Notes: generated from the sequence alone by a model not told the origin. A stretch of 64,000 bases of DNA from Eubacteriales bacterium (GCA_045654725.1 JAZONX010000042.1:33805-97804); one strand, 5' to 3'. Numbered from the stretch's first letter, positions 1-64,000 are shown. Translations and numbers: made by a program.

Positions 1-46
1 TGACGTGCTTTAACTCCGCGTTTAAACCGTGAGAAAGGAGATGCCT

Positions 47-808
47 ATGATAACTAAAAGAAGATTTATTCTATGGATAGCATCGACTATTTTTGTAGCA
101 ATCGAAGGTTATTTCTTTTATCTGATCCATATTGCGGATGCCAACACCGACCTTAATTTACACTACCTTTGTATCATAACCGCTGCGACATATTCCTGGC
201 TAACGCTTCTTATCGAGCTGTTTACTGCGAGAGAGAATAGCGAAAGTCCGCTAAAAATCCTCTTTAGCAAAACCGAAGGTAATCTGATTCGCATCGCAAT
301 GTTATTTACGCTTGTAGCCGATTATTATTTGGTGGGAATGACCGAGCCGGACAACTTTAAGGGCGTTGCTGTATTCCTTGGAACACAGCTATTTATTTTC
401 TTGCATATTTTTGCAAACGACCAAAGTTCAAAAACTCGTTTAGTGAACGTTTTAATACGTTTTTTGCTAACTATCGTTGTCATATCAGTGGCATATTTGA
501 TTTTAGGCGATATGATAGACCCCCTTGCAATCATTACTCTGATTTATTTTATAAACCTCTGTATCAATGCAATTTTTGCCCATCGAATTGGTCGCGGAGG
601 TATAGTTCTCACGGTTGGTTTGATACTCTTTGCACTGTGTGACGTCAACGTAGGACTCGCAGGTATTGAGGAAATGTACATCACTGAAATCAGCGAAGAC
701 TCTCTGCTCTACAATCTCATTCACACAGATGTAGATCTAATTTGGTTATTCTACATTCCCTCCCAGACCCTTATTCCACTGACTTTGTTGTTTACAAAAA
801 AGAAATGA
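47..808 (+). CDS. polytopic integral membrane protein, function unknown
   Basis: ORF 29..808 with about 7 hydrophobic segments. GGAG at 37-40 favours the ATG at 47 over the GTG at 29. A hairpin terminator follows. Confidence 0.6.
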   Translation: MITKRRFILWIASTIFVAIEGYFFYLIHIADANTDLNLHYLCIITAATYSWLTLLIELFTARENSESPLKILFSKTEGNLIRIAMLFTLVADYYLVGMTEPDNFKGVAVFLGTQLFIFLHIFANDQSSKTRLVNVLIRFLLTIVVISVAYLILGDMIDPLAIITLIYFINLCINAIFAHRIGRGGIVLTVGLILFALCDVNVGLAGIEEMYITEISEDSLLYNLIHTDVDLIWLFYIPSQTLIPLTLLFTKKK

Positions 809-810
809 GT

Positions 811-848
811 ATAAAAAATGGAACAGCTGAAACTGTTCCATTTTTTTA
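811..848. terminator. bidirectional intrinsic terminator shared by convergent genes
   Basis: Stem ATGGAACAG (818-826) / CTGTTCCAT (833-841), 6-nt loop, A-run before and T-run after. It overlaps the mnmA stop codon. Confidence 0.75.
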
Positions 849-1859
849 GTTTATAAAACCGCCAAGCATCACGATGCCGTCTTTGTATAGTACGGCTGAC
901 TGTCCGGGCGCAAATTTTTGCGGTTTTTCGAGATTAAGAGTCGCTCTGCCATCGGGGCAAAGATGCGCCATCACCTTGACAAGTGGCGCAGTATAGCGGA
1001 GCTTCACTTCAAGCTCAACGTCAATCTCCTCGGTGGGAGGAGTCATTCCCGAGTAAATAATTCCACTTATCTGAACAACACTCTCGCCTGCCATCTCGGT
1101 GGAGAGCGTTATGCGATTTGTTTCGGGGTCGATATTTGTCACAAACGCGCGAGCACCGAGAGCGATTCCAAGACCCTTGCGCTGACCGATCGTATAATGA
1201 ATAATTCCCTTGTGTCGACCGAGAATTTTTCCGTCCTCATCGACAAAATCCCCCTCGGGACATCTGCCAGCAACCGATTCAATATAATCGGTATAATTAC
1301 CTTCAGGAAGGAAGCAGATTTCCTGACTGTCCTCACGATTTGCCGCAGAAATGCCCTGCTCCTCCGCTATTGCTCTAATTTCGGATTTCTTACCGTCAGC
1401 GAGGGGAAAAACAAGTTTTGACAAAACGTCCTGACCTAAGCGATAAAGCATATACGTCTGGTCCTTTTTAATATCCTCAGGCATTGCGAGAGCATATCTT
1501 TCGCCTAGTCTGGTAATCTTTGCATAATGACCTGTCGCAATGGCATCAAAGCCATTCTTTATCGCAAAATCATAGAGTGTTGCAAACTTTACCAGTTTGT
1601 TACAGATGATGCAGGGATTGGGCGTTCTGCCGTTTACATATTCATTTACAAAGTTTTCCTTTATCTGACAGAAGGACTCTTGACAATCTATCTCGTGAAG
1701 CCTAATCCCTATCGACTCGGCAGCCTCACGCGCGGCACCAAGATCGGTATGCTCATGCATAATTAGGATAGCACCCTCGACAAAGTGGCCCTCGTCCATC
1801 AGCCTTTTAGCGGCAAATGCGCTATCCACACCACCACTAATTCCAACAAGAATTTTCAT
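846..1859 (-). CDS. mnmA: tRNA-specific 2-thiouridylase MnmA
   Basis: N-terminal PP-loop GISGGVDS, typical length of 337 aa, and position downstream of nifS-nifU. Confidence 0.9.
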   Translation of the reverse strand: MKILVGISGGVDSAFAAKRLMDEGHFVEGAILIMHEHTDLGAAREAAESIGIRLHEIDCQESFCQIKENFVNEYVNGRTPNPCIICNKLVKFATLYDFAIKNGFDAIATGHYAKITRLGERYALAMPEDIKKDQTYMLYRLGQDVLSKLVFPLADGKKSEIRAIAEEQGISAANREDSQEICFLPEGNYTDYIESVAGRCPEGDFVDEDGKILGRHKGIIHYTIGQRKGLGIALGARAFVTNIDPETNRITLSTEMAGESVVQISGIIYSGMTPPTEEIDVELEVKLRYTAPLVKVMAHLCPDGRATLNLEKPQKFAPGQSAVLYKDGIVMLGGFIN

Positions 1860-1876
1860 TTTTGTTTTCTCCGGTA

Positions 1877-1907
1877 AAAGGCAAAAATCCGCTAAAATGG
1901 CGGATTT
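1877..1907 (-). terminator. hairpin/terminator between nifU and mnmA
   Basis: Stem AAATCCGC (1885-1892) / GCGGATTT (1900-1907). On the minus strand it is followed by TTTTGCCTTTT. Confidence 0.55.
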
Positions 1908-1933
1908 TGCAAATAATTGTTGACCTTTTGCTA

Positions 1934-2353
1934 TTACTCCTCGTCGTCGTGAGCCTTTTCAATCTCAAAATCAACAGGTCTGCCGATTTTATTATAGTAG
2001 TCGGCAACTGCGGTCTTAATAGCTTCCTCTGCAAGCACAGAGCAATGTACCTTTACGGGAGGAAGTCCGTCGAGGGCCTCTACAACAACGCTATTAGTAA
2101 GCTTGAGAGCCTCCTCAATGGTATGTCCCTTAACAAGCTCAGTAGCCATAGAAGATGTTGCAATAGCAGCACCGCATCCAAAGGTCTTGAACTTGCAATC
2201 GGTGATTACATCATTCTCATCTATTTTGAGATACATTTTCATTATATCTCCGCACTTCGCGTTACCTACTACGCCAACGCCATCTGCATTTTCAATCTCA
2301 CCAACGTTTCTCGGATTGGTGAAATGATCCATTACCTTTTCACTGTATTTCAT
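1934..2353 (-). CDS. nifU: Fe-S cluster scaffold protein NifU/IscU type
   Basis: Motifs NPRNVG, GNAKCGD and FKTFGCGAAIA, which carry the three scaffold cysteines. 139 aa. Confidence 0.9.
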   Translation of the reverse strand: MKYSEKVMDHFTNPRNVGEIENADGVGVVGNAKCGDIMKMYLKIDENDVITDCKFKTFGCGAAIATSSMATELVKGHTIEEALKLTNSVVVEALDGLPPVKVHCSVLAEEAIKTAVADYYNKIGRPVDFEIEKAHDDEE

Positions 2354-2365
2354 CTTTTTTCCTCT

Positions 2366-3553
2366 TTAATTATTTACTGCTTCTTTTTTCATTACTTCCT
2401 CCCAGAGGGGACTCATATTTCTGAGTCTTTCAACCACAGGAGCAACGTTTTCTATAATATAGTCTATATCCTCATCGCTTGTATCCTTCGAGATAGAAAG
2501 ACGAAGCGAACCATGTGCCTTCTCGTGAGGAACACCAATTGCAAGGAGAACGTGCGAAGCATCAAGAGATGCCGACGAGCAAGCCGAGCCGGTGGATGCG
2601 CAGATGCCCATCATATCAAGCCACATAAGCATGCTCTCACCCTCAATAAACTCAAAACCGATATTCACCAGACCGGGCAAACGCTTTGTTCTGTGTCCGT
2701 TGAGTGAGGAATAAGGAATCTTTGTAAGCTCATCGATAAGTCTGTCGCGCTTTCGTTCAATTTCGGGAATATACTTGAGATTTTCCTTTGCAATCTCGAG
2801 GGCCTTTGCAAGTCCAACGATGTAAGGTAGGTTCTCTGTTCCGCCTCTCTTACGTTTTTCCTGACCGCCACCCTCAATAAGGTTTTTGATAACCACTCCC
2901 TTACGAATAAAGAGCAGTCCGATACCCTTTGGTGCGTGAAGTTTGTGACCGGAAAGCGCAAGCATATCGACCTTCACTCTTGAGAGATCAATGTCCATAT
3001 TTCCAACAGCCTGCACGGCATCGGTGAACACCAGAGCCCCCTTTGCATGAGCAATCTCAACGATCTCCTCAATAGGCTCGATAGTACCAATTTCGTTGTT
3101 TGCATACATAATTGCAACCAAGCCTGTCTTTTCGGTAACAAGAGAGCGAAGCTCATCAAGATCAACAATACCGTCAGAATCAACTCCAACATAGCTAACC
3201 TCGAAGCCCTCCTTCTCAAGCGCCTCGCAGGTGTGAAGAACCGCGTGATGCTCAATTTTGCTAGTTACGATGTGAGTTCTTCCCTTCGCTTTCATGCGCA
3301 TCGCAGCACCGCGAATCGCCCAGTTATCCGATTCCGTACCGCAAGAGGTGAAGTAAATCTCACCGGCAGAGCAGCCGAGAACGGCAGCAATACGCTCACG
3401 AGCGTCGTCAAGAATGTCCTTCGCCTCAATACCCTTTGAATGAGGGCTGGATGGATTGCCCCAATCGGATTCGAAGCATGGAAGCATTGCATCTATAACT
3501 TCGCGGCTTACAGGTGTGGTAGCCGCATTATCTGCATAAACAAATCTTTTCAA
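2366..3553 (-). CDS. nifS: cysteine desulfurase NifS/IscS type
   Basis: Class V aminotransferase pattern, PLP-lysine motif [10 protein letters not shown], and active-site loop STGSACSS. Confidence 0.9.
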
Positions 3554-3711
3554 GATAGGTGAAAATCCTTTCTTTTTCTACACTTTATTTTACCGTAGTT
3601 ATTGTATACCATTTTTGTGGATATTTCAATATATTTACACAATATAAATGTTAATTTTTTATGAACAAAACTGCAAAAGTACACCGAATAACAAAAAAAG
3701 CCACTTAAGGC

Positions 3712-3740
3712 TTGACAACCGTAGGTAAAATATTTATAAT
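3712..3740 (+). promoter_or_regulatory. sigmaA-type promoter for the glucokinase gene
   Basis: TTGACA (3712-3717), 17-bp spacer, TATAAT (3735-3740). It lies 34 nt upstream of the ATG at 3774, which has a GGAGG RBS. Confidence 0.7.
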
Positions 3741-3773
3741 TTATATGGTATAAAAACCTTTTGGAGGAATATT

Positions 3774-4736
3774 ATGTTTACAATAGGCATTGATCTTGGC
3801 GGAACGAATATCAAAGCGGGACTTTGTGACGCATCGCTTAATATAATTGACAAGGATTCCATCCCCACCCTTGCCAACCGTCCCGGTGAGGAAATTGTTC
3901 GCGATATGGCGGCACTTGCAGAAAAGATTATCGAAAGAAACAATCTTAAGATTTCCGACATCGAGTACGTTGGTATCGCAACGCCCGGCGCGGTGAATAC
4001 AAAGAATGGATGTGTTGAGTATGCTAATAACCTTCCCTTCAAGAACTTCCACCTCGCGGATATTTTTAAGAAATATCTTGCGGTAGAGCGTGTGTATCTT
4101 GCAAACGATGCTAACGCCGCTGCTCTTGGCGAATCGCTCACAGGCGCGGCAAGAGGAAGCAAGAATTCTATCATGGTAACTCTCGGAACAGGTGTTGGCG
4201 GAGGTATCATTCTTAACGGAAAGATTTTCTCCGGCGGACTTAACGACTCAGGCGCAGAGCTTGGCCACATGGTTATTCGCGCGGGTGGCAGACCCTGCTC
4301 CTGCGGTAGACTCGGCTGCTGGGAAGCATATTGCTCGGCATCAGCTCTCACCGATATGACCAAAGCAAAAATGCGTGAGCTCAAAATAAAGGGAGTTCCC
4401 TCCCTTCTCTTCGACTCTGCCGACCGCGAGGGCAAAGTCAGCGCGCGAACAGCCTTCAACGCAAAGGTTCGAGGCGATAAGCACGCAGAGGAGCTCGTGA
4501 ACGAGTACATATTCAACCTCGCAGTGGGCATTACCAATCTCATCAACACCTTCCAGCCAGAAATCATTTGTATCGGTGGCGGAGTTTCCAATGAAAAGAG
4601 TGGTCTTGTAGAGCCTATTTCGGCTATCGTATCAACCGAGCAGTACACAAGACATAACGAGAAAAAGACGCAGATCAAAATTGCTACGCTGGGCAATAAC
4701 GCAGGTATCGTTGGCGCAGCCGGACTTGGCAGATAA
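3774..4736 (+). CDS. glcK: ROK-family glucokinase
   Basis: N-terminal GIDLGGTN ATP-binding motif and ROK zinc motif CSCGRLGCWE. Confidence 0.85.
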   Translation: MFTIGIDLGGTNIKAGLCDASLNIIDKDSIPTLANRPGEEIVRDMAALAEKIIERNNLKISDIEYVGIATPGAVNTKNGCVEYANNLPFKNFHLADIFKKYLAVERVYLANDANAAALGESLTGAARGSKNSIMVTLGTGVGGGIILNGKIFSGGLNDSGAELGHMVIRAGGRPCSCGRLGCWEAYCSASALTDMTKAKMRELKIKGVPSLLFDSADREGKVSARTAFNAKVRGDKHAEELVNEYIFNLAVGITNLINTFQPEIICIGGGVSNEKSGLVEPISAIVSTEQYTRHNEKKTQIKIATLGNNAGIVGAAGLGR

Positions 4737-4762
4737 TATAATAAAACAAAGAAAAACAATAT

Positions 4763-4806
4763 AAAAAGCGAGAAAACCGTGAAATATCGGAAATCTCGCT
4801 TTTTTG
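4763..4806. terminator. bidirectional terminator between glucokinase and ABC exporter genes
   Basis: Stem GCGAGA (4768-4773) / TCTCGC (4794-4799), flanked by an A-run and a T-run (4800-4806). The loop is long. Confidence 0.55.
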
Positions 4807-4808
4807 TT

Positions 4809-6740
4809 TTATTTTTCGGAAGAAATATACTTTTCCGCCTGCGTAGTGAAGAGTCGGTGATATTCACCGCCATGATTCATAAGCTCGGCGTGAGTGCCTA
4901 TCTCAATTATTTCACCGTCGCTGATAACAACAATCTTGCTAGCGTTCACCGCACCCGAAAGTCGGTGCGAAACGAATACGGTAAGTCTGCCCGCAGAAAG
5001 CTCAGCAAACCTTCTGAATACCTCACCCTCGGCAATCGCATCAAGCGAAGCGGTAGGCTCGTCAAGAATGAGAATATCTGAGTCCTTGTAAAAGGCTCTC
5101 GCAACCGAAAGCTTCTGCCACTGTCCTCCGGAAAGCTCAATTCCGTCCTCCTCAAAGAGGCGGGTAAGGGGTGTATCGTAACGGTGAGAAAGCTTTTCGA
5201 TAAATTCGTCGGCATTTCCCTGCCTTGCGGCAAGCTCGATGCGATCTCTGTCCTCGGAAATTTCGGCATCACCGAAGCGAATATTCTCGGCAACCGTTTC
5301 GGCATATCTGCCGAAGTCCTGGAAGACGATACCAAATAGGTCGTAAAGCTTTTCGGGAGCATAATTTCTTATATCCTCTCCGTCAAGGAGAATTGTGCCC
5401 TCGGTGGGATCATAGAGTCTTGTCAAAAGCTTGATAAAGGTGGTTTTTCCCGCGCCGTTAAGTCCTACGAGAACAACCGAGTCATCAGGCTCAAGCGTAA
5501 CGTTTATGTTCTTGAGAACATATCTCTCTGTACCGGGATAGCGGAATGATACGTTTCTGAACTCGATTTTATGAGGTACCCCCTTCTTCGGAATGAGTGG
5601 TGTTTCGGAGCTTGCGATAACCGTCGGCTCCTCCTTCATAAAGTCGATCATATTGTTAATAAAGAGCGTGCCCTCGTAAATAGTCGCGGTGGCGGTCAAG
5701 AGGGTTGTAACATATCCTGTAATAGATGTAAGCGCGCCCGTGTAGAGCGAGTAGTCACCAATTTTTCCGCCGTGATAAACCACGTTATACGCAACGTATA
5801 TGAATAGAGCACAGCTGACGAGCGTAGAAACAAGGCCAACAAGAAGCTGTGATGCTCCCTCTTTGAGGATAAGCTTCTTTAATCCGTCATAATACTTCTT
5901 GAACACCTTCTTATACTTATCAATAAAGGTGTCTGCAAGGCCGAGAAGCTTAACCTCCTTCGCCATATCCTTGTTGATCATAACCTCGGAGTAATATGTC
6001 ATCTGCCTTCTCTCTTTTGAGTGACGACGAATATAGTAGAAATTCTTACGCCTATACATATAATTGATAGCAGCGCCCGGGAAAGCGGCAACCAAAATAA
6101 TAAGTGGCGCAAATGGGCTAAGCCCTGCTAGAACGACAACGAAGGACACCGCGCTGATACAAGCGCTGATTACATTGAAGGTCGCGTGAAGTATCTGAAT
6201 AGGACGCATACCCGCCTCGCGGTTAGCGTTCTCCAGCTTCTCGTAAAAGCCCGGTCGGTCAAAGGATGCAAGGTCTACCGTCTTCGCCTTGCTGATAATC
6301 TTCAGCTTGATATGGTTTACCACAAGCTCACCCGTAATGTTGGTTACCATAGTGTTGAGTCTTACCATCAGCTTTTTCAGCAAGAGATAGACGAAAAATC
6401 CAAGAAATAGGAATAAAAGCGGACTGAGGGTAGCAAAAACGTCGTTGCTTACCTGCCCTAGGTCAGCCTTACCTATAAGCTTGGCAACCTCGTTAAGAAG
6501 CTCCGCAGAGAAGAATGCTCCGACAACCGGCAAAACACCGTCGAGTATGCATAACAGGATCATAGCTACGAGCATACCGGGTGCTGCCTCTCTTACGAGA
6601 GAAACTATGTAAAAGAGTCGGGTGAAGAAGCCCGACACAAGCTTCTTAAGGTAGCTCGGAATCTCGCGCAGAGATTTAGGCTTTTCAATGCCGTCGTCCT
6701 GTTTTTTGACAGGTCTTGGAGACATGTTTATTCCACTCAT
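4809..6740 (-). CDS. fused permease/ATPase ABC exporter (multidrug/lipid exporter type)
   Basis: N-terminal 6-TM region, Walker A GLNGAGKTT, signature LSGGQWQK, Walker B ILILDEP. The ATG at 6740 has an AAAGGAAG RBS; the ORF-track start at 6749 is a GTG. Confidence 0.85.
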   Translation of the reverse strand: MSGINMSPRPVKKQDDGIEKPKSLREIPSYLKKLVSGFFTRLFYIVSLVREAAPGMLVAMILLCILDGVLPVVGAFFSAELLNEVAKLIGKADLGQVSNDVFATLSPLLFLFLGFFVYLLLKKLMVRLNTMVTNITGELVVNHIKLKIISKAKTVDLASFDRPGFYEKLENANREAGMRPIQILHATFNVISACISAVSFVVVLAGLSPFAPLIILVAAFPGAAINYMYRRKNFYYIRRHSKERRQMTYYSEVMINKDMAKEVKLLGLADTFIDKYKKVFKKYYDGLKKLILKEGASQLLVGLVSTLVSCALFIYVAYNVVYHGGKIGDYSLYTGALTSITGYVTTLLTATATIYEGTLFINNMIDFMKEEPTVIASSETPLIPKKGVPHKIEFRNVSFRYPGTERYVLKNINVTLEPDDSVVLVGLNGAGKTTFIKLLTRLYDPTEGTILLDGEDIRNYAPEKLYDLFGIVFQDFGRYAETVAENIRFGDAEISEDRDRIELAARQGNADEFIEKLSHRYDTPLTRLFEEDGIELSGGQWQKLSVARAFYKDSDILILDEPTASLDAIAEGEVFRRFAELSAGRLTVFVSHRLSGAVNASKIVVISDGEIIEIGTHAELMNHGGEYHRLFTTQAEKYISSEK

Positions 6741-6897
6741 ACAGGCCACTTCCTTTCGTTTTTTCTTTCAACTAATAATTTTAGCATAAAATATAGTAAA
6801 TTTCAATCTTTTTTATTATTTTTGTCCTTATTTTGCCCGTTTGTGGTAAAATCGTCAAAAAAATTGCGCGAAAATTCATATTTTTTATCAAAAAAAG

Positions 6898-6926
6898 TTG
6901 ATTATTATTTAACAATGTGATATAAT
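6898..6926 (+). promoter_or_regulatory. sigmaA-type promoter (TG-extended -10) for the LbH-glmM pair
   Basis: TTGATT (6898-6903), 17-bp spacer ending in TGA, TATAAT (6921-6926). Confidence 0.65.
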
Positions 6927-6959
6927 TTATAATTAGACTAGTGCCGAAAGGAAACAACC

Positions 6960-7622
6960 ATGGCTAACATTCCAAAAACGAGAGAGCTCTTTGACCTCGC
7001 ACACACGATTGCAGCAGAGATGCTTAGCGAGTGCGAATATCCTCACGAGGCTCTTCCAAAAATAAAGGATTTCATAAAGGAATACTCCGGAAGGCTTGAC
7101 GATTCGTATACCGAAATCTCGGAGGGCGTCTTTGTAGCAAATGACGCAAAAGTGTGGGAACACACCACAATCGTCGGACCCACAATCATCTGTCACGGTG
7201 CTGAAATTCGTCCGGGCGCGTTCATTCGTGGAAGCGTCATCGTTGGTGAAGGTGCAGTTATCGGCAACTCCACCGAGCTGAAGAATTGTATCGTCTTCGA
7301 CAAGGCACAGCTTCCTCATTACAACTACGTTGGTGACAGTATTATCGGCTTTAAATCCCACCTTGGCGCAGGTGCCATCGCATCAAATCTTCGTCTTGAC
7401 AACAAGGCGGTTGTACTTGGATGTGGTGATGACAGAATGGATTCCGGCCTCCGTAAGGTTGGTACCTTCCTCGGCGACCACGCAGAGGCAGGATGCGGAT
7501 GCGTTCTCTGCCCCGGCACAATTATCGGTCGTAACTCGGCGGTTTATCCCCTCGTTTCGGTTAAAGGTATTATCCCTGAGGACTCGGTGTACGACGGCAA
7601 GGTAATCAAGAAGAAGCACTGA
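6960..7622 (+). CDS. stand-alone left-handed beta-helix (hexapeptide-repeat) transferase, GlmU C-terminal-domain-like
   Basis: Imperfect hexapeptide repeats (IGPTIICHGAEIRPGAFIRGSVIVGEGAVIGNS...). No nucleotidyltransferase domain. Sits 19 nt upstream of glmM. Confidence 0.6.
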   Translation: MANIPKTRELFDLAHTIAAEMLSECEYPHEALPKIKDFIKEYSGRLDDSYTEISEGVFVANDAKVWEHTTIVGPTIICHGAEIRPGAFIRGSVIVGEGAVIGNSTELKNCIVFDKAQLPHYNYVGDSIIGFKSHLGAGAIASNLRLDNKAVVLGCGDDRMDSGLRKVGTFLGDHAEAGCGCVLCPGTIIGRNSAVYPLVSVKGIIPEDSVYDGKVIKKKH

Positions 7623-7641
7623 AAGGATTTTTAGATCATAT

Positions 7642-8985
7642 ATGGGAAGATTATTCGGAACAGACGGAATCAGAGGTGTCGCGGGCAAGGAGCTCACGCT
7701 GGAGCTTGCAAGAAACGTGGGCTGCGCTTTGATCAACGTTCTTAAGAATACAAACAAAAAGAAGATCGTCATCGGAATGGATACGAGAGAATCCTCCGTG
7801 GCTCTCGCGAACGCAATCGCAGAGGGCATCTGCCTTCTCGGTGCCGACGCACACATTGTTGGGGTTTGCTCTACTCCCGCTGTGGCATATCTCGTAAAGA
7901 AGCATTCCTTCGATGCTGGCGTTATGATTTCCGCATCACACAACCCCTTCGAATATAATGGCATCAAGATCTTTGGCTCGGACGGTTTCAAACTCTCGGA
8001 CGCTCTTGAGGATGAGATCGAATCGCATATCGGCAAGAGCACTTGCCCAACCGAGCTTGGAAAGGTATATAATTTCGAGAATGGACGCGAGGAATACATA
8101 GACTATATCAAGAATTGCTTCGGCATCTCGCTTGATGGTCTTCGCATTGCGATCGACTGTGCCAACGGCTCGGCATCCTCCACCGCAGAGCAGATTTTCG
8201 CTTTTCTCGGTGCAGACTGTCATATTTTCGCAAACACTCCCGACGGTCGCAATATAAACGAAAACTGCGGTTCTACACATCTCGATAACCTAAAAAATAC
8301 CGTTGTTGAGGGCAAATTTGACCTTGGTATCGCCTTCGACGGTGATGCAGACAGATGCCTTGCGATAGACGATAGCGGACGTGAGATCGACGGTGATTTC
8401 ATCATGGCAATTCTCGCGATCTGGCTCAGAGAAAGCGGGAAGCTCGCCTACGACACTGTTGTCGGCACTGTTATGAGCAACCTCGGCTTCGTAAAATTCT
8501 GCGAGGCAAACGGCTTCAAGTTTATCGCCACAAAGGTTGGCGACAGATACGTTCTAGAGTGCATGAACGAGCACGGATATAGCCTCGGTGGTGAGCAGTC
8601 GGGACATCTTATTCTGAACGAGCTTGCTACAACCGGTGACGGTCAGCTTACTGCTCTTGCCCTGCTCTCGCGTATAAAAGAAAGTGGCAAGAGTCTTTCG
8701 ACCCTCGCCGACGTTATGAAACAATATCCTCAGTATATGGTAAACGTCTACGCTGACAGCGTGGATAAGGCAGCCTTCGGTACGGACTCTGTAATTAAAG
8801 AGCTTATTGCCAAGGCAGAAGAAAGCCTGAAGGGTAACGGCAGGCTTCTCATTCGTCCCTCCGGCACAGAACATCTCATTAGAGTTATGGCAGAGGGCGA
8901 GAGCACTGAAGCAATAAAATCTCTCTGCGACAATCTCGCCGCAAAGATCTCCGCAAGACTTGCCGAATTAAAGGCTACCGTGTGA
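7642..8985 (+). CDS. glmM: phosphoglucosamine mutase
   Basis: N-terminal FGTDGIRG, active-site SASHNP, metal loop FDGDADR, and GEQSGH. Confidence 0.92.
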   Translation: MGRLFGTDGIRGVAGKELTLELARNVGCALINVLKNTNKKKIVIGMDTRESSVALANAIAEGICLLGADAHIVGVCSTPAVAYLVKKHSFDAGVMISASHNPFEYNGIKIFGSDGFKLSDALEDEIESHIGKSTCPTELGKVYNFENGREEYIDYIKNCFGISLDGLRIAIDCANGSASSTAEQIFAFLGADCHIFANTPDGRNINENCGSTHLDNLKNTVVEGKFDLGIAFDGDADRCLAIDDSGREIDGDFIMAILAIWLRESGKLAYDTVVGTVMSNLGFVKFCEANGFKFIATKVGDRYVLECMNEHGYSLGGEQSGHLILNELATTGDGQLTALALLSRIKESGKSLSTLADVMKQYPQYMVNVYADSVDKAAFGTDSVIKELIAKAEESLKGNGRLLIRPSGTEHLIRVMAEGESTEAIKSLCDNLAAKISARLAELKATV

Positions 8986-9456
8986 GAGAAGGATTCCCTT
9001 ATCGGTGATATTTATAATCCCGTAGGTGGCTGAATATCCACCTATGCTTCCTGGGTTAAACAGATAAAAACCACCTTCATCTGTAGAAATATATTTTTCA
9101 AGCGGCTGATGAGTGTGACCGAAGAGAACTATGTCCGCGCTTGTGTCATAGGCAAGCTTCTTAACCCCATCAAGTCCATATTTTACTCCATAAAGGTCGC
9201 CGTGCGTGAAAACTATACGGCGGCCTTCAATATTTATAGTGTCCATCTTCTTTACCAAGCTGTCACCAAGCGTAAATTCACGATCGCAATTTCCTCTGAC
9301 AGCAAGAAATGCTCGGCTTTTATCTCTGATAAATATCTCGATATCCGAAAGACCGTCACCGAGGAAGAACACAACCTCGGCATCTCGATGCATATCTAGA
9401 GCGCGCTTAATTGCAAGCGTACTGCCATGCGAGTCAGAAAAACACAGACATTTCAT
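8968..9456 (-). CDS. YfcE/MJ0936-family metallophosphoesterase
   Basis: MKCLCFSDSHG, GDG, GNCD and FGHTH metallophosphoesterase motifs. The start is trimmed to the ATG at 9456. The 3' end overlaps glmM by 18 bp (convergent). Confidence 0.8.
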   Translation of the reverse strand: MKCLCFSDSHGSTLAIKRALDMHRDAEVVFFLGDGLSDIEIFIRDKSRAFLAVRGNCDREFTLGDSLVKKMDTINIEGRRIVFTHGDLYGVKYGLDGVKKLAYDTSADIVLFGHTHQPLEKYISTDEGGFYLFNPGSIGGYSATYGIINITDKGILLSHGSL

Positions 9457-9517
9457 AATAAGTAACCTTTCGGAGTTAGCTTCATATAATTCTAATAGCA
9501 ATTAAAGGAGGAATTAT

Positions 9518-9736
9518 ATGAGATTTGACAAAAGACAGCTTGAAGCCCTGGCGGCGCTTCCCGACGATGAGCTCTGGAGGGAGGTTGTAAAAATAGCTTC
9601 AAGCTATGGTTATAGCCTTCCAACCACCACGCCAAGCCACGAGAATTTAGAAAAAATGCGCTCGGTTGTGCGCGAGCAGAAAATCAATCCGTCAGAGGCG
9701 ATAAGGCTCCTTAATCAGTACAAAAAGGGCAGATAG
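9518..9736 (+). CDS. small hypothetical protein (72 aa), first of a coupled triad
   Basis: Strong RBS AAGGAGG 7 nt before the ATG. Helical and charged, with no recognisable motif. Confidence 0.55.
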   Translation: MRFDKRQLEALAALPDDELWREVVKIASSYGYSLPTTTPSHENLEKMRSVVREQKINPSEAIRLLNQYKKGR

Positions 9737-9745
9737 GAGGACAAT

Positions 9746-10084
9746 GTGAGCGATCAGGAAAGCTTAGATATTAGCAAGGTTGTCAGCTTGATTATGGAAA
9801 ACCCTGCTCTCATAGAGCAAATTAGCAATCTAGCAAAAACGAGCAAAGGGGATGCAGAAAGTCAACCCGAGGCGCAGGCAGAGGTATCACAAATTCCGAC
9901 ACCCCCAATAGAAATGACCGAACCAACGATCGGCAGTCCTACATACAGTAGTGGATCGTTTCAAAGAAGCAATCGTGCGCAGCTGCTTGGCGCATTGAAG
10001 CCATACGTTTCGAAGGAACGGGCGCGGGCGATAGATTCTATGATCTCGATAGCCGACGTACTGGACATGATGAAAACGAGGTAG
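9746..10084 (+). CDS. small hypothetical protein (112 aa), second of triad
   Basis: GTG start with an AGGAGG RBS, 9 nt after the previous stop. Has a low-complexity middle and a conserved-looking C-terminus LLGALKPYVSKERARAIDSMISI. Confidence 0.55.
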   Translation: MSDQESLDISKVVSLIMENPALIEQISNLAKTSKGDAESQPEAQAEVSQIPTPPIEMTEPTIGSPTYSSGSFQRSNRAQLLGALKPYVSKERARAIDSMISIADVLDMMKTR

Positions 10085-10089
10085 CGGTT

Positions 10090-10470
10090 ATGTATTCACG
10101 AAGCTACTACCCGGAGTCGGGAGAAAGGATAAGCATACCCGAAAACTACGATGGCACGACCTTTTCCGAGAAAGAAAATAGCGAATTCGAGCCCAATGCA
10201 ACCGAGGTTTCCTTTATGAATACAAAGGAAGCATCAATATTCGACAAGTCGCCTCGAAAGGAGGAGTCGCTCCTTGAAGGCATTGGAAGGCTTCCATTTT
10301 TGTCGGGGTTGTTCAATAAAGGCGGAATGCTTTCGGGACTAAATATCAAAATGCCGAAAATAGGCACAGAGGAGCTGCTGATAATAGCCACCGCGGCATT
10401 TCTCTTTTTCTCAAAAGGAGGAGATCGAGAATCCGCCGTTATGCTTCTTCTTTTGCTGTTAGTAAACTAA
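10090..10470 (+). CDS. small hypothetical protein (126 aa) with C-terminal hydrophobic segment, third of triad
   Basis: Starts 5 nt after the previous stop. The C-terminus is EELLIIATAAFLFFSKGGDRESAVMLLLLLLVN. Confidence 0.5.
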   Translation: MYSRSYYPESGERISIPENYDGTTFSEKENSEFEPNATEVSFMNTKEASIFDKSPRKEESLLEGIGRLPFLSGLFNKGGMLSGLNIKMPKIGTEELLIIATAAFLFFSKGGDRESAVMLLLLLLVN

Positions 10471-10531
10471 AAAGCAAAGTATATTTTACATTTTATTGCG
10501 TTTTATAGAAAAATGACTTTTATTTTTCAAA

Positions 10532-10562
10532 AGAGACTGTCTCAAAAATTGGGACAGTCTCT
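10532..10562. terminator. bidirectional terminator between triad and polC
   Basis: Perfect 10-bp stem AGAGACTGTC (10532-10541) / GACAGTCTCT (10553-10562) with A/T-rich flanks. Confidence 0.7.
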
Positions 10563-10576
10563 TAATTTTATTGCTA

Positions 10577-13500
10577 TTAAAACATAGAGAACTGATTTGT
10601 TTCGGAAAGCCCGTCAAGAACGTGGTTTCGTCGCAAAATCTCTATAACAGTCTTGGAAATTCCGGTATGCTGACGAAGATCCTCTACCGAGTAAATATCA
10701 TATTTATCTCTTGCCTCGAGGATTTTTTCCGCAGCGGTCTCGCCAAGTCCGGGTAGCGAGTTCAGAGGCATTCTGATCTTACCGTTTTCAGGAAGGAATG
10801 CCGTTCCGTCGGACTTTTTCAGGTCAACGTTAAGGAACTTCACACCTCTTGCAAGTGCTTCTCTTACGAGATACATTGTCTGGCAGGTTTCATGCTCCTT
10901 CGCAGTAGCCTCGTTACCTTTTTTCTCTATTTCTTCGATTATCGCGTTAACGCCTTCATATCCTCTGCCCACAATCTCGGCGTCAAATCCCCCCGGAGCA
11001 ACCGTAAGGAATGCTGCGTAAAACTCCATAGGATAGTAAATTTTATACCATGCAAGACGGATAGCCGACATAACGTAGGCAGCTGCGTGCGCCTTAGGGA
11101 ACATGTACTTAATCTTCTTACAAGACCAGATATACCACTCGGGAACGCCGTGCTCAAGCATGGCAGACTCCCACTCTGGACGAAGTCCCTTACCCTTTCT
11201 TACCGACTCCATAATGTCGAAGGAAAGCTTATTCTCCATTCCGTGGGCGATAAGATAAATCATAATACCGTCACGCGTTCCCACAACCTCGGAAATCGTA
11301 CAAATTCCGTTTTTGATAAGCTCCTGCGCGTTGCCTAGCCAAACGTCGGTGCCATGAGTAAGACCTGAAATCTGAACGAGGTCGGCAAAGTTTTTCGGCT
11401 TTGCCTCAACGAGAACCTGCTGAAGGAATCTGGTGCCGAACTCGGGAATACCGAAGGTCGCCAGCTGGCTTCCTCCAATATCCGATGGCGTAATTCCAAG
11501 TGGCTTCGTGGACTCAAAGAGCTCATAAATCGTCTTGTCGTTCATCTTAACGTCGAGAACGCTGGTGTTCGTATATCTCTCAAGCATCTTGTACTTGGTG
11601 GGAATATCGTGTCCGAGCTCGTCAAGCTTCAGGATCGTATCGTGAAGATATGAGAACTGGAAGTGCGTCGTTACAGTATCTGCTTTCGGGTCATCGGCGG
11701 GGTGCTGAACCGGTGTGAAATCGTAAATATCATACTCGTTAGGCACAACGATGATGCCTCCGGGATGCTGACCGGTGGTTTTCTTGATACCGTTAATTCG
11801 CGTAGCCATATAGCCAATCTGCGCCTTAGGTATCTTTATGCGCTTGTCCTCGAGATATTTCGCAATATATCCCCAAGCAGTCTTGCTGGCAAGCCCGGTG
11901 ATAGTTCCCGCGCGGAACACATGTCCCTGACCGAAGAGATCCTCGGTATATTTATGTACCTTACCCTGCACGTCACCCGAGAAGTTTAGGTCGATATCGG
12001 GAGATTTATCACCGTAGAAGCCGAGGAAGGTCTCAAAGGGTATATCGTGTCCGTCTTGGTATAGCATCTCACCACAGACGGGACACTTCTTATCAGGCAA
12101 ATCGAAGCCCGAGCCTACCGAGCCGTCGGTAAAGAACTCCGAATATCTGCACTTGGGGCATCTGTAATGCGGAGGCAAGGGATTAACCTCGGAAATGCCC
12201 GACATTGTGGCGACAAAGGACGAACCTACCGAACCACGCGAGCCTACCTGATAACCAAGGCTCTCTGAATATGCAACAAGCTTTACGGCGATCATATAAA
12301 GCACCGCAAATCCGTTATTAATAATCGAGTCGAGCTCCTTCTGAAGTCGCTTTTCAACAATCTCGGGAAGCTCATCACCGTACCAATCGTGTGCACGATT
12401 CCAACAGGATGATACAAGCTCTTCCTTCGCACCTGGAAGATCGGGCTCATATCTGCCCTCTGGGATGGGACGGATTTTCTCGCACATATCTGCGATTTTG
12501 TTTGTATTTGTAATTACAACCTCTCGCGCGATCTCGTCACCGAGATAAGCAAATTCCTCGAGCATCTCATCGGTCGTACGAAGGTAGATAGGCTCTTCCC
12601 TATCGGCATCCTTGAACTTCATTCCCGCAAGAAGAATTCGTCTGTAAATCTCATCCTCTTGGTTCACGAAATGAGCGTCACAGGTCGCGCAAACAGGCTT
12701 GCCGAGCTTCTTACCGAGCTGATAGATGTGTCGGTTTATCTCGCGAAGCGCCTCGTCATCGGCAACCTTTCCCTCGTCTATAAGGAAACGGTTGTTACAA
12801 ATCGGCTGAATTTCGAGGTAATCGTAGAAGGAAGCAATCTCCTCAAGCTCCTCTTCCTTTTTACCGTCAAGAATAGCGTTGTAGAGTTCGCCCGAAACAC
12901 AAGCAGAACCTATAATCAGACCCTCTCTGTGCTGTTCAAGAACGGTTTTGGGAATACGAGGAACCTTCTTCTGTCTTCCAAAGCCACCGTAGTAATTCAG
13001 GTAGCTGAAGGAAATCAGCTTGTATAGATTTTTTAATCCTTCCTTGTTCTTGGCAAATATTATCATGTGATAAGCGTTGAGTTTAACAGGATCAACCGTT
13101 TCGCTCATCGCCGAAATCACGCTCTCAAAATCAAGAATTCCCTCTTTTTTAAGTCTTGAGAGCATTTCAATGAAGATTTTCGCCAGCACCTCCGCGTCAT
13201 CCGACGCTCTGTGGTGGTGGAAATCTCCGATTTTGTAATATTCAACTATTGTATCGAGCTTGTGATTTTTAAGCTCGGGATTTACGTATCTTGAAAGACC
13301 AAGCGTATCAAGGTATGCATTGTTAAACGGAATCTCCTGACGCTCGGCGGCAACACGAATGAATCCAATATCGAAGTTCGCATTATGTGCGATGAGAAGT
13401 TTGTCGCCCACGAACTCGAAGAACATTTCAAGAGCTTCTCGTTCCTTAGGTGCGCCTTTAACATCCTCGTTGGTAATCGATGTAAGCGCAGTGATCTCCT

Positions 13501-14998
13501 CAGGAATTGGCACTTCAGGATCAACAAAAATGTCAAATTTATCGAGGATTTTGCCGTTTTTAATCTTCACAGCACCGATTTCGATTATTTTACAGGTGCG
13601 ATTTGAAAGACCGGTGGTCTCGATATCAAAAACAACCATCTCATCCGAAAATGCGGGATATTGTCTACCGAAAATACACTTTGCGGTATCGTTTACAAAG
13701 TATGCCTCTGTTCCGTAAAGAATCTTAAGGTCGGATTTTGATTTTTCCAGCGCAAGCATAACCTCGGGAAAAGCCTGCACGTTGCCGTGGTCGGTGACCG
13801 CAATAGCCTTATGCCCCCAACGGAGAGCCGTGTCAACAAGCTCCTTGGGAGTGATAATTGCATCCATCTGCGACATGTTTGAGTGGAGATGAAGCTCAAC
13901 TCTCTTCTCCGGCGCATTGTCCATGCGAAGAACGGTTGAAATCTTTTTAATCGCCATGGGTGTAAGCACAAGCTCGCCATCAAATTTATCAATTCCAACT
14001 CTACCAAGCACTGCAATATGCGTGCCGACTTTGAGATCTTTTACCCAATTAATTTCCTCATTTGGTAAAGTTTTCTTTACATATATGGCAGATGCGCCAT
14101 CGGAAATGCCGATTGTGACGTTAATCTTATCACCACTTCTTGTTTCCTTCATAGCAACGTCAAACACTGTGCCAAGATATATTGATCTCGCGTTAGAGTC
14201 GGTCGCATTGGAGAGAGATGTAGGATTTACGATGGCAAAATCCTCCCCAAAAACAGGCTCGCTCTTTGCAAAGCTATATGTAGTCGCGCCCATTTTGTAC
14301 TCTGTTTCACCGATAGCTTCGGCAATTCCGGTCGCAGACGAAATTCCCGACTTTGCTTCAAAATCATAATAAGGGTCGTTCTGTCTGCGCTCTGCCTCGC
14401 GTTCCTCCGCCTGCCTTTGCTGATTTGCGATAAAGCGTTCTCTGTTTTCTCGCTCTGCGTCAATCATCATCTGCTGACGCTTCTTCGCCCATGCCTCCCG
14501 TCTTTCCTCGTTACCCTCGCCGCAAACGACGAGAATTTTACGATCAATTCCATATCTGCTGCGCAGAATGTTCGATAGGATAGACTCGGTGTTCGAGCGT
14601 TTTACAAAATCAACACCCGCACCACAGAATGGAATAGAAACGGTTATAGTTTCACCGTCATCCTCATATTTCGCGTTGGTGAAAAATCCGTTAGTAACCG
14701 CGCCGCAAAGAGCTGCCTCGCAAGCAATTTCGTCGAAACGACTCATATCAAAGCATTCGGGCGCGAAATGAGGCAAAATTTTAAAGCTCTCGGCAGAGTA
14801 AAGTGCCCTGCACTCGTCCTCTATCTCATAGATAAGCTCTGCGTCCTGGTGATCGTCAAAGGAAAGGTCAACCTCAACTCGCATAGGTTCTTTTGTATAT
14901 CTAAAACGCGCAGAATGACCGCGAGAAAGAAGCTCACGCTTCTCTGGCGAGGGAGTGTATCTGGCAAATATATCAAGAAATTTCTTTTCGCCCTGCAT
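10577..14998 (-). CDS. polC: DNA polymerase III alpha subunit, PolC type
   Basis: 1473 aa. PHP motif HLHSNMS, inserted 3'-5' exonuclease domain (VVFDIETTGL ... HRASDDA), and Zn-finger CPKC...CPVCG. Confidence 0.95.
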   Translation of the reverse strand: MQGEKKFLDIFARYTPSPEKRELLSRGHSARFRYTKEPMRVEVDLSFDDHQDAELIYEIEDECRALYSAESFKILPHFAPECFDMSRFDEIACEAALCGAVTNGFFTNAKYEDDGETITVSIPFCGAGVDFVKRSNTESILSNILRSRYGIDRKILVVCGEGNEERREAWAKKRQQMMIDAERENRERFIANQQRQAEEREAERRQNDPYYDFEAKSGISSATGIAEAIGETEYKMGATTYSFAKSEPVFGEDFAIVNPTSLSNATDSNARSIYLGTVFDVAMKETRSGDKINVTIGISDGASAIYVKKTLPNEEINWVKDLKVGTHIAVLGRVGIDKFDGELVLTPMAIKKISTVLRMDNAPEKRVELHLHSNMSQMDAIITPKELVDTALRWGHKAIAVTDHGNVQAFPEVMLALEKSKSDLKILYGTEAYFVNDTAKCIFGRQYPAFSDEMVVFDIETTGLSNRTCKIIEIGAVKIKNGKILDKFDIFVDPEVPIPEEITALTSITNEDVKGAPKEREALEMFFEFVGDKLLIAHNANFDIGFIRVAAERQEIPFNNAYLDTLGLSRYVNPELKNHKLDTIVEYYKIGDFHHHRASDDAEVLAKIFIEMLSRLKKEGILDFESVISAMSETVDPVKLNAYHMIIFAKNKEGLKNLYKLISFSYLNYYGGFGRQKKVPRIPKTVLEQHREGLIIGSACVSGELYNAILDGKKEEELEEIASFYDYLEIQPICNNRFLIDEGKVADDEALREINRHIYQLGKKLGKPVCATCDAHFVNQEDEIYRRILLAGMKFKDADREEPIYLRTTDEMLEEFAYLGDEIAREVVITNTNKIADMCEKIRPIPEGRYEPDLPGAKEELVSSCWNRAHDWYGDELPEIVEKRLQKELDSIINNGFAVLYMIAVKLVAYSESLGYQVGSRGSVGSSFVATMSGISEVNPLPPHYRCPKCRYSEFFTDGSVGSGFDLPDKKCPVCGEMLYQDGHDIPFETFLGFYGDKSPDIDLNFSGDVQGKVHKYTEDLFGQGHVFRAGTITGLASKTAWGYIAKYLEDKRIKIPKAQIGYMATRINGIKKTTGQHPGGIIVVPNEYDIYDFTPVQHPADDPKADTVTTHFQFSYLHDTILKLDELGHDIPTKYKMLERYTNTSVLDVKMNDKTIYELFESTKPLGITPSDIGGSQLATFGIPEFGTRFLQQVLVEAKPKNFADLVQISGLTHGTDVWLGNAQELIKNGICTISEVVGTRDGIMIYLIAHGMENKLSFDIMESVRKGKGLRPEWESAMLEHGVPEWYIWSCKKIKYMFPKAHAAAYVMSAIRLAWYKIYYPMEFYAAFLTVAPGGFDAEIVGRGYEGVNAIIEEIEKKGNEATAKEHETCQTMYLVREALARGVKFLNVDLKKSDGTAFLPENGKIRMPLNSLPGLGETAAEKILEARDKYDIYSVEDLRQHTGISKTVIEILRRNHVLDGLSETNQFSMF

Positions 14999-15056
14999 TT
15001 TTCCTTTCCTTTCTGTATTTTGTCCTTAATTTTCTTTGTTTTGTTATATTTTAAGC

Positions 15057-16133
15057 CTACATCTCCTTGATTTCGGAAATCAGCTCATCAATGATGTTTT
15101 CTTCTTTAATTTTACGGATAATCTCGCCCTTTTTAAAGAGAAGAGCCTCACCCTTACCGCCTGCAATTCCAATGTCAGCCTCGGATGCCTCACCGGGACC
15201 GTTTACAACGCAACCCATAAGAGCGACCTTGATATTCCTTCTGTCGAGCCCTTCGGCACGAGCACGATCCTCAAAGCGCGAAACCAGCGAAATCAGATCA
15301 ATCTGCGTTCTTCCGCAGGTAGGACAGGAAACGATGTCCATTCCCGCGCTTTCAGATACGCCTATCGAGTCAAGTATGGCTCTTGCGGCAGCGATTTCCT
15401 CCACAGGATCATCGGTAAGAGAGATTCTCACGGTATCTCCGATACCGTCAGCAAGAAGTGAGCCTACACCAATGCTACTCTTAACGATAGCTTTCGTTCT
15501 TGCACCTGCTTCGGTTACGCCGAGATGCAAAGGATAGCTCGTCCTCTCTGCCAAAATTCGATTAGCAGCTATCATATTTCTAACGTCAGATGACTTCACA
15601 GATAAAACTATATTAGTGTAATCGAGCTCCTCCAGAAGCGATGCGTGATAAAGTGCCGACTCAGCAAGAGCCTCCGCCGTAGGAGAGCCGTATTTTTCTA
15701 AAATATGCTTCTCAAGTGAACCCGAATTTACGCCTATTCTTATAGGAATAGAACGATCGCGACAGGCACAAACCACCTCGCGAATTTTATCCTTACTGCC
15801 GATATTTCCGGGATTTATGCGTATTTTATCAACCCCTGCCTCGGCGGCGGCAAGGGCTATTTTGTAGTTAAAATGAATATCCGCCACGAGAGGCACTCTC
15901 ACACCGCGAGCTTTCAGCTCGGAGAAGGTCGCCACCGACTCAACGTCGGGCGCGGTAATGCGAACAATATCGCAGCCCGCCTCTTCAAGAGCAAGCACCT
16001 GACGGTAGGTAGCCTCTATATCGTGGGTGTCGGTATTTGTCATGGACTGAATTGACACCGGATTTTTGCCGCCAATAATAAAGTCGCCTACCTTGACCTC
16101 TCTGCTCAATCGTCTGTAATCATTGTATTTCAA
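15057..16133 (-). CDS. ispG: 4-hydroxy-3-methylbut-2-en-1-yl diphosphate synthase
   Basis: VSIQSMTNT, RINPGNIG, and Fe-S cysteines CPTCGRT ... GCVVNGPGE. Confidence 0.92.
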   Translation of the reverse strand: MKYNDYRRLSREVKVGDFIIGGKNPVSIQSMTNTDTHDIEATYRQVLALEEAGCDIVRITAPDVESVATFSELKARGVRVPLVADIHFNYKIALAAAEAGVDKIRINPGNIGSKDKIREVVCACRDRSIPIRIGVNSGSLEKHILEKYGSPTAEALAESALYHASLLEELDYTNIVLSVKSSDVRNMIAANRILAERTSYPLHLGVTEAGARTKAIVKSSIGVGSLLADGIGDTVRISLTDDPVEEIAAARAILDSIGVSESAGMDIVSCPTCGRTQIDLISLVSRFEDRARAEGLDRRNIKVALMGCVVNGPGEASEADIGIAGGKGEALLFKKGEIIRKIKEENIIDELISEIKEM

Positions 16134-16147
16134 GATCTATTCTCCCT

Positions 16148-17200
16148 TTAGGTGAAAAGTACAAAAATGTCCTTAATCATAACAACCGCCGACAGTCCAA
16201 GCAAAAGCAAAAGACCAATAGCGTTGATGCTTGACTCGATTTTTGCCGGGATTTTCTTTCGTGTTATCATCTCGTAGAGAATCATAACAATTCTTCCGCC
16301 ATCGAGGGCAGGAAGAGGAAGAAGATTCATAACTCCGAGATTCATACTGATAAGTCCAACAATGCTTAGCAAGGAAATTGCTCCCTGTCTAGCGGCAGAC
16401 CCAATAACCTCGGAAATTCCAACGGGACCCGAAACAGCCGCTAGAGTGTATCTTCCCGTCATCAAATCAATTATCGATTCCCAGCACATTCTAACAATGA
16501 GTGCCGATCTTGAAAGTGCGTAATTGACAACCGTTCCAAAATTCTTTTCCATCCTGTAAACACGGAAATCCATTACACCAAAGTTCTGTCCCTGTTCCTC
16601 TGTTGTCGGGAAAACGACGTCACGTATCATCAATTTTCTGCCATCGCGGACAACCACAACGTCAACCGGCGCTGTTCCCTTTCGCATAATCTCGTAGGAA
16701 AGCTCGTCGGCAATTTTTACTCTCTTACCATCAACGCTGAAAATCGTATCGCCGGGCATAAGTCCGGATTCATCCGAGCGCACCTCAAGATCGTCGTAGT
16801 ATTCCCCGATGGGGAAATCCGCAATTGTTGTGCCTCCGATATTGATGAATGACGTCAAAATCACAATTGAAATCACGCCTGCGAGGATATTTATGAATGC
16901 GCCTGCGACGGTGATAATAAGCCTTTGCCAGCAGGGCTTCTTATGAAATGCGTTAGGGTCATCGCTCTCACCGTCCTCGCCAACCATAGCAACGTATCCG
17001 CCAAACGGAATGGCAGAGAGCGCGTAGCGAATTTTCGTTTTTTTCGAATCGTACCACAGAAGCTTCGGACCCATACCAATTGAAAACTCAGTTATGGTAA
17101 CCTTGAAAATTCTCGCAAAAATATAGTGACCGAACTCATGAATGAATATCAAAAAGCCGAAAACTAAAATCGCTATAATAATCGTTCCAATAACGCCCAA
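16148..17200 (-). CDS. rseP: RIP (site-2) zinc metalloprotease RseP family
   Basis: HEFGH zinc motif in TM1, central PDZ-like region, C-terminal NLLPLPALDGG. Confidence 0.9.
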   Translation of the reverse strand: MGVIGTIIIAILVFGFLIFIHEFGHYIFARIFKVTITEFSIGMGPKLLWYDSKKTKIRYALSAIPFGGYVAMVGEDGESDDPNAFHKKPCWQRLIITVAGAFINILAGVISIVILTSFINIGGTTIADFPIGEYYDDLEVRSDESGLMPGDTIFSVDGKRVKIADELSYEIMRKGTAPVDVVVVRDGRKLMIRDVVFPTTEEQGQNFGVMDFRVYRMEKNFGTVVNYALSRSALIVRMCWESIIDLMTGRYTLAAVSGPVGISEVIGSAARQGAISLLSIVGLISMNLGVMNLLPLPALDGGRIVMILYEMITRKKIPAKIESSINAIGLLLLLGLSAVVMIKDIFVLFT

Positions 17201-17215
17201 TTATTTTTTCTCCAA

Positions 17216-18364
17216 TCAGTTAATAAATTCCTTTGTAATTCTGCGAGCCTCTCTGTCGAAGGAGATAATCTCCTCTAGACTCTTCGCATATCTCGCGCCA
17301 CCAAGAGCCTCGTAGGTTTTTATAACCACGCGAGGAATGTCGGCAAAGGATATTTTTTGCTTAAGGAATGCTTCAACGGCAACCTCGTCGGCGGCATTGA
17401 GCACCGCGGGGCATCCACCGCCGCTGAAGAATGCGCGTCTTGCCATACCCAAAAGCGGGAAGGTGTCATAATCGGGCTTTGCAAATGTCATTCTGCCCAG
17501 CGCGGTGAGGTCCAAAGGCTGAGCCTTGCTCTCGCATCTGTTAGGATAATCCACAGCATACTGCACACACATACGCATATCCGGTACGGAAAACTCGCCT
17601 ATGATACTGTTATCAATATACTCAACTGCCGAGTGAAGTATGCTTTCTCTGTGAATTACAACCTCAATTTTGTCGGGATTTACCGCAAAGAGGTGACATG
17701 CCTCAATTACCTCAAATCCCTTGTTCATCAGGGTGGCAGAATCCACGGTTATTTTTTTACCCATTTTCCATGTGGGATGCGCGAGAGTATCTGCGAGCGT
17801 AATTCTCTCAAGCTCGGCACGACTCTTTCCAAAGAAGGGACCTCCCGAGGCGGTGAGAATAAGCTTTCTGATCTCCTCCTGTCTGCCCGAATGAAGCGAC
17901 TGAAAGATAGCAGAATGTTCGCTGTCGACGGGAATAATTTCAACACCCATCTCGCGCGCATAATTCATAACAAGCTCACCCGCGATAACGAGCGATTCTT
18001 TGTTCGCAAGAGCAAGTCTTTTTTTCGCCTTTATGGTGGCAATGGTGGGGGCAAGACCTGCCTCACCGAGAATAGAGTTCACCACCGTTTCGGCAGAGCT
18101 CTGCATAATGGCCTGACAAATTCCCTCTCTGCCCGACACAACCTTAATGGGAGTGTCTCGAAGCATAACCTTAAGCATGCGAGCAGAGCCCTCGTCTGCC
18201 ATAGCAACCACAGAGGGCTTAAATTCACGGGCAGCTGCCTCTGCAGCCTTGCAGTTTTTAGCCGCCGTGATCAAATCTATTTTGTATCCTCTCGCTCTGG
18301 CTACATCGAGGGCCTGCTGACCCACCGAGCCCGTTGCACCGAGGACTGCAATCGTCTTGTTCAT
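17216..18364 (-). CDS. dxr: 1-deoxy-D-xylulose 5-phosphate reductoisomerase
   Basis: N-terminal LGATGSVG NADPH motif, LANKESLV, and PVDSEHSAIFQ. Confidence 0.93.
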   Translation of the reverse strand: MNKTIAVLGATGSVGQQALDVARARGYKIDLITAAKNCKAAEAAAREFKPSVVAMADEGSARMLKVMLRDTPIKVVSGREGICQAIMQSSAETVVNSILGEAGLAPTIATIKAKKRLALANKESLVIAGELVMNYAREMGVEIIPVDSEHSAIFQSLHSGRQEEIRKLILTASGGPFFGKSRAELERITLADTLAHPTWKMGKKITVDSATLMNKGFEVIEACHLFAVNPDKIEVVIHRESILHSAVEYIDNSIIGEFSVPDMRMCVQYAVDYPNRCESKAQPLDLTALGRMTFAKPDYDTFPLLGMARRAFFSGGGCPAVLNAADEVAVEAFLKQKISFADIPRVVIKTYEALGGARYAKSLEEIISFDREARRITKEFIN

Positions 18365-18381
18365 AATTTTTCTCCGGGATT

Positions 18382-18416
18382 AAAAGCCGCCTCTCGTATT
18401 GAGGCGGCATTTTTGT
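18382..18416 (-). terminator. GC-rich hairpin between cdsA and dxr (possible internal attenuator or RNA-stability element)
   Basis: Stem GCCGCCTC (18386-18393) / GAGGCGGC (18401-18408). On the minus strand it is followed by TTTTAAT. Confidence 0.45.
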
Positions 18417-19262
18417 TTATGCAATAGCGAAGGGAGGAAATACTACGCAGATGATAAGAAGGATTGTCGAAACTGCCATAACCGAGTCGAAGCGATCCAA
18501 AATTCCTCCGTGTCCGGGGAATATTCTGCCGTAATCCTTAACGCCGTACTCACGCTTGATGAGAGAGGCAATAAGGTCGCCCAACTGGGAAACAACAGAG
18601 AGGATCACACCCGAAACACCTATTACAATATAATTTACGTCAATTCCCTCAACTATCATATCAACGCCGTAGCCGTAGCCGAGGCAAAGAAGAGTCGAGA
18701 AAACGATTCCACCGATAGCGCCCTCAACCGTCTTTTTGGGGCTGACCTCGGGGATAAGCTTGTGCTTACCGATCAGCGATCCAACCACAAAGGCAAATAC
18801 ATCGCAAAGCCATGCAACCGCAAATACCAACACGATTATAAACAGACCTACCGATCGGTCAAGATATCGCAGCATAGACAGAGCTGTGAAGGAGGTGGTT
18901 ATGTACATAACCATAACAAACAGCTCGGCAACACGGGTAAAGGGGATTTTACCCTTTGAAAATACGCTGACTCCCATAAGCCACATCATATAAACAAACA
19001 TTGCCGCCGCGAGTACTAAAAGAAATCCAATAGCCTCCGCTTTGTCAACGAAGTAAGCAATTATGGGAAAGGCTGCGGCAATCAGATATGCAGGTATAGC
19101 CAGAATCATTTTCTTCTGCGACTGCATCACTCTGAACATTTCAAATACGGCAATAACCGCAAGAATTGACAGGGCTATGGGATAAACGAGATAATCTGAA
19201 AAGGCGGCAAGCAGCAAGCCGACTACTACAATAGCAATCGACGTTATTACTCTGTTTTTCAT
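18417..19262 (-). CDS. cdsA: phosphatidate cytidylyltransferase
   Basis: Polytopic membrane protein with the C-terminal CTP-transferase signature SLIKREYGVKDYGRIFPGHGGILDRFDS. Confidence 0.9.
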   Translation of the reverse strand: MKNRVITSIAIVVVGLLLAAFSDYLVYPIALSILAVIAVFEMFRVMQSQKKMILAIPAYLIAAAFPIIAYFVDKAEAIGFLLVLAAAMFVYMMWLMGVSVFSKGKIPFTRVAELFVMVMYITTSFTALSMLRYLDRSVGLFIIVLVFAVAWLCDVFAFVVGSLIGKHKLIPEVSPKKTVEGAIGGIVFSTLLCLGYGYGVDMIVEGIDVNYIVIGVSGVILSVVSQLGDLIASLIKREYGVKDYGRIFPGHGGILDRFDSVMAVSTILLIICVVFPPFAIA

Positions 19263-19265
19263 TGT

Positions 19266-20006
19266 TTAACTATTTGCCTCGCTTTCAATATCTTCAGGAT
19301 TGAGTCCGCCGAACCTACGCGTTCTGCGATTAAATTCGGCAAGACAGTTGTCGATATCCTCTTTGCCAAAATCCGGCCAAAGAGTATCAATTACAATAAT
19401 CTCAGAATATGCACACTGCCAAAGAAGGAAGTTGGATATACGACAGTCGCCGCCGGTCCTGATGATAATATCGGGATCGGGAGATTTTGCCGTATACATA
19501 TACTTCGAAAGAATCTCCTCGGTAAGCCTTGTATGACCGTCTGCCATAGCAAGATTTGCCGCGTTAACTATCTCGTCACGCCCTCCATAATTGAGGGCTA
19601 CGTTACACACGAAGGGTCTGTCCTTCGCCAGATCCTCGGCTGCTATACAGGCATTTCTGAGCTTTTCGGAAAGAGCAGATTTATCCCCGATAAAGTTTAC
19701 GCAGATATCCTTCTCCTTCTTGATAGTTCTCATAACGGGACCGCTCACGTACTCGTACAGCAGATTCATAAGCGCATCAACCTCCTCCTTAGGCCTCTTC
19801 CAATTTTCGGTTGAAAAGGCGTAAAGAGTCAGATGATGAATATCGTATTCACGGAAAAGCTTCAGAATAGATGCAGTTGCCTTCGCCCCTGCCTTGTGTC
19901 CTTCCTTGCGCGGAAGACCTCTCTGCTTTGCCCACCTTCCATTACCATCCATAATGATAGCAACAGAATCGACCTTTTTTGACTGGTCTATAATTTCTTT
20001 ACTCAA
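19266..20006 (-). CDS. uppS: isoprenyl transferase / undecaprenyl diphosphate synthase
   Basis: IIMDGNGRWA, TLYAFSTENW and RTGG motifs. Confidence 0.92.
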   Translation of the reverse strand: MSKEIIDQSKKVDSVAIIMDGNGRWAKQRGLPRKEGHKAGAKATASILKLFREYDIHHLTLYAFSTENWKRPKEEVDALMNLLYEYVSGPVMRTIKKEKDICVNFIGDKSALSEKLRNACIAAEDLAKDRPFVCNVALNYGGRDEIVNAANLAMADGHTRLTEEILSKYMYTAKSPDPDIIIRTGGDCRISNFLLWQCAYSEIIVIDTLWPDFGKEDIDNCLAEFNRRTRRFGGLNPEDIESEANS

Positions 20007-20028
20007 TTTATTTCCTCTTTCGTGAGAG

Positions 20029-20595
20029 TTAGATCTCCATTATTTCCTTGGTCTTGGCTGCGCTGATGTTGTCGATTTCCTTGATGTACTTATCGGTGAG
20101 GTCCTGAACGTTCTTGTCGGAGCTCTTCGCTTCGTCCTCTGTCATCACAGAGTTCTTCTTATCAGCCTTGATCTTGTCGTTTGCATCGCGACGAATGTTA
20201 CGGATAGCAACCTTTGCATCCTCGCCGAGCTTGGAAATCTGCTTTGCGAGATCCTTTCTGCGTTCCTCTGTTGTGGGGGGGAAGGAAAGACGGATGCAAG
20301 AGCCGTCATTCTGGGGATTGATACCGAGATCGGATGTAAGAATCGCCTTCTCAATGCCCTTCATGATAGACTTATCCCACGCTGTGATGGTGAGAGTGCG
20401 CGCATCACTAACCTTAACCTCTGCTATGGAAGAGATCTGTGTGGGAGATCCATAATAATCAACAGTGATCTTCTTGAGAACGTCGGGATTTGCTCTTCCC
20501 GCTCTGATGGTAGAAAGATTCTCCGAATAGGAGTGGATAGTCTTCTTCATCTTTTCTTCGTATGCTTTAGTGTCAAGTTTCATTTTTTCTAGCAC
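20029..20595 (-). CDS. frr: ribosome recycling factor
   Basis: 188 aa. TIRAGRANP and the characteristic C-terminal coiled region. Conserved pyrH-frr order. Confidence 0.92.
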   Translation of the reverse strand: MLEKMKLDTKAYEEKMKKTIHSYSENLSTIRAGRANPDVLKKITVDYYGSPTQISSIAEVKVSDARTLTITAWDKSIMKGIEKAILTSDLGINPQNDGSCIRLSFPPTTEERRKDLAKQISKLGEDAKVAIRNIRRDANDKIKADKKNSVMTEDEAKSSDKNVQDLTDKYIKEIDNISAAKTKEIMEI

Positions 20596-20631
20596 CTTTC
20601 GTAATATATTTTATTTAATTCAATATCAAAA

Positions 20632-21330
20632 TCATTCAGCGATGATGACCGTTCCTACGTGTTCACCACTCACAGCGCGCAAAATATCCTTTGCGGACTT
20701 AAGACCAAACACCTTAACAGGCATTCCAACCGAGAGACAGAAGGCTGTCGCCGTAGCATCCATCGCCTGAAGATTTCTTGCGAGGACCTCGGACGCCTTA
20801 ATCTCCTTAAGAGGCTTTGCATCGGGGTTTTTTCTGGGGTCGTCTGTATAGATATAATCGACGTTTTTCGCCATAAGAATAGCGTCCGCCTCAATCTCTG
20901 CCGCCCTTACCGCACTCGCGGTGTCGGTGGAAAGGAAGGGTATACCAAGTCCACCGCCGAGCACAACGATCTTGCCCGCCGACAAAGCAGACTTTGCCGC
21001 ATCGGAGGAATATGCCTCTGCGAAGGGATGCATAGGAATAGAGGTCATAACTACTGCCTCTGCGCCTGCGCGCAAGATAGCATCCTTTATACAAATCGAG
21101 TTGATGACGGTTGCAAGCATACCCATTCTGTCGGCCTCTGTGCGATCCATCTCACCACCTGCTCTGCCACGCCAGATATTTCCAGCACCAACGACAACTG
21201 CAAGCTCGTGACCCTTGTCGCGACACTCCTTAAGAACCTTTGCAACCTCGTCGACGAAGGCGGTGTTATAAATTTCTCCGCTGCCTGCGGAAAGAGCCTC
21301 TCCGGACAGCTTCAGTAAAATGCGTTTCAT
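20632..21330 (-). CDS. pyrH: UMP kinase
   Basis: MKRILLKLSGEAL N-terminus and VVGAGNIWRG. The ATG at 21330 has an AAAGGAAG RBS; the ORF-track start at 21348 is an upstream extension. Confidence 0.92.
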   Translation of the reverse strand: MKRILLKLSGEALSAGSGEIYNTAFVDEVAKVLKECRDKGHELAVVVGAGNIWRGRAGGEMDRTEADRMGMLATVINSICIKDAILRAGAEAVVMTSIPMHPFAEAYSSDAAKSALSAGKIVVLGGGLGIPFLSTDTASAVRAAEIEADAILMAKNVDYIYTDDPRKNPDAKPLKEIKASEVLARNLQAMDATATAFCLSVGMPVKVFGLKSAKDILRAVSGEHVGTVIIAE

Positions 21331-21359
21331 ATTTTGACTTCCTTTCATTTATGTCGGAA

Positions 21360-22313
21360 TTATCTGTCGTTTTTCATTTTCACAGCGAGTCTTGCTTTAG
21401 CCGCGACGTTCTCTGCGGTGAGTCCGTAAAGTTCAAGTAGCTCGGGAACCTGACCGCTTCTGCCGAACTTATCCTCAACGCCTACACGAAGCACTGGCAC
21501 AGGGTATCTCTCCGCAAGGCTCTCGCATACCGCAGCACCAAGGCCACCGATAATACTATGCTCCTCTGCGGTAACCACGGCGCCCGTCTTTCTTGCAGAT
21601 ACCTCAATAAGCTCTTCGTCAAGGGGCTTCACGGTGTGAATATTTATAACTTCTGCCGAAATCCCCTCGGCTGCGAGAATATCCGCAGCCTCAAGTGCAA
21701 GATGCACCATATAGCCGTTTGCCACAATGGTAACGTCACTTCCCTCTCGGTATGTAACGCCCTTGCCGATCTCAAACTTGTAGTCAGAGATAAGCTCGGG
21801 GGTGAGATTAGGAACAGCGTATCTTCCAAAACGAAGATAACAGGGTCCCTCGTAATTGAGCACAGCCTCCACCGCTGCATAAGCCTCGGTAACGTCAGCA
21901 GGACAGATCACCGTCATACCGGGAATTGTACGCATAAGCGCAAGGTCCTCGCTGCACTGATGAGTCGCACCGTCCTCGCCAACCGTGATGCTAGCATGTG
22001 TTCCGACGATGTTCACGTTGAGATGAGGATAGCCAATAGAGTTTCTGATCTGCTCAAAGGCTCTGCCTGCCGCAAACATTGCAAAGGATGCAGCAAACAC
22101 CTTTTTGCCGGTAGCTGCAATACCCGCAGCCACTCCGATCATATTTCCCTCCGCGATACCGCAGTCTATAAATCTCTCGGGATACTTTTTCTTAAATATA
22201 CCCGTCTTGGTTGCCGCAGCAAGATCTGCGTCGAGGACTAGGAAATCATACTTTTCGCCAAGCTCGGCAAGTGCCGCGCCAAAGCCTTCTCTGGTAGCCT
22301 TTTTATCTGCCAT
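21360..22313 (-). CDS. transketolase, C-terminal (pyrimidine-binding) subunit
   Basis: FIDCGIAEGNMIGVAAG and GEDGATHQ motifs. Start trimmed to MADKK at 22313. Confidence 0.9.
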   Translation of the reverse strand: MADKKATREGFGAALAELGEKYDFLVLDADLAAATKTGIFKKKYPERFIDCGIAEGNMIGVAAGIAATGKKVFAASFAMFAAGRAFEQIRNSIGYPHLNVNIVGTHASITVGEDGATHQCSEDLALMRTIPGMTVICPADVTEAYAAVEAVLNYEGPCYLRFGRYAVPNLTPELISDYKFEIGKGVTYREGSDVTIVANGYMVHLALEAADILAAEGISAEVINIHTVKPLDEELIEVSARKTGAVVTAEEHSIIGGLGAAVCESLAERYPVPVLRVGVEDKFGRSGQVPELLELYGLTAENVAAKARLAVKMKNDR

Positions 22314-22326
22314 TGTCACGTCCTCC

Positions 22327-23166
22327 TTACTTGAGTGTTTCTGCAATAGCAGAAAGATCTGCAATCGCAACCTTGTAGAGATCCTCTTTAGGTGCCTGAC
22401 CGTGCCATTCGCAGGAGTTCTCCATATAGGAAACGCCTCTGCCCTTTACCGACTTTGCGATAATCACGGTGGGCTTGCCCTTTGTATCTCTCGCCTGCTT
22501 TAAGGCGGACTCTATTTCATCGAAATTGTGAGCGTCGATAGTGATCACGTTCCAACCGAAGGCGAGGAACTTTTCATCATGAGGTGTGGGATTCATAACC
22601 TCGGTGATCGGACCGTCAATCTGAAGCCCGTTTAAGTCGAGAATTGCAACCAAATTATCAAGCTTGTAGTGAGCAGCAAACATTGCCGCCTCCCAAACCT
22701 GTCCTTCCTCGCTCTCGCCGTCACCGAGAATGGTATAAACACGGTAAGGATCGCCCGAAATCTTGCCCGAAAGGGCCATGCCGCATGCACAGGAGAAGCC
22801 CTGACCGAGCGAGCCGGTGCTCATATCCACACCGGGAACTCCCTTCATATCAGGGTGTCCCTGAAGGTAGGACGCGGTTTTTCTAAGTGTTTTTAAATCC
22901 TCTTTTGGAAAAAATCCGCGCTCTGCAAGTGCCGCATAAAGGCCGGGGGCGGTGTGCCCCTTTGAGAGAACGAATCTGTCGCGCATAGGATTTGTGGGAT
23001 TTTGGGGATCGATATTCATCTCCTCAAAGTAGAGGTATGTAAGAATGTCGGCTATCGACAGCGAGCCACCTGGGTGTCCGCACTTCGCATTGTAAACTTC
23101 CTCGATTATGCTGATTCGAAGGTTGTTCGCGATGCGAGAAAGCTCAAGTTTTTTAGACTTTTCCAT
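22327..23166 (-). CDS. transketolase, N-terminal (TPP-binding) subunit
   Basis: CGHPGGSLS and ILGDGESEEGQVWEA thiamine-diphosphate motifs. Start trimmed to MEKSKK at 23166. Confidence 0.9.
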   Translation of the reverse strand: MEKSKKLELSRIANNLRISIIEEVYNAKCGHPGGSLSIADILTYLYFEEMNIDPQNPTNPMRDRFVLSKGHTAPGLYAALAERGFFPKEDLKTLRKTASYLQGHPDMKGVPGVDMSTGSLGQGFSCACGMALSGKISGDPYRVYTILGDGESEEGQVWEAAMFAAHYKLDNLVAILDLNGLQIDGPITEVMNPTPHDEKFLAFGWNVITIDAHNFDEIESALKQARDTKGKPTVIIAKSVKGRGVSYMENSCEWHGQAPKEDLYKVAIADLSAIAETLK

Positions 23167-23284
23167 AAAACGCTCCCAAATAATTATACTTGCAAATATT
23201 TTACTATAAAAATAATAATTTGTCAATACAGTTTAGCGTATTATTAAGAATAATTGCGCGCGTATTAACATAAATTTCACAATT

Positions 23285-23322
23285 AACAAAAGAGAGCGAA
23301 CTGCACACGGCAAATTCGCTCT
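23285..23322 (-). terminator. terminator of the DUF1273/SLOG gene
   Basis: 8-bp stem AGAGCGAA (23293-23300) / TTCGCTCT (23315-23322) with a 14-nt loop. On the minus strand it is followed by CTTTTGTT. Confidence 0.45.
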
Positions 23323-23327
23323 TAAGA

Positions 23328-23804
23328 TTATCTGTTCAAATCGTCAAAAAGATTAATTATCTCCCTACCGAGTGCTTCTGCCATTCGCAGGGTCTGTCCC
23401 GATCCGCTTTTAGGGTTGTCAACGTAGGCGATAAGCAGATCGCAGGCATCCGCCATAGCCTGATTGCGAAGCCGCATACAGGCGGAGTGGTAATTTTCCG
23501 AAACATATCGCACCTCGTCGGCAGATGAAATGATATAGTTGTATGCATCCTGCTGCGCAGCGTTCCACTGACTCTCCTGCCCTATAAATGGAACAAAAAT
23601 TTGAAGCGAAACGTCGGGGTGTGAAATGCGAAAACGCAAAACCTCTCTTGCCGCCATTGTATCAAATCCAACAGCTCCACCGGCGATAAATTTGCGGCAG
23701 CCGAGATCATAAGCGTGGCTAATAGCAATTCCGATAAGTCCCTGAAGGGACTTGCGATGCTCTTCGGGAATTCTTCTGTGTCCTGTGAAGGCGCAAGTAG
23801 TCAT
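23328..23804 (-). CDS. SLOG-fold protein of the DUF1273/YpsA-like family
   Basis: N-terminal FTGHR motif and Rossmann-like GGAVGFD. 158 aa. Confidence 0.7.
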   Translation of the reverse strand: MTTCAFTGHRRIPEEHRKSLQGLIGIAISHAYDLGCRKFIAGGAVGFDTMAAREVLRFRISHPDVSLQIFVPFIGQESQWNAAQQDAYNYIISSADEVRYVSENYHSACMRLRNQAMADACDLLIAYVDNPKSGSGQTLRMAEALGREIINLFDDLNR

Positions 23805-23833
23805 CTGCTTCTCCTTTCGTGATTTACTGACTT

Positions 23834-23862
23834 ATTTTAGCACCAAAGGAGAAAAAAGTCAA
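23834..23862 (-). promoter_or_regulatory. sigmaA-type promoter for the DUF1273 gene
   Basis: On the minus strand: TTGACT (23862-23857), 17-bp spacer, TAAAAT (23839-23834). Confidence 0.55.
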
Positions 23863-23911
23863 CTAAAAATATGCAACTGGAGGTAAAAATGGGCTTTTTC
23901 TAAAAAATCTC

Positions 23912-23940
23912 TTGACTTTTCTGCTGTGATATGATATGAT
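23912..23940 (+). promoter_or_regulatory. sigmaA-type promoter (TG-extended) driving the leader of the CNNM/CorC gene
   Basis: TTGACT (23912-23917), 17-bp spacer ending in TGA, TATGAT (23935-23940). Confidence 0.65.
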
Positions 23941-23984
23941 AGTCGTTGTATAATGCCTTATGGCAATTTTATTTTGGAGGAAGT

Positions 23985-24038
23985 ATGGACGACGGCGTCG
24001 GGAACACTTGCCAGAAAAGTTCCGTAAAATATTGTTAG
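23985..24038 (+). CDS. candidate 17-codon leader peptide (MDDGVGNTCQKSSVKYC)
   Basis: ATG preceded by GGAGG (23976-23980). The stop TAG at 24036-24038 lies 6 nt before the 5' arm of the leader terminator. Too short for the ORF track. Confidence 0.25.
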   Translation: MDDGVGNTCQKSSVKYC

Positions 24039-24044
24039 ATTTCA

Positions 24045-24086
24045 GGCTTAGCCGCGCTTTTTGGGAGTACGGTTATGCCTTTTTTT
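24045..24086 (+). terminator. leader (attenuator) terminator upstream of the CNNM/CorC gene
   Basis: Stem GGCTTAGCCG (24045-24054) / CGGTTATGCC (24070-24079) with one U-U mismatch and one G-U pair. Followed by TTTTTTT (24080-24086), 79 nt before the ATG at 24165. Confidence 0.6.
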
Positions 24087-24164
24087 GCTGTTTTTCAGAT
24101 CCCTCAATCAAGAATTTTTACAAAAAATAATCTAAATCGAAAGGTATAAAACAAAAAACAAATC

Positions 24165-25460
24165 ATGGAAATTCACATAATAATCATAGTTGTTTGTGTA
24201 ATTTTATCGGCTTATTTCTCTGCGACAGAAACCGCGTTCTCAACCTTTAACCGTATTCGAGTAAAGAATATGGCTGAGAAGGGAAACAGAAAAGCTGCCC
24301 TCGCTCTCAAGCTTGCAGATAACTACGATTCTCTCATTTCCTCTATACTTATAGGCAACAACATCGTTAACATTCTTGCCTCGGCAATGGGCACCCTGCT
24401 CTTCACCAAGTTCATCTTTGGCAGCCATCCAAGAGGTGAGGACCTTGGAGCGACGGTTTCCACCGCGGTGCTCACAATTGTAATTCTTATCTTCGGCGAG
24501 ATTTCTCCCAAAACCATAGCGAAGAATTCTCCCGAACGCTTTGTTCTCTTCTCTGCGCCTATTATCAATCTTGTGCGTATAATTCTCTTCCCATTCATCG
24601 TCGTATTCAACGGTTGGCAGAAGCTTCTTGCAAAGATCTTCAAGAAGCAGGATGACCAGGGTATGACCGAAGAAGAGCTTATCTCCATTATAGAGGAAGC
24701 CGAAGAAGAAGGCGACATCGATAAAGAGGAAAGCGATCTAATCAAGAGCGCTATCGAGTTTGGCGACCTTGAGGTTGGTGATATCTTCACACCTCGAATC
24801 GACATCACCGCGCTTCCCGTTACCGCAACCAAGGAAATCGTTGCGAAGACCTTCTCTGAATCGGGATACTCCAGACTTCCTGTCTACGACGGAGATATCG
24901 ACAACGTTGTTGGTATCCTCTACTACAAAGACTTCTACACAGTAGCATATAAGACAAACGTACCCCTACACGAAATTATCAAGCCTGTTATCTACGTTGC
25001 AACGACACAGCCAGTAAACGAGCTGATGAAGGATCTTCAGGAGAAGCAGCTTCATATGGCGGTTGTAACAGACGAGTTCGGTTCCACCGCAGGTATCGTA
25101 ACACTCGAGGATATTCTCGAGGAGATCGTTGGCGAGATCTGGGACGAACACGACGAAATTATTGAAGAAATCAAGCAGATTGACGACAAGGAATACATCG
25201 TTTCCGGTAAGGCGAATATCGAAAACCTCTTCTCCGAGCTTGACATCAACCACGAGATTGAATCTGTGACCGTCGGCGGTTGGGCAATGGAGGTTCTCGG
25301 TAAGATTCCCGAGGCCGGTGATAATTATGAGGAATACGGCCTTGCTGTTGAAGTTCTTGAAATGGACGGTAGACGAGTTGAAAACGTGCGCGTTCTCGAC
25401 AAGCGCGACCTTAGCAAATCTGAAGAAAATGACAATGAGGAAAGCAACAGCAACGATTAA
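24165..25460 (+). CDS. CNNM/CorC-HlyC family divalent-cation (Mg2+/Co2+) transport protein (DUF21 + CBS pair + CorC_HlyC)
   Basis: Four-TM N-terminus with SATETAF, a CBS-pair region, and C-terminal transporter-associated domain GGWAMEVLGKIPEAGD. The tail is acidic. Confidence 0.85.
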   Translation: MEIHIIIIVVCVILSAYFSATETAFSTFNRIRVKNMAEKGNRKAALALKLADNYDSLISSILIGNNIVNILASAMGTLLFTKFIFGSHPRGEDLGATVSTAVLTIVILIFGEISPKTIAKNSPERFVLFSAPIINLVRIILFPFIVVFNGWQKLLAKIFKKQDDQGMTEEELISIIEEAEEEGDIDKEESDLIKSAIEFGDLEVGDIFTPRIDITALPVTATKEIVAKTFSESGYSRLPVYDGDIDNVVGILYYKDFYTVAYKTNVPLHEIIKPVIYVATTQPVNELMKDLQEKQLHMAVVTDEFGSTAGIVTLEDILEEIVGEIWDEHDEIIEEIKQIDDKEYIVSGKANIENLFSELDINHEIESVTVGGWAMEVLGKIPEAGDNYEEYGLAVEVLEMDGRRVENVRVLDKRDLSKSEENDNEESNSND

Positions 25461-25512
25461 AAAAAGTAGTGCTAATTCTCCAATAATGTAAATTATAGTT
25501 GTCATATTGTTG

Positions 25513-25545
25513 AAAACGACAGCCGTTTCGGCTGTCGTTTTATTA
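25513..25545. terminator. bidirectional terminator between the CNNM gene and the flippase gene
   Basis: Stem CGACAGCCG (25517-25525) / CGGCTGTCG (25529-25537), 3-nt loop, A-run before and T-run after. Confidence 0.75.
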
Positions 25546-25548
25546 TTT

Positions 25549-27066
25549 TTAAGTTTTGATTTTTGTGTATTTTTTTCTCTCGTTTTTGATGGAAAATATC
25601 GACAAAACAAATACAGTAACCGAAAGTGCGAACAACATTTTCATCATCAGCCAAATGGCGTGAACAGTGCTTCCGCCAAAATTAAAAAGATTCTTAGTTA
25701 ACTGTGCCGATAAAATAGAAGCTATCAGTGGCAGGATCATTGAAATCGGCCTAATTTTGAAGAAAATCCTTTTACGAAGCCTGATCAAAGAGAGAACAAA
25801 ATTATATCCCTCCATCAGCAAAATAACAACCGCGTATCCCATAATGCCCATACGTGGTATCAAAATCCATACCAAAATGACCGAAAGAAGCGAATCGGTG
25901 ATATTCACCCACATAGAGAATACCTGTTCACCCATTCCCTTCAGCATTGAGTCAGTAACGTGGTCAAGATACATTATCGGGACTACGAAGGAAAGAGTAG
26001 ATATGTAATATCCCGCGTCGTAGGATTTATAGATAACATAGCCTAAATCCTCCGCAAAAACAAACAAAAAGATTGCAGAAATAACCGCGTAAGAGAGGGT
26101 TGTATTAAGCGCCTTTGTTGCAATTCTACTCATTCTCTCGCGCCTACCTGCTGATAAATCCTCTGCAAACTCGGGCACTAAAAGTCCCGCAAAGGATGAA
26201 AGCGGTGACATCGGATAGGTCACAAGAGGCAGCGCCATGCCGTGCAGGCTTCCGTAATGCGAGTATGCCTCGGAGGTACTCTCGCCAGACTCACGAAGTT
26301 TTTTCGGTATCAAAACATGCTCAATATTTAATAAAAGTGAGCGTACGTATGCCGAAAATGCCAATGGAAGCGCCATTTTTGAGATACTTACAATCTCATT
26401 TTTTCTTTTCTTTTCCTCTACCCTGTTTCTGTATCTATCATAGAGAAATTCGAGATAAATCAATGCAAAACCAAGTGCCTCAGTGATAGTAATTCCAACG
26501 CACAAACCTACAACCGCACTCACAATTCCGCGTGGAGCAAGATATGTCACCAGAGCCACGGTCAGAATAATCTTCATAAGTTGGCATACCACCGACACTA
26601 TGGCATTAAAGCTTACCCTCTTCACACCGACAAAATATCCAGCAAAAACCGATGTCATCGCAGCAGGAACCAGCGAAAGCGAGAGCACCTTAAGCGAGGT
26701 TACGGTGCGTGTATCGGTCAGTATGTATTTCCCTATCAGATCTGCCCCAAAAAACAGACCGAGAGTTGCCGCCGAGCCAAACACAAGAGCATATATTATT
26801 GCCCCTCGCAAAAGCCCACCAATCCTATCTTCATGTCGTTCGCCGATTGCTGATGCAACAAGACTCGTCACAGTGAGACTGATGCCGGAGGTAGCAAAGG
26901 TAACGGCAAAGGAATAGACCGTCATAACAAGTGTATAAAGTCCCGTCCCTTCTGCCCCGACCGTGCGCGAGATGAATGCGCCGAATATCATTCCAACAGT
27001 CCTGATGGCAAGACCGACTAGGGTCAGCATTAGTCCGCTTTTAAAAAATCTCTTATTTTGTATCAT
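25549..27066 (-). CDS. spoVB: MOP-superfamily flippase, SpoVB/MurJ-like
   Basis: About 14 TM segments. The N-terminus FFKSGLMLTLVGLAIRTVGMIFGAFISRTVGAEGTGLY resembles SpoVB. The start is ambiguous between 27066 and 27084. Confidence 0.6.
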   Translation of the reverse strand: MIQNKRFFKSGLMLTLVGLAIRTVGMIFGAFISRTVGAEGTGLYTLVMTVYSFAVTFATSGISLTVTSLVASAIGERHEDRIGGLLRGAIIYALVFGSAATLGLFFGADLIGKYILTDTRTVTSLKVLSLSLVPAAMTSVFAGYFVGVKRVSFNAIVSVVCQLMKIILTVALVTYLAPRGIVSAVVGLCVGITITEALGFALIYLEFLYDRYRNRVEEKKRKNEIVSISKMALPLAFSAYVRSLLLNIEHVLIPKKLRESGESTSEAYSHYGSLHGMALPLVTYPMSPLSSFAGLLVPEFAEDLSAGRRERMSRIATKALNTTLSYAVISAIFLFVFAEDLGYVIYKSYDAGYYISTLSFVVPIMYLDHVTDSMLKGMGEQVFSMWVNITDSLLSVILVWILIPRMGIMGYAVVILLMEGYNFVLSLIRLRKRIFFKIRPISMILPLIASILSAQLTKNLFNFGGSTVHAIWLMMKMLFALSVTVFVLSIFSIKNERKKYTKIKT

Positions 27067-27153
27067 ATAATCCTCATAAATCACAATAATTAAGCCTTAT
27101 TTCATTATATGTAGGAAAAAATCTAAAAATATTAAAAAAATTTCAAAAAGCAC

Positions 27154-27182
27154 TTGCTTTTTTATAATTAATATGATATAAT
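27154..27182 (+). promoter_or_regulatory. sigmaA-type promoter for rpmB
   Basis: TTGCTT (27154-27159), 17-bp spacer ending in TGA, TATAAT (27177-27182). Confidence 0.6.
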
Positions 27183-27260
27183 AGACCCTGCTGATTTATG
27201 TAATCAAATAAATTTATATAAAATTACGCTCGCAAGGGCGGGATTTTTGGAGGTGTCAAA

Positions 27261-27446
27261 ATGGCTAAGTGCAGTATCTGCGGTAAGGGCGTTGTTTTTG
27301 GACATAACGTGTCTCACTCCAACCGCAAGACTAACAGAACCTGGAAGCCCAACATCCGTAAGGTTAAGGCTGTAGTAAACGGAACCAACACTACTGTTGC
27401 AGTTTGCTCTCGTTGCCTTCGTTCCGGAAAGATCGAGCGCGCTTAA
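27261..27446 (+). CDS. rpmB: 50S ribosomal protein L28
   Basis: 61 aa. MAKCSICGKG...GHNVSHSNRKTNRTWKPN is the L28 signature. Confidence 0.93.
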   Translation: MAKCSICGKGVVFGHNVSHSNRKTNRTWKPNIRKVKAVVNGTNTTVAVCSRCLRSGKIERA

Positions 27447-27452
27447 GGATTT

Positions 27453-27482
27453 AAAAAACTCTGCTTTAAGGCAGAGTTTTTT
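27453..27482 (+). terminator. rpmB terminator
   Basis: Stem AAAAAACTCTGC / GCAGAGTTTTTT with a 6-nt loop. Confidence 0.75.
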
Positions 27483-27494
27483 AATTATGTGACT

Positions 27495-28202
27495 ATGAAA
27501 ATAATTTTAGTTGACGAAAGAATTACCGATAAATGCGAGAGAGCCTTGCGAAAGGAGGGTTTTCGGGTTATTATGCTTCCGGCCGACCCGGATCTTGGTC
27601 AGGCAGTAAAGTCGCACCCCGACACGCTTATTTTCAAGCTTGAAGACGAGCTTATCACCACAGCCGATTATTGTGACCGAGCCTCCTATATCTTCAGCGA
27701 CCTTCGTGAGATTTGCGACGTGAAAATCAGCTTCACATCGGACAGACGTGGCGACAAATATCCCTTCGATGCAGCGATGAACGGACTGGTTGTATACAAA
27801 TCGTTGTTTATAAACACAAAATCCGCATCAAGCTTCATTATAAATCGTGCGCGCGAACTAGGTTACACCGTCTGCCACACCAATCAGGGTTACCCCGCTT
27901 GCACGACACTCGCATTTGGAAATTACGCTATTACAGCCGACAGAGGCATGGCAAAAACCCTCAAGGAGCGCGGAATTAAGGTCACCCTCATCAGCGAGGG
28001 GCATATTTCCCTGCCCCCACACAATTACGGTTTTATAGGCGGAGCAAGCTTCGTTCAGGATAACAAGGTCTATTTCTTCGGCGACGTCACCTCTCACCCC
28101 GATTACGAGACTATACAGCTCGCGCTGCAAAACGCAGGATACGAGGCTATTTCGCTCTCGGACGAGCCTTTATGTGATTTCGGTGGCGCCATCATTCTTT
28201 AA
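27495..28202 (+). CDS. conserved-looking hypothetical protein (235 aa), soluble
   Basis: Continuous ORF with normal codon usage. The ATG at 27495 lies just after the GTG at 27489. No motif that I can assign. Confidence 0.55.
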   Translation: MKIILVDERITDKCERALRKEGFRVIMLPADPDLGQAVKSHPDTLIFKLEDELITTADYCDRASYIFSDLREICDVKISFTSDRRGDKYPFDAAMNGLVVYKSLFINTKSASSFIINRARELGYTVCHTNQGYPACTTLAFGNYAITADRGMAKTLKERGIKVTLISEGHISLPPHNYGFIGGASFVQDNKVYFFGDVTSHPDYETIQLALQNAGYEAISLSDEPLCDFGGAIIL

Positions 28203-29216
28203 CGCCACTCCAATGCTCACGGCAAGGACAGGCAAAAGAATAAGTCCTACAACGCCAAACAACGCGTAGCCAACATAGAGCAAAATCAAGGTTATTATCG
28301 GATGCAAATCCAGGCTTTTCCCAACAATTTTCGGTTCAGAGAACTGCCTTATCACAGCATTCACTACAAACAATACTATAAGCCCCACGCCGAGCAGCTT
28401 ACTTCCAAAGGCAATCTCAAGCACTCCCCAAGGAATCAGCACTGTGCCGACACCGATAATTGGCAGAATATCGAGCATAGCCACAAGCAGAGCGAGTGTA
28501 AAGGGCTTTTCCACCGAGAGAAGCAAAAATCCGACGAGAAGCGTGCCGTAGGTAATAAGCATAATCAAAGAATAGGAGCGAATATACCTACCTATCACTC
28601 TCACTATACCCCGGCAGAGGCGTGACGCCGTATCTACAAGTCTCTCCGGCAAAAGCTGACGGACAAATCTACTGATCCTGTCGTAATCGAGCGAAAAATA
28701 GACGAGCGAGATCAGCGTAACGATGATAAAAAGGAAACTTCTCGGCAGAGCCGTGACAACAGAGGTAACACCCTCGGCAATGCCTGTTAGAATGGCGGTA
28801 AGCATATTGCCAAGCATTTCGCTTATCATAAACGAAACCTCCTCGGGTAGTTTATCACCAAGGATAGGCTTTTTTGTCGATAGCAGAGAGTTCAGTAGCT
28901 CGTTTAGTCTTCCGCCCTCTCCTACGTCAACGAGAAGGTTGCGCAAGGCGGACACCACCTGCCACGCGAAAAGTCCGATAACTAGCAGAATTGCAAGCAC
29001 AAGCAAAAGCGAGAGCAAAAGTCTTGTCACCTTAACCGAAGCGCGTGTCTTTTTTGCCAAAGTTTCTGCGGGAGCACGGGTGAAGCTTGCAATCAGCCAG
29101 GCGATAATGAATGGCATCATAACGGGAAGCAGATATTTGACACCCAATATAAGGAGTATTAAAAAAGCAAGTATCCCGACCGAATATAGCGCGAAACGGA
29201 TCAATTTATCTCTCAT
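28170..29216 (-). CDS. ytvI: AI-2E/PerM-family membrane protein, sporulation protein YtvI-like
   Basis: About 8 TM segments. N-terminus LLPVMMPFIIAWLIA and C-terminal PKIVGKSLDLHP motif, typical of the AI-2E family. Confidence 0.7.
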   Translation of the reverse strand: MRDKLIRFALYSVGILAFLILLILGVKYLLPVMMPFIIAWLIASFTRAPAETLAKKTRASVKVTRLLLSLLLVLAILLVIGLFAWQVVSALRNLLVDVGEGGRLNELLNSLLSTKKPILGDKLPEEVSFMISEMLGNMLTAILTGIAEGVTSVVTALPRSFLFIIVTLISLVYFSLDYDRISRFVRQLLPERLVDTASRLCRGIVRVIGRYIRSYSLIMLITYGTLLVGFLLLSVEKPFTLALLVAMLDILPIIGVGTVLIPWGVLEIAFGSKLLGVGLIVLFVVNAVIRQFSEPKIVGKSLDLHPIITLILLYVGYALFGVVGLILLPVLAVSIGVALKNDGATEIT

Positions 29217-29308
29217 TTCTACCTCCCGAAAATACGCTATATAATATTATGGACTAAACAAGGAAAATAATTACATATAATATAAATTACACTAAAGGAG
29301 ATAATAAT

Positions 29309-29779
29309 ATGGTAGTAATTGAAATGGAAAACGGCGGCAAAATCGAGCTCGAGCTCTATCCCGAGGCTGCGCCCAAGACAGTGGCAAATTTCCTTAAGCT
29401 GGTAGGCGAAGGCTTCTATGACGGACTCATCTTCCACAGAGTCATTCCCGGATTTATGATTCAGGGCGGCGACCCCCTCGGCAACGGCATGGGCGGCTCC
29501 GACGAAAATATTATCGGTGAATTCAAGGCAAACGGTCACGACAATCCTATTAAGCACACCCGCGGCGTAATCTCTATGGCGAGAGCATACAACCCCAACT
29601 CTGCATCATCGCAGTTCTTCATTATGCACGCTAACGCACCGCACCTCGACGGTCAGTATGCCGCATTCGGCAAGGTTGTCAGCGGTATGAATGTTGTTGA
29701 CGAGATCGCATCAATTCCCACAGATTATAGCGACAGACCGAAGATCGCTATGAGAATGAAAAAGGTATACGTTGTTTAA
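29309..29779 (+). CDS. ppiB: peptidyl-prolyl cis-trans isomerase, cyclophilin type
   Basis: FHRVIPGFMIQGGDP and SQFFI motifs. Confidence 0.92.
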   Translation: MVVIEMENGGKIELELYPEAAPKTVANFLKLVGEGFYDGLIFHRVIPGFMIQGGDPLGNGMGGSDENIIGEFKANGHDNPIKHTRGVISMARAYNPNSASSQFFIMHANAPHLDGQYAAFGKVVSGMNVVDEIASIPTDYSDRPKIAMRMKKVYVV

Positions 29780-29789
29780 TTGGCAGCGC

Positions 29790-29825
29790 AAAAAAGAGGA
29801 CGGAAAATCCGTCCTCTTTTTTTTA
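29790..29825. terminator. bidirectional terminator (ppiB / secreted protein A)
   Basis: Stem AGAGGACGG (29795-29803) / CCGTCCTCT (29809-29817) between an A-run and a T-run. Confidence 0.8.
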
Positions 29826-29836
29826 TTTAAAAGAAA

Positions 29837-31897
29837 TTATTTCTTCTTGAAAACGCCGAAGATCTTGTCAAAGAATTCCTGGAACATCTTTACAAGCTTC
29901 TCCCAGAAGGTAAGCTTTCTGTAGGTCTTCTTAATAGTTGTAGTGGGCTTCTTCTCCTCCTCAGTCTCGTCCTCGCTAGGAGTATCGGGAGTATCAGGAG
30001 TATCAGGAGTATCAGGTGTGTCGGGAGTATCAGGCTCTTCGATCTCGAAGTAGTGCCACTGACCGTCTACGTTGTTGTAAAGGATGTAGTCATCCTTGGG
30101 AACGAAGAGGTCTGCAGACTGCTCAAGAGAACCGTCATCATTGGTTCCACCATTGTGGAAGAGCACATGAAGGGTACCTGCGGGAACTACCGCATAGTAG
30201 AGGCCGTCCTCACCAAGCTCCATTGCTGTGCCGGGCCACTCGATAGTGCTATCACCATCCCAGTAATAGAAGTAAACCTCGGACCAACCCTTGTCGTTCT
30301 TAACAACAACGGTAACGTCGTGCTCGGGAGGAAGAATAGGCTCAGGAATCTCAAACTCATCAACTGTGCACCAAGGATCGTTCTCGGTCTGAGAACCGCC
30401 TGCCTGACCTGCGCAAAGGCTATTGTCACAAACAACCTTGGCAGAACCTTTTACAGGAACCTTAAGGTCAGCAGTCTGGTTAGAACCGTCGTTGAAGATA
30501 ATGTTCTCGAAGCAAACGGGAACATCTGCATAGTAGAGACCGATCTCGTCGTCATACTCCATGGGAAGACCGGGCCAACCGCCATTCTGGATGTGTGCGC
30601 CGTCAAGAGTGCCCCATGCGTACCAGTTGGGAGCGCCCCAACCAAGGTTGTCACCAAGATAAACCTTGATGGTCTCATACTCGGAGAAATCAGGTGCGGA
30701 AGGAAGCTCGGGCTTCTCGATCTCAACGGAGGGATCGTAGTCCTCAAGAGCCATCCACTCGCCTGTGCCGTTGTTATAAACGATCTTGCTCTGATCGATA
30801 GTGTTAAGAGCGATATCACCTGTCTGAACATCATTACCGTTATTGAAGATAACGTAAGAATATGCCTCGGGAATCATTACGGGATAAAGAAGATATGTAT
30901 CCTCGTAAACGTCGTTACCGGGCCAATCCGAACGAACCTCACCTGCATCGTTCCAGGTGTAGTAAGCAACTACATCCCACCATGCGGTGTTGTAGATGTA
31001 TACCTTGTAGTAGCCGTCAACCGCCTCGATGGGGTTATCAGCGGGCTCGGAGGGAGTTACGGGAGGAGCAACTGTACCGCTGCCACCACCTGCGTAACTA
31101 AGAACGAGGGTATCGCCCTCACCCTTTGTAAGAGTGAATGTTACCTGACCCGAAGGAACGAACATCTTCTCACCTGCGCCGGTAGAAGCGTTGTGAAGAG
31201 TAGCGGTCTTGTCCTGGCAGTAGGACTGGGTGTAGTAGAATACGTTTTCACCGGTCTTAACAAGAACGTAGCTGTCTGCGGTGAAGTTAACGGTAAGAGA
31301 ACCGTCAACGAACTTGTAAATACCAAGATTAGCAGCATCGTCTACAATACCGTAGTCAGCGTTGTTGATGTAGCCTACAAGATAGAAATCACCGGTAAGT
31401 GCTTCGGGCTCGTCGGGAGTCTCGGGAATTTCGGGAATCTCGGGCTCGTCAGGAGTTTCAACTGCACCGAAGGTAGTCCAGTGGCCTGTGCCCTTCCACT
31501 CATAGCTCTCATTCCAAGATTCATCAAGAACGTAGAGATTGTTTCCGTCTGCAGGAAGAGTAAGGTCAACAGTCTGAGAATCCTTGTTATCCCAACTTGC
31601 GCCTGCACTAGCAGACTTAAGGCTAACGAAAATAATGTTTGTATAACCTGCGGGAATTGTTGCGGAGAATGTCAGGGTCTCGCCCTCGACAGCATCCAAA
31701 ACAGCCCAACCGCTACCACTATCATTCCAATAGTAAGCAGCAAATGCCTCGGAATACTGATCCCATTCGGCAGTAGGCTGGAAATATACTGTTGTGCCGC
31801 CCTCATCTGCAGCGGAAACGCCAACAGCAACAAGGCTCATCATCATTGTAAAAACAAGGAGGAGAGCAAGAAGAATTTTGCGAGTATTGTTCTTCAT
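29837..31897 (-). CDS. secreted multi-module protein A: signal peptide, 4 CBM25/26-like modules plus one unknown module, (PDT)6 linker, C-terminal amphipathic tail
   Basis: Signal peptide MKNNTRKILLALLLVFTMMMSLVAVGVSA. Repeated W..Y.W......WPG..M....G.Y...(I/V)P.....(I/V)IF..G...Q(T/S).D(L/I) modules. No catalytic domain, LPXTG, SLH or dockerin. Confidence 0.75.
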   Translation of the reverse strand: MKNNTRKILLALLLVFTMMMSLVAVGVSAADEGGTTVYFQPTAEWDQYSEAFAAYYWNDSGSGWAVLDAVEGETLTFSATIPAGYTNIIFVSLKSASAGASWDNKDSQTVDLTLPADGNNLYVLDESWNESYEWKGTGHWTTFGAVETPDEPEIPEIPETPDEPEALTGDFYLVGYINNADYGIVDDAANLGIYKFVDGSLTVNFTADSYVLVKTGENVFYYTQSYCQDKTATLHNASTGAGEKMFVPSGQVTFTLTKGEGDTLVLSYAGGGSGTVAPPVTPSEPADNPIEAVDGYYKVYIYNTAWWDVVAYYTWNDAGEVRSDWPGNDVYEDTYLLYPVMIPEAYSYVIFNNGNDVQTGDIALNTIDQSKIVYNNGTGEWMALEDYDPSVEIEKPELPSAPDFSEYETIKVYLGDNLGWGAPNWYAWGTLDGAHIQNGGWPGLPMEYDDEIGLYYADVPVCFENIIFNDGSNQTADLKVPVKGSAKVVCDNSLCAGQAGGSQTENDPWCTVDEFEIPEPILPPEHDVTVVVKNDKGWSEVYFYYWDGDSTIEWPGTAMELGEDGLYYAVVPAGTLHVLFHNGGTNDDGSLEQSADLFVPKDDYILYNNVDGQWHYFEIEEPDTPDTPDTPDTPDTPDTPSEDETEEEKKPTTTIKKTYRKLTFWEKLVKMFQEFFDKIFGVFKKK
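29981..30034 (-). repeat. 9-bp tandem repeat x6 encoding (Pro-Asp-Thr)6 linker
   Basis: Minus-strand units are CCTGATACT, CCCGACACA, CCTGATACT, CCTGATACT, CCCGATACT, CCCGATACT. Confidence 0.9.
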
Positions 31898-31935
31898 AAT
31901 ATAGTTCCTTTCTTATAATTATAATACTCTAGTTA

Positions 31936-31964
31936 ATTATATCACACGCGTAAAAATATTACAA
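31936..31964 (-). promoter_or_regulatory. promoter of secreted-protein gene A
   Basis: On the minus strand: TTGTAA (31964-31959), 17-bp spacer ending in TGA, TATAAT (31941-31936). Same architecture as gene B. Confidence 0.6.
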
Positions 31965-32025
31965 TATGCTTTTAAATATTTGAAGATTTTTGTGAAACCT
32001 TTACAAACCGATTTGTTTATTTTAT

Positions 32026-32056
32026 TAAAAAAGAGAGACGCCGAAGCGTCTCTCTC
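32026..32056 (-). terminator. terminator of secreted-protein gene B
   Basis: 10-bp stem AGAGAGACGC (32032-32041) / GCGTCTCTCT (32046-32055) with a CGAA loop. On the minus strand it is followed by TTTTTTAA. Confidence 0.8.
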
Positions 32057-32076
32057 AAATATTTATTGTTCAGGAA

Positions 32077-35000
32077 TTAGTCCTTCTTGCCGAAAAGATT
32101 CTTGAAGAAGTTAAGAATTGCCTGCCAGATTCTCTGGAAGAAGTTGAGCTTGGGAGCTTCCTCTACGGGAGTCTCGGGCTCAACGGGAGTTGTGGGCTCG
32201 TCGGGAATCACGGGATCATCAACGGGAGGAACATAGTTAGGATCGGACTCACCACACTCGCACTTGCCGTCAACGTAGTTGTGCTCATGCTCGGGCTCTT
32301 CGGGCTTAACAGCGAGAGTAAAATCGAACTCTCTCTGCTCGCCGATGTAGTCGAAGTTGATGCCTACCCAGTAGTAACCTGCTGTAGCAACGGTGAACTC
32401 AAGGCTGGAAAGGAGCTCGTAAGTAGCGTTATCAACGTTCCAAACGAATGCCTCTGTACCGGTAAGAGTTGCATCAGGGCTAGCATAGAATACGTAAACT
32501 ACGAGAGGATCACAACCATTGATTACATATGTGCCGGGCTCAAGGTAAACTGCAAGCCATTCAGCCTTAGCTGCAAGGAGCTCTTCGGAAACGATGTAGT
32601 GGTTGTCACCAAGAACGATAGCGTTCTTGTGAACGGGAGCGTCAAGAGACTCAAGAGTAACTGTGAATTCACCAGTTACGCCTTCCTTACCTGCGCATAC
32701 ATAGTATGTGCCAGGCTCAAGAGTAGCGGTACCGGAGAAGCCACAGAGACAAGCGCTGAGGTCAGCAAGATTCATCTCGGAGTAGATGTAGCAGTTAAGA
32801 TCTGCGCTGGAAACCTTATATGTACCAGCCTCGGTGATAACAAGCTCAAGCCATGCGATAGCATTGCCGGTAAGGTTAGTTACGGAACCGTCGATAACAA
32901 CGGTGTTGTCGCCAAGAACGAGAGCAGGAAGCTCGGGCTCCTCAACAGGAGGCTGAACCCACTCAGACTTAGTAACTGCAACGTTGAACTCGCCAATAAG
33001 GCCGTTACCTAAGCAAATAGCATAGTAGCCAACCTCAAGGTTAGCTGCGCCTGTGCCACCGCAAAGGAGGTTGCCTTCAAGGTCAAAGATGTATGCAAGA
33101 GCGCCATTATCACCTACGAAGGAATAATGAGCTGCTTCGTCTACTACGAAGGTAACCCACTCGATAGGAAGGTCGTACTGGTTAACAGTGTTACCGGTAA
33201 CAACGATCTTGTTGGTGTCGCCAACAACGAGAGTGTTAACGTGAGGAGTCTCGGGCTCGGAAGCCTTTGCAACGAGCTCAAGCTGGAAGATGTAGTTGTT
33301 ATCAGCGGGAATTGTGAGATAGTATGTACCTGCTGCAGGAAGCTCAAGCTCTGCATAGTACTGAGTGTTCTTTACGGTCTCGGTTGTAGTGGAAGAAAGA
33401 GCTGCGCCATCAGCATCACGAAGCTCGAAGTATCTGCCGTCGCCACCTGCAACGTACCAGATCTTAAGGGTGTGAGCACCGTCAACGGTGATCTGGATAG
33501 CATTCTTAGTGGGAACACCGCTATTGGTCTTGCCACCAAGGCTGAATCTCAAAGTACCGGAGAAGTCATCCCAGGTCTTTTCGCTTCCATCAACTCTGGA
33601 GTTCTTGCCATAGATGAATGTGAAGATGTCGTTGTACTTGTAAACATCGCCGTCAGCGTAGGTTCCCTTAGCGAATTCTTCCCACTCGGAGAAGTTGATA
33701 AGCTTATCGTTAGCGGGAGCTACGTAATCGGGATCTGCTGCTTCACATACGGAGCACTTGCCATCAACGTAGTTGTGAGCGCCTGCGATAGTTTCCCAGC
33801 AGTTCATGCACATGCCGCCTTCACAAGGATCAACAGTGTGAACAACAGTGAACTCAACGCCACAGCCTTCAGCCATACATGTGCCGGTCTGACCGCAAGT
33901 GAGGTACCAGTTGTAGTGACCCTGAGCCTCGGTCGAGTAGCTCTCAACGAATCCACAGATTGAGCAAGCTGCGTAGTATTCGCCAGCCTCTGTACAGGTT
34001 GCAGGAACATCCTTCTCTACAACCATGTCATGAGAGTACTCATAGTAAATGGTCTGTTCTTCAAACTGACCACAACCGTTAGCGCAAGCTACCTTCTTAA
34101 GACCGTTGGTCTGGGTAGCGCAGTTTACGGGAGTGAGAATTTCTTCATCGCCCCAGAAAGCGTGAGCCTCGGGATCGATAGCAGTTTCACGGGTTTCAAC
34201 CGCGCTGCAAAGAGAACAAATGTAAACGTCAACACCTACGGTTACGCAGTCAGCAGCTACCATCTGAGGATGCCAGCCAACTACCTGCTCATAGTTGTGC
34301 TCACAGGGAGCTGCAACTACAACTGTAACATTAGCGCCATCGAAGGTGATGGTAACGGTGCTGCCAGCGGTAGCAACGCTATAAGCCTCGTCAGCAGCGG
34401 GATATGCAGTACCCCAATCGTGGTCACGTGCAACCTTGAACTTATAATCGCCTGCTGCAACGTTCTCATATACTTTAGTATAAACGCCATCAGCATAGGA
34501 CATATCGTTAGCAGTGTTTCCGGTATCCCACTCAGTGCCAAGGTGTGCGCCGGTGCCTGCAACTGTGAAGCTAGCCTGACCGCCACATCTTTCGCACTTG
34601 TGTGCGGAATCGTAGCTGTGACCGAGAGCAGAAGCTACGGGGTCGCCACAGTCAAGGCATACCTGAGCTGTTGTACAGGTAGCAGCCTCGCCGAGGTTGC
34701 TGTGAGTGCAGGTAGAGCCGTATGTGCTCCAGCTTCCGCCACCCTTATCCCATGTATTTTCCTTAACGGTGTAATGGTTAGGACCATCAGTAGGAACAGT
34801 GAGATCAGCGGTCTGATTCCACTTGTTACTCCAGTTATTTGCGGATGCGTTGGGGTTCATTCTGCAGAAGATAACGCTGGGGTATCCTGCAGGAACATCA
34901 ACTTCATAAACGCCGTCTCCATCGGAGTCGGTCATGCTTACCCATTTTTCGCCATTTCCGAAGAAATAAGCAGCGAAACGAGCGTTATCCTTCTTCCAAT

Positions 35001-35127
35001 TCGCATTGGGAGTAAGGTAAAGCTTCTCGGGTGCTTCAGCACTTGCGGTAAGTGTAAGTGCTGCCATGCTCATCAAAATTGCCATTACGACAACGAGAGC
35101 AACTAAAATTTTGCGTGTGTTTCTCAT
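32077..35127 (-). CDS. secreted multi-module protein B: signal peptide, CBM-like module, Cys/His-rich CxxC repeat blocks, beta-sandwich repeats, Pro-rich linker, C-terminal amphipathic tail
   Basis: Signal peptide MRNTRKILVALVVVMAILMSMAALTLTASA. About 40 Cys, mostly in CxxC pairs (aa 140-182 and 275-462). Three repeats of about 100 aa (L.LGDN...W....... G(T)Y). The tail is KLNFFQRIWQAILNFFKNLFGKKD. Confidence 0.75.
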   Translation of the reverse strand: MRNTRKILVALVVVMAILMSMAALTLTASAEAPEKLYLTPNANWKKDNARFAAYFFGNGEKWVSMTDSDGDGVYEVDVPAGYPSVIFCRMNPNASANNWSNKWNQTADLTVPTDGPNHYTVKENTWDKGGGSWSTYGSTCTHSNLGEAATCTTAQVCLDCGDPVASALGHSYDSAHKCERCGGQASFTVAGTGAHLGTEWDTGNTANDMSYADGVYTKVYENVAAGDYKFKVARDHDWGTAYPAADEAYSVATAGSTVTITFDGANVTVVVAAPCEHNYEQVVGWHPQMVAADCVTVGVDVYICSLCSAVETRETAIDPEAHAFWGDEEILTPVNCATQTNGLKKVACANGCGQFEEQTIYYEYSHDMVVEKDVPATCTEAGEYYAACSICGFVESYSTEAQGHYNWYLTCGQTGTCMAEGCGVEFTVVHTVDPCEGGMCMNCWETIAGAHNYVDGKCSVCEAADPDYVAPANDKLINFSEWEEFAKGTYADGDVYKYNDIFTFIYGKNSRVDGSEKTWDDFSGTLRFSLGGKTNSGVPTKNAIQITVDGAHTLKIWYVAGGDGRYFELRDADGAALSSTTTETVKNTQYYAELELPAAGTYYLTIPADNNYIFQLELVAKASEPETPHVNTLVVGDTNKIVVTGNTVNQYDLPIEWVTFVVDEAAHYSFVGDNGALAYIFDLEGNLLCGGTGAANLEVGYYAICLGNGLIGEFNVAVTKSEWVQPPVEEPELPALVLGDNTVVIDGSVTNLTGNAIAWLELVITEAGTYKVSSADLNCYIYSEMNLADLSACLCGFSGTATLEPGTYYVCAGKEGVTGEFTVTLESLDAPVHKNAIVLGDNHYIVSEELLAAKAEWLAVYLEPGTYVINGCDPLVVYVFYASPDATLTGTEAFVWNVDNATYELLSSLEFTVATAGYYWVGINFDYIGEQREFDFTLAVKPEEPEHEHNYVDGKCECGESDPNYVPPVDDPVIPDEPTTPVEPETPVEEAPKLNFFQRIWQAILNFFKNLFGKKD

Positions 35128-35170
35128 AATAATTTCCTTTCTTACAAAAATTTTTTATCACGCTGGAGTA

Positions 35171-35199
35171 ATTATACCATATTTAGAATAAATTTACAA
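35171..35199 (-). promoter_or_regulatory. promoter of secreted-protein gene B
   Basis: On the minus strand: TTGTAA (35199-35194), 17-bp spacer ending in TGG, TATAAT (35176-35171). The RBS is GTAAGAAAGGAA, as in gene A. Confidence 0.6.
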
Positions 35200-35334
35200 T
35201 ACGGTTTTTCAAAATGTATTCTTTTTGTGAAGATTGCACAAACGTTTTTTCTTTGCATAAAACAACCGAAAATCAGAGTTATTTGTCAAAAAAGTGAAAA
35301 ATGTTCATCTTTGCCGAATTTTTCTGACAAGGGA

Positions 35335-35365
35335 TGAAAAAAGCGGGAGAATCGAAATCTCCCGC
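35335..35365 (-). terminator. terminator of the HAD hydrolase gene
   Basis: Stem GCGGGAGA (35343-35350) / TCTCCCGC (35358-35365). On the minus strand it is followed by TTTTTTCAT. Confidence 0.75.
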
Positions 35366-35406
35366 AAAATCTTTAGATTTGTGCACTTTTTATAATTATA
35401 AAAGCT

Positions 35407-36057
35407 TTAAAGAAGCAGCTTAAGGATCTCTTCAGGAGTGTCAACAATATAAGTAAATCCCGAGCTTTGAAGTTCTTCCCTGCTTCCATGTCCCCAGCAA
35501 ACACCCAGGCTGTCGATTCCGCAAATTTTCGCGCCCTCGGCATCGTACATTCTGTCACCGATGAGGATTGCTTTGCTTCTGTCAGCATCCACCGAGTTGA
35601 GGCTGTACTCGAGCACCTGCCACTTGTGGTCGCGGTTGTCGCCCTTCGCTCCGCCGAGGAAATCAAAATACTTGTCAAGACCGAAAAGCTTCATTATCTT
35701 AATAGCAGTGTCTTCAGGCTTCGAGGTAGCGAGAACTATGGTTTTCCCCGCCGCCTTCAATTTCTCAAGCATCTCAACGATACCGTCGTAGACCTTGTTA
35801 TCCCACCAACCGTAGATATTGTAATATTCTCTGAATTTCTCGATGGCCTCCACAACGGTTGTTTCGTTGAACCCGAACTCATTCTGCCAAACTACGTAGA
35901 GTGATGGACCGATAAATCTTCGAAGCGACTCGCGGCTTCCGTAATCGGTAACACCCATCTTTTTGAATGCATAAATGAAGCCCTCGATAAGGCCGTTTTC
36001 AGGCTCGGTCAAAGTCCCATCAAGATCAAAAGCGATAACGTCGTATTTTTTCATCAT
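35407..36057 (-). CDS. HAD-superfamily phosphatase (phosphoglycolate phosphatase / nucleotidase-like)
   Basis: Motif I FDLDGTL, motif II ATSK, motif IV GDRMYD. Start trimmed to MMKKYD. Confidence 0.8.
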   Translation of the reverse strand: MMKKYDVIAFDLDGTLTEPENGLIEGFIYAFKKMGVTDYGSRESLRRFIGPSLYVVWQNEFGFNETTVVEAIEKFREYYNIYGWWDNKVYDGIVEMLEKLKAAGKTIVLATSKPEDTAIKIMKLFGLDKYFDFLGGAKGDNRDHKWQVLEYSLNSVDADRSKAILIGDRMYDAEGAKICGIDSLGVCWGHGSREELQSSGFTYIVDTPEEILKLLL

Positions 36058-36084
36058 TACCTCACTAAAACAAAATGCATCTAC

Positions 36085-36113
36085 ATTATAGTATAAATTT
36101 GCCAAAAAGTCAA
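36085..36113 (-). promoter_or_regulatory. sigmaA promoter of the HAD gene
   Basis: On the minus strand: TTGACT (36113-36108), 17-bp spacer, TATAAT (36090-36085). Confidence 0.65.
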
Positions 36114-36123
36114 CAAAATATGT

Positions 36124-36152
36124 AAAAGCCCCACAAATGATGTGAGGCTTTT
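36124..36152 (-). terminator. gdhA terminator
   Basis: On the minus strand: AAAAGCCTCACA-TCATT-TGTGGGGCTTTT, with one mismatch in the stem. Confidence 0.6.
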
Positions 36153-36219
36153 CAAGGCTTCCTCTTGAGTGGAAGCTGTCACGTATCGACTGATGAGGTG
36201 TAGATTGCAGTACAATCGT

Positions 36220-37569
36220 TTAAACCACGCCCTGCGCTAGCATAGCGTCTGCAACTTTAAGGAAGCCGGCAATATTTGCGCCTGCAACGAGATTGCCTTC
36301 CATACCATATTTTTTAGCGGCGGAAACCGAAGCGTCAAAGATATTCTTCATTATCATTTTAAGCTTCGCGTCAACCTCCTCTGCAGTCCAGGAATATCTC
36401 ATGGAATTCTGGCTCATTTCAAGCCCGGAAACCGAAACTCCGCCTGCGTTAACCGCCTTTGAGGGAGCAACCGCAACACCCTTGGACATAAGGTAAGCAA
36501 CCGCCTCGTTGGTAGTGGGCATATTAGAAACCTCTATGTAATATTTCACGCCATTGTTAACGATCTTTTCAGCGTCAGCAACGTCAACCTCGTTCTGCGT
36601 AGCACAAGGCATAACAATATCAACCTTAACGCCCCAAGGCTTCTCACCCTTGAAGAAGGGAACACCGAATTTATCCGCATAATCCTCTGCTCTGTTGCGA
36701 CAGGAAGCGCGCATTTCAAGAAGATAGTTGATCTTCTCCTCGGTGTTGATGCCATCCTCATCGTAAATATAGCCGTCGGGACCGGAAATGGTAACAACCT
36801 TGCCACCAAGCTCGGTTATCTTCTTTACGCATCCCCACGCAACGTTGCCAAAGCCGGAAATTGCAAAGGTTTTACCCTCAATGCTGTCACCGTAGTACTT
36901 GAGCATCTCAACCGCATAGTAAGTAGCACCAAAACCGGTCGCCTCGGGACGAATAAGAGAACCACCGTAAGGAATTCCCTTGCCTGTGAGCACGCCGGTG
37001 AACTCATTCTGAAGGCGCTTGTACTGACCGAAAAGATAACCAACCTCTCTCGCGCCAACACCAATATCACCTGCGGGAACGTCTGTATCGGGACCTATGT
37101 ATTTTGCGAGCTCGGTCATAAAGCTCTGACAGAAGCGCATAACCTCGTTATCGCTCTTTCCCTTGGGATCGAAGTCAGATCCACCCTTACCTCCGCCCAT
37201 GGGAAGACCTGTGAGCGAGTTTTTGAAGGTCTGCTCGAAGCCGAGAAACTTAATAATACTCTCGTTTACAGAGGGATGGAATCTGAGACCACCCTTGTAA
37301 GGACCGATTGCGCTGTTGAACTGAATACGGAAGCCACGGTTTACCATTACCTTACCATCATCGGCAAGCCACGGAACGCGGAATTTGATAATTCTCTCGG
37401 GTTCTACTATGCGTTCGAGAACGCCGCTGGTAACGTAAATGGGTGTCTGCTCGATTACGGGCTCAATAGATTCAAGCACCTCGCGAACAGTCTGATGAAA
37501 TTCGCCCTCTCCGGGATTACGTCTGATGACGGTTTCCATAAGGTCGTTAAGATATTGAGATTTGAACAT
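36220..37569 (-). CDS. gdhA: glutamate dehydrogenase (NADP-type, hexameric family)
   Basis: GGGKGGSDFDPKGKS catalytic-lysine region and GFGNVAW dinucleotide motif. Start trimmed to MFKSQYL at 37569. Confidence 0.92.
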   Translation of the reverse strand: MFKSQYLNDLMETVIRRNPGEGEFHQTVREVLESIEPVIEQTPIYVTSGVLERIVEPERIIKFRVPWLADDGKVMVNRGFRIQFNSAIGPYKGGLRFHPSVNESIIKFLGFEQTFKNSLTGLPMGGGKGGSDFDPKGKSDNEVMRFCQSFMTELAKYIGPDTDVPAGDIGVGAREVGYLFGQYKRLQNEFTGVLTGKGIPYGGSLIRPEATGFGATYYAVEMLKYYGDSIEGKTFAISGFGNVAWGCVKKITELGGKVVTISGPDGYIYDEDGINTEEKINYLLEMRASCRNRAEDYADKFGVPFFKGEKPWGVKVDIVMPCATQNEVDVADAEKIVNNGVKYYIEVSNMPTTNEAVAYLMSKGVAVAPSKAVNAGGVSVSGLEMSQNSMRYSWTAEEVDAKLKMIMKNIFDASVSAAKKYGMEGNLVAGANIAGFLKVADAMLAQGVV

Positions 37570-37604
37570 AAGATTTATCTCCTTGAGTAGATTTACATAC
37601 AAAA

Positions 37605-37633
37605 AATATACCACAATCGAGCGCAAAAATCAA
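37605..37633 (-). promoter_or_regulatory. sigmaA promoter (TG-extended) of gdhA
   Basis: On the minus strand: TTGATT (37633-37628), 17-bp spacer ending in TGG, TATATT (37610-37605). Confidence 0.55.
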
Positions 37634-37740
37634 TAGTTTTCTCAAGTTTTACCAATTCAAAAACACAATCTCGGATTTTTCGCAGAAGTTGAATGGGAAA
37701 CCAGTCCGATTCAACCGATTGTTAAGGGGCGGAGGATGCC

Positions 37741-39135
37741 TTGAAAATAAAAGAAAAAATATCACGAATAAATCTGCCTGCCAAAGCATCAATGGCATAC
37801 CTAGGCGTCAGCTTCGTCGGTAAAATCATCGGAATAGTAGCGACGCCCTTCTTCACGCGACTGATTAGCGGAGAGGAGTACGGCAGACTAATACTCTATA
37901 TGACCATTCTCGGCGGAGCGTCAATAATCTGCTCAGCGATCAGTTCGGGAAGTGCAATTTACCGCTGCTACAAAATTTTTGGTGACAAAAACGGAGACTT
38001 CATCAAAACATCTTTGCTTGTTTCTGTTACCTTTTCTTTGTTGATTTGCATATTATTATTTGCATTTCTGCCATTTTTTGAGCTTGATCGCACATTATAT
38101 CTACCACTCACACTACAAATTTTGTGCGACACGGTGATCGCTACATCGCTTGCTCGTGCCAGGTATCAATATCGATATCAAGAGGTGATGTGGATAACGC
38201 TTATCGGCTCTGCCCTTCCTGTCATATTCTCGCTGACGGTTATTAAACGGTATGGCTCTAGTTATGGTGTTCGAGTATATTCTATGCTCTTTATTTCAGT
38301 TGTGATAGCCATAGCCGAACTGATACGTATGCTTCGTTTACCAGGCAAACCAAAATTCAAAATGGCAACGCATCTACTAAAATCCGCTATGCCAACCCTT
38401 CCGCACAGCCTATCCGGAGCATTTTCAGGACAGGCGGACAAGCTTTTTATCACTACGCTTATGGGCGCCGGCGCTCTTGCAAAATACTCGGTGGCTCACT
38501 CACTCGGCATTGCTCTGCAATTTGCAATAACGGCTCTAGGCTCAGCACTCGGCCCCTGGATGATTCGAAAGCTCGATAGCCTTGAGGTAAAAAAAACCTC
38601 CCGCGTTATTTCCGCCACCTTTTCGCTATTCTGCGCTACGAGTCTTGGACTTTGCGCGCTGGCACCAGAGGCATTTAAAATTCTCGCACCCGAGGAATAT
38701 TTCATTGCCCTGCCCGCTGTCCTTCCGATTGCACTCTCGACTCCACTTGCATTTATCTCCTACACCGTCACTGTTGGTCTTGTGCACTCTGACAAGGGCA
38801 GATACAATGCCACGATTTCCATAATCGGTACAATGGTCTGCCTCGCATTGAATTTTCTCCTTATTCCCTCGCTTGGTTATTTCGGCGCGGGAATCGCCCT
38901 TCTCCTCTCGCAGTTGGCACAGACCTGGCTGGGAATTTATTATACGAGAAGATCCGGTCTTGCGATTATGTTTGACACCAAGCTTATCTCTAGAGGATTT
39001 ATCCTAACCGCAGCAGGCTCGCTCCTCATCTTCGCAATATACGGTCATCTCTCATTGCGCGTGCTCTTTCTCATAATTCCGGCAACCGTTTTTATCGGCG
39101 CTCTTGTCCGCTCAAAGCAGCTTATCACCGAATAA
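37741..39135 (+). CDS. MOP/Wzx-type oligosaccharide flippase-like membrane protein
   Basis: About 12-14 TM segments and a polysaccharide-biosynthesis-protein-like N-terminus. TTG start with a GGAGG RBS. Confidence 0.6.
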   Translation: MKIKEKISRINLPAKASMAYLGVSFVGKIIGIVATPFFTRLISGEEYGRLILYMTILGGASIICSAISSGSAIYRCYKIFGDKNGDFIKTSLLVSVTFSLLICILLFAFLPFFELDRTLYLPLTLQILCDTVIATSLARARYQYRYQEVMWITLIGSALPVIFSLTVIKRYGSSYGVRVYSMLFISVVIAIAELIRMLRLPGKPKFKMATHLLKSAMPTLPHSLSGAFSGQADKLFITTLMGAGALAKYSVAHSLGIALQFAITALGSALGPWMIRKLDSLEVKKTSRVISATFSLFCATSLGLCALAPEAFKILAPEEYFIALPAVLPIALSTPLAFISYTVTVGLVHSDKGRYNATISIIGTMVCLALNFLLIPSLGYFGAGIALLLSQLAQTWLGIYYTRRSGLAIMFDTKLISRGFILTAAGSLLIFAIYGHLSLRVLFLIIPATVFIGALVRSKQLITE

Positions 39136-39161
39136 ATCTTTGTTTTGTTATAGTTTTGCGA

Positions 39162-39195
39162 CAAAAAGAGGATGTCATCTCGGCATCCTCTCAAT
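39162..39195. terminator. bidirectional terminator (flippase gene / 39202 gene)
   Basis: Stem AGAGGATG (39167-39174) / CATCCTCT (39184-39191). On the minus strand it is followed by TTTTTGTCG. Confidence 0.65.
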
Positions 39196-39201
39196 GTTTT
39201 A

Positions 39202-39738
39202 TTATTCATCATTCTCAAAGTAAAGCTCCCTTGCCTCTTTGACGCAAGCGGATAGAAGTGATGCGAATTCCTCGCTCACCTCAATAACTATCTCCGCCCT
39301 CTCATACTTTGTCGATGTTGTCAATCGGTAGACCCTATCCGGAAGAAGGGTTGGAAGATATAAATACTTTTTAGTGTCGGTTGGAGTTTTGTGCTCGCGC
39401 ATTTCCTTTGCACTCTCGCCCTCTATTTTCATCACCTCGTAAAGACCGATGCGACATAGTGTGCTCTGCTTATTTCCAACGACCCGGCGCACAACCAAGA
39501 GAGGTCTGCCATCGTTGTCAATGGTGACGTCATAGAAATACTCCGCGACAACGTACTTCGTGTAAAGAGTAATGGCTACCGCAAGAAGCACAACTCCAAC
39601 CAGGCCGATAACTCCTTTATATAACGGAGAAAGCATCGATGCCGATATCAGCGCAAACGCCGATACCATACAAATAATAAACAGGGCTCTCGCCTTTCCG
39701 TTAGAGGCTTTAGCGCGAACAGAAAATTCTCTTATCAT
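39202..39738 (-). CDS. hypothetical membrane protein (2 N-terminal TM helices plus soluble domain)
   Basis: RBS AAGGAGAGAG with its own consensus promoter and terminator. No recognisable motif. Confidence 0.6.
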   Translation of the reverse strand: MIREFSVRAKASNGKARALFIICMVSAFALISASMLSPLYKGVIGLVGVVLLAVAITLYTKYVVAEYFYDVTIDNDGRPLLVVRRVVGNKQSTLCRIGLYEVMKIEGESAKEMREHKTPTDTKKYLYLPTLLPDRVYRLTTSTKYERAEIVIEVSEEFASLLSACVKEARELYFENDE

Positions 39739-39765
39739 AGCTCTCTCCTTTCATTTGTTGACTCA

Positions 39766-39794
39766 ATTATACTCAAAAGTATGAAGAATGTCAA
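39766..39794 (-). promoter_or_regulatory. consensus sigmaA promoter of the 39202..39738 gene
   Basis: On the minus strand: TTGACA (39794-39789), 17-bp spacer, TATAAT (39771-39766). Confidence 0.7.
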
Positions 39795-39817
39795 CAAAAA
39801 GTAAAAACTTTGCAACG

Positions 39818-39849
39818 TAAAAGGCTGCCCCGAATAAATCAAGGCAGCC
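39818..39849 (-). terminator. terminator of the small 39856..40098 gene
   Basis: Stem GGCTGCC (39823-39829) / GGCAGCC (39843-39849). On the minus strand it is followed by TTTTAC. Confidence 0.55.
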
Positions 39850-39855
39850 ATGCTA

Positions 39856-40098
39856 TCAAAAAATGTTATCGCGACCGAGATAGAGGTCACGCTTTTCCTC
39901 CTCGGAGAGCTGATCAATATCAACTCCCTGGCGCATCGCCGTCCAGGCTCTGTTCGGAACCGGAGGATTAAATGCGGGAAGCTCAATACCGGGGGTGTTG
40001 ATTCCCGACACCGCACCGGGCGCATCCTTTCGGTAATTTCTAACGTTATTCTTTTCGGTCTGATTAACCGTCTTAGGCTTATCATTCTTCTTTTCCAT
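39856..40098 (-). CDS. small hypothetical protein (80 aa), hydrophilic
   Basis: The ATG at 40098 has an AAGGAG RBS. The ORF-track start at 40143 is an unsupported upstream extension. Confidence 0.5.
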   Translation of the reverse strand: MEKKNDKPKTVNQTEKNNVRNYRKDAPGAVSGINTPGIELPAFNPPVPNRAWTAMRQGVDIDQLSEEEKRDLYLGRDNIF

Positions 40099-40229
40099 AA
40101 TAAATCTCCTTTGCAATATTTCCTGCAAAAATATTTTGTGCAAAAACAGGGAGATTATTACTGCGACTTGACTTTTTCTTTCACTTTATGATAAAATATG
40201 ATAAATACAGAAAAGGAGGAGCTACCGAG

Positions 40230-41126
40230 ATGACGTTATACAATAATTTGAGCGGATATTTCAGAGAGAAATACGGAAAAAGACTCAGTAAAATATGCAT
40301 TGACGGTGGATTCTCCTGCCCAAACCGTGACGGACGTTGCGGAGTTGGTGGATGTATTTACTGCGGTGAGCGTGGCGCGGGCGAGCATATTGACCCAAGC
40401 AATTCCATAACCGCGCAGGTTCGAACCGCGCTGAAGGATGCAAAGGAAACCGAGCTTTTCGTCGCATATTTTCAAAATTTTACAAATACTTATGCTCCAA
40501 TTTCCGTCCTGAAGGAAAGATATGATGCCGCGCTGATAGATGAGAGAATTAAAGTTCTGGCGATCGGCACACGCCCAGATTGTATTGATGAGAATGTTGC
40601 AGGATTGATTGCATCCTACAAAGATAAATGTGACGTTTGGGTGGAGCTTGGACTCCAGACAGCTAATGACGAAACTGCAAAGATTATCAATCGAGGCTAC
40701 GATCGAGCAGTCTTTGAACGCGCAATGGTAATACTCAAGCAATACGAAATCCCCGTGGTAGTACATCTCATAGTTGGTCTGCCGGGAGAAGGTCCTGATG
40801 ACGTTAAGAAAACCGCCGAATACGTCAACAATTTCAAACCGTTCGGCATCAAAATTCACTCTATCTACGTTATGAGAGGCACAAGACTCGCCAAAATGTA
40901 CGAAGAAGGAGAATTTACTCCGCCTACTCAAGAGGAATACGTGGACTCTGTGGTGTATATTCTCTCTCACACATCTTCCGAAACCGTTATTCACCGACTG
41001 ACAGGAGATTGCCCTCGGGATCTTCTTATCGCGCCAGAATGGAACTTAAGAAAAACCGAAACCATCGACAAGATAACACGCAAAATTCAGGAGAAAAACC
41101 TGCATCAGGGTTCAGAATGTAAATAA
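40230..41126 (+). CDS. radical SAM protein, TIGR01212 (YhcC-like) family
   Basis: Motif CPNRDGRCGVGGCIYCG with a radical-SAM TIM region. The ATG at 40230 follows AAAGGAGGAG. Confidence 0.8.
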   Translation: MTLYNNLSGYFREKYGKRLSKICIDGGFSCPNRDGRCGVGGCIYCGERGAGEHIDPSNSITAQVRTALKDAKETELFVAYFQNFTNTYAPISVLKERYDAALIDERIKVLAIGTRPDCIDENVAGLIASYKDKCDVWVELGLQTANDETAKIINRGYDRAVFERAMVILKQYEIPVVVHLIVGLPGEGPDDVKKTAEYVNNFKPFGIKIHSIYVMRGTRLAKMYEEGEFTPPTQEEYVDSVVYILSHTSSETVIHRLTGDCPRDLLIAPEWNLRKTETIDKITRKIQEKNLHQGSECK

Positions 41127-41133
41127 TAGTTAT

Positions 41134-41189
41134 TAAAAAACGCCATCATCCCACATTTTATAGTTGCACGATGATGGTGTCTTTTTTTA
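41134..41189. terminator. terminator between the radical SAM and GH-like genes
   Basis: 11-bp stem (41140-41150 / 41170-41180, one G-U pair) with a 19-nt loop, followed by TTTTTTT. Confidence 0.5.
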
Positions 41190-42539
41190 TTTATTGAACA
41201 GCGAAATAAAGTAAATTTCCCCCTGGCTAACAGACAAAATCAATCTGCCCGAAGAAATATCAATATCCTTTGAGCGATAGACAGAGCCAACTCCACGCTC
41301 TCCGCCGGGAACGGTTTTAGAAACAATGCAGGTGTCGAACGGAGTCGAATCCATAACAAGCTCTACCCTACCCTCATAGTTGCGAACAACAACCATAATC
41401 GCGCCCTCATCGGCACCCACAGCAGCAAGAGTGTAAAGCTCCTTGCGGTGGTCATCGCCCGTATCAATGACGTTTCCAAGTTTGTAAAGCTTTCCGAAAT
41501 CTCGCATCACACCGTAGGATGCATAGTGATGCGGAGTAGTATGGTCATCCATTGAGAAAAGCGAATTTTCTCTCGAATAAATGTCGGATGTCGAGTACAT
41601 TACCATGTCAACCGGACTCTTTTGCGCCATAATCAAGGATGCGCCTATTTCAGAGGGCATCGTTGGACGAAGTGGCGGAGGTGTTCCGCCTCTGTCGGCA
41701 GTATTGTACTCGCAGAGAATACTTCTTGTGCGACGAAGTCCTGCTACGTCAAGGTGATTTCGCGCATAATTCGCGTGCATTGCAAGCTCTTCAGGATTAG
41801 AGGTGTAGCACGCCCAGGTAAAGAAATCGAGAGGTGCGTATGTTGATTCCGCGGTTATATATGCAAAAAACTTCTGCATAAAGGGAACGTATCCCTTCAT
41901 CTCCTCGGTGGTGTCAAGACGGTTAAGCGAGTAAAATCCTCTCATTCCGTAAGCACCGATTTTAATTCTTGGAAACCTCTCCCGGAGATGATTTGCCGTT
42001 ATACGATAAAGCTCGAAGTAATCTGTTCCATCACCATCCCAGCACTCTCTCGAGTCGGGTGCCGACCATATTTCCCAAAATCTAACGTTAAGCTTAAAAC
42101 CGTTAGCCCAACCCTCGTTGTAATGCATAATGATATGCTCGCATATTCTCGCCCATTTTTCAAAATCACGCGGTGGTCTTGCGTAATGCTTTCTCGAATA
42201 AGGCTCCTTCGCCTCGCCGAGTCTAAAGAAAATCTCTGCGCCGGAATCTCTTATAGACGCGAGATAAAGATCTGTTGGAAGGAAATTATAGGATTCCTCA
42301 AGGCTCTCATCGGCATCAAAATTCGGGAAGATGCAATGAACGTTTACATACTGATTCAGTCCGTACTCACCTGCCGAACCGGCGGTTCGAACCATCGGGA
42401 CGCCCATTTCAATAAATTCGTCGGTAAAATCAAAAGGAAGGTCATATCCGCCCGAGCGAGGGCCACCATTTATGCAATTTAGCGGCTTGACTTTTCCGCA
42501 TTTTTTGCTGAAGGAAACTCTAATTTCTTTTTTCTGCAT
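41187..42539 (-). CDS. clan GH-A-like (GH39-like) TIM-barrel protein, cytoplasmic, atypical acid/base motif
   Basis: No signal peptide. Has WEIWSAPD where GH-A enzymes have W-N-E-P. A nucleophile-like LCEYN motif is present. Start trimmed to MQKKEIR at 42539. Confidence 0.5.
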   Translation of the reverse strand: MQKKEIRVSFSKKCGKVKPLNCINGGPRSGGYDLPFDFTDEFIEMGVPMVRTAGSAGEYGLNQYVNVHCIFPNFDADESLEESYNFLPTDLYLASIRDSGAEIFFRLGEAKEPYSRKHYARPPRDFEKWARICEHIIMHYNEGWANGFKLNVRFWEIWSAPDSRECWDGDGTDYFELYRITANHLRERFPRIKIGAYGMRGFYSLNRLDTTEEMKGYVPFMQKFFAYITAESTYAPLDFFTWACYTSNPEELAMHANYARNHLDVAGLRRTRSILCEYNTADRGGTPPPLRPTMPSEIGASLIMAQKSPVDMVMYSTSDIYSRENSLFSMDDHTTPHHYASYGVMRDFGKLYKLGNVIDTGDDHRKELYTLAAVGADEGAIMVVVRNYEGRVELVMDSTPFDTCIVSKTVPGGERGVGSVYRSKDIDISSGRLILSVSQGEIYFISLFNK

Positions 42540-42707
42540 ATCTGCCTCCCTTTTGTTTCTGTCTTTATTGTACCAAAAATCAGCCTTCCTTGTCAAGTCT
42601 TTTGGAGGCTCTTTGTTTTTCTTTTTTTGTCGATTTATGAATTTTTGCGTTGCAAAAATTGAATTTATTTGCTATAATAAAAATAGCAATTAACAAAGGA
42701 GAGAAAT

Positions 42708-43634
42708 ATGACACGAAGATTTAGCATCAGGCTCTCATCGCTTGCACTTGCAATAATTATTATTCTCTCGCTATTCTCGGGATGTAAAAAGAAGATAACG
42801 CTCAACGACATACCCGATTACAGCGGAAGCCCCTACGTCGAGATCAACGGAAACGAGCCATTCTTTACCGACAACGAAATAACAGACAAGGCTTTTGAGT
42901 CATATTCTCCGCTTGACGCACTCGGCAGATGCGGGGTAGCCTTTGCCTGCATTGGCATAGAAATAATGCCCACCGAGGAAAGAAGCGATATTGCGAACAT
43001 CATTCCATCGGGCTGGGAGTACAACGGAATTTCTAATAATAACACCTACGATTTTGTAGAAAACAACTACGTATACAACCGTTGCCATCTTATCGGTTTT
43101 CAGCTTGCGGGCGAGAACGATAATGAGAAAAATCTCATAACGGGCACGCGATATATGAACATTGAAGGTATGCTTCCCTTCGAAAATATGGTGGCAGATT
43201 ATGTAGAGAGCACGGGAAATCACGTTATGTACAGAGTAACCCCGATGTACACCGGACTCAATTACGTTGCAAATGGTGTTCTAATGGAGGCATTCTCTGT
43301 CGAGGACAACGGACGGGGCATCGAATTCTGTATTTATGCCTACAACGTACAGCCTGGTGTTTATATTGACTATTTCATCGGTGCAAACGTAGCCGAGGGT
43401 CAGCCTCTGCCCGACCTTGATGAGGAGGAAAACAGCGAGACAGCTACCCCCGAAGATAATACAAACAACGGTGTTGTGATAGTATACATACTCAATGTAA
43501 AAAGCAAAAAGTTCCACTATCCAAATAAATCCTGTGCCGACAGCATCAGTGAAGAAAATCGAGAGCAGTACGAAGGTACGCGCGAGGAACTTATAGCGGA
43601 AGGCTACTCTTCCTGTGGAATTTGTAAGCCATAG
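42708..43634 (+). CDS. secreted lipoprotein, EndA/NucA-type DNA/RNA non-specific endonuclease with C-terminal Cys/His metal-binding tail
   Basis: Lipobox-like LFSGC, nuclease core YNRCHLIGFQLAGEN...TGTRYMN, and C-terminal KFHYPNKSC...CGICKP. Confidence 0.7.
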   Translation: MTRRFSIRLSSLALAIIIILSLFSGCKKKITLNDIPDYSGSPYVEINGNEPFFTDNEITDKAFESYSPLDALGRCGVAFACIGIEIMPTEERSDIANIIPSGWEYNGISNNNTYDFVENNYVYNRCHLIGFQLAGENDNEKNLITGTRYMNIEGMLPFENMVADYVESTGNHVMYRVTPMYTGLNYVANGVLMEAFSVEDNGRGIEFCIYAYNVQPGVYIDYFIGANVAEGQPLPDLDEEENSETATPEDNTNNGVVIVYILNVKSKKFHYPNKSCADSISEENREQYEGTREELIAEGYSSCGICKP

Positions 43635-43676
43635 TTTACATATTTACCTAAAAATTCATTTTTTGAGGCACAACCG

Positions 43677-44663
43677 ATGAATGAAAAAGACAAAATTAAG
43701 ATACAAAGGTTGAGAGAAACCTTTAATCGGAACTTCAAGGTAACGCGCCTTTACGCCGAATATCTTGAGAGATATCCCGAGGTTATCACCGCTGACATGA
43801 TTATCGCCCTCACAGCGGACGGTAGTATTACCAAGGAAGAGGCTATTGTAGCTCTGCTCTCGGAGATTTTCGCACTGGATTTTGCAAATAGCGAAGACAG
43901 AGTGCTTATCAGGAATTATCTCACCCCGTCGGTTAGAATTCTAGACACTAAAAAATATACCGAAAATCCTTATTATAAAAATATCCCACTCTCCGACATA
44001 AAAAACGGAAATTGGGAGATACGCATCGAGAAATATTCGGCATATCAGGCGGTTATATGCGACGATATGATGATTTTCGATGATTTTAGCGAGGTTCCGC
44101 CTCTCGGATTTTTCAGCGAGGAGTTCTCTTTTCCCGCTATTCTTGAAGACGGCAATGAGTGGATGACGCTCACTCCGGTTGACCTTGACACCTGCGAAAG
44201 AGCTATCGAAGCCGCGCACGGCAAAGTTGTAACCTTTGGTCTTGGCCTCGGATATTACGCCTATATGGTGTCAGAAAAGCCCGAAGTCGAATCTATAACC
44301 GTTGTTGAGCTCTCAAGCGAGGTTATAAAGCTCTTCACCGAGCACATCCTCCCGAAGATGCCAAACAGACATAAAATCAAAATCGTCAATGCAGATGCTT
44401 TCAAATACGCCGAAGAGCAGATGCCGGGCGAGAAATTCGACCTCGCATTTGTTGACACCTGGCGTGATGCGTCAGACGGAGCACCCATGTATCGTAGAAT
44501 GAAGGTGCTTGAGCAGCTCTCGCCTAACACGAAATTTATGTATTGGATCGAGAATTTCCTCATCTCCCGAATTCGTGCTGAAAACTATGCAGAGCTTGAT
44601 GAAAATGCCGAAAATCTCGCAAGCTACGAGGAATTTATCAACAAAATCATCGAAATTAAATAA
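43677..44663 (+). CDS. spermidine-synthase-fold / class I SAM-dependent transferase-like protein with unknown N-terminal domain
   Basis: GxGxG-like motif VVTFGLGLGY, acidic loop VVELS, and NADAF...FVD. Confidence 0.5.
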   Translation: MNEKDKIKIQRLRETFNRNFKVTRLYAEYLERYPEVITADMIIALTADGSITKEEAIVALLSEIFALDFANSEDRVLIRNYLTPSVRILDTKKYTENPYYKNIPLSDIKNGNWEIRIEKYSAYQAVICDDMMIFDDFSEVPPLGFFSEEFSFPAILEDGNEWMTLTPVDLDTCERAIEAAHGKVVTFGLGLGYYAYMVSEKPEVESITVVELSSEVIKLFTEHILPKMPNRHKIKIVNADAFKYAEEQMPGEKFDLAFVDTWRDASDGAPMYRRMKVLEQLSPNTKFMYWIENFLISRIRAENYAELDENAENLASYEEFINKIIEIK

Positions 44664-44670
44664 AAGATTA

Positions 44671-44699
44671 TTGACCTCACGTAATTTTTGTTATATAAT
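44671..44699 (+). promoter_or_regulatory. sigmaA promoter of the cysteine desulfidase-like gene
   Basis: TTGACC (44671-44676), 17-bp spacer, TATAAT (44694-44699). Confidence 0.65.
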
Positions 44700-44731
44700 C
44701 TATTTAGATCAAAACGAGGAAGGTACGAAGG

Positions 44732-46012
44732 ATGCTTGACAGCCTTACAAAAAGTACATACGAAACCATATTAAAAGCCGAGTTACGCCCTGCTATGGGT
44801 TGCACAGAGCCGATCGCTATAGCATATGCCGCGTCTATTCTTGGCGAGGCGCTTGGAGGTATTCCCACCGAAATTTCGGCTAAATTCAGCGGAAACATCA
44901 TCAAAAACGTTAAAAGCGTTATCGTTCCCGCAACCGGCGGCAGACATGGTATTGAGGCAGCTCTGGCGGCAGGCTTGGTTGCGGCATGCCCCAACAAAAA
45001 GCTTGAAGTATTGACCATCCTCTCGACAAAGGACGAGCCCGAAATTGACCGTGTAATGCGTGAGTGTAAAATCGGTATAAGCAAGCTTAACGGCAGCTGC
45101 AGCTTTGAGCTAGAGCTTTACGGCAGGCTTAACGAAAACGACGCGACCGTTAAAATCAGCGGCGCGCACACCAATGTTACCGAGGTGCTGGCAAACCGAG
45201 AAAACATCACCTCAAAATACGCAGAAAAAACCATCGTTGAGGAAAGCGGCTACGCTCCCGACTTCTCGCTGCTTAACGTAGCGGACATTGTTGAGTACGC
45301 CGACACTGTTGACCTCACCGAGCTCCGCCCCTATCTCAAAAGACAAATCGAGCTTAATATGGCGATTGCCGAAGAAGGTCTCTCGGGATGCTGGGGCGCG
45401 CAGATAGGAAAGGTTATGCTCTCAATGGGCAACGACATCTCGCGAAGAGCAAGAGCCTATGCAGCAGCAGGCTCGGATGCAAGGATGAGTGGCTGTGAAA
45501 TGCCTGTTTGCATCATCTCCGGTAGTGGAAACCAGGGCATCACTGCATCTGTTCCCGTTAAGATCTACGCAGATGATATGGGCAAGAGCGAGGATGAAAT
45601 GCTCCGCGCACTAATTGTTTCCGACCTCATCACCATTCACCAAAAAACAGGCATCGGAACTCTGTCCGCCTACTGCGGTGTAATCAGCGCAGGCGTTGGT
45701 GCAGGCACCGGAATCTGCTATCTCAAGGGCGGAAAATTCCGCGAAATCTCGCATACGCTCGTAAATGCTGTAGCCATTCTTTCGGGCACGATCTGTGACG
45801 GCGCAAAGCCCTCCTGCGCGGCTAAAATTGCAATGGCTGTTGAGGCAGGAATTATGGGATACGAGATGTGGCGCAGTGGAAATCAGTTCCACAGCGGTGA
45901 CGGAATCGTAACCAAGGGCGTTGAGAACACCATCAAAAATGTCGGCAGACTCGCCAAGGAAGGTATGAGCGACACCGACAGAGAAATAATTGAAATTATG
46001 TTAGGAATATAA
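44732..46012 (+). CDS. UPF0597/YhaM (CyuA)-family L-cysteine desulfidase-like protein (serine dehydratase alpha-like)
   Basis: N-terminal LRPAMGCTEPIAIAYAAS and SGSGNQG motifs. 426 aa. Confidence 0.75.
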   Translation: MLDSLTKSTYETILKAELRPAMGCTEPIAIAYAASILGEALGGIPTEISAKFSGNIIKNVKSVIVPATGGRHGIEAALAAGLVAACPNKKLEVLTILSTKDEPEIDRVMRECKIGISKLNGSCSFELELYGRLNENDATVKISGAHTNVTEVLANRENITSKYAEKTIVEESGYAPDFSLLNVADIVEYADTVDLTELRPYLKRQIELNMAIAEEGLSGCWGAQIGKVMLSMGNDISRRARAYAAAGSDARMSGCEMPVCIISGSGNQGITASVPVKIYADDMGKSEDEMLRALIVSDLITIHQKTGIGTLSAYCGVISAGVGAGTGICYLKGGKFREISHTLVNAVAILSGTICDGAKPSCAAKIAMAVEAGIMGYEMWRSGNQFHSGDGIVTKGVENTIKNVGRLAKEGMSDTDREIIEIMLGI

Positions 46013-46013
46013 A

Positions 46014-46047
46014 GAAAAATCGGTTGCAATCGCAACCGATTTTTTTA
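46014..46047. terminator. bidirectional terminator (cyuA-like / mgtE)
   Basis: Stem ATCGGTTGC / GCAACCGAT with an AATC loop, A-run before and TTTTTTT after. Confidence 0.8.
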
Positions 46048-47442
46048 TGATAAGATACTCTGTGCTACAAATATATAAACGATAAGAGAGAGCGCGTCAA
46101 CCAACGTGGTAATAAGCGGCGAAGCCATAACCGCCGGGTCGAGGCCGATTTTCTTTGCAAAAAGAGGCAGTGTTGCGCCAATCATCTTCGCCAAAATAAT
46201 AGTCAATGCGAGCGACAGGGATACGACAAGAGAAATTGTCAAATTCACCGCGGGATTGCCGAGAAGAATACCGTCGATAAGCCAAACCTTAAGGAAGGTA
46301 GCAACACCAAGAGCAACCGAGCAAAGAACGCCTACTCGGATCTCCTTCCACATAACACGTAAAATGTCCGGGAACTCAACCTCAGAAAGCGAAATGCTAC
46401 GGGTAATAGTAACCGAGGACTGACCGCCCGAGTTACCACCCGTTCCCATTATCATGGGAATAAAGAGCACTAAAACAGGAGATAAAGCCGCCTCAAATCC
46501 GCCAAGAATTGCACTTGAAATCGTAGAAGACAGCATAAGAATAAGAAGCCACGGAATTCTAGATTTCCAAATATCAAAAACGGTAGTTTTAAGATAGGGA
46601 GTATCAGAGGCAGCGGTGATCGCTGCCATTTTCGCGAAGTCCTCCTCCGACTCTTCGATAATAACCTCAAGAGCATCGTCAACCGTTACGATACCAACGA
46701 GACGCTGCTCGTTATCTACGACAGGAATAGCCAGGAAGCCGTATTTATCGAGCTTCATTGCCACCTCTTCTTTATCATCGTGAGTGTGAACAGTGATAAC
46801 ATTTTCATCCATTATCTCGGCCAGATCACGGTCGGGATCTGATATAAGCAGATCCTTCGCGGTCACGATTCCGCGTATACGCTTGTCCTTATCGGTGACG
46901 TAGCAGGTGTAAATGGTCTCCTTGTCAATCGCAACTCGACGAATGTGAAGCAGCGCATCAGCAACCGTCATATCACCTGTAAATCGCACGTACTCGGTGG
47001 TCATTACCGTGCCGGCAGAATCCTTGGGATAGCGAAGAATATTGTTGATAATATCTCTGTCTTCCTTGTTCGAGTTCTTGAGGATACGCTTAACCACGTT
47101 GGCAGGCATCTCCTCAATAATATCAACCGTATCATCGATATAAAGCTCATCAAGAATGTCCGAGAGCTCTCGGTCGGAGAATCTTTGAATAAGATTTTCC
47201 TGAAGGTCGGAATCCATCTCTACGAAGGTCTCCGCCGCCAGCTCCTTTGAAAGAAGTCTGAAGAGAATGGTGTGCCATCTCTCATCAATCTCGTTAAAAA
47301 TTTCCGCAAGGTCGGGAGCAGGTATGTCCCCAACCAACAATTTAACATCCGAATACTTCTTTTCCTCAAGTAAAGCTAAAAGTCCCTCCGGCGTGATAAT
47401 TCTCTCGCCAAAGAGACCGTAGTTAGTCATTTTTTCTTCCAT
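46045..47442 (-). CDS. mgtE: magnesium transporter MgtE
   Basis: MgtE N-domain, CBS pair, and 5-TM C-terminus with GTGGNSGGQS. Confidence 0.9.
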   Translation of the reverse strand: MEEKMTNYGLFGERIITPEGLLALLEEKKYSDVKLLVGDIPAPDLAEIFNEIDERWHTILFRLLSKELAAETFVEMDSDLQENLIQRFSDRELSDILDELYIDDTVDIIEEMPANVVKRILKNSNKEDRDIINNILRYPKDSAGTVMTTEYVRFTGDMTVADALLHIRRVAIDKETIYTCYVTDKDKRIRGIVTAKDLLISDPDRDLAEIMDENVITVHTHDDKEEVAMKLDKYGFLAIPVVDNEQRLVGIVTVDDALEVIIEESEEDFAKMAAITAASDTPYLKTTVFDIWKSRIPWLLILMLSSTISSAILGGFEAALSPVLVLFIPMIMGTGGNSGGQSSVTITRSISLSEVEFPDILRVMWKEIRVGVLCSVALGVATFLKVWLIDGILLGNPAVNLTISLVVSLSLALTIILAKMIGATLPLFAKKIGLDPAVMASPLITTLVDALSLIVYIFVAQSILS

Positions 47443-47596
47443 TTCGGCCTCCTTCTGAGCTCGGAGTCCGTCAATCGCTAAAATTCAAAGCGCGCGAAAA
47501 GACGGCACAAACCAAGCTTATATGTATTTACTTCATAATACCCGTGAGGGTTACTTCGTCCATCCGACATTTTCGTCGCTCCTTTCTTTTTTCTTT

Positions 47597-47625
47597 ATTT
47601 TATACCTAATTTAAGCTAATGTCAA
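47597..47625 (-). promoter_or_regulatory. candidate promoter of mgtE giving a 5' leader of about 150 nt
   Basis: On the minus strand: TTGACA (47625-47620), 17-bp spacer, TAAAAT (47602-47597). Confidence 0.45.
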
Positions 47626-48071
47626 GAGAATTTTGCCAAAAAACTTTCAATTTCGTCCTCGGTAAAGACTTCAATACCATTTTTTATCAAAAGCTCGGCG
47701 CAAACGCCGTCACGCTCGGTGAGATTTCCTGAAAAGCTGCCGTCGTAAATTTTGCCTTTGCCACAGGAAGGACTACGCGCTTTAAGAATAGCAGCGGTGC
47801 AACCAAAAAGCTTTGCCCTCTCAAGAGCCTGCTCTGCTCCCCTGACGTAATTTTCGGTCACGTCCTTGCCGTCACGCATCAAAACTCTATCTCCAAAGCG
47901 CTCGCTAGGAGTTCTAGGAGTGGGCAGACCACCGTCAACTTCGGGACAAACAGGCAGGAGCACAAAATTCTCTCTCAATTTTGTAACATACGAACAGGGC
48001 TTACTCTCGCCGTCGTATCGACAGCACACTCCAAGCAAACACGCACTTACAAGAATGGGTTGTTTTTTCAT
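47622..48071 (-). CDS. DUF523/TudS-family (2-thiouracil desulfurase-like) protein
   Basis: SACLLGVCCRYDG, CPEVDGGLPTPR and SPSCG motifs. Confidence 0.75.
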   Translation of the reverse strand: MKKQPILVSACLLGVCCRYDGESKPCSYVTKLRENFVLLPVCPEVDGGLPTPRTPSERFGDRVLMRDGKDVTENYVRGAEQALERAKLFGCTAAILKARSPSCGKGKIYDGSFSGNLTERDGVCAELLIKNGIEVFTEDEIESFLAKFS

Positions 48072-48121
48072 TTTGTTTTCCTTCCTTTTAATAGTTTTTA
48101 TCCGAATAATTGAGCTTTATG

Positions 48122-49516
48122 TTAATAGTTATTTACAATTTCATCCTTTATATCTTTAAAATCGCCCGCACCCATAAGGACAATACCTCCTCGAGTTTGA
48201 AAATCCAGTTTGAATAAAATATCATCATTCGAGGAATATATGGCATCTTTAATCTCTTCCGCCAGTCTCTCGGAGCTGATTTGATCAATCGGCTGCTCCC
48301 TCGCGGGATAAATGTCGAGCAAAATCAAATGATCTGCCAGCGAGAGCGCCTGGCAAAGTTCCTTCCAGAGGGCCTTCGTTCTCGAGTAAGTATGCGGCTT
48401 GAAAATAACGGTTATGGGCATACGCATGTACGACTTTAAGGCATTTATCGACGCCGCAATTTCGGTAGGATGATGCGCATAATCATAAAAAACCAACCTG
48501 CCGAAGCGACTACCAATATGCTCGAGTCTGCGCGGAATTCCCCTATAACTTGCAATCGCATCCGCTACACCACCGACGTCCAAGCCATACTCCAAGGCTG
48601 TTACGATAGCCGCCGTGGCGTTATGAACGTTATATTCTCCAGGAATGTTCAGCGAAAAGCGTCCAATTTCACTTCCAAAGCGCGAGAGCGAGAAAATATA
48701 TCCCTCATCTGTGTAGGAAACAACGCTATACCGATAATCACAGCCTTCGCTCCTACCGAATGTGAGGGCCTTTGTGCCAAGATTCTTTCTTACCTCCAGG
48801 AGATTTTCATCATCACCTGACAAAAGCGCCAGAGAACTTGCCCGTCCAAGCGCCCTTCTAAAGGACTCTCGAAGTTGGGATGTATCGCTAAAATAATCCG
48901 GATGGTCCATCTCAAGATTTAGTCCCACCGAAATACTGGGTGAAAAGCGCAAGAATGAGTCCTTATACTCGCAAGCCTCATAGATGAGCAGACCATTAGA
49001 GCCAAATCTTATAGGTTCGCCAATAGGCAAGTCCGCACCCGAGAGAACGGTCGGAAAAACACCGGATCCCAAAAATATAGTATCCAGCATTGCAACCGTA
49101 CTACTTTTTCCGTGAGTGCCGGATACACCAATGCGCTTCGAATAGTCAAGCATAAGCGCACCAAGGTACTCCGCCCGGGATACAGCCGGAATTTTCAGCC
49201 TCTCTGCCTCAAAAAGCTCGGGGTTATCATCGCTGATAGCGTGTGAAAAAACAACAAGGTCCACCCCCTGCAGATTCTCCGCACGATGTTCCGTGAAAAT
49301 CGTTGCGCCGGAGAGCTGTAGCTTTTCGGTATGCTCTCCCGACTCACGGTCGCTACCGCTAACCTTCGCTCCACGCTTCATCGTAAGCATCGCAAGCGAA
49401 TACATCGACACACCGCCAACACCGATAAAATGCACCTTTCGAGATGGATCCCGCGCCAGCCTGCGAATTTTGTCGAATGAAATTCTTTCTCCATCCTGAA
49501 GAGTCGAATAATGCAT
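48122..49516 (-). CDS. murC: UDP-N-acetylmuramate--L-alanine ligase
   Basis: HFIGVGGVSM and the Mur-ligase P-loop GTHGKSST. 464 aa. Confidence 0.9.
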   Translation of the reverse strand: MHYSTLQDGERISFDKIRRLARDPSRKVHFIGVGGVSMYSLAMLTMKRGAKVSGSDRESGEHTEKLQLSGATIFTEHRAENLQGVDLVVFSHAISDDNPELFEAERLKIPAVSRAEYLGALMLDYSKRIGVSGTHGKSSTVAMLDTIFLGSGVFPTVLSGADLPIGEPIRFGSNGLLIYEACEYKDSFLRFSPSISVGLNLEMDHPDYFSDTSQLRESFRRALGRASSLALLSGDDENLLEVRKNLGTKALTFGRSEGCDYRYSVVSYTDEGYIFSLSRFGSEIGRFSLNIPGEYNVHNATAAIVTALEYGLDVGGVADAIASYRGIPRRLEHIGSRFGRLVFYDYAHHPTEIAASINALKSYMRMPITVIFKPHTYSRTKALWKELCQALSLADHLILLDIYPAREQPIDQISSERLAEEIKDAIYSSNDDILFKLDFQTRGGIVLMGAGDFKDIKDEIVNNY

Positions 49517-49688
49517 ATTTAGACATTTTCTCCTGTTTTGTTAATTATTTATTCTAAATTTTAACACAGAAATATAACACTTTATTTAAAAAAATATCAT
49601 TTATTGATTGAATAATCTTAACATTCTTACTGTATAATATATTCGTAATCTAAAACAAAGTGCACAACACAGGAAAGGAATTTTATTT

Positions 49689-49991
49689 ATGCAGGTAACA
49701 GACATCAAGATCAGAAAGTTTTTTGAGGAAGGACCTATGAAGGCGATCGTTTCGGTAACGTTCAACGACTGCCTTGCGGTTCACGATATTAAGGTTATTT
49801 ACGCCAGAGACAAATACTTTATAGTTATGCCCTCGAGAAAAAATCCCGACGGAACATACAGAGATATTGTTCATCCCATCAACTCTGACTTTAGAGCAGC
49901 ACTCGAGGAAGCGGTTATTGACGCCTACCACGTACAGCTTGTTGCCGCAGAGCATGATTCCACCGCTGATGAGGACGCAGTTGTTATTTAA
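49689..49991 (+). CDS. spoVG: septation/regulatory protein SpoVG
   Basis: MQVTDIKIRK...KAIVSVTF...HDIKVI...FIVMPSRK, typical of SpoVG. Confidence 0.92.
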   Translation: MQVTDIKIRKFFEEGPMKAIVSVTFNDCLAVHDIKVIYARDKYFIVMPSRKNPDGTYRDIVHPINSDFRAALEEAVIDAYHVQLVAAEHDSTADEDAVVI

Positions 49992-50012
49992 TTTGTAAGT
50001 CTTGTAATAATT

Positions 50013-50046
50013 AAGGGGACGGCTAAATGTGAGCCGTCCCCTTTTA
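50013..50046. terminator. spoVG terminator (shared with the convergent coiled-coil gene)
   Basis: Stem GGGGACGGCT (50015-50024) / AGCCGTCCCC (50032-50041), followed by TTTT. Confidence 0.75.
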
Positions 50047-50063
50047 GGTTTCATTTTTATGTA

Positions 50064-51497
50064 TTATTCCTCTACGGGAGCGTCTTCCTTAGCCATCTTG
50101 CTAAGAGTCTTCTTGTTGTCACGGATCATCTGTCTCTGTGCTGCAAGAGCCTCCTTTTGGAGAGCAAGGTTTGCTGCCTGCTTCTCAGCAACGTCATTCT
50201 GAACGTCGAGGGTCTTTGCGTTAGCGGAATTGATAGCCTGCTGAGCAGAGATGATTTCCTTCTGTGCAGCAACCGCCGACTTCATAGCCTCGTCAATAGC
50301 AGCCTGATTTTCTGCTACAAGACGATGAGTCTCCTCCATAGCCTGCTGTCCCTCAACAAGAGCCTTCTGGCTTTCAAGGAGAGCCTTCTGCTGATTCTGA
50401 AGAGCGTTCTGCTCCTCTACAATGGCAGCCTGGTCCTGATTAACAACTCTCTGGCCAACCTGGATACCCTTCTGCTCACGGAGGGTCTGACGCTGAATAT
50501 CGTTGGTCTGACGCTGCATTTCGTTAGCGGTGTTCTGCTTAACAGCGATGTCTGCACAAAGGGTGCTGAGATCATTCATAGCCGCGCTGAGAGTCTGAAG
50601 AGTCTCAAGCATAGCGGAAAGTTTCTCAACCAAAGCCTGCTCCTCACCGAGAACAGCACCCTCAAGGGATGCAACCTCACCGGATGCAGCAGGTGCTGCA
50701 ACAACAGCGGTAGGAACAGGAATATTAACGGGATATTCCTTAACGAACTTATCAAGCTTCTTGTCAAATGCAGCCACGAACTTTTGAAGAGTTGCCTCAA
50801 GTGCCTTCTCAAGCATAGGAGAAACGTCGATAGAAACAGGGGCAATTTTAGGTGTCTGATTAGCCTCTGCGGGAGCCTGCTGGGGCGCATAGGAGTAAGG
50901 CATAGGCATCGGTACAGGAATGTACTGGGGATACTGATATGCAGGAGCGTATGCGGGTGCAGGATTCTGCTGGGGAGCAGGAGCAGCTGCAGGAGCGGGA
51001 GTAGCATTTGCTACGGGAATTTCAGGAATTGCCATGGTTTCATCCTCCTCATTGTTGGCATCAAAATAATCGTTCGTATCTGAATTCGCTTGAATATCAA
51101 TCATTCTCGAGATAACTGTGTTATAGTATTTCTCGTAGGCATCCATAATCTTGTCAGCCTTCTTACCGCCGTACTCATCGGCGATCACAGAGTAATCCTC
51201 TCTAACAGTTTCAAGAAGAATTCTGATCTGATTTTCGCTATCCTTGTGCGCTGCGATGGTAGCAGCGAGCTCGTCGTTTGCGTCCTCGAGCTTCATAGCG
51301 TTCTTTTCAGACTCACGCTTTTCGTATGAACTTTCAGCGTTCTCTACTCTCTTTCTCGACTTGATGATATCTCTGGCAACCGACTTAAAATATGCCAACT
51401 CGTCGGAAACACGCTTTTTATCACCCTCAAGAGTCTCACGCAATGATGCAATACGAGCCTTTTTATCACTCATATTTTTGCCAAAAACATCAAGCAT
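50064..51497 (-). CDS. coiled-coil protein with central Pro/Ala/Gln/Tyr-rich low-complexity region, function unknown
   Basis: 477 aa with no signal peptide or TM segment. Charged helical N-terminal third, PAPAAAPAPQQNPAPAYAPAYQYPQYIPVPMPMPYSYAPQQAP in the middle, and a Q/A/E-rich heptad-like C-terminal half. Confidence 0.6.
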   Translation of the reverse strand: MLDVFGKNMSDKKARIASLRETLEGDKKRVSDELAYFKSVARDIIKSRKRVENAESSYEKRESEKNAMKLEDANDELAATIAAHKDSENQIRILLETVREDYSVIADEYGGKKADKIMDAYEKYYNTVISRMIDIQANSDTNDYFDANNEEDETMAIPEIPVANATPAPAAAPAPQQNPAPAYAPAYQYPQYIPVPMPMPYSYAPQQAPAEANQTPKIAPVSIDVSPMLEKALEATLQKFVAAFDKKLDKFVKEYPVNIPVPTAVVAAPAASGEVASLEGAVLGEEQALVEKLSAMLETLQTLSAAMNDLSTLCADIAVKQNTANEMQRQTNDIQRQTLREQKGIQVGQRVVNQDQAAIVEEQNALQNQQKALLESQKALVEGQQAMEETHRLVAENQAAIDEAMKSAVAAQKEIISAQQAINSANAKTLDVQNDVAEKQAANLALQKEALAAQRQMIRDNKKTLSKMAKEDAPVEE

Positions 51498-51569
51498 AAA
51501 TGATTACCTCTCTTCTCCGCAAAGGCGGTTTTTGCACAATTTTGTACACAAAAGTTTTATTCACCATAT

Positions 51570-51598
51570 ATTATAGCAAATAAATATATAAAAGTCAA
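51570..51598 (-). promoter_or_regulatory. consensus-like sigmaA promoter of the coiled-coil gene
   Basis: On the minus strand: TTGACT (51598-51593), 17-bp spacer, TATAAT (51575-51570). Confidence 0.65.
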
Positions 51599-51661
51599 TA
51601 CCAAAATTTAATATTTTTTAATCATTATTGCTTGACACCTACTCTCGCCTATAATACAGTG

Positions 51662-51765
51662 ATTTCAAACGATAAAAAGCTAAAGAAAAAAACAAAAAAG
51701 GAGACTTGTGCCTCCTTTTTTCACGCTAAACGAAGGGGCGGATTACACTTCCGCCCCTGTTTTTA
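51662..51765 (+). ncRNA. candidate small RNA (about 100 nt) convergent on tpiA
   Basis: Plus-strand TTGCTT (51628-33), 16-bp spacer, TATAAT (51650-55). Downstream there are two hairpins; the second is GGGGCGG (51735-41) / CCGCCCC (51751-57) plus TGTTTTTATT. There is no plus-strand CDS here. Confidence 0.2.
51694..51765. terminator. tandem hairpins downstream of tpiA (terminator region, usable on both strands)
   Basis: Hairpin 1 is AAAAAAGGAG/CTCCTTTTTT (51694-51721). Hairpin 2 is GGGGCGG/CCGCCCC (51735-51757). Confidence 0.65.
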
Positions 51766-51779
51766 TTAATTCTCGAAAT

Positions 51780-52538
51780 TTATGCGTTTGCTGCCTTAAC
51801 GATTGCAGTAAACTTGTCGGTCTTGAGCGAAGCTCCGCCGATAAGTCCGCCGTCAACGTTAACCTTTGCAAGAAGCTCTGCCGCGTTAGCATCGTTCATA
51901 GAGCCGCCATACTGAATAGTAGTGCTCTCGGCAACCTCGGAGCCAAAGAGCTCGGCGAGAGCTGCACGAATAACACCGCAGGTTTCGTCAGCCTGCTCAG
52001 GGGTCGCAGTAAGACCAGTTCCGATCGCCCAAACGGGCTCGTAAGCGATGATAACATTCTTCATTTCCTCGACAGAAACGCCCAAAAGGTCAAGTTTTGT
52101 TTGCATTCTAACCACTTCATCGGTGATTCCGTTAAGTCTTTCGTCCTTAACCTCGCCAAGGCAAAGGATAACTTTCAAGCCTGCAGCAAGAGCTGCTTTG
52201 GTGCGAAGATTAACGGTTGTATCGGTTTCACCAAAGTACTGTCTTCTCTCGGAGTGACCGATTACAACATACTCTGTACCGATCTCGCAGAGCATCTTCG
52301 CGCTGATCTCACCGGTGTAAGCACCGCTTTCAGCGAAGTGTACGTTCTCAGCGCCGATCTTGATATTAGTTCCCTTCGCGGCTTCAACCGCGGTAGCAAT
52401 ATCAACGTAAGGAACACAAAGCACGATGTCACACTTATTCATTCCCGCCACCATAGGAGCGAGCTCGGTAATAAAAGCTTTTGTCTGTGCAGGCGTCATG
52501 TTCATCTTCCAGTTGCCTGCAATTACTGTTTTTCTCAT
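51780..52538 (-). CDS. tpiA: triosephosphate isomerase
   Basis: AGNWKMN, the catalytic His in VIGHSERR, and AYEPVWAIGTG. Confidence 0.93.
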   Translation of the reverse strand: MRKTVIAGNWKMNMTPAQTKAFITELAPMVAGMNKCDIVLCVPYVDIATAVEAAKGTNIKIGAENVHFAESGAYTGEISAKMLCEIGTEYVVIGHSERRQYFGETDTTVNLRTKAALAAGLKVILCLGEVKDERLNGITDEVVRMQTKLDLLGVSVEEMKNVIIAYEPVWAIGTGLTATPEQADETCGVIRAALAELFGSEVAESTTIQYGGSMNDANAAELLAKVNVDGGLIGGASLKTDKFTAIVKAANA

Positions 52539-52673
52539 TATTTTTTCCTTTTAATTTTTAAAGATTGGCTTTTTGATTGACAATGGAATTTCTGATCAGA
52601 AAGCGTTGTTCTCGGGTCGAAGGCGTAGTTACCTACGTCGAGTCTGCCCGAAAACGGGGGTTTATGCCAAAAA

Positions 52674-53990
52674 TTACTTGTCAAGGAGGCAGGAAACACC
52701 GGGAAGATCCTTACCCTCAAGGAACTCAAGAGATGCGCCACCGCCTGTAGAAATGTGAGTGATCTTGGATGCGTAGCCGAGCTGCTCGCATGCTGCTGCA
52801 GAGTCGCCACCGCCAACGATTGTGATAGCGTCACTATCAGCAAGAGCCTGAGCAACCGCGATAGTCCCCTTTGCAAGAACAGGGTTCTCGAACACGCCCA
52901 TAGGACCGTTCCAGATAACTGTCTTTGCGGAAAGAACTGCCTCTGCATAGAGAGCTGCTGTCTTGGGACCGATGTCAAGGCCCTCCTTGTCAGCAGGAAT
53001 CTTGTCGGAGTCAACATACTCTACGTCGATAGGACCGTCGATAGGATTGGGGAAGCTGTCTGCAATAGCGTTGTCAACGGGAAGAAGAAGCTTAACACCA
53101 AGCTCCTCAGCCTTCGCCATCATCTCCTTGCAGTAGTCGATCTTGGTCTCGTCAAGAAGAGACTTACCAACACCGTAGCCCTTTGCAGCGTTGAAGGTGA
53201 ATGCCATACCGCCGCCGATGATAAGTGTATCAACCTTTGTAAGAAGGTTGTCGATAACGTTAAGCTTGTCAGCAACCTTTGCGCCGCCGAGAATAGCAAC
53301 GAAGGGTCTCTCGGGATTCTGAAGAGCCTTACCCATAACCGAGATTTCCTTCTCGATAAGGTAACCGCAAACTGCGGGAATATAATCAGCAACGCCTGCG
53401 GTAGAAGCGTGTGCTCTGTGAGCCGCGCCGAAAGCATCGTTTACGAAAATATCAGCATAGGAAGCAAGCTCCTTTGCAAGCTCTGCGCCGTTCTTGGTCT
53501 CGCGAACGTCGAAGCGGGTGTTCTCAAGAAGAACAGCCTTACCGCACTCGAGAGCAGCAACCTTAGCCTTTGCATCGGGACCGATGATATCCTCTGCGAA
53601 GGTAACTGTTCCCTCACCGAGAAGCTCGTTAAGTCTTACGCAAACGGGCTTGAGAGTGAGCTTTTTCTTGTCGGATACAAGAGCCTTTGCAAGATAATCT
53701 GCGGTAGCAGCTGCCTGTTCCTCAGCGGGAAGAGCCTCAACTGCCTTCTTCTCCTTCTTGGTGAGGCCAAAGTTCTCGGAAAGAATTGCGTGGGGCTTGC
53801 CCATGTGAGAGCAAAGAATAACCTTTGCGCCCTGACCGAGAAGATACTTGATAGTGGGAAGCGCGCCGATAATTCTCTTATCAGAGGTGATAACGCCTTC
53901 CTTCATAGGAACATTGAAATCGCAACGAACCAGCACGGTTTTGCCGGCTACGTCGATATCTTCGATGTTTTTCTTGTTGTAAGTTGCCAT
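52674..53990 (-). CDS. pgk: phosphoglycerate kinase (with an insertion of about 36 aa after the SHxGxP motif)
   Basis: [24 protein letters not shown] and GGGDSAAA motifs. At 438 aa it is longer than the usual length of about 395-400. Confidence 0.92.
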
Positions 53991-54096
53991 TTTTATAATC
54001 TCCTTAAAATATTTTCACACAAAGTATATAATAGCACATTTATCGCCGTTAGTCAAGTGGTTTGTTAAACTAATCACAATATTTCGCGCGATTTTA

Positions 54097-54888
54097 CTAT
54101 GCGATATCCTTTTTTTCGTAGTGATAATAAGCAAGCACAATGCCAAAGGCCGACAGAACCGCTCCAACGGTCAAGGAAATAGGCTCAAGACCGCCCTCGG
54201 AGATAATGTGTCCGCTATTCGCGAACCCGAAGGGAGTAAGGTATTTAAGGAACTCAAGATCATCAGTAAGGTTTGCAAGAATGTTCATAAAATAGAAGCC
54301 GAGGCCTATACCGATACCTATAGCAAATCCGCCGCGCTTCAGCAGAGAAGAAAGACCAAAGGTAATAGCCATAATCTCAAGCTGCATCAGGAAATAAGAA
54401 AACAAAATCAAAGCCATCTGTCCAAAATCCGCTTCAACCGATATTGCAAGAGTGCCGAGCATACAGGTGATGAATACCGCAGCATTCACCACGAGAATGT
54501 GGAAAATGCAGAATAAAAGCTTTTCGCTAACAACTCTTCTGCGCGAAACAGGAAGAGTAAGAAGAATCTCGGCGGTGCCTTCGCGTTCCTCCTTGGAGAG
54601 TGCGCTGATGCCAACTATTGCTGCAAGGAGAGCACCACCTATGCCAAGCGTGTTTCCGCACTCGACACCAAAGTATCCCATAAATTCGCCAAAGTTGAGC
54701 TTATCCATGCCGAAGGCATCCGAAAACGCACCCATATCTGCAAACATCTGCCCGATGTCCCCCATTTGAGTCTGCATCTCCGGGTATATAAAAATACAAA
54801 CCCCAAGCACAAAAGCAAGTACCGCAGACCAGATGATAACAGAAAGCTTATTTCGTTTTATTTCATGGAAAAGGAGTGTAATCTTCAT
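54097..54888 (-). CDS. ABC-2 type transporter permease
   Basis: Six TM segments. The start ATG at 54888 lies 1 nt after the ATPase stop. The ORF-track start at 54933 is an extension. Confidence 0.75.
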   Translation of the reverse strand: MKITLLFHEIKRNKLSVIIWSAVLAFVLGVCIFIYPEMQTQMGDIGQMFADMGAFSDAFGMDKLNFGEFMGYFGVECGNTLGIGGALLAAIVGISALSKEEREGTAEILLTLPVSRRRVVSEKLLFCIFHILVVNAAVFITCMLGTLAISVEADFGQMALILFSYFLMQLEIMAITFGLSSLLKRGGFAIGIGIGLGFYFMNILANLTDDLEFLKYLTPFGFANSGHIISEGGLEPISLTVGAVLSAFGIVLAYYHYEKKDIA

Positions 54889-54889
54889 T

Positions 54890-55771
54890 TTATTTTTCCT
54901 CCTTAGCGTAATAATTAATAAATATTTCGTCAAGTTCGGGATCTCCGATATTTACGTCGGTCGGGTTGAGAGCCGAGAGAGTCGAAAGAAGCTCGCTAAC
55001 CTCACCGCTGTAAAGAAAGGAAATTCGCTCGTCCTCCTTCTTTATGTCACTTATTCCGGCAAGCAACGGAAGGTTTGCAACTCCTCTTACGCTAACCTTC
55101 TTCACACCGGTGTGAGCGAGATTGTCAACGCTGTCCGAGAGAAGAATTCCGCCTTCTCTGATAATCGCCGCCTTGTCGCAATATTTCTTTATTTCGGAAA
55201 GCACATGCGATGAGAGGAACACCGTTGCGCCATCTCTGTTACGCTCCTTCAGAATGTTGAAAAATTCCTGCTGCATAAGGGGATCAAGACCGCCCGTGGG
55301 CTCATCAAGAATATACAGACTTGGCTTGTGCTGAAGAGCGCAAATTATAGCGACTTTTTTCTTGTTTCCAAAGGAAAGCTCGTCGATTTTACGCTCGGTA
55401 TCAAGATCAAGCCTCTCGCAGAGCCTTTTGGCCTCCTTGGTACAATCAACACCGCGCATATCAGCGGCAAATTTCAGCATTTCGCCAACCCTCATTCCCT
55501 TCCAGAAGGATGCTATGGAGGGGAGATAACCGATCTCGCGGAGATTTTCGATCTTATGGGTGGTTATATCTCTTCCAAGGATCTCCGCCCTGCCGGATGT
55601 GAGAGATATAAGACCGAGAAGCGTGCGGATAAGGGTCGATTTACCCGCTCCGTTAGGACCGATAAATCCAAAAAACTTGCCTTTCTCTACCGAAAGACTC
55701 ACGCCCTCAATACCGCGTGTCTGACCGTAATATTTTGTAAGTTCGAATGTTTCAATAGCCTTCATAATCAT
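54890..55771 (-). CDS. ABC transporter ATP-binding protein
   Basis: Walker A GPNGAGKST, Q-loop, degenerate signature LSFGNKKKV, Walker B LYILDEPTGGLD. Confidence 0.88.
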   Translation of the reverse strand: MIMKAIETFELTKYYGQTRGIEGVSLSVEKGKFFGFIGPNGAGKSTLIRTLLGLISLTSGRAEILGRDITTHKIENLREIGYLPSIASFWKGMRVGEMLKFAADMRGVDCTKEAKRLCERLDLDTERKIDELSFGNKKKVAIICALQHKPSLYILDEPTGGLDPLMQQEFFNILKERNRDGATVFLSSHVLSEIKKYCDKAAIIREGGILLSDSVDNLAHTGVKKVSVRGVANLPLLAGISDIKKEDERISFLYSGEVSELLSTLSALNPTDVNIGDPELDEIFINYYAKEEK

Positions 55772-56799
55772 TTCATCCCTTCTATCAAAGCTTCGTAAAG
55801 TGCCCGGGTGCCGTCGTTATCTACGTCAGCGATTACAACTTCCTCGCCATCAACAATCATAACAATAGCATCGCCACCACCTGCATAGGTGTAGCGGAGA
55901 TAGTTGCCGAACTCATCATTTTTAAACCAACCGTATAACAGTCTTGCCGAAGCGAAGCCACTAATACGTGTGCCCCCCACTCCGTCCTCGCGATAATCAA
56001 TAGACTCAATATCCGAATAATTAATTTCGGTTCCGCCGCCAAAACTTGCGCCAATTACAAGCCTTTCCTCCTCAAAAGTAAAGTTAAGTTTACCCGTGAA
56101 CGTAATTACGGCCAAAATTATGACAACCACTGCCGAAGCAAGAACGGAGAAAATTATGGTTTTCTTGTTACTTTTTTTCTCAATAATCTCGGCTTCGCCC
56201 GAGGCAAGCTGCTTCTTATAATAGCGATAGGAGTAGACTACGGAAGAAATAACTACGGCAAGCATTATCAACGTGAATGCTATAAAGAAAAGTATATCGG
56301 GGAGAAATACTGTAAATAGCATCACAACACCCATAACCACCCAAAGCTTACCTGTAAATCGGTGAGTGGCGTTCCAATTTTCTTCGTTTTCCAGTGTCCA
56401 CTTTATCTTAATTCCGAAGGTGTGATTTTGACGTGCCTTAGGCATATAATTGCCAAAAACAATAAACAAAATACCAAGAAACGGCGCTGTAATAACCGTC
56501 AGGCTGAACTCGTAGCCCATCGCAATTGCCAGCATAATCGCACCAACGTAGAGCGATATTATCGGAGCAATCGAATATATAAGAGTCGTTATTTTTCTTC
56601 CCTGCTCATGCTTCTGCCTCGACTCAATAAAAAGGCAAAAAATATGAGTAACAAGCATAATTATCGGCATTATGAAGAAAACTCCCATAAAATCATCCGC
56701 AAATATTCCACCCCTCGCCTTCACGGGAATTGCGAAAAGCATAGGCAGTAATATAATTATGGAAGAAAATAAAAATTTCCACTTGTTATTTTTAATCAT
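55768..56799 (-). CDS. SdpI/YhfL-family membrane protein with C-terminal PH-like domain
   Basis: SdpI signature GNYMPKARQNHTFGIKIKWTLENEENWNATHRFTGKLW. Start and stop overlap both neighbours (8 bp and 4 bp). Confidence 0.7.
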   Translation of the reverse strand: MIKNNKWKFLFSSIIILLPMLFAIPVKARGGIFADDFMGVFFIMPIIMLVTHIFCLFIESRQKHEQGRKITTLIYSIAPIISLYVGAIMLAIAMGYEFSLTVITAPFLGILFIVFGNYMPKARQNHTFGIKIKWTLENEENWNATHRFTGKLWVVMGVVMLFTVFLPDILFFIAFTLIMLAVVISSVVYSYRYYKKQLASGEAEIIEKKSNKKTIIFSVLASAVVVIILAVITFTGKLNFTFEEERLVIGASFGGGTEINYSDIESIDYREDGVGGTRISGFASARLLYGWFKNDEFGNYLRYTYAGGGDAIVMIVDGEEVVIADVDNDGTRALYEALIEGMK

Positions 56800-57088
56800 T
56801 TTTATCTCCTTTCAGACCAGTTACAAAGAACAATATGTCCTCCAAAACCGAGGTATTAATCTCGTAAAAAATAAACTTTCCCTCTCGCTTATCGCGAATT
56901 AGATCGGCTTCCTTCAACACCGAGAGATGCCTGGAAATCGAGGCGCCGGTAACGTCAAATTTCGCCACTATATCACCGGCTGACATTCTTCCGCCCTTCA
57001 ACATCTCAAGTATTTCTCTTCTCGTCGGGTCGGACAGTGCCTTAAGAGTTGCTTGTAAGCTCAATTTACTTCTCCCTTCATTTAACAT
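56792..57088 (-). CDS. ArsR/SdpR-family transcriptional repressor
   Basis: wHTH pattern LKALSDPTRREILEML...SAGDIVAKFDVTGASISRHLSVLKEADLI. The start may instead be TTG at 57064, which has a GGGAG RBS 7 nt upstream; the ATG at 57088 has no SD. Confidence 0.85.
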   Translation of the reverse strand: MLNEGRSKLSLQATLKALSDPTRREILEMLKGGRMSAGDIVAKFDVTGASISRHLSVLKEADLIRDKREGKFIFYEINTSVLEDILFFVTGLKGDKND

Positions 57089-57108
57089 TTAAACTAATTG
57101 TTAAATGT
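57085..57108. promoter_or_regulatory. inverted repeat, candidate ArsR/SdpR operator
   Basis: ACATTTAA (57085-57092), 8-nt gap, TTAAATGT (57101-57108), immediately downstream of the -10 box. Confidence 0.5.
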
Positions 57109-57138
57109 ATTATATCATACGCCATACTTACCTGTCAA
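57109..57138 (-). promoter_or_regulatory. sigmaA promoter (TG-extended) of the ArsR-SdpI-ABC operon
   Basis: On the minus strand: TTGACA (57138-57133), 18-bp spacer ending in TGA, TATAAT (57114-57109). Confidence 0.65.
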
Positions 57139-57169
57139 GTGCTTATACATAAAAACAAAAAGTTTTCGC

Positions 57170-57210
57170 AAAAAAACCTTCCCTAAAATAAATTAAGGAA
57201 GGTTTTTGAT
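57170..57210. terminator. terminator downstream of pmbA
   Basis: Stem AACCTTCC (57175-57182) / GGAAGGTT (57197-57204) with A- and T-runs on both sides. Confidence 0.7.
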
Positions 57211-57223
57211 TTTTTATTAAATA

Positions 57224-58567
57224 TTATACGCCTGCAACAGACATATCGTGAATAAGCACTGCGGGTGCGCCGAAGGTGGTAAATCCACCGGTTACTGCAA
57301 CCTCAACCTTGTCGGAGAGAGCCGCGATGTCCTTGATAAGCTGGAAGAAGTTGCCTGCGATAGTGAAGGTCTTAACAGCCTCACCGAGCTTGCCGTCAAC
57401 AATCTTGTAGCCTGCAGACTCAAGAGAAAAATCACCCGTAATGGGGTTTGCGCCTGCGTGAAGGCCCTTTAGCTCGGTAACGTAAATTCCGTTGCCTGCC
57501 ATAGCAAAAAGCTCATCTTCAGTGTACTCGCCTGCCTCGAGGCAGAAGGCGTAAGGGCTTACCGCAACGGGAGAAGCGTAACTTCCCTTGCTAGCATTTC
57601 CCGTGCTACTTACACCTGCCGTGGCAGCTGTTTCTCTGTTGTGAAGTAGTGTCTTAAGCACGCCGCCCTCAATAACCGACTTGCGATATGCCGCAACACC
57701 CTCGGCGTCGAAGTTTGTCTGGATAGAAACGCTATCGCGCATGGGATCGTCGGTGATATTGATAATGTCAGCGGCAATCTTCTCGCCCTCCTTACCTGCA
57801 AGGAGCGACATACCCATCTGCGCCATTTTAGCCGAAAATGCAGAGGAGTAAACCGAGAGAATCGTTCTCATCTGCTTCGCGGAGAGAACAACGTTGTATT
57901 TGCCCGACTCAACAGAGCCTGCATTCACCTTGGAAAGTGCCTTTTCAACTGTTTCTGTCGCAAAAGCCTTGAGATCAAGCTCACCATTAAGCTCCTTGAT
58001 GCCGTAATCGCTCTCGTGTTTGCCGTCGTCGCAAATTACAGCCTGAAGCTGAAGCGCATTGATACCGCACTTGGTGGAGAGATCAAGTCCGTGGGAATTG
58101 GAGAGGCGAATTTCAAAGCCCGCTGTTATACCGTAGGTCGCAGTACCGTCCGCAACCTTGTCGCTGGCATTGTAGATCTCGTCTGCAAGAGAAGCGGTAA
58201 GCTTCTTAAGCTCGCCTGCACCGGCAGCCATAAAGCCATTGTTCTTAAGCTCCGCATAGGACTCCGAGCCCTTGAAGATACCAACGGTATCGGGCTTTTC
58301 GGTAGCAGTCGCGTTAGCCTTTGCGCGAGAAACGAGCGCTCTCATCTCCCCCTCTTCCATAAGCTCGCTTGATGCGTAGCCTATCTTACCGTCGTGAAGC
58401 ACGCGAAGACAAATTCCGCCGCTGTTTCCCGAAGAGAAGGAGTTAGGCTCTCTGTTGAGGGTATCAACCGAAAGCTCCTCGCTGGACATGTAGTAAATTT
58501 CATATTCGTTTACGCCCTGAAGCTTCGCTTCGGACTCTATTGCATTTTTGAGTAACTGGTAATTCAT
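57224..58567 (-). CDS. pmbA: PmbA/TldE-family metalloprotease subunit
   Basis: 447 aa in the TldD/PmbA fold family, without HExxxH. Sits immediately downstream of tldD with a 1-nt gap. Confidence 0.85.
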   Translation of the reverse strand: MNYQLLKNAIESEAKLQGVNEYEIYYMSSEELSVDTLNREPNSFSSGNSGGICLRVLHDGKIGYASSELMEEGEMRALVSRAKANATATEKPDTVGIFKGSESYAELKNNGFMAAGAGELKKLTASLADEIYNASDKVADGTATYGITAGFEIRLSNSHGLDLSTKCGINALQLQAVICDDGKHESDYGIKELNGELDLKAFATETVEKALSKVNAGSVESGKYNVVLSAKQMRTILSVYSSAFSAKMAQMGMSLLAGKEGEKIAADIINITDDPMRDSVSIQTNFDAEGVAAYRKSVIEGGVLKTLLHNRETAATAGVSSTGNASKGSYASPVAVSPYAFCLEAGEYTEDELFAMAGNGIYVTELKGLHAGANPITGDFSLESAGYKIVDGKLGEAVKTFTIAGNFFQLIKDIAALSDKVEVAVTGGFTTFGAPAVLIHDMSVAGV

Positions 58568-58568
58568 C

Positions 58569-59954
58569 TTATCTACCTCCTACTGTAATCTTGGAAACCC
58601 TAATGAGAGGCTGACCAACGTCTGTGGGAACACTGCCCGAGGAGCTACCGCACATACCCTGACCTGTTGCAAGATTCTGACCGACCATATCGATGTCCTG
58701 AAGAATCTGCGAGCCGTTGCCGATAAGAGAAGCTCCGCGAACAGCCTCGCAAATCTTACCATTTCTAACGATATATCCCTCGTTAACCGCAAAGTTGAAG
58801 TCGCCCGTGAGAGGATTTACAGAACCGCCGCCCATAGACTTCGCATAAAGACCGTATTCGATGGATGCGATGATATCCTCGTTCTTGTCGGGTCCGTTGT
58901 CGATAAATGTATTTGTCATTCGAGATGTAGGCTCGTAGGTGTAGCTCTCTCTTCTCGAGTTGCCCGTCATAGGCATACCCATTCTGCGAGAGCCGAGGCG
59001 GTCAACCATATAGGATTTGAGAACTCCGTTCTCAATGAGAACGTTGCGCTGGGTGGGATTACCCTCGTCGTCGATATTTACAGAGCCCCTGGCATTAGGA
59101 ATTGTGCCGTCGTCAATAGCCGTAACCTTCTCATTCGCGATCTTCTGACCGAGCTTGCCGCACATCTGGGAGCGACCTGTACCAACGCTGGTAGCCTCGA
59201 GCGAGTGACCGCATGCCTCGTGGAAGATTACGCCACCAAAGCCGTTTTCGATAGCAACGGGCATCTGTCCTGCAGGACAGTAATCTGCTTCAAGGTTGGT
59301 AATAGCCTGAGCAGCCGCGGTTCTGCCGATCTCCTCGGGCGGGAACATCTCAAACATCTCAAGACCCATACCACGTCCGGGAGAGCAGGAGCCATTCTGG
59401 TTCTCACCACCGGAGGATGCAACCGCGCTCACAGCCATTCTCGTTCTAATATGGCGATCGGTCTTGAAGAGCCCCTCGGTGTTTGCTATCTGAATAGTGT
59501 GATCAACGCAAATAAGGTTGCCCACAGACTGAACAATGCGCTTGTCGTAGGCTCTCGCTGCATCGGTAGCAAGACGGAGAAGGTCGCACTTTGCCTTCAT
59601 TTCAGCTTCAACGGGATTAATCTTTACAGGATGAATATCCGCAACTGCGGTGGGCTTAAGAACGATATTCATCTCACCGCTTCCCTCACCCATCGCCTCT
59701 GCAACGGATCGTGCGCATCTGATAAGACCCTCACGAGAGAGATCCGAGGTCGAGCCGTAAACCGTTCTCGTGCCGAGAAAGGCGCGGATACCAACACCTG
59801 AAACGGTGTTATCAGAAATTGCGTCAATTCTGCCGCTTAAGAGGGTGATATTACCATTTCTTGTAAGTTCCCAATATACTTCAGCAAAGTCAGCACCGGT
59901 AGATGTGGCAATGCCTAAAATTTCTTCGATAATTTTCTGGTTTGTAATAGACAT
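58569..59954 (-). CDS. tldD: TldD-family metalloprotease
   Basis: HEACGH zinc-binding motif and GxC-rich C-terminus. Start trimmed to MSITNQK at 59954. Confidence 0.88.
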   Translation of the reverse strand: MSITNQKIIEEILGIATSTGADFAEVYWELTRNGNITLLSGRIDAISDNTVSGVGIRAFLGTRTVYGSTSDLSREGLIRCARSVAEAMGEGSGEMNIVLKPTAVADIHPVKINPVEAEMKAKCDLLRLATDAARAYDKRIVQSVGNLICVDHTIQIANTEGLFKTDRHIRTRMAVSAVASSGGENQNGSCSPGRGMGLEMFEMFPPEEIGRTAAAQAITNLEADYCPAGQMPVAIENGFGGVIFHEACGHSLEATSVGTGRSQMCGKLGQKIANEKVTAIDDGTIPNARGSVNIDDEGNPTQRNVLIENGVLKSYMVDRLGSRRMGMPMTGNSRRESYTYEPTSRMTNTFIDNGPDKNEDIIASIEYGLYAKSMGGGSVNPLTGDFNFAVNEGYIVRNGKICEAVRGASLIGNGSQILQDIDMVGQNLATGQGMCGSSSGSVPTDVGQPLIRVSKITVGGR

Positions 59955-60048
59955 ATTTTCGCTCCTTTTCGTATTTATCATATATTCTTCTAATTATATC
60001 ATACCATAAATATTTTGCACATTCAATAGATTTACAACATTTTTATAA

Positions 60049-60081
60049 TTGACAGGTGTAAATTTGTTGACAAACAGGTGT
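60049..60081. promoter_or_regulatory. direct repeats TTGACA..ACAGGTGT x2, candidate TetR operator in the divergent tldD/tetR region
   Basis: ACAGGTGT occurs at 60052-60059 and at 60074-60081, 22 bp apart. Each copy is preceded by TTGACA. Confidence 0.35.
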
Positions 60082-60098
60082 TTTTTGCAAAAAAACTC

Positions 60099-60127
60099 TT
60101 GACAATTATAACGAACAGCTATATAAT
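60099..60127 (+). promoter_or_regulatory. consensus sigmaA promoter of the TetR gene
   Basis: TTGACA (60099-60104), 17-bp spacer, TATAAT (60122-60127). Confidence 0.7.
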
Positions 60128-60165
60128 ACTGTACGAAAATGTTTTTTTACTAAAGGATAAGTAAT

Positions 60166-60744
60166 ATGGCAAATAAAGAAGACCTCAGAGTAAGAAGAAC
60201 GAAGGCAGCTCTTGCAGACGCATTTATTAAGCTCTTAGAGCAGAAAACCTTTGATGAAATAACCATAAATGAGCTCTGCGACAAGGCTGACGTCAGACGC
60301 GCAACCTTCTACAAACACTATGCCGATAAGAATTCATTCCTCAAGGCATATATCTACGGATTGCGCGACAGATTTGATACGCTTATCTGGAAGTCCTCGA
60401 AGCCTACCGCAACGGTAGATTACTACGTTTCCTATGCGAGAAGCGTAATTGAGTTTATTAACGAGCACGAAACCGCCATTAACAACATACTGGACAGCAG
60501 TCTTTTCCCATCTGCACTGTCCATAATCATGGAGCAAAATTACAGTGATACCTGCGACCGTCTTCGCGCTAGTGTTGCGGCAGGTATGCAGCTTAACGCT
60601 TCGGTTGAGGTTACCGCAGGAGTATGTGCAGGCGGTGTTTCGAGCACTATATATGTATGGCTCAAGAATGGAAAGCCTCTCTCGGCCGATGAGCTTGCCG
60701 ACGAGGTTGGAGCGATCGTTTCCGCAGCAATTTCAAAGAAATAA
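60166..60744 (+). CDS. TetR/AcrR-family transcriptional regulator
   Basis: N-terminal HTH FDEITINELCDKADVRRATFYKHYADK. 192 aa. Confidence 0.88.
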   Translation: MANKEDLRVRRTKAALADAFIKLLEQKTFDEITINELCDKADVRRATFYKHYADKNSFLKAYIYGLRDRFDTLIWKSSKPTATVDYYVSYARSVIEFINEHETAINNILDSSLFPSALSIIMEQNYSDTCDRLRASVAAGMQLNASVEVTAGVCAGGVSSTIYVWLKNGKPLSADELADEVGAIVSAAISKK

Positions 60745-60748
60745 ATAT

Positions 60749-60779
60749 AAAAGGCTGTCTAAAAAAGACAGCCTTTTTT
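60749..60779. terminator. bidirectional terminator (tetR / pgsA)
   Basis: Stem GGCTGTCT (60753-60760) / AGACAGCC (60766-60773) with an AAAAA loop, followed by TTTTTT. Confidence 0.8.
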
Positions 60780-60794
60780 GGTGGCGAACAGCCG

Positions 60795-61394
60795 TTAATT
60801 GTTTGTATCTATGTAAGGCATATATGCCTTGAGATAATCAATTCCGGAGAAGAGTGTGGTAAAGCCCATAATCGCCATACAAGCGTATGAGAGATAATGA
60901 TTTTCCGAGAAGAAAGGAATTATCGGCTCAACGATTAGAACAACGGTACCAACCATCTGCGAAACCGTCTTGATTTTACCAAGCATACTTGCCGCAACAA
61001 CTATGCCACTCTTACCTGCAACAACAAGACGAAGGCTGGTAACACCAAGCTCACGAAGGAGAATTACAAGCACTACCCAAACGAAGACCATAGCAAGCGG
61101 AGTTTCGCCGCGAAGCATCATCCACACGAGAATGGAAATCATCGAGGAAAGTACCATAAACTTATCCGCGAGAGGGTCGATGAACTTACCGAAATCGGTC
61201 ACGAGGTTATACTTTCTCGCAATCTTGCCGTCAAGCATATCGGTAAGCGCGGTTAGTGCATAAACTATCGCGGGAACAATGTATCCCCACACGCCTGCGT
61301 CTCGCATGAAAAGAAGAGTCGCAACGAACACGGGAACCAAAAGACATCTGATCAAAGAAAGTGTATTTGGAACGTTTAGAGCTGTTTTTTTCAT
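60795..61394 (-). CDS. pgsA: CDP-diacylglycerol--glycerol-3-phosphate 3-phosphatidyltransferase
   Basis: CDP-alcohol phosphatidyltransferase motif DMLDGKIARKYNLVTDFGKFIDPLADK. Confidence 0.88.
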   Translation of the reverse strand: MKKTALNVPNTLSLIRCLLVPVFVATLLFMRDAGVWGYIVPAIVYALTALTDMLDGKIARKYNLVTDFGKFIDPLADKFMVLSSMISILVWMMLRGETPLAMVFVWVVLVILLRELGVTSLRLVVAGKSGIVVAASMLGKIKTVSQMVGTVVLIVEPIIPFFSENHYLSYACMAIMGFTTLFSGIDYLKAYMPYIDTNN

Positions 61395-61396
61395 TT

Positions 61397-62725
61397 TTAT
61401 TCTCCTTTGGCAACGCCAATTAAATCATAATCGAGCGCCTCGGTGATCTCAACCTCAACGAAGCTGCCGGCTTTAACTATTTTGTCTGACTTAAAGTAAA
61501 TTCTTCCGTCTACGTCGGGCGCATCCGCATAGGAACGGCCGTGATAAACCTCAGCAATTTTATCATATCCGTCGCAAAGAACGGTGATAACTCTACCGAT
61601 TTTCTCGGCATTTTTCTCCTCTGCAACGGTGAGTTGTGTCTGCATAAGAACGTCGTATCTGTCCTGTTTTACCTGCTCGTCAATCTGGTCATCCATCTCG
61701 GCGGCTTTTGTTCCCTCCTCGGGAGAAAAGGTAAATGCACCGAAGCGATCGAATCTCGCCTCCTTCACAAACTCGCAGAGCTCTACGAAGTCCTCCTCGG
61801 TCTCACCGGGGAAACCAACCATCGCGGTGGTGCGAAGAATAATTCCGGGAACGCTCTCGCGAAGCTTGCGAATCGCCTCCTTGATAAGCTCCTTCCCACC
61901 GTGTCTGTTCATCCTGCGAAGCACCGAATCCGAGATGTGCTGAATAGGAATATCCATATAATTAACCAAACGGTCGTTAGTTTTAAATTCCTCAATAAGC
62001 TCGTCGGTGATCTTATCAGGATAACAATAGAGGAGTCTAATCCAGGGAATAGTCGTTTCCTCGGTTATGGCGCGAACGAGTTTTGCAAGACTGTACTCTC
62101 CGTAGAGGTCGAGTCCGTATCTTGTTGTATCCTGGGCAATAAGGTTGATTTCCTTAACACCCATCGCCTCGAGGTCGCGCGCCTCGGCAACGATATCCTC
62201 GATAGGACGGCTTCTGTGCTTGCCACGAATCAGGGGAATCGCGCAGTATGTACAGAGATTGTCGCAGCCCTCGGATACCTTGAGATAAGCGGTGTGCGGC
62301 TCGGTGGTGATAATTCTCTCGCCACCAAGAGGTGCGCTCTCCTTATCTCTAAAGGATGTGTATTTTTCGCCACGCATAACCGCCGTGCATGCCTCTGCAA
62401 TATCGCAAAGACTACCGATACCAACCATAGCATCAATCTCGGGCAGCTCCTTCATTACCTCCTCGCGATACCTCTCAACAAGGCAACCGGTGGCAATAAT
62501 GTGACGGCATTTGCCCCACTTTTTCAGCTCGGCAGCATCTAGAATATTGTCAATTGCCTCCTGCTTCGCGCTCTCAATGAAGCCGCAGGTGTTAATAACG
62601 ATAATTTCCGCCTCTTCTTCATTGGGAGTGATCTCAAATCCGGCGGAATGAAGATTGTGAAGCATCACCTCAGTGTCCACAAGATTTTTGCAGCAACCAA
62701 GGGATATAAAGCCAACTTTAATCAT
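61397..62725 (-). CDS. rimO: ribosomal protein S12 methylthiotransferase
   Basis: MTTase N-domain SLGCCKN, radical SAM motif CDNLCTYC, and C-terminal TRAM. 442 aa. Confidence 0.85.
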   Translation of the reverse strand: MIKVGFISLGCCKNLVDTEVMLHNLHSAGFEITPNEEEAEIIVINTCGFIESAKQEAIDNILDAAELKKWGKCRHIIATGCLVERYREEVMKELPEIDAMVGIGSLCDIAEACTAVMRGEKYTSFRDKESAPLGGERIITTEPHTAYLKVSEGCDNLCTYCAIPLIRGKHRSRPIEDIVAEARDLEAMGVKEINLIAQDTTRYGLDLYGEYSLAKLVRAITEETTIPWIRLLYCYPDKITDELIEEFKTNDRLVNYMDIPIQHISDSVLRRMNRHGGKELIKEAIRKLRESVPGIILRTTAMVGFPGETEEDFVELCEFVKEARFDRFGAFTFSPEEGTKAAEMDDQIDEQVKQDRYDVLMQTQLTVAEEKNAEKIGRVITVLCDGYDKIAEVYHGRSYADAPDVDGRIYFKSDKIVKAGSFVEVEITEALDYDLIGVAKGE

Positions 62726-62754
62726 ATTTGACTACCATTCTTTACATTTTAGTC

Positions 62755-63279
62755 TTATTTTAGTAAACTTTTTATTCTCGGCCTTAGTTTATCGTAATAA
62801 AAACGCACCATAACCGTAATAAAATAATCATACGCAACAAACGCCACGTTCATTAGGACATACACGACAACGGTCATAATCATAGTTTCCTCTCCAAAGA
62901 AAGGAACGCCGAAAATGAACTCGCAAGCCAGAAATAGAAGCCAGATTACCGCATTGATATAAACAAGCTTAACTATAAGCCAGCTCCACTTCGGCAGACG
63001 CTCAATATAGGATTTTATCAGCGGGTAAATGCCGAAAACAAGCAAATATTCCACCCAAACGATGCTACCCGTATACAAAAGTGCGGTAGCAAGCGAAGTG
63101 CAAATCCACACTAGCCAGGGGTAATACGAGCCGATTTCGAGATATATGAAAACCACAAGAAGGGATGCCAAAGCACAAACCGTCAGGTCCAGCACCTCTA
63201 TCGTTGCCCCGATTATCATAAACACCGTTCCGAGAGCCACCATCATGGCAGAGAGCGTAACTTTTTTCGTCTGACTCAT
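62755..63279 (-). CDS. polytopic membrane protein (about 5-6 TM), unknown function, translationally coupled to the J-domain gene
   Basis: The start ATG at 63279 overlaps the upstream TGA (ATGA). The ORF-track start at 63315 is an extension. Confidence 0.6.
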
Positions 63280-63917
63280 ATACAGCGAATAAGGTCTCCG
63301 CCCATGCACTCGCAAAGGCAGTCAAGACAAATAAGATTCATACAGCAATCACAGGCATCATCGGATGAGGATCTGTGTCTGTAATTATTTCCACCGTAAT
63401 ACGCGCTCTGGTATCCGCGGGTATTGGTGTTGAACATTTCCTTCGCCTTCTGATACTCATAGTTGCCGGGATCCATGTGACAAGCTATCTCGAGCTCGTG
63501 CATAGCGTCGTTCACATTTCCGCGGCGCATAAGAAGGATACTGTTCAGATAATGCCATTCGGCAGTACGGTCGCTAATTGGAATCTCTGCGATACGGCGC
63601 TCCGCCTCGTGGAATTTTTTGTTATTGATAAGCGTTCTGATCTCGTAATACACTCCCGAGCTGCTTCCTGTATAGCCCTGGTTGTATGTACCATTGCTAC
63701 CGTAATTCGAGCTACCCGACGAACGCATACGCTGGATCTCCTCGTATGCCGCATTCACCTCGGACATCTTCTCATTTGCGAGATCCTTGAGAGGGTTGTC
63801 ATCGCCGTAATTGTCGGGATGATACTTTTTAGCGAGCGCCTTGTATGCTCTCTTTATTTCATCATCCGAAGCGCTGCTAGACACTCCAAGAACTGAATAT
63901 GGATCCTTCACTGACAT
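63276..63917 (-). CDS. J-domain protein with TPR-like middle and Cys-rich C-terminal tail
   Basis: DPYSVLGV...YHPD J-domain with the HPD tripeptide. The C-terminus [27 protein letters not shown] has 8 Cys in 27 aa. Confidence 0.8.
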
Positions 63918-64000
63918 TTCTCCTTTTTATCTTTACTTGGGTCCTCGTCTTTATCAAGGAACTCAATTCGCTTAATAAGACCGAGATATATTACATTATT
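63908..64000 (-). CDS. 3' end of an unidentified upstream gene (partial, runs off the window)
   Basis: Open frame ...[30 protein letters not shown]. Its stop TGA at 63908-63910 overlaps the J-domain gene start by 10 nt. Confidence 0.3.

Follow-up and report, generated by a model that had tools for sequence, protein, structure and literature searches.

A conserved C-terminal amphipathic tail on secreted proteins of gut Acutalibacteraceae, a putative in-plane membrane anchor

Two adjacent genes for predicted secreted starch-binding proteins

The window analyzed here, a 64,000-nucleotide stretch of an Eubacteriales bacterium genome (GCA_045654725.1), contains two adjacent minus-strand genes, denoted A and B (Table 1), which the original prediction described as tandem genes for secreted proteins with a common layout of expression and export signals. 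This layout was borne out: each ORF is followed by its own hairpin terminator, with the one behind gene A also serving a convergent PPIase gene, and both genes are preceded by the same promoter (TTGTAA-17-TATAAT with an upstream TG) and the same ribosome-binding site, AAGAAAGGAA. The two promoters are the top two promoter-like sites of the region, and a palindrome-like box, which upstream of A is a candidate regulator site, lies at identical spacing in front of both. The signal peptides, as read from the sequence, are alike as well (MKNNTRKILLALLLV...VSA before A in protein A and MRNTRKILVALVVV...ASA before E in protein B), with recognizable n-, h- and c-regions and AXA sites; M1-K7 of the signal peptide of A is invariant in 20 homologues (36-74% identity).

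Table 1 Features of genes A and B and their products in the window
Feature	Position	Strand	Basis and remarks
Gene A	29837..31897	minus	ORF, 686 aa; secreted starch-binding protein (binding predicted)
Signal peptide of A, residues 1-29	31811..31897	minus	MKNNTRKILLALLLVFTMMMSLVAVGVSA, followed by A; read from sequence
First mature domain of A, residues 30-145	31463..31810	minus	Homologous to first mature domain of B
Disordered Pro/Asp/Thr/Glu linker of A, residues 622-660	29918..30034	minus	AF2 and sequence
Tail of A, predicted capped cationic amphipathic helix	29840..29917	minus	KLTFWEKLVKMFQEFFDKIFGVFKKK; hydrophobic moment, AF2
Hairpin terminator 3' of gene A	29790..29822	.	Bidirectional
Promoter TTGTAA-17-TGaTATAAT, leader and RBS of gene A	31905..31964	minus	Conserved in orthologous/paralogous loci; promoter 31964-31936, RBS 31914-31905
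Palindrome-like box upstream of A	31988..32006	minus	TTGTAAAGGTTTCACAAAA; 24 nt before -35 hexamer
Gene B	32077..35127	minus	ORF, 1016 aa; secreted protein
Signal peptide of B, residues 1-30	35038..35127	minus	MRNTRKILVALVVVMAILMSMAALTLTASA, followed by E; sequence and alignment to A
First mature domain of B, residues 31-141	34705..35037	minus	Homologous to first mature domain of A
Pro/Glu/Asp/Thr linker of B, residues 967-992	32152..32229	minus	Sequence
Tail of B	32080..32151	minus	KLNFFQRIWQAILNFFKNLFGKKD; hydrophobic moment, retrieved by tail profile
Intrinsic terminator 3' of gene B	32031..32056	minus	Hairpin
Promoter TTGTAA-17-TGgTATAAT, leader and RBS of gene B	35134..35199	minus	Promoter search; promoter 35199-35171, RBS 35143-35134
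Palindrome-like box upstream of B	35223..35241	minus	TTGTGCAATCTTCACAAAA; 24 nt before -35 hexamer

Protein A consists of five beta-sandwich domains, including three CBM26 modules (Pfam, 1.4e-33, 115 bits vs cut-off 28), followed by the linker and the tail, and a Foldseek search with its AF2 model retrieved CBM41 of SpuA, CBM26 of Amy13K, Sas6, CBM25 and Sas20 (6b15, 7uww, 2c3w and 7raw being the folds that match the alpha-glucan-binding passengers). In protein B, an N-terminal CBM26-like domain precedes Cys-rich repeats, an X25 domain (Pfam X25_BaPul_like, 6.8e-10, 39 bits vs cut-off 27), beta-rich regions, the linker and the tail. The mature parts of the two proteins had been considered unrelated, and this view has to be revised. 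BlastP aligned residues 3-148 of A with residues 2-141 of B (36% identity, E=1e-25), and the signal peptide and the first beta-sandwich domain were therefore co-inherited. Judging by domain content (three CBM26 modules and X25, respectively), both are predicted alpha-glucan binders. The linker rich in Pro, Thr and Glu and the tail of the two proteins are likewise alignable (pairwise BlastP, E=9e-7).

The C-terminal tail as a sequence family

A regular expression derived from the two tails, searched without its trailing ..KK part, matched both through FG and had no other six-frame match in the window. When a tail profile was run against 1.84 billion representative proteins, 87 clusters were detected, of which 85 carry the match within 13 residues of the C-terminus. 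The similarity between the tails of A and B is far beyond chance; the profile finds B (identical to the database protein P0140) along with 84 further C-terminal tails. By sequence, the tail is a true family, and its core reads E-[LM]-[NTS]-F-[FL]-Q-K-I-x-K-A-I..FF. When 185,579 species genomes were scanned with a degenerate DNA pattern, about 40 true loci emerged, in which the motif starts 21-39 codons ahead of the stop codon, so that profile matches and genomic loci agree in placing the tail at the extreme C-terminus rather than internally. All these loci come from gut metagenome-assembled genomes (MAGs) of Acutalibacteraceae/Oscillospirales, with several tail proteins per genome; the hand-made pattern covers LNFF-type tails only, and the per-genome and taxonomic counts are thus lower bounds. 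The tail-bearing organisms, represented by MAGs only, come from the guts of ruminants and other animals and are related to R. bromii, a keystone starch degrader. A homology search with 42-aa linker-plus-tail segments retrieved no more than 7 short, uninformative fragments, and the only cluster name obtained was 'starch-binding protein [Clostridia bacterium]'. That the tail might be homologous to MalF-type permease N-termini was considered but rejected, given the score of 17 bits and the preselection of the loci by the DNA pattern.

Orthologues of both A (P0001) and B keep the tail, which is conserved next to a linker that diverges freely; family-wide, the 12 residues preceding it comprise 22% E, 19% P and 13% D. 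Tail length varies by 7-residue steps (22-24, 28-31, 38 and 41), so that one continuous hydrophobic face is kept, and at the last four positions K is more frequent than any other residue. The prediction of an amphipathic helix rather than a transmembrane span is upheld by the hydrophobic moments and by the AF2 model. The 18-residue moment is 0.78 for A and 0.76 for B, with the peak at 100 degrees, and both tails carry a net charge of +4, with 5-9 residues as the longest uncharged stretch. The 124 distinct tails are all strongly amphipathic; their mean moment is 0.62 with the maximum at 100-102 degrees (mean z-score of 3.6 against their own shuffles, exceeding 2 in 98%), 21% of the residues are aromatic and the mean net charge is +3.1. 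These tails are not transmembrane spans because the first 22 residues contain on average 4.5 charged ones; the longest run free of K, R, D and E averages 7.3 residues and reaches 15 in a single tail. In the AF2 model of A, a lone helix (664-684) lies behind a 40-residue disordered linker (pLDDT 30-41, no secondary structure). Position 2 of the tail is N, T or S in 98% of the family and position 5 is Q or E in 95%, a conservation of polar residues that is consistent with a helix capping box. A rough Wimley-White estimate for folding of the tail at the interface is -8 to -12 kcal/mol.

At the N-terminus, all complete carriers of the tail have a Sec, lipoprotein or signal-anchor sequence. Apparent cytoplasmic use was rejected for P0100 (NifS-like), P0110 (NusB-like) and P0113 (TpiA-like), in which truncated housekeeping N-termini are joined to the linker and tail and which look like chimeric assemblies or deletions. 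The passengers are unrelated to each other: apart from the starch-binding CBM26/X25 proteins, they include pectate lyases (PL1 with CBM77, and Pel9A-like), GHL10, metallophosphoesterases (Metallophos) and CotH, with Sec signal peptides that differ. Homologues without the tail carry another module in its slot, namely a dockerin in P0066 (Dockerin_1, 6.5e-5, which served as a positive control) or a sortase-type end consisting of NPDTG, a hydrophobic segment and KKK in P0023 and P0030. There are also small, apparently genuine genes without a passenger (P0114, P0145 and P0117), whose products consist of nothing but a lipobox or TM segment, the linker and the tail.

The proposal that promoter, signal peptide, linker and tail form a reused cassette is supported for the tail, which recurs on unrelated passengers, and not supported for the promoter and signal peptide. 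Promoter, leader and signal peptide belong to a single paralogous family of starch-binding proteins, whose genes form tandem arrays, and do not form a mobile unit with the tail because the pectate-lyase, phosphoesterase and CotH carriers have signal peptides other than those of A and B. Within that family, the strikingly conserved promoter-leader-signal-peptide cassette marks a candidate co-regulated starch-adherence regulon.

Comparison with known anchors and sorting signals

None of the classical anchors sought in A and B (LPXTG, SLH, dockerin, LysM, GW, CWB2 and choline-binding repeats) was found, as originally noted, and the tail has no match in Pfam, NCBIfam or the PDB and no description that we could find in the literature. 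Neither A and B nor the 124 tails contain an LPXTG-like pentapeptide, and Gram_pos_anchor or TIGR01167-type models did not match A, B or the tail proteins; sortase substrates share the basic C-terminal end with the tails but have, after the motif, an uncharged hydrophobic span of about 15-25 residues, a length that only one of the 124 tails reaches. Dockerin_1, a duplicated Ca-binding F-hand segment, was not found in A, B or 46 tail proteins, and the Pfam repeats SLH, LysM, CWB2, GW/SH3 and choline-binding were found in none of 46+12 tail proteins. Searches of the isolated tails against the NCBIfam/TIGRFAM models for PEP-CTERM, GlyGly-CTERM, PGF-CTERM and the Por secretion tail gave only noise at E<=10. 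The best PDB match of the tail profile was LL-37 (FKRIVQRIKDFLRNL vs FQKIWKAILDFFRKI; E=0.31, not significant); the match to PSM-epsilon (E=0.93) is not significant either. Homology was accordingly rejected in favor of analogy: LL-37 and the phenol-soluble modulins resemble the tails in composition and periodicity but are free peptides, not protein termini.

The closest functional parallel comes from Escherichia coli PBP5, whose C-terminus is the earliest in-plane anchor described, and PBP6, which, like the tail proteins, combine Sec export and a cleaved signal peptide with a C-terminal amphipathic helix of about 20 residues; these anchors reside at the outer surface of the cytoplasmic membrane, without a TM span or a processing enzyme (PMC1564421). 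The tails have in common with this class an N-terminal export signal and a C-terminal amphipathic helix too polar to span the bilayer, but share no sequence homology with PBP5. The hydrophobic moment of the PBP5 anchor is comparable to that of the tails. Unlike PBP5, the tails follow a long acidic, proline-containing linker, constitute a conserved mobile family and vary in length by heptad steps, and they are carried not by peptidoglycan enzymes but by glycan-binding proteins and polysaccharide lyases from monoderm gut Clostridia. The pestivirus protein Erns also lies in-plane through a long C-terminal amphipathic helix and is partly retained and partly secreted (PMC3937272, PMC4536213), although it differs from the tails in its viral origin, the eukaryotic ER context and a length of about 60 residues, with no homology. 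Thus, the kind of anchor is already established, and the sequence family matches no existing model. With R. bromii Sas6 and Sas20 and Eubacterium rectale Amy13K, the tail proteins share passenger folds and roles (alpha-glucan-binding modules of CBM26, X25 and CBM25-like type, connected by flexible linkers; PMC9112005) as well as the C-terminal place of the anchoring module, which is a dockerin in Sas6/Sas20 and LPXTG in Amy13K but, putatively, a single helix, lacking the Ca-binding dockerin repeat and the sortase signal, in the tail proteins. The R. bromii amylosome paper describes anchoring by sortase and dockerin only.

Possible modes of action and implications

Most likely, the tail keeps its carriers at the cell surface. 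We favor, with about even confidence, the possibility that it acts as an autonomous, PBP5-like in-plane membrane anchor. Each protein would be exported by Sec and lose an ordinary AXA signal peptide, and the last 22-40 residues would leave the translocon beside the bilayer and fold as one N-capped, cationic, aromatic-rich amphipathic helix lying in-plane in the outer leaflet of the cytoplasmic membrane; it may also bind anionic envelope polymers. The acidic Pro/Glu/Asp/Thr linker would, with the string of beta-sandwich domains, extend outward across the wall, such that glycan-binding modules and enzymes stay tethered, probably reversibly, without sortase, cohesin-dockerin pairs or wall-binding repeats. 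This reading is suggested by the C-terminal position, amphipathicity, lone AF2 helix and heptad-step lengths of the tail, by the export signals, unrelated passengers and occupation of the dockerin/sortase slot, by the PBP5 (PMC1564421) and Erns (PMC3937272) precedents, and by the neighborhoods of the tail genes: no enzyme or receptor family recurs in about 40 of these, although the rest of the genome may hold one. Several observations argue against it. The conservation of the core residues E-1, Q5, K6, K9 and A10 goes beyond what a generic lipid-binding helix requires, with the capping box and lysine snorkelling accounting for part of it; pure anchoring leaves no obvious job for the passenger-less P0114, P0145 and P0117; and the helix would sit below a thick wall that the passengers need to span.

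The passenger-less genes, some with their own promoter, RBS and terminator (L064:1032-1268 and L065:427-798) and one located immediately upstream of a starch-binding cassette gene, would fit better if the tail were a docking helix that pairs with other tails or with a receptor through its aromatic heptad face in a Phe-rich bundle, the tail-only proteins being membrane-bound partners. Such a minimal analogue of cohesin-dockerin assembly in relatives of R. bromii agrees with the 7-residue indel steps, the a/d-like spacing of hydrophobic residues, the high conservation of certain polar positions, the several tail proteins in each genome and the dockerin in the slot of P0066. We nevertheless regard this main rival as rather unlikely: each tail-only gene is a singleton on a short contig (0.5-1.6 kb) of metagenomic origin, a moment peak at 100-102 degrees does not distinguish a heptad coil from a surface helix, a net charge of +3 on all partners disfavors homo-bundles, and the neighborhoods reveal no recurring receptor. 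Doubtful to a greater degree is the specific version in which the tail, instead of being a lipid anchor, is the docking element of a surface-assembly system of uncultured Acutalibacteraceae, with cargo (starch binders, pectate lyases and phosphoesterases) and small tail-only proteins tethered to the membrane bundling through Phe-rich heptad helices into an amylosome-like layer; if true, a single-helix module would take the place of cohesin-dockerin or sortase anchoring.

The tight motif conservation, exceeding what amphipathicity alone needs, could also reflect recognition of E-[LM]-[NTS]-F-F-Q-K by a transpeptidase or protease that removes the tail and leaves the protein wall-linked or released, with the semi-hydrophobic segment and terminal lysines providing stop-transfer retention as in LPXTG or PEP-CTERM signals. 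The tripartite layout (conserved motif, hydrophobic-rich segment, terminal K cluster) and the wall-spanning type of linker upstream would suit such a signal; the charge density and the lack of a TM-length hydrophobic run in 123 of the 124 tails, which set them apart from all known signals for sortase, exosortase and rhombosortase, the failure of NCBIfam/Pfam sorting-signal models to match even at E<=10 and the lack of a recurrent candidate enzyme in the neighborhoods make it improbable. Even less credence can be given to a true TM anchor of type I topology with cytoplasmic terminal lysines: the KK cluster agrees with the positive-inside rule and, by the octanol scale, one 19-residue window of B, LNFFQRIWQAILNFFKNLF, has a score of -7.4 kcal/mol, which makes it marginally TM-competent and also counts against the in-plane reading, but A and the common long form score +4.9 and +1.4 kcal/mol, respectively, the charges recur throughout the family, and in the short forms only about 18 residues separate the cap from the lysines. 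Finally, it is very improbable that the tail is a functionless relic kept by recent paralogy or gene conversion in one starch-binding family. The common descent of signal peptide, first domain, promoter and leader in A and B and the tandem arrays are compatible with this possibility; the occurrence of the tail on pectate lyases, phosphoesterases, GHL10 and CotH with unrelated signal peptides and promoters, its conservation beside a diverging linker and the survival of amphipathicity through indels speak against it.

How Gram-positive gut fibre degraders that do without cellulosome-type machinery retain glycan-binding proteins and enzymes at the cell is poorly understood. If the tail is indeed an in-plane membrane anchor, such a machinery-independent module of 25-40 residues would alter the prediction of surface proteomes, given that its carriers now look freely secreted, and the tail HMM would become a simple marker of cell-associated CAZymes. 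The tail would also be usable as a very small tag for display on Gram-positive hosts.

Architecture and expression signals of genes A and B

The neighbouring minus-strand genes A and B of the window encode secreted proteins whose signal peptides, Pro/Thr/Glu/Asp linkers and C-terminal tails read exactly as originally predicted. The predicted expression signals were recovered as well: the two promoters are the top-ranked sites of the region in a consensus scan, AAGAAAGGAA lies about eight bases 5' of both ATGs, and each gene is followed by a GC-rich hairpin and T-run. When the window was translated in all six frames, the pattern proposed for the tail, tested up to its FG residues, matched only the tails of A and B.

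The mature parts of the two proteins, which had been thought unrelated, turned out to share sequence: BLASTP aligns positions 3-148 of A with 2-141 of B (36% identity, E=1e-25), indicating that both proteins inherited their signal peptide together with the first mature beta-sandwich domain. By Pfam, A contains CBM26 in triplicate (1.4e-33), and B contains an X25 domain (6.8e-10). In the AlphaFold2 model, A folds into five beta-sandwich domains. The top-scoring PDB structures for this model are alpha-glucan-binding modules: CBM41 of SpuA, CBM26 of E. rectale Amy13K, R. bromii Sas6 and Sas20, and CBM25. Therefore, A and B are multi-modular starch adherence proteins without a catalytic domain.

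Protein B also carries two copies of a Cys motif, HxYxDGKCxCGxxDPNY. The motif, which typically precedes the tail by about 19 residues, occurs in 25 of 117 proteins with a tail versus 2 of 27 without (three tandem copies in the database protein P0083); it may form a disulfide or zinc knot that serves as a spacer. Zinc-ribbon-like Cys-rich units, H..(A/P)TCTE(A/T)G.....C..CG, are repeated elsewhere in B and recur in the fragments P0085, P0091, P0103, P0111 and P0115; they have no Pfam match.

Coordinates of the features discussed (window positions, or positions in fetched genomic loci, L-numbers)
Feature	Position	Strand	Details
ORF A	29837-31897	minus	686 aa
ORF B	32077-35127	minus	1016 aa
Promoter of A	31964-31936	minus	TTGTAA-17-TATAAT, TG before TATAAT
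Promoter of B	35199-35171	minus	TTGTAA-17-TATAAT, TG before TATAAT
Conserved cassette in window	31905-32006 and 35134-35241
Cassette loci	L001, L003, L006, L008, L017, L023, L031, L032, L038, L044, L045, L056, L064
Further TTGTN6TTCACAAAA copy	52217-52235		one mismatch (TTGTATCGGTTTCACCAAA)
Flanks of A/B locus	28170-29779, 35407-37626		HAD hydrolase and glutamate dehydrogenase on one side; cyclophilin PPIase and AI-2E transporter on the other
Cys motif in B	33724-33777, 32233-32283		residues 451-468, 949-965
Cys-rich units in B	~33900-34700		residues ~140-410
Passenger-less tail genes	L064:1032-1268; L065:427-798; L063:255-524		N-terminal TM segment or lipobox, acidic/proline linker, tail
MalF-type permease N-termini	L014:3164-3219; L024:5969-6024		Clostridiales MAG; Ruminococcus MAG

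The tail as a sequence family

An alignable tail ends 49 of the 69 homologues of A, and a MKNNTRKIL-type signal peptide starts 48 of these 49 proteins but none of the 20 tail-less ones. Among the latter, P0066 has a dockerin (Dockerin_1, 6.5e-5), and P0023 and P0030 have a sortase-type end (NPDTG, hydrophobic segment, KKK). The tail-less CBM26 proteins P0022, P0025, P0062 and P0063 (about 1,100 aa) have a common alternative C-terminus, ...GYSIGAYC...AVYGYHAKAYFG, that has no Pfam or NCBIfam match and may be another uncharacterised C-terminal module.

An exhaustive search of 1.84 billion representative proteins with a 34-position tail profile produced 87 matches at E<=1e-3 (9 at E<=1e-10), and the extreme C-terminal position anticipated by the original prediction is evident: 85 matches end at most 13 residues from the C-terminus and are preceded by an acidic/proline linker, the remaining two being weak, multi-stretch matches. 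B is itself among the matches (P0140), its tail is kept in several orthologues (up to 64% identity), and a syntenic contig, L001, encodes orthologues of A and B in unchanged order. Furthermore, a scan of one genome for each of 185,579 species with the LNFF-type tail as a degenerate DNA pattern yielded 60 loci, about 40 of them true, in which the motif starts 21-39 codons ahead of the stop. All true loci, two or three each in several genomes, come from MAGs labelled Acutalibacteraceae, Oscillospiraceae, Ruminococcus sp., Eubacteriales or Clostridia, the majority from ruminant or other animal guts. About 15 matches in unrelated phyla, a number in line with the chance expectation, were not at ORF ends. 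Given that GTDB places Ruminococcus bromii in Acutalibacteraceae, the tail-bearing organisms are presumably relatives of R. bromii.

Three proteins with housekeeping N-termini in-frame with linker and tail, P0100 (NifS-like), P0110 (NusB-like) and P0113 (TpiA-like), probably stem from chimeric metagenome assembly or from deletions. MalF-type sugar ABC permeases start with an amphipathic segment resembling the tail (YKLTFFQRIGYRLKKFFKG...), which scores only 17 bits against the tail HMM and thus probably represents convergence.

As claimed at the outset, the tail corresponds to no classical anchor: no Pfam or NCBIfam model covers it, including isolated tails searched at E<=10, and no description was found in the full-text literature, even with literal peptide strings. 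Its best PDB sequence match, the membrane-active amphipathic peptide LL-37 (E=0.31), is an analogy, not a homology. Exported proteins of an uncultured gut clade carry in the tail a genuine C-terminal module that had not been curated before.

Passengers, cassette and locus context

The proposed reuse of a whole cassette holds for the tail, which is found on unrelated exoproteins, whereas the promoter, leader and signal peptide are a property of a single paralogous family. Among 46 tail proteins, Pfam detects X25 (28), CBM26 (19), AMPK1_CBM (6) and CBM77 (3), as well as pectate lyase, Metallophos, SdrD_B and Laminin_G_3 domains. Further carriers come from the genomic loci: PL1+CBM77, a Pel9A-like beta-helix, GHL10, three calcineurin-like phosphoesterases and a CotH protein. 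These added carriers have ordinary Sec signal peptides that differ in each, indicating that the tail is a module common to unrelated exoproteins.

The cassette proper, shared by 27 genes across 15 loci and species and frequently in tandem arrays, includes a CACAAAAA box, TATTGTAA, TGnTATAAT and a leader (AGCGTGAACAAAAATAAAATAAAGAAAGGAAA or AGAGTATTTATAAATATAAGAAAGGAA) that is nearly identical between genes. Even synonymous codons are conserved among these genes (Arg almost always CGC, then Lys AAA). Upstream of both A and B, exactly 24 nt separate a palindrome-like TTGTN6TTCACAAAA box from the -35 hexamer; together with the cassette conservation, this pattern suggests a common regulator as well as selection acting on the RNA or DNA as such. 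A further copy of the box is present elsewhere in the window. The housekeeping neighbours of A and B recur in 6-9 fetched loci (L001, L008, L017, L023 and others), where they enclose one to three inserted tail genes in tandem.

Mode of action of the tail

The tail core, E-[LM]-[NTS]-F-[FL]-Q-K-[IL]-x-K-A-[IL]-x-x-F-[FL], is followed by FFKxIG / FFKNLF-type repeats and, at the end, a cluster of lysines. N/T/S occupies position 2 in 98% of the tails and Q/E position 5 in 95%, a spacing that corresponds to a helix N-capping box; in the AF2 model of A, the tail helix begins at F664, directly after T663. Length classes are 7 residues apart (22-24, 28-31, 38, 41), and MAFFT independently opened a 7-column gap. 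All 124 distinct tails are amphipathic, as had been predicted, with a mean moment of 0.62 that peaks at 100-102 degrees (mean z-score 3.6 against their own shuffles), 21% aromatic residues and a mean net charge of +3.1.

The best-supported reading, to which we give about even chances, is that the tail is an autonomous in-plane membrane anchor. It draws on several features: the tail stands strictly at the C-terminus, occurs solely with export signals, keeps its amphipathic, cationic and aromatic design across heptad indels, and takes the slot where homologues have a dockerin or sortase signal; in addition, no enzyme or receptor recurs next to the tail genes in about 40 loci. A processed sorting signal appears improbable. 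A true TM anchor is less probable still: with, on average, 4.5 charged residues among the first 22 and a longest uncharged stretch of 7.3, the tails do not qualify as TM segments. A rough Wimley-White calculation favours interfacial folding by 8-12 kcal/mol and finds a marginally TM-competent window in B only.

The main difficulty for the in-plane anchor is posed by small genes (P0114, P0145, P0117, P0083) that encode solely a lipobox or TM segment, linker and tail. At least two such genes (L064, L065) come with a promoter, an RBS and a terminator of their own, and the one at L064 immediately precedes a cassette-type MKN(T) gene; those at L064, L065 and L063 are all singletons on short metagenomic contigs. 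Along with the conservation of polar positions and the heptad spacing, their existence would fit docking, in which tails bundle with membrane-tethered tail-only partners. We regard this as rather unlikely but alive. Overall, the original observation is confirmed except for the supposedly unrelated passengers, and its interpretation is partly supported.

The mode of action probably belongs to a known class. In-plane anchors were first described for the C-terminus of PBP5 (PMC1564421), and the pestivirus Erns protein has an anchor of the same kind that gives partial retention (PMC3937272); in the tail proteins, the proposed anchor is joined to an acidic linker. If the tail is indeed an in-plane anchor, this linker would span the wall from the membrane, allowing the N-terminal CBMs to reach their substrate.
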